Origin: Bacteroidales bacterium
Lineage (GTDB): Bacteria > Bacteroidota > Bacteroidia > Bacteroidales > CAIWKO01
Assembly: GCA_035389045.1 (NCBI GenBank)
Contig: DAOORA010000045.1
Location: 1 to 35,825, forward strand
Reading direction: 5' to 3'
DNA: 35,825 bases
Shown here piece after piece: positions 1 through 35,825 of the stretch (positions are counted from its first letter, which is position 1; the number at the start of each line of letters is the position of its first letter). The notes under the pieces are model-generated. The model searched no databases and was not told where the DNA came from. It saw only the letters and a program-made list of their open reading frames with translations. A program made the position numbers and the translations under genes.

Positions 1-238
1 GCTAAAAAATCCATCATAAATCTTATGTAACATAAAATCAAAACAGTTTCTAAATATGCAGTATAAATAATCTATAAACCCGATGAAAAAGTTTATAATC
101 ATCAGACACTACATATTAATTCTATAACTTTACCGTCAGAAAAACTAACCTAAATTATATAATAAATTTTAATATAACGATGACGGAAGTCCGGTTAGTT
201 AATCCGTTCCATTAGAAAAAAAGTTTAAAAGACAATTC

Positions 239-1045
239 ATGAACCTTGATAAATTACGCAACGATGTTTGTTCCATAGCAAGGACTGACATCTCATTTCT
301 TAAATCCGAAATAAAAAATATTTCACGGAATAACATTGAATTGAAATCCGAACACGATTTCGTCACTTATGTAGACAAAGCTTCGGAAAAATTCCTCATT
401 GAAGAACTTTCGGCGCTGTTTCCGGAAGCCGGCATAATTGCAGAGGAAGGTCACAAGCAGCAAAACAAAAACCGGTATAACTGGATCATTGACCCGCTGG
501 ACGGCACGACCAACTACATACATGGGCTGGCTCCCTATGCGGTGAGTATTGCTCTTACAGAATATGACAAAGAAATTCTCGGCGTGGTTTACGAAGCCGG
601 CCTGGACGAATGTTTCAGCGCCCATATCAACAGCAACGCCTTTCTGAACAAGGAGGTTATCAAAGTTTCAGGAACAGCTGCACTCAGTGATTCGTTTGTT
701 GCGACAGGTTTTCCGTGCAATGACTATTCAAAGCTGCGTGAATACATTGAACTTCTGAAAGCTATAATGTTCGACACCCATGGGGTACGCCGCCTGGGCT
801 CAGCTGCCACCGATATTGTCTATGTGGCCTGCGGCCGTTTCGATCTTTTTTATGAATACAGTCTGTACAGCTGGGATGTTGCCGCAGGTTCGCTGATTGT
901 AAAACAGGCTGGTGGAAAAGTCACTGATTTCAGCGGAAACAATAATTACCTGTTCGGTAAAGAAATAATAACTTCAAACAGTAATATCCATAAGGAGTTT
1001 GTTGAATTGTTACAAAAATACTTCAATGATAAACCACAGGATTAA
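239..1045 (+). CDS. suhB: Inositol monophosphatase family protein
   Basis: Motifs [28 protein letters not shown] and WDVAAG. Confidence 0.92.
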
Positions 1046-1571
1046 ACTTATTAAAGGCGACATCACCACCCTTCGTACGGATGCCATAGTCAATGCGGCA
1101 AACACCACGTTGCTTGGGGGTGGCGGCGTGGACGGCGCCATACATGCTGCTGCCGGACATGAATTACTTAAAGAATGTGAAACGCTGAACGGATGCCGCA
1201 CCGGCGAAGCCAAAATCACCAAAGGGTATAAACTGCCTGCCCGGCATGTCATTCATACAGTAGGCCCGGTCTGGCATGGCGGCAACTATAACGAAGATGA
1301 ATTGCTGGCTGCCTGTTACCGTAACTCCCTCGTGCTGGCCGTCAGAAGCAATATCCGGACGATAGCTTTTCCGAATATCAGTACGGGTGTGTATCATTTT
1401 CCAATGCCAAGAGCAGCAAAGATTGCCATAAACGAAGTCCTCGGTTTTCTGAAAACCGATGAAAGGCTGGAACAGGTTATTTTTGTCTGTTTCGGTAACG
1501 AGAATTTCAACCTGTATTCCAGGCTGCTGGAAGAAGCCGGCATTGATTTACAGGAAGGCCAAAGCACCTGA
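1026..1571 (+). CDS. Macrodomain protein, O-acetyl-ADP-ribose deacetylase (YmdB-like)
   Basis: [41 protein letters not shown] at 1026 preferred over the upstream TTG at 999; overlaps the end of suhB. Confidence 0.93.
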
Positions 1572-1573
1572 AT

Positions 1574-2059
1574 CTAATATTCAGTTTTATTACCGTTCAG
1601 GCTCCACTTCTCAAAGGGTTTGTTATATTCTTCATGAGTAACATGAATAAAGGGTATGGAGCGGTTTTCATGTGCCAGGGGTATCTGCTCGTAAATAAAT
1701 GAATCATCAAATCCTGCGGCGCTGGCTTCACGTTTGGAGGCCGCGTAAAAAACCCGTGCAGGCCTTGCCCAGTATATAGCGCCAAGGCACATCGGGCATG
1801 GTTCACAGCTGGTATAGAGGTCACAGTCCGAAAGCTGGAATGTTTCTTTATTCTTACATGCATCGCGTATGGCAACCACCTCGGCATGTGCCGTAGGGTC
1901 GTTGGTAGAGGTAACCCTGTTGGTTCCTTTGCCGATGATCTTACCGTTGCAGACCACCAGCGCTGCAAAAGGCCCACCCTCGACCGACGACGCATTTTCG
2001 GCAGCCAGGTCCAGCACCATACTTATAAATTTGTGGTGCAAATCAGAATTTTCTTTCAT
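1574..2059 (-). CDS. guaD: Nucleoside/guanine deaminase (cytidine deaminase superfamily, B. subtilis GuaD-like)
   Basis: GGPF, DPTAHAE, SCEPCPMC Zn-binding motifs and GFDD. Start overlaps the lon stop (ATGA, 2056-2059). Confidence 0.85.
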   Translation of the reverse strand: MKENSDLHHKFISMVLDLAAENASSVEGGPFAALVVCNGKIIGKGTNRVTSTNDPTAHAEVVAIRDACKNKETFQLSDCDLYTSCEPCPMCLGAIYWARPARVFYAASKREASAAGFDDSFIYEQIPLAHENRSIPFIHVTHEEYNKPFEKWSLNGNKTEY

Positions 2060-4515
2060 TTATTTATTTGTAATGGTTTTTTTACTTTTTCCTTCGACAG
2101 TGCCATATCAATGATCTCAATCATTTCTGAAACATAATGAAACGACAGGCCGTCAATATATTTTTTGTTTATTTCTTCAATATCCTTTTTATTCTCTTCC
2201 GAGATGATGATTTCCGTGATGTTTGCTCTTTTTGCGGCAAGTATTTTTTCTTTTATGCCGCCAACTGGAAGCACTTTTCCCCGTAGTGTGATTTCGCCGG
2301 TCATGGCAATGTTTTTATTGGGTTTACGTTGTGTAAATGCCGAAGCGAGGGCAGTGAACATGGTCACGCCGGCCGAAGGTCCGTCCTTTGGGGTAGCCCC
2401 TTCAGGAACGTGGATATGAACATTCCAGTTTTCAAAAACATCGCTGTTGATCTCAAGTATTTCCGAATGGGCTTTGAGGTATTCATAGGCAATGGTGGCC
2501 GACTCCTTCATCACATCGCCAAGGTTCCCTGTGAGTGTGAGATTACCCTTGCCCCTGCTGAGGCTCACTTCAATAAAGAGTATTTCACCGCCGACAGCAG
2601 TCCAGGCCAGCCCGGTGATCACACCGGCAATATCATGAGGAATATCCTTATCCTTCTGATACAATGGAGTGCCAAGTATTTTCAACAGTTCAACCTGCTG
2701 AATGGTTTTATTGTATTTTTCGTCCATGGCGATGTCTTTCACTCTGTTGCGGATGATCTTGGCTATGGTCCGCTCAAGGGTACGCACCCCCGATTCGCGG
2801 GTATAATCATCAATGATCTTCTCAAGGATTTTGTTGCTGAAGACGATCTGTTTGTCCTGCAGCCCGTGTTCTTTGAGCTGCTTGGGGATAAGATGCCGCT
2901 GGGCGATCTCGGTCTTTTCCTCAAGGAGGTAGCCGCTCAGGTCAATGATCTCCATACGGTCGCGCAAGGCCGGATAAATGGTAGAAAGATTATTTGCAGT
3001 GGCAATGAACATCACCCTGGACAAATCGAAATCAACTTCGAGGAAATTGTCATAGAAACTGGTGTTCTGCTCGGGGTCGAGCACTTCGAGCAAGGCTGCC
3101 TGCGGGTCGCCACTGACATTATTTCCGCTTACTTTGTCAATTTCATCAAGTACAAATACCGGGTTTGCCGATTTTATTTTTTTTAGGTTCTGAATGATAC
3201 GGCCGGGCATAGCGCCTATATATGTTTTGCGATGTCCCCTCAGTTCGGCCTCATCCCGCAACCCTCCCAGCGACATGCGCACATATCGGCGTTCCAAAGC
3301 TCTGGCAATAGACTTTCCCAGGGAGGTTTTTCCTACGCCCGGAGGGCCTATCAGGCACAAAATGGGAGATTTCATGTCGCCCTTGACCTTCAGCACAGCC
3401 AGGTATTCTATGATCCTTTCTTTGATTTTTTCCAGCCCGAAATGATCTTCATCCAGAATGCGCTGGGCATTCTTCAGATCAAAATTATCCTGGGTAAACT
3501 CATTCCAGGGCAGGTCAACAATAGTTTCGAGGTAGTTGGTCTGAACCGAATATTCTGCTGCATGTGGATTCATCCGCTGAAACTTCTGCAGCTCCCGCGT
3601 AAACAGCTGGGCTATTTCTTCGGGCCATTTTTTTCCGGCTGCTTTTTCTTTCAATTCAGTGACAAGTTGTTCCTGCGGATTATCACCCAGTTCCTGCTGA
3701 ATCTGCTTGATCTGCTGTTGTAACAGGAAATCCCGCTGTTGCTTGTCCAGATCGGTTTTGACTTTATTCTGAATCTGGTTCTTCAGTTCAATCATCTGAA
3801 GCTCTTTGACCAGAAAATTCATCACGAGGTTGGCACGATCGCCCAAGTCAGGATTTTCAAGCAGACGTTGTTTTTCCGAAATATCGATGTTCAGGTTTGA
3901 AGATATGAAATTAACAAGAAAAGACGGACTTTCGATGTTTTTTATGGCAAACGCCGCATCGGACGGGATATTGGGTGATTGCTTGGCAATCTGTATCGAA
4001 AAATCCTTCAGTGATGAAATCAGCGCCTGGAATTTTTTGTCTTTCTTCACCGGCTCGCTGTAAACAAACTCGCCCACATGAGCTGTAAAATATGGTTCGG
4101 TAGCCACAATGCCGAGCAACGAAAAACGCTTTTTACCCTGAATGATTACGGTGGTGCTTCCATCGGGCATATGCAGGGTTTTTAATATTATGGCCACGGT
4201 GCCGACTTTGTACAGATCGTTAAATACAGGGTCTTCAATATTGGCGTCAATCTGCGATACCACACCGATATTCTGTTTAGCCTTGTAGGCCTCCTTGATC
4301 AGCCGGATGGACTTATCACGCCCGACCGTTATGGGGATCACCACCCCCGGAAACAATACCGTATTCCGTAAAGGCAATATGGGCAAGGCATCGGGAAGCA
4401 ACTCTGAATTCATCGCTTCTTCCTCCTCTGAGGTAAATAAAGGAATGAATTCTGTTTCGCCATCGGCAAGACTCAATAATCTCAGTTTTTTTTCAAGTTC
4501 AGTAGAAAATTCCAT
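2056..4515 (-). CDS. lon: ATP-dependent Lon protease
   Basis: [12 protein letters not shown]-domain, Walker [14 protein letters not shown], catalytic [14 protein letters not shown]. Confidence 0.98.
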
Positions 4516-4668
4516 AGAAATCCAATTATGACAATATGTCAGTTTGTCTGATAGTTTATTTGCTTTTTTTAATTAAAGATCAAGAATATTAAAAGAAATC
4601 TGTTCAAAGTAACGTTTACAGTCAATTTAAATGCCAGATTTTACGTAAACGTTATTTCGGAACAAAAG

Positions 4669-5907
4669 TTACTTTATGAACTTAACTTTTTTGCGATAGG
4701 AGAACGTAAGATTAAAAACACTTTTTAAAATATCCTCGTCAACTTTAGTAAATTCGAGTCCCCTGCGCTGGTAAACATTTTTTGCAACTTCCATCGCCTT
4801 GACTACGTCATAGGTGGTGTATCCTGATGTTGAGCTGCCCCAGCTGAACGACGGAATAAAATTACGCTGGAAGCCATGGCCGAAGATGTTGGCGTTGACC
4901 CCTATCACCGTGCCCGTGTTGAACATGGTATTTATTCCGCATTTGGAATGATCGCCCATGATAAGTCCGCAAAACTGCAGGTTGGAAGAAATAAACTTTT
5001 CCTGGGCATAGTTCCACATTTTCACATCGTCATACGTGTTTTTCAGGTTGGAATTATTTGAATCGGCGCCCATGTTACACCATTCGCCGATCACGGAATT
5101 CCCGATAAATCCGTCATGTGCCTTGTTGGAATATCCGAAAATCACGGTGTTGGTAAGCTCTCCTCCCACTTTTGAATATGGTCCGATGGTTGTCGGGCCA
5201 TATATTTTTGCACCCATTTTAAGCGCGGCATGTTCGCAAAGCGCAAACGGCCCGCGTATCAGGGCGCCTTCCATCACTTCGGCATCTTTACCGATATAGA
5301 CAGGTCCTGCAGAGGCATTGATCATAGCACATTCGACCGTGGCGCCTTCTTCTATAAAAATATGTTCCTGGCCGATAAGTTTGTTAGAACTACTTATGGC
5401 TGCCGTTTTTCGTCCTTTGGTGATCAACTGGTAATCGGCTTTCAACGCTTCACCGTTATGGGTAAAAATATCCCATGGGTAAAAAATCTTCAGGTGCGGC
5501 ACATTACATTCTATTTCGTTCAGTCCTTCCATATCTAAACGGTCAGAATCTTCCACCAGGGCGCTGTCAATAGTTTCGTTACCTACCAGATCTTTTTCAT
5601 TAATATTAAATGCAATTATGTAATCGTTACCTACCAGTGCCTGGTCGGGTTTCAAGCGGTTTATCTCTTTCACCAGCGCCGCACTGGGAAGTACAGAACC
5701 ATTGATGAGAATATTGTTCTTCCCCTTGATAACCGGATATTTTGTACTAAGATATTTTTCCGTCAGTGTGGATGTTTTAGCTTTCAGATATTTCTCCCAT
5801 TTTTCACGAATCGTGAGAATGCCTATCCGGATATCTGCAACAGGCCTTGTCAAGGTCAATGGGAACAGATCCAACCGTGACGAATCATCAAAAAGTATAT
5901 AATTCAT
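4669..5907 (-). CDS. Bacteroidota GlmU-like putative sugar nucleotidyl/acyltransferase with left-handed beta-helix repeats
   Basis: PLTLTRPVADIRIGILTIREKW N-terminus and hexapeptide repeats, NKAHDGFIGNS. Start placed at MNYILFDD (5907). Confidence 0.8.
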   Translation of the reverse strand: MNYILFDDSSRLDLFPLTLTRPVADIRIGILTIREKWEKYLKAKTSTLTEKYLSTKYPVIKGKNNILINGSVLPSAALVKEINRLKPDQALVGNDYIIAFNINEKDLVGNETIDSALVEDSDRLDMEGLNEIECNVPHLKIFYPWDIFTHNGEALKADYQLITKGRKTAAISSSNKLIGQEHIFIEEGATVECAMINASAGPVYIGKDAEVMEGALIRGPFALCEHAALKMGAKIYGPTTIGPYSKVGGELTNTVIFGYSNKAHDGFIGNSVIGEWCNMGADSNNSNLKNTYDDVKMWNYAQEKFISSNLQFCGLIMGDHSKCGINTMFNTGTVIGVNANIFGHGFQRNFIPSFSWGSSTSGYTTYDVVKAMEVAKNVYQRRGLEFTKVDEDILKSVFNLTFSYRKKVKFIK

Positions 5908-6036
5908 GATAATAATGTTTAAGCACAATATTAGCAAATTATCCTCATATTAATTATGAATTCAAAAAAAAAATTCAAAAAATATAAACAATAATCCCTT
6001 ATTGCCTGTCAAATCGGAATCAACAGGCGCTGAAAC

Positions 6037-6065
6037 AAAAAACCCCGCTGTAACACGGGGTTTTT
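6037..6065 (-). terminator. Intrinsic terminator downstream of rpmE2
   Basis: AAAAACCCCG-ctgtaaca-CGGGGTTTTT hairpin with A/T tails immediately after the stop codon. Confidence 0.8.
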
Positions 6066-6068
6066 ATT

Positions 6069-6368
6069 CTATTCTTCAGTTTTCTGAGGTTCCTGTGTCT
6101 GAGGTTCCTCCTTTTTTTCATAGTGTTTTTTATAACGATTGCGGAATTTATCAACACGTCCTGCGGTATCAACAAATTTCATTTTACCTGTATAAAAAGG
6201 ATGGGACGTATGAGATATCTCAAGTTTTACCAACGGATACTCCTTGCCATCTTCCCATACAACGGTTTCTTTGGTCTGTGCCGTCGAACGTGTTATAAAT
6301 GAATAATCATTCGACATGTCTTTAAAAACCACTAAACGATAATCTTTCGGGTGAATGCCTTTCTTCAT
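6069..6368 (-). CDS. rpmE2: 50S ribosomal protein L31 type B (Zn-free)
   Basis: [17 protein letters not shown]...SHPFYTGK...DTAGRVDKF; no CxxC pairs; short acidic C-terminal extension. Confidence 0.96.
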
Positions 6369-6391
6369 GACTTTTTTTTTAAATCAGGTTG

Positions 6392-6399
6392 CAAAATTA
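6392..6399 (-). promoter_or_regulatory. Bacteroidota -7 promoter element (TAATTTTG) for rpmE2
   Basis: Matches TAnnTTTG about 25 bp upstream of the start. Confidence 0.65.
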
Positions 6400-6499
6400 C
6401 ACTACTTTGAGTAATAAACAAGACTTTTGTGATTTTTTTTTATAAATTCTAATAAAATTTATATTTTTGTATTTATTTTACTTTATGTTAATCAGTTTT

Positions 6500-7573
6500 T
6501 TATAATTTTAATAAAAATTTCATAGTGTCGATATTATCAGCATAATCAAATAACTCGGGATGCTGAGCCTTGCCAAAACCGACCATGTCTGGAATTGAGG
6601 GCGTCGCTCCTACCACACATTGTATATCAACAGCATGTTCATTAATAAAGTTCTCCACTGTACCAATATCAGAATACTTCTCATAATTAATCACCGAAAC
6701 CGGAGAATACAACGACTTTTCTTCCAGAAGGATAAAAAAACCTCCATCTGTTATAATTCGGTTGTCGAGCAAAAAAATGGCTTTGTAATAGTCGTAATTA
6801 TTTTTGTATTTGTTGTTGTCAGCAATCCATGCGTAGGGCTGCATAAGGTTTATGAATTTTCCGATATTGCAGGATGTGTGAAAGAAGATTTTGGAAATAT
6901 TCCGGCAACCCAGGCCAAAATAGCTGAATATATCCTCAGCCAGCCGTTTTAATTGTTCGTCGGTTTCATCGCCGGTCAATACAGCAATGCTGTTGCGGTT
7001 CTTCCGTATGATATGCGGGTATTTGCCGAAGTAATATTCAAAATATCTTGAGGTATTGTTGCTTCCGGTAGCTATCACGACATCGAAACCGGGTAATGTT
7101 TCACGGGTGAAATGTATCAATTGCCTGTATCTCGGATCTGTTTCAAACAGAATTTCAGCAATAGCCGGCAGGAGAAACTGGTCCTGCTGTGATAGTTTTC
7201 CAATAAAAATATTTCCGCTGAACAGCACACAAAGGAAATCATGAAATCCGACAAGCGGGATATTTCCTGCCATTACGACAGCAACCCTGGCCGGATTTCT
7301 ATTTGTTTCGAGCTGAGATTTATAAAAACAGACCCATTTTTCAAGTTTTTCTTTTTCAAGCATCGTGGAAAGTGCTTTCAGCGCCGACAAAATATTTTGT
7401 TCGGTAAAAAATCCATTGTGTATCATGCTTTTCCCGGCGGCATCCTTTAAAACAATCATTACATGATCATCCGCAGCAGGTCTTTTATAAACAAAATCAG
7501 CCAGGTAAGCGGAGATTTTACAAAAATTTTGAATATGCTCATCAGTATTTATTAATTCAGCCGTATCCGTCAT
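6500..7573 (-). CDS. Acyl-CoA reductase (LuxC-like), Bacteroidota type
   Basis: VMAGNIPLVGFHD, VIATGSNN, YFGLGCRN (catalytic Cys), DYADNIDT. Confidence 0.88.
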   Translation of the reverse strand: MTDTAELINTDEHIQNFCKISAYLADFVYKRPAADDHVMIVLKDAAGKSMIHNGFFTEQNILSALKALSTMLEKEKLEKWVCFYKSQLETNRNPARVAVVMAGNIPLVGFHDFLCVLFSGNIFIGKLSQQDQFLLPAIAEILFETDPRYRQLIHFTRETLPGFDVVIATGSNNTSRYFEYYFGKYPHIIRKNRNSIAVLTGDETDEQLKRLAEDIFSYFGLGCRNISKIFFHTSCNIGKFINLMQPYAWIADNNKYKNNYDYYKAIFLLDNRIITDGGFFILLEEKSLYSPVSVINYEKYSDIGTVENFINEHAVDIQCVVGATPSIPDMVGFGKAQHPELFDYADNIDTMKFLLKL

Positions 7574-7579
7574 TTTTTA

Positions 7580-7596
7580 TATTTTTGTCAAAAGTA
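7580..7596. promoter_or_regulatory. Closely spaced divergent -7 promoter elements
   Basis: TATTTTTG on + at 7580-7587 and TACTTTTG on - at 7589-7596, between divergent genes. Confidence 0.45.
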
Positions 7597-7663
7597 AGGG
7601 AATTTTGCCATGCAAAATAAAGGCGGGCAGAATTTCGTTAAACATAAAATCCTTTTAACGCTG

Positions 7664-8680
7664 ATGCTGCAACGTTTTTTTGTTATTATTTCACTGATTG
7701 TCATATTTCCGTGTATTACCCTCTCACAGAAAAATGATGTACGACTGGATTCTCTTAAAGTGTATACAGGCATCATCGCCAGCGAAACGGCTGACTTCAG
7801 TAAATATGCCGCCAATGAACGGCTGCAGGGCCTTCTTGAAAAAATTTTTATGTCGGAGAAGCCCTTTGACTTTCCTTATGATTCGGTACCTAAATATTCG
7901 GCGCTCACTGCTCCCGATAAGAAATTCAAAATCCTGACCTGGGGCATTGCAAAAGAAAACGGCTCTTATGAATATTTTGGCTATATACTCTTTCCTGATA
8001 ATACGACCTTCAAAAAAAGGTATATTAAATTGTTTGATAATACGGACAAAATTGTCTATCCCGAAAATGAAATCAATGACTTCAGTAAATGGTACGGCGC
8101 AATTTATTATAAAGTCATACTTAGCGTATACCATGGTAAAAGAAACTACACTTTATTGGGATGGAAAGGCAATAATGAACTGACCACTAAAAAAGTCATT
8201 GAAGTACTGAGTTTCAGAACAAACGGGACACCGGTTTTCGGAAAACAATTCTTCAGAAAATACAAAGACAAAGAGAAAATTGTACGTGTTATTTTTGAAT
8301 ATTCATCGCGTTCGGCCATGCTGTTGCGTTATGATGAGCAAATGATACACGAAATAATCCGTCCGGCAAAAACGGTCAAATCGAAATACAAATCAAAAGA
8401 CAAAAAAAGCAACAAAGCACTGAGTCCGGATAAAAAAGTGGAAGCAAAGACCCGAACCACCAGAGCCAATATGATCGTTTTTGACCGCCTCTCACCGCTT
8501 GATCCCCGTACTTCGAAATATGCTGCCGACCTAGAAGGCCAGTATCAGTTTTATGTCCCCGAATCCAATGTTTTTGACGCTTTTATTTTCGAGGACGGAA
8601 AATGGCGGTTTATCAAAGATGTGGATGCCCGGAACCCCAAACCGCAAAATAAGAAAAAATTCGCCCCTCCTCAGTTGTAA
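7664..8680 (+). CDS. Hypothetical exported protein
   Basis: Long ORF with a signal-peptide-like N-terminus (MLQRFFVIISLIVIFPCITLSQ) and a Lys-rich insert; start could be 7610. Confidence 0.75.
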   Translation: MLQRFFVIISLIVIFPCITLSQKNDVRLDSLKVYTGIIASETADFSKYAANERLQGLLEKIFMSEKPFDFPYDSVPKYSALTAPDKKFKILTWGIAKENGSYEYFGYILFPDNTTFKKRYIKLFDNTDKIVYPENEINDFSKWYGAIYYKVILSVYHGKRNYTLLGWKGNNELTTKKVIEVLSFRTNGTPVFGKQFFRKYKDKEKIVRVIFEYSSRSAMLLRYDEQMIHEIIRPAKTVKSKYKSKDKKSNKALSPDKKVEAKTRTTRANMIVFDRLSPLDPRTSKYAADLEGQYQFYVPESNVFDAFIFEDGKWRFIKDVDARNPKPQNKKKFAPPQL

Positions 8681-8742
8681 TTTTTGAATCATAAAAAGTT
8701 AAATTTTCACGGGGTTTCTTTTTTTTATTTCATTAAAAAATT

Positions 8743-8750
8743 TATATTTG
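8743..8750 (+). promoter_or_regulatory. Bacteroidota -7 promoter element (TATATTTG) for the serC operon
   Basis: TAnnTTTG consensus about 45 bp upstream of serC. Confidence 0.65.
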
Positions 8751-8793
8751 CAAAAAATAAAAATTATTAACATTTCTAAACCTATATATAGCT

Positions 8794-9867
8794 ATGAAAA
8801 AAGTACACAATTTTAACGCTGGTCCCTCTATCCTGCCACGGATAGCCATTGAAAACACTGCAAATGCGGTTCTTGATCTTAACGGAACAGGCATGTCAAT
8901 CCTTGAAATTTCGCACCGGAGCAAGGATTTTCAGGCCATCATTGATGAAGCGGTAGCGCTTTTCAAAGAACAACTGGGAATCCCTGAAGGATACCAAGTT
9001 TTGTTTTTAGGTGGCGGCGCCAGCATGCAGTTCTGCATGGTGCCCTTCAACCTTTTCGAAAAGAAAGCCGCTTACCTCGAAACCGGAGTATGGGCGAAAA
9101 AAGCTATCAAAGAAGCTAAACTTTTTGGTGAAGTGCAGATCGTTGCTTCATCGGCCGATAAAAACTTCACTTACATTCCCAAAGGATGGGAAATTCCAAA
9201 AGATGTTGATTATATGCACATTACCACCAACAACACCATCTACGGTTCTGAGATCAGGTACGATATGGACAGCCCTGTACCTTTGGTGGCCGATATGTCT
9301 TCAGATATTTTCAGCCGTCCGGTGGATGTTTCAAAATATGCACTGATCTATGGCGGTGCTCAGAAGAACCTCGGGCCGGCAGGCGTCACTTTCGTGGTGG
9401 TTCGCGAAGATGTTTTAGGAAAAGTCAGCCGTACCATTCCTTCGATGCTCGATTACAGAACCCATATCAAGGAGGGTTCCATGTTCAACACCCCACCGTG
9501 TCTGCCCATTTACACCATTATGGAAACGCTGCGCTGGCTGAAATCCCTGGGCGGTGTGAAAGTGATGGAAGAAATGAACAGGAAAAAAGCAGCTTTGTTA
9601 TATGATGCTATTGACAACAGTAAAATATTTGTAGGGACGGTTGAAAAGGATTCCCGTTCACTGATGAATATCTGTTTTGTCATGAAACCCGAATACCAGA
9701 ACCTGGAAGAAGAATTCATGAATTTTGCCAAATCACAGGGCATGGTCGGCATTAAAGGTCACCGTTCTGTTGGCGGATTCAGGGCTTCCTGCTACAATGC
9801 ATTGCCTATCGAAAGCGTTCAGGCACTGGTGGATTGTATGAAAGAATTTGAAGAACAGAAAGCATAA
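8794..9867 (+). CDS. serC: Phosphoserine aminotransferase
   Basis: [31 protein letters not shown] (PLP Lys), [15 protein letters not shown]. Confidence 0.98.
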
Positions 9868-9870
9868 ATA

Positions 9871-10405
9871 AGTTAGGAGTTGAGAGTTGAGAGTTGGGAG
9901 TCAGGAGTTGGGAGTTAGGAGTCAGGAGTTGGGAGTTAGGAGTTAGGAGTTGGGAGTTGGGAGTTAGGAGTCAGGAGTTGGGAGTTGGGAGTTGGGAGTT
10001 GGGAGTTGGGAGTTGGGAGTTGGGAGTTGGGAGTTNNNNNNNNNNNNNNNNNNNNNNNNNNNNNNNNNNNNNNNNNNNNNNNNNNNNNNNNNNNNNNNNN
10101 NNNNNNNNNNNNNNNNNNNNNNNNNNNNNNNNNNNGGAGTTGGGAGTCAGGAGTTGGGAGTTAGGAGTTAGGAGTTAGGAGTTGGGAGTTAGGAGTCAGG
10201 AGTTGGGAGTTGGGAGTTAGGAGTTAGGAGTCAGGAGTTGGGAGTTGGGAGTTGGGAGTTGGGAGTTGGGAGTTGGGAGTTGGGAGTTGGGAGTCAGGAG
10301 TTGGGAGTTAGGAGTTAGGAGTTAGGAGTTGGGAGTTAGGAGTCAGGAGTTGGGAGTTGGGAGTTGGGAGTTAGGAGTTAGGAGTCAGGAGTTGGGAGTT
10401 GGGAG
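9871..10405 (+). repeat. G-rich heptamer tandem array (AGTTGGG / AGTTAGG / AGTCAGG / AGTTGAG), at least 60 units, interrupted by an assembly gap
   Basis: About 23 units before and about 38 units after the 100-N gap; strict 7-bp period. Confidence 0.98.
10036..10135. other. Assembly gap (100 N, probably a placeholder length)
   Basis: Run of N inside the tandem array. Confidence 1.
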
Positions 10406-10406
10406 G

Positions 10407-10424
10407 TCCCGATAGCTATCGGGA
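10407..10424. repeat. Perfect 18-bp palindrome TCCCGATAGCTATCGGGA (REP-like)
   Basis: Exactly self-complementary; heptamer-like GGGAGTTGGAG resumes right after it. Confidence 0.9.
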
Positions 10425-10455
10425 GGGAGTTGGAGACATGAATTGAAAAAAAGAT

Positions 10456-10821
10456 ATGAGTGTGAATGATGATATTTTTAAATTTGAGCAATTGGCCGTC
10501 TACCAAAAAAGTTTGGAATACCTTGATTTCACTTATGAAACTTCATGTAAATTTCCTTCGAATGAAATATTTATGCTCACTTCTCAATTCATAAGAGCCG
10601 CCCAATCTATATCATTAAATATTGCAGAAGGTGCAGGCGGAAGCAATGCTATGTTCAGACGATATCTTAACATTTCAAAAGGTTCTATGAGAGAATGTAT
10701 TGTTTGTACTACTATTGCTTATAGAAGAAAGTACATTTCTGATGCTGTTCAAAAAACATCAAGAATCAAACTTACTGAATTATCTAAAATGACAAGTGGC
10801 TTAATCAAATCAATTAATTAA
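10456..10821 (+). CDS. Four-helix-bundle protein (23S rRNA IVS protein / Avd-like family)
   Basis: FEQLAVYQKS, FPSNEIFMLTSQFIRAAQSISLNIAEG, FRRYLNISKGSMRE; 121 aa; visibly AT-richer than its neighbours. Confidence 0.92.
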   Translation: MSVNDDIFKFEQLAVYQKSLEYLDFTYETSCKFPSNEIFMLTSQFIRAAQSISLNIAEGAGGSNAMFRRYLNISKGSMRECIVCTTIAYRRKYISDAVQKTSRIKLTELSKMTSGLIKSIN

Positions 10822-10861
10822 CTCAAAACTCAAAACTCAAAACTCATAACTCAGAACTCAA
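10820..10861 (+). repeat. Heptamer tandem array (AACTCAA)3-AACTCAT-AACTCAG-AACTCAA, inverted relative to the upstream array
   Basis: Six units starting within the stop codon; core AACTC is the reverse complement of core GAGTT. Confidence 0.92.
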
Positions 10862-10885
10862 AAAAAACAATTAAAACATATAAAA

Positions 10886-11812
10886 ATGGCAAAAGTACTT
10901 ATAGCTACCGAGAAACCATTTGCGGCAGTTGCTGTGAACGGAATTAAAAAAATCTTTGACGAAGCAGGCTTCGAAACCGTGCTTCTTGAAAAATATACCG
11001 ACAAAGCCGACCTGATCAGTGCAGTGACTGATGTGGATGCCATGATCATCCGAAGCGATAAAGCCACGGCAGAAGTGATCAGTGCAGCAAAAAACCTTAA
11101 AATCATTGTCCGCGCTGGTGCAGGATATGACAATATTGACCTTGCTGCCGCCAGTGCACAAAAAATAGTGGCCATGAACACTCCGGGACAAAACTCAAAC
11201 GCTGTTGCCGAGCTGGCTGCCGGAATGATGGTCTTTATGTCGCGTCAGCAATTCAAAGGAGGTTCCGGAAATGAATTAAAAGGAAAAAAATTAGGTTTTC
11301 ATGCCTATGGCAACGTTCCAAGGATGATGGCCAATATTGCCAGAGGCTTTGGCATGGAATGTTATGCTTACGACCCTTTTATTCCTGAAACCGAGATTGC
11401 TAAAGACGGGGTGAAAGTAGTAAAAGACCTGAACGAACTGTACACGACATGCCAGTATGTATCATTGCATATTCCCGCCAATGAACAGACCAAAAAATCT
11501 ATTAACTTTGAACTGATGTCCAAAATGCCTAAAGGCGCAACTATCATCAATACAGCACGCAAGGAAGTGATCTGCGAAGATTCACTGAAACGCATGCTGG
11601 ACGAACGTCCTGATTTTAAATATTGCTCTGACATAGCTCCCGATTGTCATGCTGATATTAACGGAAAATATGAAAACCGTTATTATGCCACACCAAAAAA
11701 ACAGGGAGCCGAAACTTCTGAAGCTAATATTAACGCCGGACTGGCTGCTGCAAACCAGATTGTTGGCTATCTTAAGAATGGCATCACCAGGTTTCAGGTA
11801 AATAAATTTTAA
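10886..11812 (+). CDS. serA: D-3-phosphoglycerate dehydrogenase (short form, no ACT domain)
   Basis: IIRSD, RAGAGYDNID, NTPGQNSNAVAEL, YDPF, SLHIP, INTAR; position in the serC operon. Confidence 0.88.
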   Translation: MAKVLIATEKPFAAVAVNGIKKIFDEAGFETVLLEKYTDKADLISAVTDVDAMIIRSDKATAEVISAAKNLKIIVRAGAGYDNIDLAAASAQKIVAMNTPGQNSNAVAELAAGMMVFMSRQQFKGGSGNELKGKKLGFHAYGNVPRMMANIARGFGMECYAYDPFIPETEIAKDGVKVVKDLNELYTTCQYVSLHIPANEQTKKSINFELMSKMPKGATIINTARKEVICEDSLKRMLDERPDFKYCSDIAPDCHADINGKYENRYYATPKKQGAETSEANINAGLAAANQIVGYLKNGITRFQVNKF

Positions 11813-11852
11813 GTTATTTCATTATAATAGTTACCAACAATACCTTAAGCGA

Positions 11853-12296
11853 ATGGAAAACGATAAAAACATTTTTTTCTTCAGATTCGAAGATCTGAGG
11901 ATCTACAACAAAGCGCTTGAATACGTAAATTGGGTATATGCCAATACTCAGCCATTCCCTGACCCCATGAGGTTATGCCTGACCAACCGATTTATTGGTG
12001 CTGCACAAGCCATCGCGATAAATATTTCCGAAGGATCCAGCAGAGGCAAGGCCCAGTTCATATATTACCTGAAGATGGCCAAAAGTTCTATCAGGGAATG
12101 TATTGTTTACACCTCAGTGGCAGGAAAACTTGGATTTCTAAGCGAAAGCAGCGTTGAAGATTCGCGCAATGCGCTGATAGAAATGACAAAAATGATAGGC
12201 GCCCTGATCGCATCCCTTCAACGAAACGTCAAGCCGGAAGATAAAACAGATGATGATTTTGAAGATAATGTAAACCTGAACACAGAAATCGTTTAA
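11853..12296 (+). CDS. Second four-helix-bundle protein with an acidic C-terminal tail
   Basis: FEDLRIYNKA, AAQAIAINISEGS, FIYYLKMAKSSIRE; clearly homologous to 10456-10821. Confidence 0.88.
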   Translation: MENDKNIFFFRFEDLRIYNKALEYVNWVYANTQPFPDPMRLCLTNRFIGAAQAIAINISEGSSRGKAQFIYYLKMAKSSIRECIVYTSVAGKLGFLSESSVEDSRNALIEMTKMIGALIASLQRNVKPEDKTDDDFEDNVNLNTEIV

Positions 12297-12372
12297 TCAT
12301 ACCCTTCGCAGATATATTTAATTGGTAAGATTTTACCATCATCTTTTAATAATATTTAAATTTTTTTGAAAC

Positions 12373-13620
12373 ATGGCTATTTTAAAAGCTTTTAAGGGCT
12401 TACGCCCACCCAAAAACATAGCACACCTTGTAGCATCAAGGCCCTACGATGTGCTCAATTCAAAGGAAGCACGGATCGAAGCCGACGGAAATGAATATTC
12501 CCTGCTTCACATCATAAAACCGGAAATTGACCTTGCACCGGAAACAGACGAACACGATGCCCCGGTTTATGAAAAAGGAGCAGATAATTTCAGCAAATTC
12601 CGCGAAAAAAAATGGCTGGTGCCCGACGAAAAAGACTGCCTTTATATTTATGCACAGACCATGAACGGTAAGACACAATATGGCCTGGTTGGCTGTGCAG
12701 GCGTGAGCGATTATATGAACGGCATCATCAAAAAACATGAACTCACCCGGAAGGAAAAAGAAGAAGACAGGATGAAACATGTCCGAATTACCAACGCCAA
12801 TATGGAACCCGTATTCTTTACCTACCCTCCTGTAAAAGAAATTGACGATATTGTTGCCGGTATCGTTGAAAACCAGGCCCCTGAATATGATTTCACTTCC
12901 GTTGATGGCTTCGGCCACCATTTCTGGGTGATCAATGATGAACAAACGATCCACAGACTGATTGAGCTGTTCAAAAACATTCCGTATACCTATGTTGCCG
13001 ATGGCCATCACCGCACCGCTGCTGCTGCCCTGGTCGGTAATGAAAAAAAACAGCATAACCTCAACCATAACGGAACTGAAGAATACAATTTCTTTTTAGC
13101 GGTTCATTTTCCTGCCAACCAGCTTACAATTATTGACTACAACCGCGTCATTAAAGACCTGAACGGCCTGACGCCGGAAGAGTTTCTGAAAAAACTCGAA
13201 CTCGTCTTCACGGTTGAGCCTAAGGGCAGTGAGATTTACAAACCGGACAGGCTTCACAATTTCAGTCTTTACCTTGAAGGTACATGGTATTCACTGACGG
13301 CAAAGTCAGGCACCTTCAACGATGCTGACCCTATCGGGGTACTTGATGTCACCATACTGTCAAAACGGGTACTTGATGAAATTATCGGCATCAAAGATCT
13401 GAGGACCGACAAGAGGATTGATTTCGTCGGTGGCATACGAGGGTTGGGAGAACTGAAAAAACGTGTCGATTCCGGCGAGATGATAGCGGCTTTTGCATTA
13501 TATCCCGTATCTATGGAGCAGTTGATAAATATTGCCGACACCGGCAACATCATGCCCCCGAAAACTACCTGGTTTGAACCTAAACTGCGCAGCGGTCTGG
13601 TTGTGCACTCCTTAGAATAA
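12373..13620 (+). CDS. DUF1015 family protein
   Basis: PYDV, IKKHELT, YVADGHHR, MPPKTTWFEPKLRSGL; usual partner of serC-serA. Confidence 0.92.
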   Translation: MAILKAFKGLRPPKNIAHLVASRPYDVLNSKEARIEADGNEYSLLHIIKPEIDLAPETDEHDAPVYEKGADNFSKFREKKWLVPDEKDCLYIYAQTMNGKTQYGLVGCAGVSDYMNGIIKKHELTRKEKEEDRMKHVRITNANMEPVFFTYPPVKEIDDIVAGIVENQAPEYDFTSVDGFGHHFWVINDEQTIHRLIELFKNIPYTYVADGHHRTAAAALVGNEKKQHNLNHNGTEEYNFFLAVHFPANQLTIIDYNRVIKDLNGLTPEEFLKKLELVFTVEPKGSEIYKPDRLHNFSLYLEGTWYSLTAKSGTFNDADPIGVLDVTILSKRVLDEIIGIKDLRTDKRIDFVGGIRGLGELKKRVDSGEMIAAFALYPVSMEQLINIADTGNIMPPKTTWFEPKLRSGLVVHSLE

Positions 13621-13634
13621 AATTACAACAGGTC

Positions 13635-13668
13635 AAAAAAACGCCGGTCATTGAGCCGGCGTTTTTTT
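13635..13668. terminator. Bidirectional intrinsic terminator
   Basis: AAAAAAACGCCGG...CCGGCGTTTTTTT between convergent DUF1015 and DoxX genes. Confidence 0.9.
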
Positions 13669-14092
13669 ATTTCTTCCCATAAAATATCAAACGATCCAAA
13701 CTGTAACGTCCGGCGCCGGTAAATATAACTGACAAAAATACTATGCCCATTTCAATCGCATGTGAGGCCCCTTTGAGGCCATCTCCTGACGATAAATGCA
13801 TCAACGCAGCAATGATCATTGTGAAGAGCATCAGCAAGGCAGCTGGCCGTACAAACAATCCAGGAATCAACAACAGGCCGCCCAATGTTTCTGACAAGGC
13901 TGCCATAAATCCCCAGAACGTAAATCCAAACCCCACTCCGATGATATTCATCTGTGCTCCCAGAAAATCCCAGGTTGCCGGGCCGCCTGTCAATTTGGGC
14001 ATACCATGCAGGATAAACATGATGCCAATTCCGGTGCGTAATATCAGCAAACCAATATCTGTCGCCTGTGTTATAAATATTTTGTTTTTCAT
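13667..14092 (-). CDS. DoxX family membrane protein
   Basis: GLLILR...HG.PK, E..GG.LL, GAGRYSLD; four hydrophobic segments. Confidence 0.9.
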   Translation of the reverse strand: MKNKIFITQATDIGLLILRTGIGIMFILHGMPKLTGGPATWDFLGAQMNIIGVGFGFTFWGFMAALSETLGGLLLIPGLFVRPAALLMLFTMIIAALMHLSSGDGLKGASHAIEMGIVFLSVIFTGAGRYSLDRLIFYGKK

Positions 14093-14216
14093 GATTTTTC
14101 TTATTTAGAATTATTCTAAACAAATATCGGGCCATTTTTAACATAAACTCCTAAAATAATGGTTCGGTTTACCACACAATATCTGCCCTGCCGGATCGCA
14201 CGGGAAAAGCAAAATA

Positions 14217-15134
14217 TTAAACGCATTCCAGCACCAGCCTTCCCATCCGCATATTTTTCAGCAGGCAGCTCAATGCCTGACCGGGCAAGGTCTCAGGTTG
14301 TAACCAGTCGTTACAGTTGACAAAATAATCATTTCCGGTACCATCACTGACTATGAGCTTTTTAACCTCTTCGCCCGATTCATTAATATATGATTCTATT
14401 CCTTTATACATGAATTCATATATGTTTCCGGGTTTGTACCGGGGATGGATTGGTTCAAGATAATGTCTGTACGCCGATGGTGTGGAGGTAAAACGGGCAC
14501 ATACCTGGCTCCCCGGAATCAGGCCGTAATCTTTATAATATTTTTTTCTCAGGTAATGAAGGTTGCCCGATTCATCTTTCAGCACATAATATTCCTCATC
14601 TTCAGCCAGTGTTACAATGCAATCAACCAGGAAAGTATACACTCTGTCCATATCATAATTCACCTGTTTCCTCATACAAGCGGCAGGAGTAAGATATAAT
14701 TTTGCTTTTTTTATCCGGTCGACTGAGCATTTAATATGTTTTATATTGGTATCCATACCGGATGCATTGACATAAACATCGTTATTCCAACAATCTGCCA
14801 CGACCAGCATTTTTTCCGGTTTTCCGGATGAATTTACAATGGTCTCTGCCCTTTTTACAGGAAAATCATACATCTGTTTTTCTTTATAGAATGGATGTTC
14901 CGGTTCGAGATAAATTTTACCGGAACAATTAATTTTGTCGATGCGGCATTTGATTTTCTGCCCGGCCATGATGTTATAATGCACATAATGCTTTTCCGCC
15001 AGCAGATGCCTGGTCTGAAAAGGGCTGATCAGTACAAGAAATATATCATCATCGGGAGGCAAACTCAGACGGTTTATCACCGTGAATTCATATTCCTGGC
15101 CTTCCTCAAAAAAAAATGGTTTTGGCAATACCAA
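14217..15134 (-). CDS. Hypothetical protein with an internal duplication (possibly tandem OB/S1-like domains)
   Basis: 305-aa ORF 14 bp after the GH57 stop; TTG start uncertain; YLEPEHPFYK and YLEPIHPRYK repeat. Confidence 0.7.
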   Translation of the reverse strand: MVLPKPFFFEEGQEYEFTVINRLSLPPDDDIFLVLISPFQTRHLLAEKHYVHYNIMAGQKIKCRIDKINCSGKIYLEPEHPFYKEKQMYDFPVKRAETIVNSSGKPEKMLVVADCWNNDVYVNASGMDTNIKHIKCSVDRIKKAKLYLTPAACMRKQVNYDMDRVYTFLVDCIVTLAEDEEYYVLKDESGNLHYLRKKYYKDYGLIPGSQVCARFTSTPSAYRHYLEPIHPRYKPGNIYEFMYKGIESYINESGEEVKKLIVSDGTGNDYFVNCNDWLQPETLPGQALSCLLKNMRMGRLVLECV

Positions 15135-15148
15135 TAATTATTATAAAA

Positions 15149-16804
15149 TTAGATAAGTTTCCTGATACTGGCCAAAATGACTTTGCGGGCTTTTTCGATA
15201 TCTGCTTCCGTAACGGGAATATTCTCAGTAAAAAGTTTGTTGTACTCTTTTAACTGTGTCTTACCCAGGTGGGTGATCATAGTCTTTTTTACTTTATTAT
15301 CAGCATCTGCAAGGGCAAAATAGAGTGTCTTTATATCAATATCTTTCACCAATTGATTCAGACCGGTTTTATTGATCTTCAAAACATCTTTCAAAGTACT
15401 TTTCGAAGACATTGATGAACTCTGTTTCTTAGTTTTTACCGGTTTTGCTTTCTCAGTCAGGGCAGTTTTGTTAGTTTTTATATTTTTAGTTTCAGCGGAT
15501 TTTACTGTTTTTGCTTTTTCTTTTATGGTTTTACGGGCAGCGGTTTTTGCTTTTTCTGTTTTTGGAGATATCGGTTTTTCATTAAGTTCAGGTCGTTCCA
15601 CTTCAACGTAGTTAACCGGGTGCATATCGTTGAGCCGGATAATAAAGTCGCTCAGGATGTTCATAAAGTTTATATAAGCTTCGTAGGGCGAATTATAGGG
15701 ATTGAAGTATTTGTGCACATCGCCGTCTGAGAACCATTTGGTGCACATATAATAAAAATGGTCGCTGGTCTGAAGGTATTTCCAGTCGAGCTGAATCTGT
15801 TCATCAGCAACATCTTTAACTTTATTTTCAAGGCTGTAAAGTTTATCGAAAGCGTCATCCTGAAGTTCATTGCCAAGCCATGCAGTCAGGTCGCGTTCTT
15901 CGTCAGCCCATGAAATTGGATGAGGAACATATACAACTGCTTTGGGCTTCAATTTATCAGAGAGTTCCGAAGGGGTATAAAAACGATAATCGGAATGAGA
16001 CAGTACCCTGCCGGGAAGAGCTTTCATAAATTCAAAAATGCCGGTTTCTTTCCACTGGTGTTCACCGAATGTTTCATAATCCATAAAGAGGTTAATGGTT
16101 TCCTGAGCAGAGTCAATCTGATTTATCCAGTCAACGAATTTCTCTGTGGTGAGCGGCCATCCCTCCCAACTCTGCTGTGAGAAGCGGAAAGCAATATCAT
16201 CGCTGAGCCGGAAATTTTTCAGAAGAACATGGAGGTCAGAATTTTCAGCATTTGAATACATATAATTAGGACTTCTCCATCCAAGGATCTGTTTTGCACC
16301 TTCGGTGAGCATGGTCTTAAAACCCATATTTGCCACTTTAGCTCCGATCTCATCGGAATAGATCAGCTCGGTATTCCGGAAAGCTGTCGGGGCTTTCTTA
16401 AAATACCGTTTTACTTTTTCCGACTGAGCCTGTACCTGGCGTTTGAATTCGTCGTCGCTCCTGAGTGATGATAAGGAGTGAGAATATGTTTCGGCAAGAA
16501 ATTCGACACAGCCTGTTTCGGCAAGCTGAATATAGCTATCGAGCACATCAGGTGCAAAACGTTCAAACTGGTCGATGACCGTACCGGACAATGAAAAACT
16601 GACCTTAAAGGCCGGACCGTATTCATTGATCAGATCAAGCAACAGTTTGTTCATTGGCAGATAACACTTGTCTGCAATCCGCCTCATAATATAACGATTG
16701 CGGTAATCATCAAAATAAAAATGATTGGTGCCGATGTCGAAAAAACGGTAAGTTCTCAGACGAAACGGCTGATGGACCTGAAAATAAAAACAAATAGACC
16801 TCAT
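15149..16804 (-). CDS. Glycoside hydrolase family 57 (alpha-amylase-like) with a Lys-rich linker and an extra C-terminal domain
   Basis: FQVHQP, AETYSHSL, FRNTELIY (nucleophile), FMDYETFGEH, LQTSDHFYYM. Confidence 0.93.
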   Translation of the reverse strand: MRSICFYFQVHQPFRLRTYRFFDIGTNHFYFDDYRNRYIMRRIADKCYLPMNKLLLDLINEYGPAFKVSFSLSGTVIDQFERFAPDVLDSYIQLAETGCVEFLAETYSHSLSSLRSDDEFKRQVQAQSEKVKRYFKKAPTAFRNTELIYSDEIGAKVANMGFKTMLTEGAKQILGWRSPNYMYSNAENSDLHVLLKNFRLSDDIAFRFSQQSWEGWPLTTEKFVDWINQIDSAQETINLFMDYETFGEHQWKETGIFEFMKALPGRVLSHSDYRFYTPSELSDKLKPKAVVYVPHPISWADEERDLTAWLGNELQDDAFDKLYSLENKVKDVADEQIQLDWKYLQTSDHFYYMCTKWFSDGDVHKYFNPYNSPYEAYINFMNILSDFIIRLNDMHPVNYVEVERPELNEKPISPKTEKAKTAARKTIKEKAKTVKSAETKNIKTNKTALTEKAKPVKTKKQSSSMSSKSTLKDVLKINKTGLNQLVKDIDIKTLYFALADADNKVKKTMITHLGKTQLKEYNKLFTENIPVTEADIEKARKVILASIRKLI

Positions 16805-16810
16805 TATCGA

Positions 16811-18100
16811 TTATTTTTTAAATACAACTTTATTATAAACATCACTGACTTTTACGGCAGCATTATCCCATTTAAGGGTTTCAACTTCCTCCTTTCCAAA
16901 CTGGCGGAACACCTTTGAAAGCGCCTCATAATGAAGCAGGCCGTAGATGGCGTCGGCCATGGCGTCAATATCCCAGAAATCAATTTTCAGGGCGTACTTT
17001 AAAACTTCGGCCACTCCCGACTGTTTGGAAATGACCACGGGCACACTGGAACGCATGGCTTCGAGCGGCGAGATACCAAAGGGTTCCGAAACCGAAGGCA
17101 TCACGTATACATCGCTCAGCAAAAACATTTTGTCTACTTCTTCGCCCTGCAGAAACCCCGTAAAATGAAAATGGGTTGAAATACCCAGTTGCGCCACACG
17201 CAGTACCATACGGTTGAGCATGTCTCCTGAGCCCGCCATGACAAAACGCACATTTTTGTCTTTATCGAGAACACGCTTGGCGGCTTCCACAAAGTAATCC
17301 GGGCCTTTCTGAAAGGTAACGCGTCCAAGAAAAGTAACGACCTTTTCCCTTACTTTTTTCTCGACCACCAGGTCAGCATCACCGGAAGTATGTTCAACGG
17401 CATTATGAACCGTAAAGACTTTGTCCGGGTTGATGCCATAACGGTTGACAACAATATCGCGGGTATAATTGCTCACCGTTATCACTGCGTCGGCAGCTTC
17501 CATGCCCTTGCGTTCAATATCATAAACATTCTGGTTAATATGTTCACCGGAGCGGTCAAATTCAGTGGCATGCATATGTACCACCAGGGGCTTGCCGCTG
17601 ACTTTTTTTGCCGCCATTCCTGCCGGATAAGTAAGCCAGTCGTGGGCGTGAATGACATCAAACTGCTGCTCACCGGCAATAGTGGAGGCTACCAGTGCAT
17701 AACGGGTAACTTCCTCCATCAGGTTTTTACCGTATTTTCCGGAAAAAATATACTGCCGGGAGAAAACGGAGCTATATTCACTGGTATTTTCTAATTCTTT
17801 CCCTGTGGAAAAATTCGAAAACTCTTCTTCGCCCACATAAGGTATTAGGTTTGATCCGATTTCAATATAGGTCAGTTGCTTCCAGTGTTCCTGGTAGGCC
17901 TTATCGGTAAAATCAATACTGACATCGCTGGCATTGATCAGGCGCACGGCACGTTGATCTTCATCACCGTATGACTTGGGAACCACAAACAGCACCTCCA
18001 CCCCGCTTTTTAACAGGCCTTTGGTAAGCCCGAAACAGGCGGTACCAAGTCCTCCGGTGATATGGGGTGGAAACTCCCAGCCAAACATTAAAACTTTCAT
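16811..18100 (-). CDS. GT4 glycosyltransferase (probable alpha-glucan/glycogen synthase)
   Basis: GWEFPPHITGGLG, HAHDW, QKGP, PSVSEPFGISPLEA; operon context. Confidence 0.9.
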   Translation of the reverse strand: MKVLMFGWEFPPHITGGLGTACFGLTKGLLKSGVEVLFVVPKSYGDEDQRAVRLINASDVSIDFTDKAYQEHWKQLTYIEIGSNLIPYVGEEEFSNFSTGKELENTSEYSSVFSRQYIFSGKYGKNLMEEVTRYALVASTIAGEQQFDVIHAHDWLTYPAGMAAKKVSGKPLVVHMHATEFDRSGEHINQNVYDIERKGMEAADAVITVSNYTRDIVVNRYGINPDKVFTVHNAVEHTSGDADLVVEKKVREKVVTFLGRVTFQKGPDYFVEAAKRVLDKDKNVRFVMAGSGDMLNRMVLRVAQLGISTHFHFTGFLQGEEVDKMFLLSDVYVMPSVSEPFGISPLEAMRSSVPVVISKQSGVAEVLKYALKIDFWDIDAMADAIYGLLHYEALSKVFRQFGKEEVETLKWDNAAVKVSDVYNKVVFKK

Positions 18101-18198
18101 TTATTATATTTCTTAAATATTTATATTCTATTATTATATGATTTTTTTCAGGAATTATCCGGCAACTGCTTTCATGGTATTGAACCGTTTCTGTATTT

Positions 18199-20151
18199 TC
18201 ATTTAATACCGTTGTATTTTTCGATCAGGTAACCTATCCTGAGCAGTTCTGCAACGCTCCAAGCCTGCGAAGGTGCGCCCCCCGGCAAATAGGGCGGATC
18301 GCCGTCGTATAACTCTGAGATCGAGCCGATGCCATGTTCCATCATCACAGGTTCAAAACTTTCATAAAGCTGCTTGACATGAGGAAGTCCGTGTTTGGGA
18401 TGAATTTTCAGGTAGGCTTCGGCATAATGTCCCAGCAGCCATGGCCAGGCCACCCCCTGATGATACGCCGAGTCACGTTCAGTCACATTACCCTTGTAGG
18501 AGCCTTTATATTCGGGCGACTTGGGTGAAAGGGTACGTAAGCCACGCCGGGTCAGTAATTCCCGTTCTGTTATTTGGAGAATGAGTTCACGTATCTGCTC
18601 ACTGACAGGGCTGTAAGGCAGCGATGCAGCAAAAATCTGGTTAGGACGTACCGACCAGTCTTTATAGTTACCATGCACAAAATCACAGAGATATCCCATG
18701 TCTTTACTCCAGAATGTTTCTTTGAATGCAGCAGGAATAGTATCGGAAATATCCTTCCAGTCATCAACAAAATCCTTATCATTGGCCAGTTGGGCTACTT
18801 CAAGGGAAAACATAACAGCATTATACCACAGGGCATTGATTTCAACATCCAGGCCGATGCGCGGAGTCACCGGATTACCGTCAACAATGGCATCCATCCA
18901 GGTCAGAGCTTTTCCCTGCAAACCGGCATAAACCAGCCCGTTATCCTGCATTTTTATATTAAACTCACAACCATTACGATATCCGTAAAGGATGAGTTTC
19001 ATCTTGCTTCCGTATTCACTCCAGATCTTTTTCTGAGTCTTTGTATAGATTGCATATTGCTGCAACGCCCAGAAAAACCATAAGGGAGCGTCAACCGAAT
19101 TATAAGCAGAATCGTTACCGCTTCCGACATTAGGCAACAATGCACCATTGAGCTCAGAGAGCATATTATCGATGATTGCCTTGCATTTTCCCGGTTCATT
19201 AATGGCGAGTGTCAAACCCGGCAATGCGATAAAGGTATCGCGCCCCCAGCGGCCAAACCAAGGATAGCCGGCTATGATCTCCATCTTTTTATTACGGTTC
19301 ACAAAAAATTGCAATCCTGAATTGATAAGGCAATTTTTAAAATTATCGCGCGGAATTCTTTTTTTGATCTCCGAAGAATACATCTGTTTCAATTTTTCTG
19401 TTTCAGCTTCTTCTATCCCAACAGAAAAAATGACACTTTCTCCTTTTTCTATATGAATTTCAAAATAACCCGGCACATACAGGTCTTCCTTAAAATCATA
19501 ACCGCGTTCTTTTTCTTCCAGATACTCTATATCCTTGTTCCAGTGTGTGTTATGAATATATTTCGGTTTTTTTGAAAATTGCATATAAAGAGACGAATAG
19601 CCCGGATACATTTTAATTTTAATACCATTAGGTACTCTTTCATAGTTATCGTCAACAGATGTGTTTTCTTTGGTCAGGCCATGAACATTCCGGAAAGCCA
19701 GAAAGGGTTCAAATTTCAAGGTCGTTGGGGAATGGGCTTCTTCAAGGGTATATTTGATCAGAAACCTGTCTTTTTCCAGGCAGAACAGAAATTCCTTGGT
19801 AAGTGTAACACCTCCCACCCGGTATGTAAAACGGGGCATAGGTTCCATTTCAAGATTAGTGATATACTTATGCCCGCGAGGACTGTAAATGCCCCCCGGA
19901 TAACGATGTATGCCAAGATGGAATTCTACGTTCTGCTGCACAATTGTTTCGTCGAGTGTTGAAAGCAACACATGATTACCACCGTCTATATCTGGCTGAG
20001 GCACAATGAATAAACCATGGTATTTGCGTGTATTGCAACCAATGATGGTCGAAGTGGCAAATGCACCTGCACGGTTAGAACGTATAAATTCTCTTTTTAA
20101 TGCAAAGCACAGATTAACAAGCTGTTCCTTATCGAATTTTATGTAACTCAT
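18199..20151 (-). CDS. Glycogen debranching enzyme (amylo-alpha-1,6-glucosidase)
   Basis: NTRKYHGL, AGYPWFGRWGRDTFI, LTWMDA, RPNQ, YHQG, QAWSVAE; start MSYIKF at 20151. Confidence 0.93.
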   Translation of the reverse strand: MSYIKFDKEQLVNLCFALKREFIRSNRAGAFATSTIIGCNTRKYHGLFIVPQPDIDGGNHVLLSTLDETIVQQNVEFHLGIHRYPGGIYSPRGHKYITNLEMEPMPRFTYRVGGVTLTKEFLFCLEKDRFLIKYTLEEAHSPTTLKFEPFLAFRNVHGLTKENTSVDDNYERVPNGIKIKMYPGYSSLYMQFSKKPKYIHNTHWNKDIEYLEEKERGYDFKEDLYVPGYFEIHIEKGESVIFSVGIEEAETEKLKQMYSSEIKKRIPRDNFKNCLINSGLQFFVNRNKKMEIIAGYPWFGRWGRDTFIALPGLTLAINEPGKCKAIIDNMLSELNGALLPNVGSGNDSAYNSVDAPLWFFWALQQYAIYTKTQKKIWSEYGSKMKLILYGYRNGCEFNIKMQDNGLVYAGLQGKALTWMDAIVDGNPVTPRIGLDVEINALWYNAVMFSLEVAQLANDKDFVDDWKDISDTIPAAFKETFWSKDMGYLCDFVHGNYKDWSVRPNQIFAASLPYSPVSEQIRELILQITERELLTRRGLRTLSPKSPEYKGSYKGNVTERDSAYHQGVAWPWLLGHYAEAYLKIHPKHGLPHVKQLYESFEPVMMEHGIGSISELYDGDPPYLPGGAPSQAWSVAELLRIGYLIEKYNGIK

Positions 20152-20190
20152 TGTAATAATGGAAAATAAACAATAATTCAAAAAATTGTG

Positions 20191-20198
20191 CAAAGTTA
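20191..20198 (-). promoter_or_regulatory. -7 promoter element (TAACTTTG) of the glycogen operon
   Basis: TAnnTTTG 40 bp upstream of ATG 20151. Confidence 0.65.
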
Positions 20199-20326
20199 CT
20201 TATTTTTAATAAATTACAAGTAATTTTTTTTCTTTTAACATTTCGGTGAAATAAAACATCTGTTGCAGCAGACAAGAAATGAAGATGTTTCATCATTAAT
20301 TACTGCAAAATCAGGTAATAATATTT

Positions 20327-20334
20327 TACTTTTG
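20327..20334 (+). promoter_or_regulatory. -7 promoter element (TACTTTTG) of the lipoprotein gene
   Basis: TAnnTTTG about 43 bp upstream of ATG 20377. Confidence 0.6.
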
Positions 20335-20376
20335 CAAAACATTAATTTAATAAGAACGTTTAGTGTAAAAAAAAAG

Positions 20377-21846
20377 ATGAAAAGAATCATCCGGTTAGCA
20401 TTGTTCATAACATTTATTGGGTTTATATTATTTTTCTCCTGCAAAAAAGACACGCAGATCAATGACGACCCATCTGTAAAACTTATATTATCAACAGAAT
20501 CCATTGTTTTCGACACGGTATTTTCTACGGTTGGTTCCACCACAAAAATGTTCTATGTAAAAAATCCGACGAGTGACAACCTCGTCATATCTTCCATACA
20601 CCTGGCCGAAGGCACGGCTTCGCAATACACGCTTAATGTAGACGGCGTACCTGCCCAAACCATCAGTGATGTGGAACTGGCGCCCAACGACAGCATCTTT
20701 ATTTTTGTCAAAGTCACGGTTGATCCTCAGAACAGCAATTCTCCAATGGTAGTGAGGGATTCCGTTATTTTCGAGTTGAACGGAAATGTGCAGGATGTGG
20801 ACCTTACCGCATGGGGGCAGGATGCACATTATATTGTTGCTGACCATATGCTTGGGAATTATCTTCGTTACAAAATTGTTGCCGGTGAAAATGAAAACAT
20901 CACCTGGGCCAACGATAAGCCCTATCTGGTGTACGGTTATGCCGTGGTGGATTCCACAGGGAAGCTCAATATTGACGCTGGTTGCAGAATACATTTTTAT
21001 CATAATTCCGGACTTTGGGTATATAAAGGCGGTTCTCTCAAAGTAAACGGCGCTATGGCAGAACCGGTTACGTTCCAGGGCAGCCGGCTTGATGCTGAAT
21101 ACAAAGACATGCCCGGCCAGTGGGACAGAATATGGATCAATGAAGGGGCCGTAGATAATATAATTGATTACGCCATTATCAAAAACGGATTTATTGGCAT
21201 ACAGGCCGAAACCATGGCCGCTTCGATGGGAAACCGTCTGATTATCAGAAATTCTGTCATCCAAAACATGACGGGTATAGGCCTGTTGTCCCGTTTTTAT
21301 AAAATCATCAGCGGAAACTGTGTCTTCGGCAACTGCGGGGGTTATTCGGTATGCCTTACCACAGGAGGCAGCTATGATTTCAGGCATTGCACCCTGGGAA
21401 ATTATTACAATTACTCATCACGGCAAACTCCCTTATTGCTGATAACCAATTATTTTGAAGACCTCTCCAGTGGGATTACCTATACCGGCGATCTGGACTC
21501 GGCTTATTTCGGTAACTGTATCATTTACGGAAACAATACCGAAGAACTGATACTGGACAGTGTTACCGATGCTGTCTTTCACTATAAATTTGAGAACTGC
21601 GTGTTAAAATCCACCAATTACCAGGCAAACAGTAGTATCGTTAACAGCTTTTTCAACCAGGACGTGATGTTTAATAACTATGCCATGAATGATTTCAGCC
21701 TGAAACCGGGATCTTCAGCCATTGATGCCGGAAACATCAACATTATATATTCCTCTTTTGTTGTAAACCTGTATGAGGATATCAGAGGGAACAACCGCAC
21801 GCTGAACCCCCCGCCCGACCTGGGGGCTTATGATTATAAACCCTGA
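20377..21846 (+). CDS. Lipoprotein with an Ig-like N-domain and a right-handed beta-helix / choice-of-anchor-Q-like C-terminus
   Basis: MKRIIR-hydrophobic-FFSC lipobox; FDTVFS; DFSLKPGSSAIDAG...DIRG..R...PDLGAY tail. Confidence 0.8.
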   Translation: MKRIIRLALFITFIGFILFFSCKKDTQINDDPSVKLILSTESIVFDTVFSTVGSTTKMFYVKNPTSDNLVISSIHLAEGTASQYTLNVDGVPAQTISDVELAPNDSIFIFVKVTVDPQNSNSPMVVRDSVIFELNGNVQDVDLTAWGQDAHYIVADHMLGNYLRYKIVAGENENITWANDKPYLVYGYAVVDSTGKLNIDAGCRIHFYHNSGLWVYKGGSLKVNGAMAEPVTFQGSRLDAEYKDMPGQWDRIWINEGAVDNIIDYAIIKNGFIGIQAETMAASMGNRLIIRNSVIQNMTGIGLLSRFYKIISGNCVFGNCGGYSVCLTTGGSYDFRHCTLGNYYNYSSRQTPLLLITNYFEDLSSGITYTGDLDSAYFGNCIIYGNNTEELILDSVTDAVFHYKFENCVLKSTNYQANSSIVNSFFNQDVMFNNYAMNDFSLKPGSSAIDAGNINIIYSSFVVNLYEDIRGNNRTLNPPPDLGAYDYKP

Positions 21847-23317
21847 TCCTGTATCTTGTCCCAACATGATTCGCCCCAAAAAGCATTTGAATACTTTAAA
21901 ATCATTTGACAAACTTTTTGATGAAACCTATATAAAAATCATCTTTAGAAGCCTGTATTTTATAATAACAGTTTTAATACTATCTTCTATTGCTTTTTAC
22001 AACAAATTTCCTTTAGTTTATTCCGATTCGGGAACGTATTTGGATACTTCAATAAGTTTATACCCTCCGATTGACAGGGTGTTTGGATACAGTTTGTTTA
22101 TCAGGATCGTAACATGGCAGGCAACAACCTGGACTATTATTTTGTTTCAAAACCTTATTATCAGTTATATTATATTCATTTTCTTAAAATTATTCATTAA
22201 GAACCGGCAACTATATCTGATCCATTTTATATCAATAAATGTTCTTCTTTTATGTTCATCGCTATGCTGGATTTCATGCCAGATCATGCCTGATATATTT
22301 ATTCCGGCCATTGTCCTGGTATTAATGGTTTTTCTTCTACAGGAAAAATTAAACCGGAAGAATTATTTTATTTATTCACTGCTGATTGTTCTGTTTCTTA
22401 TCTCTCATTTGGCCAATATTCTTTTATTTTTCCCGGTATTGATGAGTATCGGAATTATTTTTTTAATCAAAAGACCTCATCATGATATTTTAATAATCAT
22501 TAAGAGACGGTTTTATGTTTTACTCATCACTGGAATAATTTCTGTTCTTTTCATCATGATTTACAATTTTGCATATACCAAAAGCTTCAAATTATCAACT
22601 TCATCCAACGTATTTTTAACAGCAAAATTTAACGACACAGGATTATTGAAACAGTTTCTCGACGATAATTGCATCAGCAATAATGAATATGTTTTATGTA
22701 AATACAAAGACAGTTTGCCTGAATCATCCAACGGGTTTTTATGGGGTAGCAGAAGTCCGCTGCATGGTTATAAAGAGCCGGATGAAATAGTTGAACACTG
22801 GTTATATGCTGATTCCGCCTATGCTCCTATTGTAAAAGGGATACTTCTGACGCCAGCATATTATCCAAAACTTGTGAATGATGCAGTGAAATACACCTGG
22901 TATCAACTGATTTCTTTTAAAACCACAGCCGGAGAAGTTGCCTTAGGCAAAAATTCCGCGCCATATTATCCTTACAGGGATCATTACAAAAATGAATTGA
23001 AACCTTTCCTACACAGTCTTCAAAATACCGGAGAACTACGTTCAGGTACTTTTCAAAAAATTTCCCATATTACGGTTTTTCTGTCGCTTATAATAATATT
23101 AACAGGGTTGTTTTTTGTAAAGCAAAATTTCACCATAAAAAGTTCAACCATAATAATTGCGCTAAGCATACTTCTGAATGCCTTCATTTCAGCAAATTTT
23201 TCGGTAGTAGAAGACAGGTATCAATCAAGAATTATCTGGCTGATACCCTTATTGGCAATAGTTTATTCAGTGCTGATCATAAAAAACATACGGGAAACAG
23301 AAAAAAAAATGAAATAA
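21830..23317 (+). CDS. Polytopic membrane protein (possibly a GT-C-type glycosyltransferase)
   Basis: About 10 or more hydrophobic segments; YSDSGTY after TM1; large periplasmic loop; start uncertain (21830 or 21866). Confidence 0.65.
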   Translation: MIINPDPVSCPNMIRPKKHLNTLKSFDKLFDETYIKIIFRSLYFIITVLILSSIAFYNKFPLVYSDSGTYLDTSISLYPPIDRVFGYSLFIRIVTWQATTWTIILFQNLIISYIIFIFLKLFIKNRQLYLIHFISINVLLLCSSLCWISCQIMPDIFIPAIVLVLMVFLLQEKLNRKNYFIYSLLIVLFLISHLANILLFFPVLMSIGIIFLIKRPHHDILIIIKRRFYVLLITGIISVLFIMIYNFAYTKSFKLSTSSNVFLTAKFNDTGLLKQFLDDNCISNNEYVLCKYKDSLPESSNGFLWGSRSPLHGYKEPDEIVEHWLYADSAYAPIVKGILLTPAYYPKLVNDAVKYTWYQLISFKTTAGEVALGKNSAPYYPYRDHYKNELKPFLHSLQNTGELRSGTFQKISHITVFLSLIIILTGLFFVKQNFTIKSSTIIIALSILLNAFISANFSVVEDRYQSRIIWLIPLLAIVYSVLIIKNIRETEKKMK

Positions 23318-23319
23318 AA

Positions 23320-24189
23320 TTATTTCAGCACTTCCATCATTTTCGTTCCGATATCTGCAGGGGAATCCACCACAAAGACTCCGGCAGTCCTCAGAGCAGC
23401 TTTTTTAGCTTCGGCAGTATCGTCCTTCCCGCCGATGATAGCACCGGCATGTCCCATGGTGCGTCCTTTAGGTGCGGTAGCGCCGGCAATAAAACTAACC
23501 ACGGGCTTAGTGCCGTGTTCCTTTATCCATGCAGCGGCTTCTGCTTCCATGCTTCCTCCGATTTCGCCAATCATCACTATCCCTTTGGTGCCCTCGTCAC
23601 TCATAAAAAGCTTTATAGCATCCAATGTAGTTGTTCCGATAATAGGATCGCCGCCAATGCCTATGCCTGTCGACTGCCCCAGCCCGCATTTAGTGATCTG
23701 GTCAACGGCTTCGTAGGTGAGTGTTCCCGAGCGGGAAACGATGCCAACCACTCCGGGCGTATGTATAAAACCGGGCATAATGCCTATCTTGGTTTCGCCG
23801 GGAGTGATGATACCCGGACAATTAGGCCCTATCAGGCGACAGTCTTTATCTGAAAGATAATGTTTTACCTTTACCATATCCTGAACAGGTATTCCCTCGG
23901 TAATACATACGATCACCTTTATTCCTGCATCGGCGGCTTCCATCACCGCATCGGCAGCAAAAACCGGAGGCACAAATATGATAGAAACATTGGCTCCCGC
24001 CTTTACCACCGATTCTGATACGGTATTGAACACCGGTAAGCCCAGGTGCAGCTGCCCTCCTTTGCCAGGCGTTACCCCGCCAACCACATTGGTACCGTAC
24101 TCAATCATCTGCGTCGCATGATAGGTTCCTTCGCTGCCTGTAAAGCCCTGAACCACAACTTTTGAAAATTTATTTACTAAAATGCTCAT
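23320..24189 (-). CDS. sucD: Succinyl-CoA ligase alpha subunit
   Basis: [40 protein letters not shown] (phospho-His). Confidence 0.98.
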
Positions 24190-24627
24190 AGTCTTTCATT
24201 GTTTGATGTTCAAAAATAATTATTAATCATTAATGTAAGCCGGAAACATAAAATATTTTCTCATCACCATCTATTATTTTACCAACTCATAAAGCACGAA
24301 AATCTAAAAAATATCAGGTTTTCTCATTTTTAAAACAATATTTCTTTATGAATAGGCGATTTACGATTTTGCGATCAAATCATTTTATGACGTACTGAAA
24401 CTAATTATACCGCATAAGTTTTGTGGATGATTTCACTTGCTTGTATTTCTGTCCTGACGGATATTTTTCAAAAGGCATAACCCTGTCTGCATATCAGCAG
24501 ACAGGAAGGCAAAGAATCATATCATTACAGTGCATCTATGTTTCGTACTGAAACGGCGGGTTAGGGTAAATGCATGGACTATCTGGAATTATTATCTGGC
24601 ATTAATTTTTTTGATGCCGGATTTGAC

Positions 24628-24939
24628 CGGTGCAGAGCACCGTATCCTTTGTAAAAAACTATATACGTTTGAAAAATAAGGTACAGCGTACCGTAATATC
24701 AAACACCTGATTATAACCGATACATCCATGCTTTGATGCATACCAATTGTTTTCACGCCCCCAAGGAGGTATTTATGCCTGTTATTGTTATGCATCTTGG
24801 GCATAAAATGTTTACCAATGGAACCATATCCGACTATATAAATTAATTATGTATGTGGCAGATATAATATTTCGGTGCTCTGCACCTAACTTTTTTTGTG
24901 GGGTATTACTGCTTACAAATATTTCGGGGCACTGCCCCT
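24628..24939. repeat. Cluster of four REP-like palindromic units in two inverted pairs
   Basis: Units at 24628-24653 and 24679-24699 (forward) and 24867-24887 and 24914-24939 (reverse); consensus AGGTGCAGnGCACCGAAATATTTGTA. Confidence 0.75.
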
Positions 24940-25117
24940 GTTAACGTAAATTTCCTCTGTATTGTTAGAATGAATACGATGTTTCTTTCCTTACTCAAAG
25001 TAACAATCTTTTCTTTTATCACGTCAAAAAAAAGAAATTACCGAATTTGCCTGAGATTTGCTAATTACAGATTTTTTTGAGTATCTTTACTTTGAAAATC
25101 CATTTAAAAAGAATTAT

Positions 25118-26131
25118 ATGAAAAAATCAATCTTTGCCATGGTAGCCTTGGTCTCCCTGATAGTTTTTCAATCTTCAGGCCAAAAAGTAAGTACCGAATT
25201 CAGGCTGACACTGCGCGACGGAAGTGTCATGACCGGGACATCCTCTTTGAGCAACATAAATCTTGTTACTGCCTGGGGCGCGCTCAATATTCCGTTAAAG
25301 AATGTGAGCCAGGTATTTTTTGGCGTACTGCCTGATAACAGTCAAAAAGAAAAGATAAAAGCACTGGTCGTTGACATGAACAATTCTACAGAAGATATCC
25401 GGAAAAAAGCATATGAATCGCTGGTCTCGATGAGTGTAAACTGTGTTCCCGTGCTGGAAGACATCATAAATTCCGAAAGCTACATTCCTGCAACAAGTGA
25501 AGATTACACAGCCGAGATGGCGCTTAACGAAATGAAAGCGACTTATAACTATGATGAAGCTTCGGTGGGCGATGATATTGTTGTTACTGACAATTCATAC
25601 CGTATTGGCGGTACCTATAGTATAAAGAGCATTTCACTGAAAACTGAATATGGCAGTCTGGAAATACCCAGGGAGAAAATCACCAGCATAGATGTATTTT
25701 ATAAAGGTGGCGATGCCACTGAATCATCATTTACGCTGTTTGCCAACAAGCACATCAGTGGAAATACCAGCGGAGGATGGCTCAAAACCAATATCTATGT
25801 TAAAGGCGGACAAAAGATCAGCATTACCGCAAGCGGGGAAATAACCCTTGCCAGTTTATCGGGATATAAATACAAGCCCGACGGCAAATCTTCGGGATCA
25901 GGTGGAGAAAACTATGATTATGATAGTGACTATTCCGTAACTTCGGTTACCACCTATCCCACTTATGGCAACGTTGTATTCAAGGTAGGTGAAAGCGGGA
26001 CAGTAATGAAAGCCGGAGCATCATACAAAGGCACGGTGACGGGAACCGGATATCTGTTTCTTTCCATTTACGAAACGGTATATAATGCTTCCAATACAGG
26101 GACTTACCAGGTCAGAGTAAAATTGTATTAA
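25118..26131 (+). CDS. Secreted hypothetical protein, possible C-terminal LecA/PA-IL-like beta-sandwich
   Basis: Signal peptide MKKSIFAMVALVSLIVFQSSG; WLKTNIYVKGGQKISITASG motif. Confidence 0.7.
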   Translation: MKKSIFAMVALVSLIVFQSSGQKVSTEFRLTLRDGSVMTGTSSLSNINLVTAWGALNIPLKNVSQVFFGVLPDNSQKEKIKALVVDMNNSTEDIRKKAYESLVSMSVNCVPVLEDIINSESYIPATSEDYTAEMALNEMKATYNYDEASVGDDIVVTDNSYRIGGTYSIKSISLKTEYGSLEIPREKITSIDVFYKGGDATESSFTLFANKHISGNTSGGWLKTNIYVKGGQKISITASGEITLASLSGYKYKPDGKSSGSGGENYDYDSDYSVTSVTTYPTYGNVVFKVGESGTVMKAGASYKGTVTGTGYLFLSIYETVYNASNTGTYQVRVKLY

Positions 26132-26167
26132 AGATCTGTTCTGTTCAGTACAAGAATTTTTAAACGC

Positions 26168-26791
26168 TCACCCTCCTATAAACATCCGTATCTCTTCGAT
26201 AAAATATAGCGCCATACGGGGTTTGATCGCTATGGTGAAAAGAACGCCGAAAACAGCACCCCAGAAATGGGCATCGTGCCCTATATTGTCCCTGCCTCTT
26301 TTTCCCATATAGGCAGAATAGATCAGATAAAGGATTCCGAAAATAAATGCAGGTATGCCTATGGGAACAGGAAAGATCATGATTTTTCCTGTCGGGTAAA
26401 ACAAGATGCTTGCAAATACCACAGCGGAAACGGCGCCCGAAGCACCGACAGCATTGTAATACGGATCGTTTTTATGTTTGCCGAACGATGGCAGCACAGA
26501 AATAATTATGGCTCCAATATACAACAATATAAAATAATAATATCCTTTCAGGTCAAAAAGCTGACAATAACCGTCAATTACAGTGTTACCGAAAAGATAC
26601 AACACATACATGTTGACAAAAAGGTGTAACCATCCGGCATGCAGCAGTGCATAAGTAAAAAAACGATACCATTGTTTTGAGTGTAAGGCCAGATAAGGAT
26701 TGAACTTCAGCCTGTAAAACAGATCGGAATTGGTCATGGCAATTACTGAAATTATTGCAGTAATCGCTATTATCACAAGTATTATGGTCAT
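26168..26791 (-). CDS. Rhomboid family intramembrane serine protease
   Basis: WYRFFT, HAGWLHLFVNM, GASGA, AHFWGA. Confidence 0.95.
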   Translation of the reverse strand: MTIILVIIAITAIISVIAMTNSDLFYRLKFNPYLALHSKQWYRFFTYALLHAGWLHLFVNMYVLYLFGNTVIDGYCQLFDLKGYYYFILLYIGAIIISVLPSFGKHKNDPYYNAVGASGAVSAVVFASILFYPTGKIMIFPVPIGIPAFIFGILYLIYSAYMGKRGRDNIGHDAHFWGAVFGVLFTIAIKPRMALYFIEEIRMFIGG

Positions 26792-26873
26792 AGTATCAGA
26801 TAAATAACATTACAAAAAAACCTTTCAGAGGTTCTTACCGGTAAGTTCAAATTTATAAATATGTTTTCCAGCG

Positions 26874-27629
26874 TTATGCATCATCATGTTTTTTGAAAAT
26901 CTTATAATTCCCAAAATGCATTTTCTGAAGGCGATACATGATCGAGGTCTGAAGCACGCCCAACCCGTATTTGCTGCTTCTCCGGAAATTAATGGATGAA
27001 GCTTCCGGGAAATATTTGGTCGGGCAAGTCACCTCGGCAATCTCATAACCGGCATAAAATATCTGGGCAAGCATCTGGTTGTCGAAAACAAAATCATCGG
27101 AATTGGCATGAAAATTAATATCTTCTAAAACTTTTCGCGAAAATGCCCTGTAACCCGTATGATATTCCGACAGTTTCTGCCTCATCAATGTATTCTGAAA
27201 TAGTGTCAGGAAACGGTTGAAAACGTACTTATAATAAGGCATGCCTCCCCGCAAAGCTCCCCTGCCCAGTATCCGCGAGCCAAGGACTACCTGGTACAGA
27301 TCATTTCCTATAATATATACCATCGAAGGGATGAGCTTCGGGGTGTACTGATAATCGGGATGGAGCATCACTACAATGTCAGCACCGAGTTTAAGAGCCA
27401 GGTCGTAACAGCTTTTCTGATTGCCTCCGTAACCTTTGTTTTTCTCATGTTTGATGACATGCTTGATACCCAGCTCATGAGCTTTGTCAACTGTACGGTC
27501 CTTACTGGCATCATCCACCACTATAACGTCATCCACCAGATCAAAAGGAATCTCACGATAGGTGATCTCCAGCGTCTTTTCGGCATTATAGGCCGGCATT
27601 ACCACTATGACCTTTTTTCCCTGTATCAT
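26874..27629 (-). CDS. GT2 glycosyltransferase (DPM-synthase-like)
   Basis: VVMPAYN, VDDASKD, NKGYGG, HPDYQY, GSR, TGYRAF. Confidence 0.93.
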   Translation of the reverse strand: MIQGKKVIVVMPAYNAEKTLEITYREIPFDLVDDVIVVDDASKDRTVDKAHELGIKHVIKHEKNKGYGGNQKSCYDLALKLGADIVVMLHPDYQYTPKLIPSMVYIIGNDLYQVVLGSRILGRGALRGGMPYYKYVFNRFLTLFQNTLMRQKLSEYHTGYRAFSRKVLEDINFHANSDDFVFDNQMLAQIFYAGYEIAEVTCPTKYFPEASSINFRRSSKYGLGVLQTSIMYRLQKMHFGNYKIFKKHDDA

Positions 27630-27903
27630 GCTGACAAAAATAATATAATTAGTGTGAAAAATTGTAAGAAACTGTTTTGAATTGACGAATTATTTTTTAA
27701 TATCGTTCTTTGTGAAAGGAAAATCAATTCGTCAGCCCTTAATCCCAAAGGACAAATTAATTTTCTGCACCCGCCTGACCGGTGTAGTTGGGAAGGCGCA
27801 CTTCGAGACAGGGAAGATTTTGAAAATCAACACCATATAAAACACATAATCCGGATCAATACGTATCTTAATGAAAAGGTTTTTAAAGCAACTGATAAAT
27901 GAT

Positions 27904-27911
27904 TAACTTTG
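27904..27911 (+). promoter_or_regulatory. -7 promoter element (TAACTTTG) for mnmE
   Basis: TAnnTTTG about 29 bp upstream of ATG 27940. Confidence 0.65.
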
Positions 27912-27939
27912 TAAGTAAATTTTGAAACCTATTACAGCC

Positions 27940-29343
27940 ATGAGTTTAAAACACACCTTCAACCAGAACGATACGGTATGCGCTGTATCAACCCCTGCAG
28001 GTGTTGGCGCTATAGCGTTGATACGCATCAGTGGAACAAAATCGTTCGGCATACTCCGGAAAATATTTGTTCCTGCACAAAAGTTTTCCGAACAACCGAT
28101 GCCCGTCCGTACCCTGCATTACGGTAAAATTGTTTTTAAGGATGAAACCATAGATGATGTTCTGGTAAGCATTTTCCGCGCCCCACATTCGTACACCGGA
28201 GAAGATATGGCGGAGATCAACTGCCATGGTTCGATGTACATCCAGAAAAGAATAATGGAGGTGTTGCTGGCCTCCGGTGCCCGGCTGGCCTCGGCGGGAG
28301 AATTCACGTTAAGGTCATTTATGAACGGCAAACTCGACCTGGCCCAGGCCGAAGCTATTGCCGACCTGATTTCTGCCACATCAAAAAATGCCCACGACCT
28401 GGCACTGAGCCAGATGCGTGGCGGATTTTCCGATAAGATCAAAGAACTTCGTGCGAAACTGCTCCGTTTCGCATCGATGATAGAACTGGAACTGGATTTC
28501 AGCGAAGAAGATGTAGAGTTTGCAGACCGGCATGAACTACAACATTTAACTAATGAAATGAAAAATGAGGTACAAGCCCTGCTTGACTCATTCTCGCAGG
28601 GTAACGTGCTGAAAAACGGCATCCCTGTGGCCATCATCGGCAAGCCCAATGTGGGGAAATCTACGCTGCTGAACGCCCTGCTGAACGAAGAACGCGCTAT
28701 CGTATCCGAAATACCGGGAACAACACGCGACACCATAGAAGATACCCTGACGATCCGTGGCGTGACATTCCGGTTTATCGACACTGCCGGACTCAGAAAA
28801 TCTACTAATGAGATTGAACAGCTTGGAATCGAAAGAACCTATCAAAAGATCAACCAGGCACAGGTGATTCTCTATGTGATTGATATCTCGCAGACTACCG
28901 TGGACGACATTAAGAACGACCTGGCCGATTTCAGACAGCATATTTCCGACAACGAAAAAAAGTTCATTGTGATCGCCAACAAAATTGACCAGTTGGTAAA
29001 AACACCGGTGAAATTCCGCGAGTTGGTTGAGCTGGAAACGATTTTTGTGTCAGCTAAACGGAAAGAGAACATCAGCCAGATCACCGATTCCTTATTGCGT
29101 TCGGTAAATATCGCAGACGTTGCCGACCGTGCAGTCGTCTCCAATATCAGGCATTACGAAGCGTTAAACAGAACCTTGCTTGCCCTGGTCAACATTGGCA
29201 ACGCTCTCGAAGAGCATGTTTCCGCCGACCTGCTCAGCACCGATATCCATGCTGCGTTGCATTTTCTGGGCGAGATCACCGGAGAGATCACCACGGAAGA
29301 TCTGCTGGGAGAGATTTTTGGTAAGTTTTGTATCGGAAAATGA
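27940..29343 (+). CDS. mnmE: tRNA modification GTPase MnmE
   Basis: DTVCAVST, SYTGED, GKPNVGKS, GTTRD, DTAG, NKID, C-terminal FCIGK. Confidence 0.98.
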   Translation: MSLKHTFNQNDTVCAVSTPAGVGAIALIRISGTKSFGILRKIFVPAQKFSEQPMPVRTLHYGKIVFKDETIDDVLVSIFRAPHSYTGEDMAEINCHGSMYIQKRIMEVLLASGARLASAGEFTLRSFMNGKLDLAQAEAIADLISATSKNAHDLALSQMRGGFSDKIKELRAKLLRFASMIELELDFSEEDVEFADRHELQHLTNEMKNEVQALLDSFSQGNVLKNGIPVAIIGKPNVGKSTLLNALLNEERAIVSEIPGTTRDTIEDTLTIRGVTFRFIDTAGLRKSTNEIEQLGIERTYQKINQAQVILYVIDISQTTVDDIKNDLADFRQHISDNEKKFIVIANKIDQLVKTPVKFRELVELETIFVSAKRKENISQITDSLLRSVNIADVADRAVVSNIRHYEALNRTLLALVNIGNALEEHVSADLLSTDIHAALHFLGEITGEITTEDLLGEIFGKFCIGK

Positions 29344-29350
29344 CTAAAGA

Positions 29351-29565
29351 AATAATCGGAAATAATCGGAAAACAAAATCGTTGTAAATAAGCCATTTAC
29401 AATAATTCATTTTTCATTTTTTTGCATATTTTCCTATTTTGTGTCAAATATATTTAGTATATTTGGTCACAAATAAAATATTTGTGTCTATTTGTGTCTA
29501 TAAAATCTAAAAACAAATATTCGATGTCCGCTTATGTCCATTTATGGTATGTCTATGTCCGCTTA
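29351..29565. repeat. attL-proximal short direct and inverted repeats (putative Int arm and Xis sites)
   Basis: (AATAATCGGA)2 at 29351-29370; TTGTAAAT/ATTTACAA at 29382-29402; (TTTGTGTCTA)2 at 29481-29500 plus TTTGTGTC at 29438; ATGTCCGCTTA at 29524 and 29555. Confidence 0.7.
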
Positions 29566-29567
29566 TT

Positions 29568-29951
29568 ATGACTTCAACAAGAAATTACAACAAAATTTGC
29601 CTGTTTTGTAGAAAAGAATTTAAGGCACAAAAAAGAACAACAAAATTCTGTAGTCATAATTGTGCTTCAAGAGCATATAAAGTAAATAAAAGGAATGAAA
29701 CTCAAATTGAAGTAAACTTTGAAGAGTATGTGAAAAATCAACTTAATATTCATACTGAAATATTAAATATTATTCAAAATTCATTAAGTCAATTAATACA
29801 ATTCAATAGAACTATAAAAGCAGAATATATGCCCGTTGAAGATTTCTGCAAAATAAAAGGTATAAGCCGGAAAACCTTAAGCCGTTGGATAAAAGATAAT
29901 AAAGTAGAAACAAAACAATTAAGTACTCGCAAATATCTAATAAAATCATAA
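29568..29951 (+). CDS. DNA-binding protein with an N-terminal Zn finger and a C-terminal MerR/Xis-like HTH
   Basis: CLFC...FCSHNC; YMPVEDFCKIKGISRKTLSRWIK; start 29568 or 29544. Confidence 0.8.
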   Translation: MTSTRNYNKICLFCRKEFKAQKRTTKFCSHNCASRAYKVNKRNETQIEVNFEEYVKNQLNIHTEILNIIQNSLSQLIQFNRTIKAEYMPVEDFCKIKGISRKTLSRWIKDNKVETKQLSTRKYLIKS

Positions 29952-29953
29952 AT

Positions 29954-31042
29954 ATGAAAGTAAATACTTATTTAAGACCCGCAAAAGATGGCAGAAGCCA
30001 TATTTATTTGGACTATTATGTAAACGGAAACAGAATGCGAAAAAAGACAGGATTGTTTATTTATGACAAACCTAAGACAAAATCTGAAAAAGATCATAAT
30101 AAAGAAAATAATATTATGATTGAAACTATGAAAGCTGAATTAACATTGAAAATTCAGCGAAATGAAATCGGTTTTGAAACAAATAAAAAAAAGGAAAGCG
30201 ACTTTATTAAATATGTAAAACGGATAGTTGACGAAAGAGAAAAACGAGAAACAAATTATGATGGTTGGAGAAGTGCATATAAACACCTATCTGAATTTAG
30301 TCCTAACGGACTACATTTTAATCAATTAAATGTAGATTATTTAGAAGATTTCAAACAGTATCTATTAAAAGATCTTAAAGGCACATCAGCACAAAGATAT
30401 TTTAATTTAATAAAACATGCAGTTCATGATGCTTTTAGAGACAGACTAATAAAATATGACTATGCATACAATGTTGAATCCCCAAAAAGTGAAGAACCAA
30501 TAAAACAATATTTAACTGATAAAGAACTCTTTCTTTTGTATAATTCAGAATGTAAAAGTCCAATCTTAAAAAAAGCTTTTTTGTTTAGTTGTCTTACAGG
30601 TATGGCTTATGCTGATATTATGAAAATTCATTGGAATAACCTATCAAAAGATAATGATGGCAAATGGCAAATTATATTTCACAGAAAAAAAACAAAAGGA
30701 TTGCAATACCATCAAATATCTGAAGAAGCAATAGAATTATTAGGAGAAATTCAGAAAAATGATGAAAAAGTTTTTAAAAGTTTAAGATATAACTCATGGA
30801 TGAATGTAATTTTAAGAGATTGGGTATATGGAGCAGGAATAAAAAAGGTAATTACATTTCATTGTGCAAGGCATACTTATGCAACTATTTTATTAAATAA
30901 AGGTGTTTCATTATCCGTTGTTCAAGAATTATTAGGCCATCAGGATATTAAAACAACGAGAGGATATGCCAAAGTAATGGATTCAAATAAAAGAACTGCA
31001 TCAGAAATGATAACATTAAAACCTAAAAATGAGGAAAAATAA
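29954..31042 (+). CDS. Site-specific tyrosine integrase (Bacteroidota type, arm-binding + SAM-like + catalytic domains)
   Basis: IYLDYY arm domain; FLFSCLTGMAYAD, KKT, FHCARHTYAT, LLGH, YAKV. Confidence 0.95.
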   Translation: MKVNTYLRPAKDGRSHIYLDYYVNGNRMRKKTGLFIYDKPKTKSEKDHNKENNIMIETMKAELTLKIQRNEIGFETNKKKESDFIKYVKRIVDEREKRETNYDGWRSAYKHLSEFSPNGLHFNQLNVDYLEDFKQYLLKDLKGTSAQRYFNLIKHAVHDAFRDRLIKYDYAYNVESPKSEEPIKQYLTDKELFLLYNSECKSPILKKAFLFSCLTGMAYADIMKIHWNNLSKDNDGKWQIIFHRKKTKGLQYHQISEEAIELLGEIQKNDEKVFKSLRYNSWMNVILRDWVYGAGIKKVITFHCARHTYATILLNKGVSLSVVQELLGHQDIKTTRGYAKVMDSNKRTASEMITLKPKNEEK

Positions 31043-31937
31043 AATACTTACTTTTTACAATTCCAAAATGGCTTTATATGAATTTGTTGAGGGCAATTAT
31101 TCAATGTCGCCCAATAAACCTAAACTATTTATGGAATATTTGAAGAAAAAACCTTTATATAACAATATTGAAATCATTGATGATTATAAACCATTTGGAA
31201 TTAATGATTTTTTAATAGCACATACAGAACAATATGTTAATGCTTTTTTCAAAGGTAAAAAGCCATTATGTGAAAGTAACGGATTAAAATGGAGTGAACA
31301 ATTTGCTGAAAGTGTTACCTATACCAATGCTTCTTTATATAATGCTATAAGAACAAGCGTTGAAAAACCTGAATCTATTTGTTTTTCGCCGACAAGTGGC
31401 TTTCATCACGCAAGACCCAAAAGCGGAAGTGCTTTTTGCACATTCTCTGGACAAGTACTTTCATCCATAAAGGTTTACAGAGAATTGGGGGCAAAAGGTG
31501 CATATATTGATTTAGATGGTCATTTCGGTAACAGTATTGAAGATAGTAGAGAATTTGTAAAAGATTTGAAAAATGCTATTCCATTGGGTTGTAACATCAA
31601 TCCATCATTTGAAAAACAAGCATATTTAAAGGATTTAGAAATAAAATTGGAAGAATTAAAACAAAAAATTGTTTCTAATGAAGTAAATTATGTTGTTCAC
31701 TGTAAGGGTGCTGATTCTCACGAATTAGATGACATGAGAGGACAATTAAATACGAAACAATGGTTACAAGCAAGCGAAATGGTTTATTCATTTATAGAGA
31801 ATACAAGTAAGCTCATAAACAAACCAGTTCCTTTGACAATATGCCTTTTCGGTGGATATAGAAGAAATGAATACAATAAAGTTCTTGCATTACATTATAA
31901 AGATTTAGAAATTTGTACGAGTATATTTTGTAGTTAA
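31029..31937 (+). CDS. Zn-dependent histone-deacetylase-family protein (AcuC/AphA-like)
   Basis: SPNKP, AHTEQYV, SGFHHA, AFC, IDLDGHFGN, GADSH..D, FGGY. Confidence 0.85.
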   Translation: MRKNKILTFYNSKMALYEFVEGNYSMSPNKPKLFMEYLKKKPLYNNIEIIDDYKPFGINDFLIAHTEQYVNAFFKGKKPLCESNGLKWSEQFAESVTYTNASLYNAIRTSVEKPESICFSPTSGFHHARPKSGSAFCTFSGQVLSSIKVYRELGAKGAYIDLDGHFGNSIEDSREFVKDLKNAIPLGCNINPSFEKQAYLKDLEIKLEELKQKIVSNEVNYVVHCKGADSHELDDMRGQLNTKQWLQASEMVYSFIENTSKLINKPVPLTICLFGGYRRNEYNKVLALHYKDLEICTSIFCS

Positions 31938-31964
31938 AATTATCATATAGTTAAATGGATAAAA

Positions 31965-32732
31965 ATGGATAAAAGAAACGACATTGAAATTATAATAAAT
32001 CATTTCCTTGCTTGTACTATTCAACCCATTGAATTTATTGAGGATTTATTATATGACCTTGATTCATTTGAAAAGAAAGAAAATCTTATTATAGACTTAA
32101 AAAGGTTTTTAAAAAGCAATAAACTGAACAGTTCCCTTAAATCATTTTATGAAAATCAAATACAAAGCATTCCAATTGATTCAGGTTTGATTAAAAATAA
32201 AGATATGACATCAATCGCACATCTTGAAGAAATTGAAATTTTAAGAACAGAAGCTTTTGACAAACGAGTTAAGGAATTAAATTCATTATCTCATGAAGTA
32301 TTAGAGGAGGTATTAGATTCTTTTAGAAATTCTGATAAAAAAATAAAATTAATATCAGGATTAAACTATCAAGGCAAGGCAAAAAATCAACTTGAAAATT
32401 TTCATAGATCATTAATAAACCACAAATACATTGATGATATAAGATATGCGGAATTTTCAAAGTTCTTTAAAAAAGAATTTAAACCCAATGAAAATAAGTT
32501 ATTTTGGAAGACTAACCTTAATGATTTGTATTATTTATTTATGAAAATTAGAAAGTACAAAAATACCTTTATTTTTAAAAGAAATAATTATCGAGATATA
32601 TTACCATTTATGTTTTTATGGGAAAATGAAGAAAAAGAAATTGTCGCTTTAGACCCGAAAACATTCTCTCAGAATAATAAGAAACCCAACAACACTTCTT
32701 TATTAGATAAAATATTTGAGCATCTACTCTAA
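31965..32732 (+). CDS. Hypothetical protein
   Basis: 255-aa ORF in very AT-rich DNA, co-oriented with the island genes. Confidence 0.75.
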   Translation: MDKRNDIEIIINHFLACTIQPIEFIEDLLYDLDSFEKKENLIIDLKRFLKSNKLNSSLKSFYENQIQSIPIDSGLIKNKDMTSIAHLEEIEILRTEAFDKRVKELNSLSHEVLEEVLDSFRNSDKKIKLISGLNYQGKAKNQLENFHRSLINHKYIDDIRYAEFSKFFKKEFKPNENKLFWKTNLNDLYYLFMKIRKYKNTFIFKRNNYRDILPFMFLWENEEKEIVALDPKTFSQNNKKPNNTSLLDKIFEHLL

Positions 32733-32778
32733 ATCCATTTTTTTTTATCTTTAGGGTAATTTTAAATCATACTATTTC

Positions 32779-32801
32779 AAAGGGCATCGAAGCCCTTTTT
32801 T
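32779..32801 (+). terminator. Putative intrinsic terminator
   Basis: AAAGGGC-atcgaa-GCCCTTT followed by a T run. Confidence 0.65.
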
Positions 32802-32878
32802 ATTTTACACTCTAACATCAGCTTTAGAGTAAGAATACAGCAAAATAGTGTAGTAAAATTGCACCATCAAACTATACA

Positions 32879-33181
32879 ATGATGGGCATAGAAGCACTTT
32901 TCAACGAATTACAAATTATAAAATCAATGCTTGAGAATATTAGTTCACAAAGCAAAGAGTATTATAATATAAAAGAAGCATCAGAATATTTAAGTATTTC
33001 TGAAAGCACATTATATAAGCTAACCTCATCAAAATCCATTTCATATTATCAGCCAAATGGCAAACTAATTCTTTTTAAGAAATGTGATCTTGATTCCTAT
33101 ATCGAAAAAGGTCGGAAAAAGACCTATGAAGAAATCAAAGAAGAAGCAAAAAGCCGAATTAAAAACTTAAAAACATTTTAA
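32879..33181 (+). CDS. Excisionase-like helix-turn-helix protein (HTH_17 type)
   Basis: YYNIKEASEYLSISESTLYKLTS...ISYYQPNGKLILFKKCDLDSYI. Confidence 0.9.
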   Translation: MMGIEALFNELQIIKSMLENISSQSKEYYNIKEASEYLSISESTLYKLTSSKSISYYQPNGKLILFKKCDLDSYIEKGRKKTYEEIKEEAKSRIKNLKTF

Positions 33182-33182
33182 C

Positions 33183-34064
33183 ATGATAGACTTTGTTCAT
33201 TTACATAGCAAAATAGATGATTATAGAAAATATCTTAATGACGATAAATTCCAGTTTGTTGAAGGTATTGTGCATAAATCAAAAAAACGCCTCCCCTACT
33301 TTTGGTTTAATGATATTCATTCCCATTTAATTTATAAGGTCGGTTATAGCAATTGGCTTGATATTACAGGTAGCATTACAAAACATTGGTATCATGAAAA
33401 TTATACCAATTTACCATATTCTGACCTTTGTTGTGCAATACATTCTTTGGCTGACACTTTAAATAAACGCCCAAACGAGCTGTTTCTCCGCTCTTTTGAG
33501 TTCGGGTTGAATATCCACATGTTTAAGAACAAAAGTGCTTTAGAACTGACAGAATTAGCGCTCAATTATAAGAATAATTTTTTTGAAAACATTTCAAACA
33601 ACAATAAATACCCAAGTATTGGAATAAAATGCAAGCTACAAGAATATGAAATAAAGATTTACAGTAAATCAATTGAGTACAATTTGCCATTTGAACTTTT
33701 AAGATGTGAAATAAAGGTTAAAAAAATGCGGTGGGTAAGAAAACATCAAATAGAAACACTTGAAGACCTTACCAATAAAGACAAATTAAATGCTTTAAAG
33801 CACAATTTAATTGATTCAATTAATGACATTACATTTTACGATGATACAATTAAAACTGGGTTACTTATTCCAAGAGAGCATAAATTATGTTTGAATTGGC
33901 AAAGTGAAATTTATAGAAAGAACCTATTAAAATACTGTCCAAAAAAGTTTGAGTATCAAAAAACCAAAATTAATTCAATACTTGAAAAGAATGGAAAAAT
34001 GCACCTTAAAAGAAATATAAAAGAACAAATTACAAAATCTTGGGAAAACCTTTTAAACCTATAA
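33183..34064 (+). CDS. Hypothetical protein, probable replication initiator (Rep_trans / phage gene II-like)
   Basis: GSITK..., FEFGLNI, KIYSK...LLRCEIK pattern; directly after the xis-like gene. Confidence 0.55.
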   Translation: MIDFVHLHSKIDDYRKYLNDDKFQFVEGIVHKSKKRLPYFWFNDIHSHLIYKVGYSNWLDITGSITKHWYHENYTNLPYSDLCCAIHSLADTLNKRPNELFLRSFEFGLNIHMFKNKSALELTELALNYKNNFFENISNNNKYPSIGIKCKLQEYEIKIYSKSIEYNLPFELLRCEIKVKKMRWVRKHQIETLEDLTNKDKLNALKHNLIDSINDITFYDDTIKTGLLIPREHKLCLNWQSEIYRKNLLKYCPKKFEYQKTKINSILEKNGKMHLKRNIKEQITKSWENLLNL

Positions 34065-34068
34065 TAAT

Positions 34069-35418
34069 ATGAAAACAAAATTCAAAATGGATAAAGAAAA
34101 TAAAGAGTTTAATTTTGCTCATGAAGTAGTAAATGAATATAATCGAAACCTGTTTTTAACAGGAAGAGCAGGTACTGGAAAAACAACATTTTTAAAATAT
34201 CAAAAGAAAAAATCAAACAAAAAGATGATAATTGTTGCACCAACAGGTGTCTCGGCAATAAATGCAGGGGGAGTAACAATAAATTCATTTTTTCAAATCC
34301 CATATACGCCTTTCCCCCCTAATGATATTAGGTTACAACCTGAGACGTACATAAAAAAAGATAATATTTTTAAATCATTTATTTTTAATAAAGAAAAGTT
34401 ACAGATAATTAAAAATTTAGAATTATTAATAATAGACGAGATTTCAATGGTCAGATGCGATACAATGGATGTAATTGACAGTATTTTAAGACATTTTAGG
34501 AATAGTGATGAACCTTTTGGAGGTGTTCAAGTTTTAATGATTGGCGATCCATATCAACTTTCACCTATTGTAAAAAAAGAAGAATGGGATATATTAAAAA
34601 AGCATTACAAATCACCCTATTTCTTCAGTTCCAAAGTAATTACAAGATGTGATTATATTTATCTTGAACTGAAAAAAATCTACAGACAAAAAGATTTGAA
34701 ATTTATTAAATTACTAAATTGTGTAAGGGAAAATATAATGACAGAAAATGAACTTTTCACATTGAACAGTAGAAATAACTTAAATTACAAAGGCGACTTA
34801 AATAAATATATATTTTTAGGTACTCATAACAAACAAGTAGATGAAATTAATCAAAATGAATTAAATAATATCGATAGTGAGCAATTCTGTTACGATGCAG
34901 AAATAAACGGTGAAATTGATAATGGAAGTATAACTGCGCCACACAAGCTTTGCTTAAAAGTTGGCGCAAGAGTGATGTTTTTAAAAAATGATAATTCAGA
35001 AAATCAATATTACAACGGAAAATTGGGAAATATAATAGAATTGAACGATGAAAAAATTATTGTTATATGTGATGATGGTATTAAAGTTAATGTTAAAAAA
35101 TCTCGATGGGAAAACTTTCAATACTCATTTGATGATAAAAAAGGCAAGGTTATTGAAGAAACAAAAGGTACATTTTTGCAATATCCTTTGAAATTGGCTT
35201 GGGCGATAACAATACACAAAAGTCAAGGGCTGACATTTGAAAAAGTAATAGCAGATTTAAATGACGCATTTGCAGAAGGGCAGGTTTATGTAGCATTAAG
35301 CCGCTGCACTTCATTGGAAGGGCTAATATTAAAGTCGAAAATTAAAAGTAGCAACATTAAACTTTCAAAAGAGGTTGTAGAATTTGGAAAGGTAAAAGAA
35401 GGACGCATACAAGTATAA
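34069..35418 (+). CDS. Pif1/RecD-like SF1B DNA helicase
   Basis: GRAGTGKT, APTG, DEISM, GDPYQL, YRQ, PLKLAWAITIHKSQG, GQVYVALSR. Confidence 0.93.
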   Translation: MKTKFKMDKENKEFNFAHEVVNEYNRNLFLTGRAGTGKTTFLKYQKKKSNKKMIIVAPTGVSAINAGGVTINSFFQIPYTPFPPNDIRLQPETYIKKDNIFKSFIFNKEKLQIIKNLELLIIDEISMVRCDTMDVIDSILRHFRNSDEPFGGVQVLMIGDPYQLSPIVKKEEWDILKKHYKSPYFFSSKVITRCDYIYLELKKIYRQKDLKFIKLLNCVRENIMTENELFTLNSRNNLNYKGDLNKYIFLGTHNKQVDEINQNELNNIDSEQFCYDAEINGEIDNGSITAPHKLCLKVGARVMFLKNDNSENQYYNGKLGNIIELNDEKIIVICDDGIKVNVKKSRWENFQYSFDDKKGKVIEETKGTFLQYPLKLAWAITIHKSQGLTFEKVIADLNDAFAEGQVYVALSRCTSLEGLILKSKIKSSNIKLSKEVVEFGKVKEGRIQV

Positions 35419-35493
35419 CAAGTATAAATTGAAATAAAACTTTATCTAACAGCTTTTGTCACGCTAAGGGTATAAATAATCAAAAACATAATT

Positions 35494-35537
35494 AAATGCC
35501 CTCTAATTGTCAGAAACGAGGCAAATAGAGGGCATTT
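35494..35537. terminator. Long hairpin downstream of the helicase (terminator or origin-type structure)
   Basis: AAATGCCCTCTA...TAGAGGGCATTT, a 12-bp perfect stem extendable inward. Confidence 0.55.
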
Positions 35538-35825
35538 TGATTTATTAACAATAGAAATATTAAAAATTATTTCTAAATATTGTGATCATACCCGAATGGA
35601 TAGGGAAAAGATTTTTAACAGTATTAAAAAATAAGATCAGGATAAAGGATATATAAAATATCCTCGAAATCTTTGTCTCTATTATGAACCTGAGTGGATA
35701 ATTTTTCATAGTTTAAATGGAAAGTATTATTTATATCTGCCTTAAATAATGAATCGTACAATTTATAATGACTGGAGTTTCCTCAAAATTTCCTGACTGA
35801 TTGTACTACTTAAAAGAATAACAGC

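Follow-up and report, generated by a model that had tools for sequence, protein, structure and literature searches.

Between serC and serA of a Bacteroidales bacterium, in a stretch of 35,825 nucleotides (the window), a small PF05635 gene, hb1, is enclosed by inverted heptamer arrays. We consider that this interval is, on balance, probably a promoterless and laterally mobile cassette of the intervening sequence (IVS) type, in which one PF05635 gene sits inside arrays of GGAGTY upstream and RACTC downstream. What is new at serC-serA is the comparison of empty relatives with three filled congeners: the carriers are interspersed in the tree, the synonymous divergence of the cassette is low and its borders are sharp. 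We know of no function for PF05635 since its discovery in rRNA intervening sequences.

Results

A four-helix-bundle gene lies between inverted heptamer arrays

The features of the locus are collected in Table 1. The 5' array starts three bases past the serC stop, and Tandem Repeats Finder reports it as two period-7 arrays at 9871-10035 (23.6 copies) and 10136-10405 (38.6 copies), split by a 100-N assembly gap at 10036-10135, which gives at least 62 units in the window. A third period-7 array, of AACTCAA, occupies 10820-10863 (6.3 copies). The upstream units agree with the reverse complement of the downstream ones at five of the seven positions per unit, through the GAGTT core, and the arms of hb1 score 26, where the 95th percentile of mismatched-locus controls is 20. 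The GC content of hb1 is only 31%, compared to 45% for serC and 43% for serA.

A preliminary description of this DNA had reported an array of at least 60 heptamers beginning 3 bp after the serC stop, of which 62 are now counted in the assembly and 72 in an ungapped contig. Its six AACTCAN heptamers running from the hb1 stop, with 5/7 complementary cores, are confirmed, and its picture of a discrete repeat-armed cassette within the serC-serA interval is borne out. Three features go beyond that description, namely the 18-nt palindrome, hb2 after serA, and arrays of the same heptamer elsewhere in the genome.

Table 1 Features of the serC-serA locus (positions in the window)
Feature	Position	Strand	Remark
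Promoter-motif match TATATTTG	8743..8750	+	TAnnTTTG; 51 nt 5' of serC ATG
serC (phosphoserine aminotransferase type, Aminotran_5)	8794..9867	+	TAA stop 9865-9867
5' array, GGAGTYN heptamers	9871..10405	+	62 assembled units + 100-N gap
Perfect 18-nt palindrome TCCCGATAGCTATCGGGA	10407..10424	.	between array and hb1
Leader, array/palindrome to ATG	10425..10455	+	without TAnnTTTG motif
hb1, 121-aa four-helix-bundle protein (PF05635/TIGR02436)	10456..10821	+	TAA stop 10819-10821
3' arm, six AACTCAN heptamers	10820..10863	+	begins inside hb1 stop codon
A-rich 22-nt spacer before serA ATG	10864..10885	+	
serA (2-hydroxyacid dehydrogenase family)	10886..11812	+	
hb2, second PF05635 gene, 147 aa	11853..12296	+	directly after serA

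Inverted heptamer arms recur across the PF05635 family

Of 301 Bacteroidota genomes sampled, 234 contain PF05635, frequently as multiple copies. Within this genome, a period-7 or period-8 array lies at most 150 nt away on at least one side of 7/9 PF05635 genes and on both sides of 5/9, against chance rates of 0.58% and 0.04%, respectively, in random 366-bp segments. For the family as a whole, we took one best match per genome from 90 genomes, out of ~1290 matches; 88 of the 90 fetched loci were usable and yielded 65 non-redundant Bacteroidota cassettes (<70% identity). The inverted arms of the own locus exceeded the 95th percentile of mismatched-locus pairs in 48 of these 65, where about three would be expected, and the unit sequence differs between loci while the locus-specific complementarity is kept. 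The association of heptamer arrays with PF05635 genes, suspected in the preliminary description from one locus, thus extends to the family. Significant inverted arms were absent from 17 of the 65, and 12 of the 65 score as direct repeats, examples being C49 in this genome and L039.

Among the 48 armed cassettes, the period is 7 in 41, 8 in six and 6 in one, and the typical arm is short, with a median of 23.5 nt. The family-wide unit consensus is T-N-A-G-T-N-N, with about one AG per unit (0.97). The arms are also polar: AG outnumbers CT in the upstream arm of 42/48 cassettes, with the opposite in two and a tie in four, and this strict strand polarity suggests a single-strand constraint. Flanking genes are co-oriented with the cassette at 46/51 callable loci upstream and 44/52 downstream. 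Other operon-embedded cassettes of this genome sit between genes that, judged by eye, look like subunits of succinate dehydrogenase, 2-oxoacid oxidoreductase and Rnf, and L135 has one at rplK|rplA. We also considered whether period-7 arms provide stop codons in three frames and rejected this, as only 13/48 of the 5' arms and 5/48 of the 3' arms do so.

Relatives of hb1 itself occur in six genomic contexts. GGAGTY/RACTCC arms accompany them in four, at serC|serA (93-100% identity to hb1), serA|DUF1015 (81%), serA|other (69%) and on a Planctomycetia contig (57%); the other two, at 57/52% and 43% identity, have different heptamers. The heptamer type moves together with the hb1 lineage, to further sites as well as into another phylum.

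The cassette replaced an ancestral spacer and passed between congeners

We compared the loci of 29 relatives, of which 23 hold both serC and serA, separated by spacers of 17-499 nt. A PF05635 match was absent from the serC-serA spacer in all 23 relatives in which it was assembled; empty sites, which the preliminary description had named as the comparison to make, do exist in relatives. The cassette is present in three congeners, G000, G002 (L005, L034 and L129) and G013 (contig L130), which are interspersed among empty relatives. In the serC tree the filled G002 is sister to the empty G016 with a support of 100/100, and the filled G013 is sister to the empty G008 and G001 with a support of 98/97. 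Over the three pairs of filled genomes, the synonymous divergence (dS) of hb1 is 0.16-0.20 versus 0.97-1.09 for serC, about five-fold lower, an estimate that rests on ~75 synonymous sites in three genomes and to which constraint in a 31%-GC gene may contribute.

The borders of the exchanged segment can be placed within a few bases. Between G002 and the empty G016, every 60-nt window of serC shows 87-100% identity and every one of serA 88-98%. All three filled alleles have a common serC ending, ..CAGAAAGCA-TAA, unlike the empties, which puts the left border at the last four codons plus stop of serC (~9853-9867), where divergence is low. The right border is sharp and lies at the serA ATG; the 22-nt spacer before it is near-identical by eye in the filled alleles, unlike the empties, and we take it as the right end of the swap. 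The spacers of empty relatives carry a terminator-like hairpin, and 6/10 of those scanned have a promoter motif, TAnnTTTG, for serA.

Taken together, the empty spacers, the interspersed carriers, the low cassette dS and the sharp borders are read as a recent lateral swap. The segment that took the place of the ancestral serC-serA spacer comprises the cassette, the final four serC codons and the 22 nt ahead of serA, and the cassette passed between congeners later than those genomes diverged. Insertion and allelic exchange would look alike here because a replacement leaves no target duplication or scar. The locus shows what characterises a mobile gene cassette, presence or absence at one site with a history discordant from that of the flanks.

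The same observations weigh on the opposite reading, that hb1 is an old, vertically inherited resident lost several times, with its low dS reflecting constraint rather than transfer. A precedent stands next door: hb2, whose product is 41% identical to hb1, has long occupied the serA|DUF1015 spacer, where 15 of the 23 relatives with serA at the locus carry it, and such persistence at one site across a family, along with possibly constrained synonymous sites in the AT-rich hb1, is what this reading can draw on. Yet the empty sisters keep the ancestral spacer with hairpin and promoter, both missing from the filled allele, so that a simple deletion cannot recreate the empty spacer. The interspersed tree (support 98-100), the dS gap in all three pairs and the sharp borders argue in the same direction, and we consider the reading improbable.

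The long 5' array is a lineage-specific expansion

An ungapped metagenome contig (L128), whose flanks are identical to the window, has 72 full units, 515 nt in all, from the serC stop to the palindrome: 39 GGGAGTT, 23 AGGAGTT, four GGGAGTC, four AGGAGTC and two GAGAGTT. In the copy of the congener G013, the 5' arm counts ~8 units and the 3' arm ~11, and neither this copy (L130) nor that in L129 contains the 18-nt palindrome. Of the 12 genomic occurrences of the 16-nt palindrome core, 11 fall within GGAGTYN arrays.

The heptamer is not confined to the cassette. It forms long arrays at ~14 further loci of this genome, and long gene-less arrays of it, lacking an inverted partner, are present in this genome and three congeners. 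Among 41 genomes searched, GGAGTYN arrays of at least five units gave 148 matches in G000, 169 in G002, 65 in G016 and 18 in G014, a single match in each of two further genomes and zero in 35. They are also found 3' of unrelated genes, in both orientations. We rejected a tie between the gene-less arrays and hb1: G016 (77% complete) has arrays and hb1 was not found in it, so the spread of arrays is not tied to hb1, and G013 has hb1 with no such arrays assembled.

Since the G013 copy has only ~8 units, the median family arm is so short and gene-less arrays exist elsewhere, the long 5' array is a secondary expansion. It is a lineage-specific expansion of a genome-wide heptamer and not a matched arm. 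The earlier view of the array of 60 and more units as the natural partner of the six 3' units calls for correction. The 5' arm would have grown from ~8 to ~72 units by slippage or by ectopic exchange with the genome-wide GGAGTYN/palindrome arrays, and its length would be a by-product rather than a requirement.

The array could alternatively be an expression-tuning microsatellite of the contingency type, its length governing the level of transcription or translation into hb1 and serA. Close alleles indeed vary widely in unit number, with ~8, at least 53 and 72 counted, two assemblies with identical flanks have the units of the array in different order, and serA has lost its own promoter motif. 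The target, however, would be a housekeeping biosynthetic gene, the same arrays follow unrelated genes in both orientations, and the inverted 3' arm and the family-wide pattern would be left unexplained. We therefore hold this kind of tuning to be very improbable.

hb1 is predicted to be a basic ring-forming protein

The hb1 product scores 91.3 bits against PF05635 (cut-off 33.8) and 90.1 bits against TIGR02436 (cut-off 24). It is basic, with a pI of 9.2, and 42/65 relatives have a pI above 8. The family motif, described in PMC3936711 as (G)xxRxxxSxxxNxxE, is found in hb1 from residue 47 as RAAQSISLNIAE (R47-x3-S-x3-N-x2-E), with Q in place of the leading G; R-x3-[ST]-x3-N-x2-E is conserved in 65/65 relatives. 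Its relatives in the PDB, 2gsc (E 2.7e-10) and 2rld, are both listed with five chains, and from this similarity hb1 is a putative homopentameric ring of four-helix bundles. In hb2 the R and S of the motif are replaced by G and A, and no arms are detectable (score 17, below 20).

A ring of this kind raises the alternative that the arrays are binding sites of the encoded protein, for autoregulation, for coating of RNA or DNA, or for marking of the cassette ends, in which case the arms would be complementary simply because one site is read on either side. The regular AG in the family consensus, the heptamer type that hb1 relatives share at unrelated sites, even at 57% identity, the basic character of hb1 and its relatives, the five chains of 2gsc and 2rld, and the loss of the motif R and S in the armless hb2 are all consistent with this possibility. 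However, co-inheritance of gene and arms accounts equally well for the shared heptamers, and in G016 there are arrays where hb1 was not found. A binding role as the main explanation appears unlikely.

Transcription and possible processing of the arms

TATATTTG is the only match upstream of the cassette to TAnnTTTG, the -7 promoter motif of Bacteroidetes. From the serC stop to the serA start codon the motif recurs only once, inside hb1, and the spacer before serA retains no promoter motif of its own. The cassette would thus be transcribed from the serC promoter, and serA would now depend on that read-through.

In both the minimum-free-energy and the centroid fold, all six 3' units are paired with 5' units. 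The folding proposed in the preliminary description was therefore recovered as regards the pairing itself, although its z-score against 20 shuffles is only -1.9. In the transcript, the arms would pair as 5-bp helices separated by 2x2 loops. Mismatches over the arms of the 48 cassettes comprise 37 of the G.U type, 28 of the A.C type and 95 transversions, showing no wobble excess; those of hb1 are G.A/A.A, and in G002 the dominant GGAGTC units face AACTC and give C.A. The ORF is thus enclosed in a stem-loop by terminal inverted repeats, as in an IVS, with pairing weaker than the 28-bp stem reported for Coxiella (PMC4990558).

An RNase III gene is present in the genome. By analogy with the ORF-bearing 23S rRNA IVSs, RNase III could well cut the arm stem, a step to which we give nearly even chances. 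Contigs from two sludge metatranscriptome runs of two studies cover hb1 (X2 10393-10771; X3 10645-10795) and serA (X2 11010-12129; X3 10888-11792). Positions 10796-10887 are in no RNA contig but are in DNA contigs (X1 10404-13700; X4 10745-10901). The RNA contigs, of depth 2-3 and from libraries that may contain DNA, stop at different places, and contigs cannot show transcript ends.

These data bear on the reading of the interval as an mRNA intervening sequence by selected function, whose arms loop the gene out for RNase III excision and whose mobility is incidental; the many 5' units would then allow the six 3' units to find a partner whatever the register. The locus-specific complementarity despite differing unit sequences, the strict polarity, the co-orientation with host operons, the paired arms in the fold and the experimental precedent of the Coxiella IVS (PMC4990558) are all in its favour. 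It is weakened by the missing G.U excess, by helices of only 5 bp with 2x2 loops at serC-serA, by the sister allele with so few units, and by the same heptamer forming long arrays with neither gene nor inverted partner. We regard this as possible, if somewhat unlikely, compared to a mobile cassette whose arms may be processed.

Neither recombinase nor reverse transcriptase accompanies the cassette

Neither a recombinase nor a reverse transcriptase (RT) is encoded in the cassette, in agreement with the initial reading that it held no transposase or RT. No recombinase adjoins it either, the nearest in the window being a tyrosine integrase at 29954-31039, ~19 kb away. The genome has seven matches to Y1 transposases, each separated by >900 nt from the nearest array or palindrome; with 0/7 within that distance, we rejected them as mobilisers and keep them only as a lead.

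The preliminary description had also allowed that the arrays are synthesis sites for the encoded protein. Synthesis by an RT with an Avd-like protein, in the manner of diversity-generating retroelements (DGRs) or of telomerase, is close to refuted: PF00078 has no match in the genome (96% complete), a template/variable repeat pair was likewise not seen, and hb1 has no match to the NCBIfam Avd model. The only resemblance is a weak match of hb2, at 27 bits versus a cut-off of 80.

Comparison with known systems

The closest parallel is found in rRNA. According to PMC4990558, the 23S rRNA IVS of Coxiella burnetii (helix 45) holds an S23p ORF (equivalent to PF05635) in a terminal inverted-repeat stem. 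Tandem heptamers, GACAGAT, lie upstream of the ORF and vary in number between strains, RNase III cuts at the first of several of them, and the element is described there as selfish and possibly once mobile (PMC4990558). The guess that heptamers near such genes had been noticed before was hence correct. ORF-bearing 23S rRNA IVSs (Coxiella, Leptospira; PMC4990558) share with hb1 the protein family, the inverted-repeat enclosure and the upstream heptamers. The hb1 cassette differs from them in its position between protein-coding genes, in having arrays as arms on both sides, with 5/7 pairing and ~72 units in one arm, and in the comparative evidence for a recent lateral spacer replacement, with excision being an inference. 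It lies between serC and serA and not in helix 25 or helix 45 of 23S rRNA; an Rfam scan of 8500-12600 (E<=1) found no rRNA, only a chance sub-threshold match to a snoRNA model. A full-text search outside subscription journals found no published description of armed PF05635 cassettes beyond rRNA.

Avd, the DGR accessory protein, is a small basic four-helix-bundle protein that forms pentamers. hb1 resembles it in being a small, basic four-helix bundle, but a DGR also has an RT and template/variable repeats, and neither was found in this genome. Integron cassettes are promoterless single genes, co-oriented and served by an outside promoter, with imperfect inverted repeats that fold single-stranded. 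The hb1 unit is likewise promoterless, co-oriented, bounded by inverted repeats and exchanged between genomes. In contrast to integron cassettes, it has two heptamer-array arms instead of one attC, resides in scattered operon spacers and not at an attI platform, and is not adjacent to an integron integrase.

REP/RAYT and IS200/IS605 systems consist of short dispersed intergenic palindromes mobilised in trans by Y1 transposases. Dispersed palindromes and seven Y1_Tnp matches are found here too, but no Y1 gene lies within 900 nt of an array or the 18-nt palindrome, and the palindromes beside the best Y1 gene are of a different sequence. The STRR heptanucleotide repeats of heterocystous cyanobacteria are period-7 intergenic arrays of variable copy number, and hmw1A of Haemophilus reportedly carries 7-bp contingency repeats that also vary in copy number; the GGAGTYN arrays resemble both in period and variability. 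To our knowledge, pairing of such arrays into inverted arms around a PF05635 gene has not been reported.

Discussion

If the interval is a mobile cassette, as we think probable, its arms would form its two ends and serve as substrate for a precise swap mechanism, provided either in trans or by hb1 itself. A further-reaching model, which we regard as quite unlikely, would make the PF05635 gene and its inverted arms a self-contained mobile unit. The ring-forming protein would recognise the periodic AG arms and promote a precise, recombinase-independent exchange of spacers; the long gene-less GGAGTYN arrays and the palindrome would be footprints or runaway products, and the rRNA IVSs a special case, inserted into rRNA and removed from it by RNase III.

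The serC-serA locus is a clean natural experiment, with three filled alleles, arms differing about nine-fold in length, very close empty sisters, and swap borders resolved to a few bases. With the cassette, the essential gene downstream, serA, lost the promoter motif that it had. The locus makes three things testable, namely the movement of the cassette, the arms as RNA-processing sites and the binding target of the protein. An answer would also explain many short-period arrays and the contig breaks that they cause in metagenome-assembled genomes. The carriers of the cassette are a few related sludge bacteria.

The cassette between serC and serA

The serC-serA interval is laid out as the preliminary description had it, with an array directly behind serC, a four-helix-bundle gene, AACTCAN units running from its stop codon, and then serA. 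The proposed complementarity also emerged on computation: once the 3' units are reverse-complemented, the 5' units match them at 5/7 per unit. In an ungapped version of the locus with flanks identical to those of the window (metagenome contig L128), the 5' array comprises 72 units over 515 nt and lacks the exact unit order of the window's right-hand array piece, so the array is either variable or difficult to assemble.

Features of the serC-serA interval and its downstream neighbour (window positions)
Feature	Position	Remarks
serC	8794-9867	TAA stop
5' period-7 array	9871-10035 and 10136-10405	62 units, 100-N assembly gap between the pieces; starts 3 bases past the serC stop
Perfect palindrome, 18 nt	10407-10424	between 5' array and leader
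Leader, 31 nt		palindrome to ORF start
hb1 ORF, 121 aa	10456-10821	PF05635/TIGR02436
3' arm	10820-10863	six AACTCAN units, the first beginning within the hb1 stop codon
A-rich spacer, 22 nt		between 3' arm and serA
serA	10886-11812
hb2, second PF05635 gene, 147 aa	11853-12296	directly after serA; pI 5.1

Profile searches identify hb1, the gene between the arrays, as a clear family member. Its product, with a pI of 9.2, is a basic protein that has the family motif R-x3-S-x3-N-x2-E (described in PMC3936711); the closest PDB entry is 2gsc, with five chains listed. In hb2 the motif's R is changed to G and its S to A, and no arms are detectable around this gene, its inverted score being below the control threshold. 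It lies downstream of serA in 15/23 loci holding serA and is an old resident, conserved in this slot across genus and family.

Replacement of the spacer by the cassette

Among 29 serC loci of relatives, 23 have serA, with spacers of 17-499 nt, and none of the 23 spacers contains a PF05635 gene; the empty sites that the preliminary description had asked for thus exist. In close congeners the empty spacer is 130-150 nt long with a terminator-like hairpin (by eye). The Bacteroidetes -7 element TAnnTTTG stands 35-63 nt before serA in 6/10 empty spacers scanned. From the serC stop to the serA ATG of the window, the only such motif lies within hb1, so serA is probably expressed by transcripts that start at the promoter motif of serC (8743) and read through the cassette.

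The cassette was found in three congeners, namely the genome of the window (G000), G002 and G013 (contig L130). In G002 it is split, with the array at a contig end directly after serC and the gene, followed by a 3' arm of 15 units, on a second contig and on L129. A tree of 22 serC rows pairs filled G002 with empty G016 as sisters (support 100/100) and filled G013 with empty G008 plus G001 (98/97). Synonymous divergence among the three filled genomes is 0.16-0.20 for hb1 versus 0.97-1.09 for serC, a comparison that covers three genomes and ~75 synonymous sites in an AT-rich gene; a purely vertical history is less likely. G002 and its empty sister are 87-100% identical all along serC, taken 60 nt at a time, and 88-98% identical in serA, whereas all filled alleles agree in the last four codons of serC and in the 22 nt preceding serA and differ there from the empty ones, which places the moved unit at roughly 9853-10885. 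A swap of the cassette did take place: on the same three genomes and sites, the cassette replaced the spacer, rather than inserting into it, after these species diverged. This series of filled and empty alleles with sharp borders gives the locus its particular value.

Inverted arms around PF05635 genes

The genome (4.46 Mb, 135 contigs, 41% GC) has nine PF05635 matches, whose proteins share pairwise identities of only 21-41%. A period-7/8 array lies within 150 nt of 7/9 of these genes on at least one side and of 5/9 on both, versus 0.58% and 0.04% of random segments under the same criterion, which confirms for this genome that heptamer arrays are commoner around the family than by chance. The unit differs by locus (AGCCAAT/ATGGCTG, AGATTTG/AAATCAT, TTCAATA/ATTGAAA, GGAGTTC/GAACT..), the two flanks of one locus being reverse complements of each other. 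Inverted scores exceed the control threshold at 6/9 loci; hb2 and one other fall below. The gene at G000:C49:31215-31565 sits within direct, not inverted, arrays of the octamer CCTAACAG, an array carried in inverted form at the end of contig C10. The PF05635 gene of locus L039 is likewise inside direct arrays, with the heptamer CATCGAA.

PF05635 occurs in 234/301 sampled genomes of the phylum. We took the best-scoring match per genome from 90 genomes (88 usable, 65 left at <70% identity) and scored each gene's own 120-nt flanks against the 95th percentile of mismatched-locus pairs. Inverted-repeat flanks surpassed this threshold at 48/65 non-redundant loci; 12/65 score as direct repeats. Of the 48 inverted cases, 41 have an arm period of 7, six of 8 and one of 6, and the median arm length is 23.5 nt. 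The arms also have a polarity: read on the sense strand, upstream arms are rich in AG and poor in C (10%), AG exceeding CT in 42/48 with two reversed and four ties, and there is about one AG per unit, the consensus being T-N-A-G-T-N-N (48 cassettes, L038-L127). Cassettes point the same way as the upstream gene in 46/51 callable cases and as the downstream gene in 44/52.

Relatives of hb1 carry GGAGTY upstream and RACTCC downstream at four contexts (serC|serA; serA|DUF1015, 81% identity; serA then another gene, 69%; a Planctomycetia contig, 57%), and other heptamers at two further contexts of more distant relatives (57/52% and, at rplK/rplA, 43%), so that the arms go with the lineage of the gene. 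An 81% hb1-type relative with GGAGTC arms (contig L131) occupies hb2's slot. The 43% relative, a PF05635 gene on metagenome contig L135 (390-870), has TCATAGT/CTATGAT arms; its neighbours, as read by eye, are the genes for ribosomal proteins L11 and L1, so it is another case of a cassette inside a highly expressed operon.

Expansion of the long 5' array

The 5'/3' arms number ~8/~11 units in G013, which has no palindrome, at least 53/15 in G002 and 72/6 in G000. GGAGTYN runs, 36 in number and 2.2 kb in all, recur in G000 at ~14 loci. Near most of the inspected ones there is neither a PF05635 gene nor an inverted partner; several arrays start directly past a stop codon and many lie at contig ends. 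Across 41 genomes, arrays of at least 5 GGAGTYN units occur in bulk only in G000, G002, G016 and G014, and hb1 was not detected in G016 although the arrays are present. From the short G013 arms, the gene-less arrays elsewhere and the few genomes involved, we conclude that the long array is secondary, the 5' arm having been caught up in an expansion of this heptamer that is specific to the lineage and runs across the genome. We consider it less likely that the array is a contingency microsatellite; repeats made by a reverse transcriptase (RT) are also less likely, since a search of the genome turned up no RT.

Long arrays with no PF05635 gene nearby are on contigs C10, C14, C19, C44, C56, C59, C61, C63, C70, C77, C83, C84, C99 and C121, eleven of the 14 at contig ends, and such arrays probably explain part of the assembly's fragmentation. 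The palindrome's 16-nt core occurs 12 times in the genome; 11 copies are within GGAGTYN arrays, and the remaining one is a terminator-like hairpin. The full 18-nt form TCCCGATAGCTATCGGGA is embedded in 11 arrays, and at G000:C80:6177, flanked by A- and T-runs, it resembles a bidirectional terminator hairpin. By its sequence, (GGGAGTT)n would be a textbook G-quadruplex motif. Between two genes at G000:C19:8330-8977, a gene-less pair, (GGGCGAC/GGGAGAC)n then (GACTCCC)n, includes GCCGCGGC palindromes and has the look of an empty hairpin built to the same plan.

Possible RNA processing and other elements

The suggested pairing of the arms in the transcript is seen in the predicted fold of 10290-10890, where all six 3' units pair with 5' units in both minimum-free-energy and centroid structures. 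In energy this fold lies no more than 1.9 sd under the shuffled sequences, although 0/20 of these fold as well. Most arm mismatches are transversions (95), and G.U-type (37) and A.C-type (28) changes are similar in number, so the signature expected of a selected RNA helix is absent. The genome encodes an RNase III gene. Two metatranscriptome libraries contain sequences of hb1 and of serA, in contigs that show neither ends nor continuity.

The sole experimental anchor for an RNA step is the Coxiella 23S rRNA intervening sequence (IVS). According to PMC4990558, it holds a PF05635-type ORF within a stem of terminal inverted repeats, preceded by three to four tandem heptamers (GACAGAT) whose number varies by strain; the RNase III cut falls at the first heptamer. 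AG occurs within this unit as well. On the best-supported reading, our locus holds an IVS-type cassette that has no promoter, is exchanged laterally and ends in arms of its own. By analogy, the arms may pair in RNA and be cut by RNase III, a serious possibility that we hold tentatively; binding of the periodic arms by the basic, ring-forming protein is an attractive candidate addition that we regard as unlikely. In the literature searched, armed PF05635 cassettes are not described outside rRNA; previous reports cover heptamers in one IVS (PMC4990558) and the scattered occurrence of PF05635 genes within cas loci (PMC3936711).

After mnmE (27940-29340), the window has a short tandem repeat cluster and a tyrosine integrase gene (29954-31039) at 29349-31039, with HTH and PIF1-like helicase genes beyond. 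This region is probably an integrated mobile element; no link was seen between it and the cassette, ~19 kb away. Small palindromes of the type GTCCCGT(T)AGGGAC, different in sequence from the array palindrome, flank the top-scoring Y1 transposase match (96 bits; G000:C8:85400-86250), an arrangement that resembles REP/RAYT.
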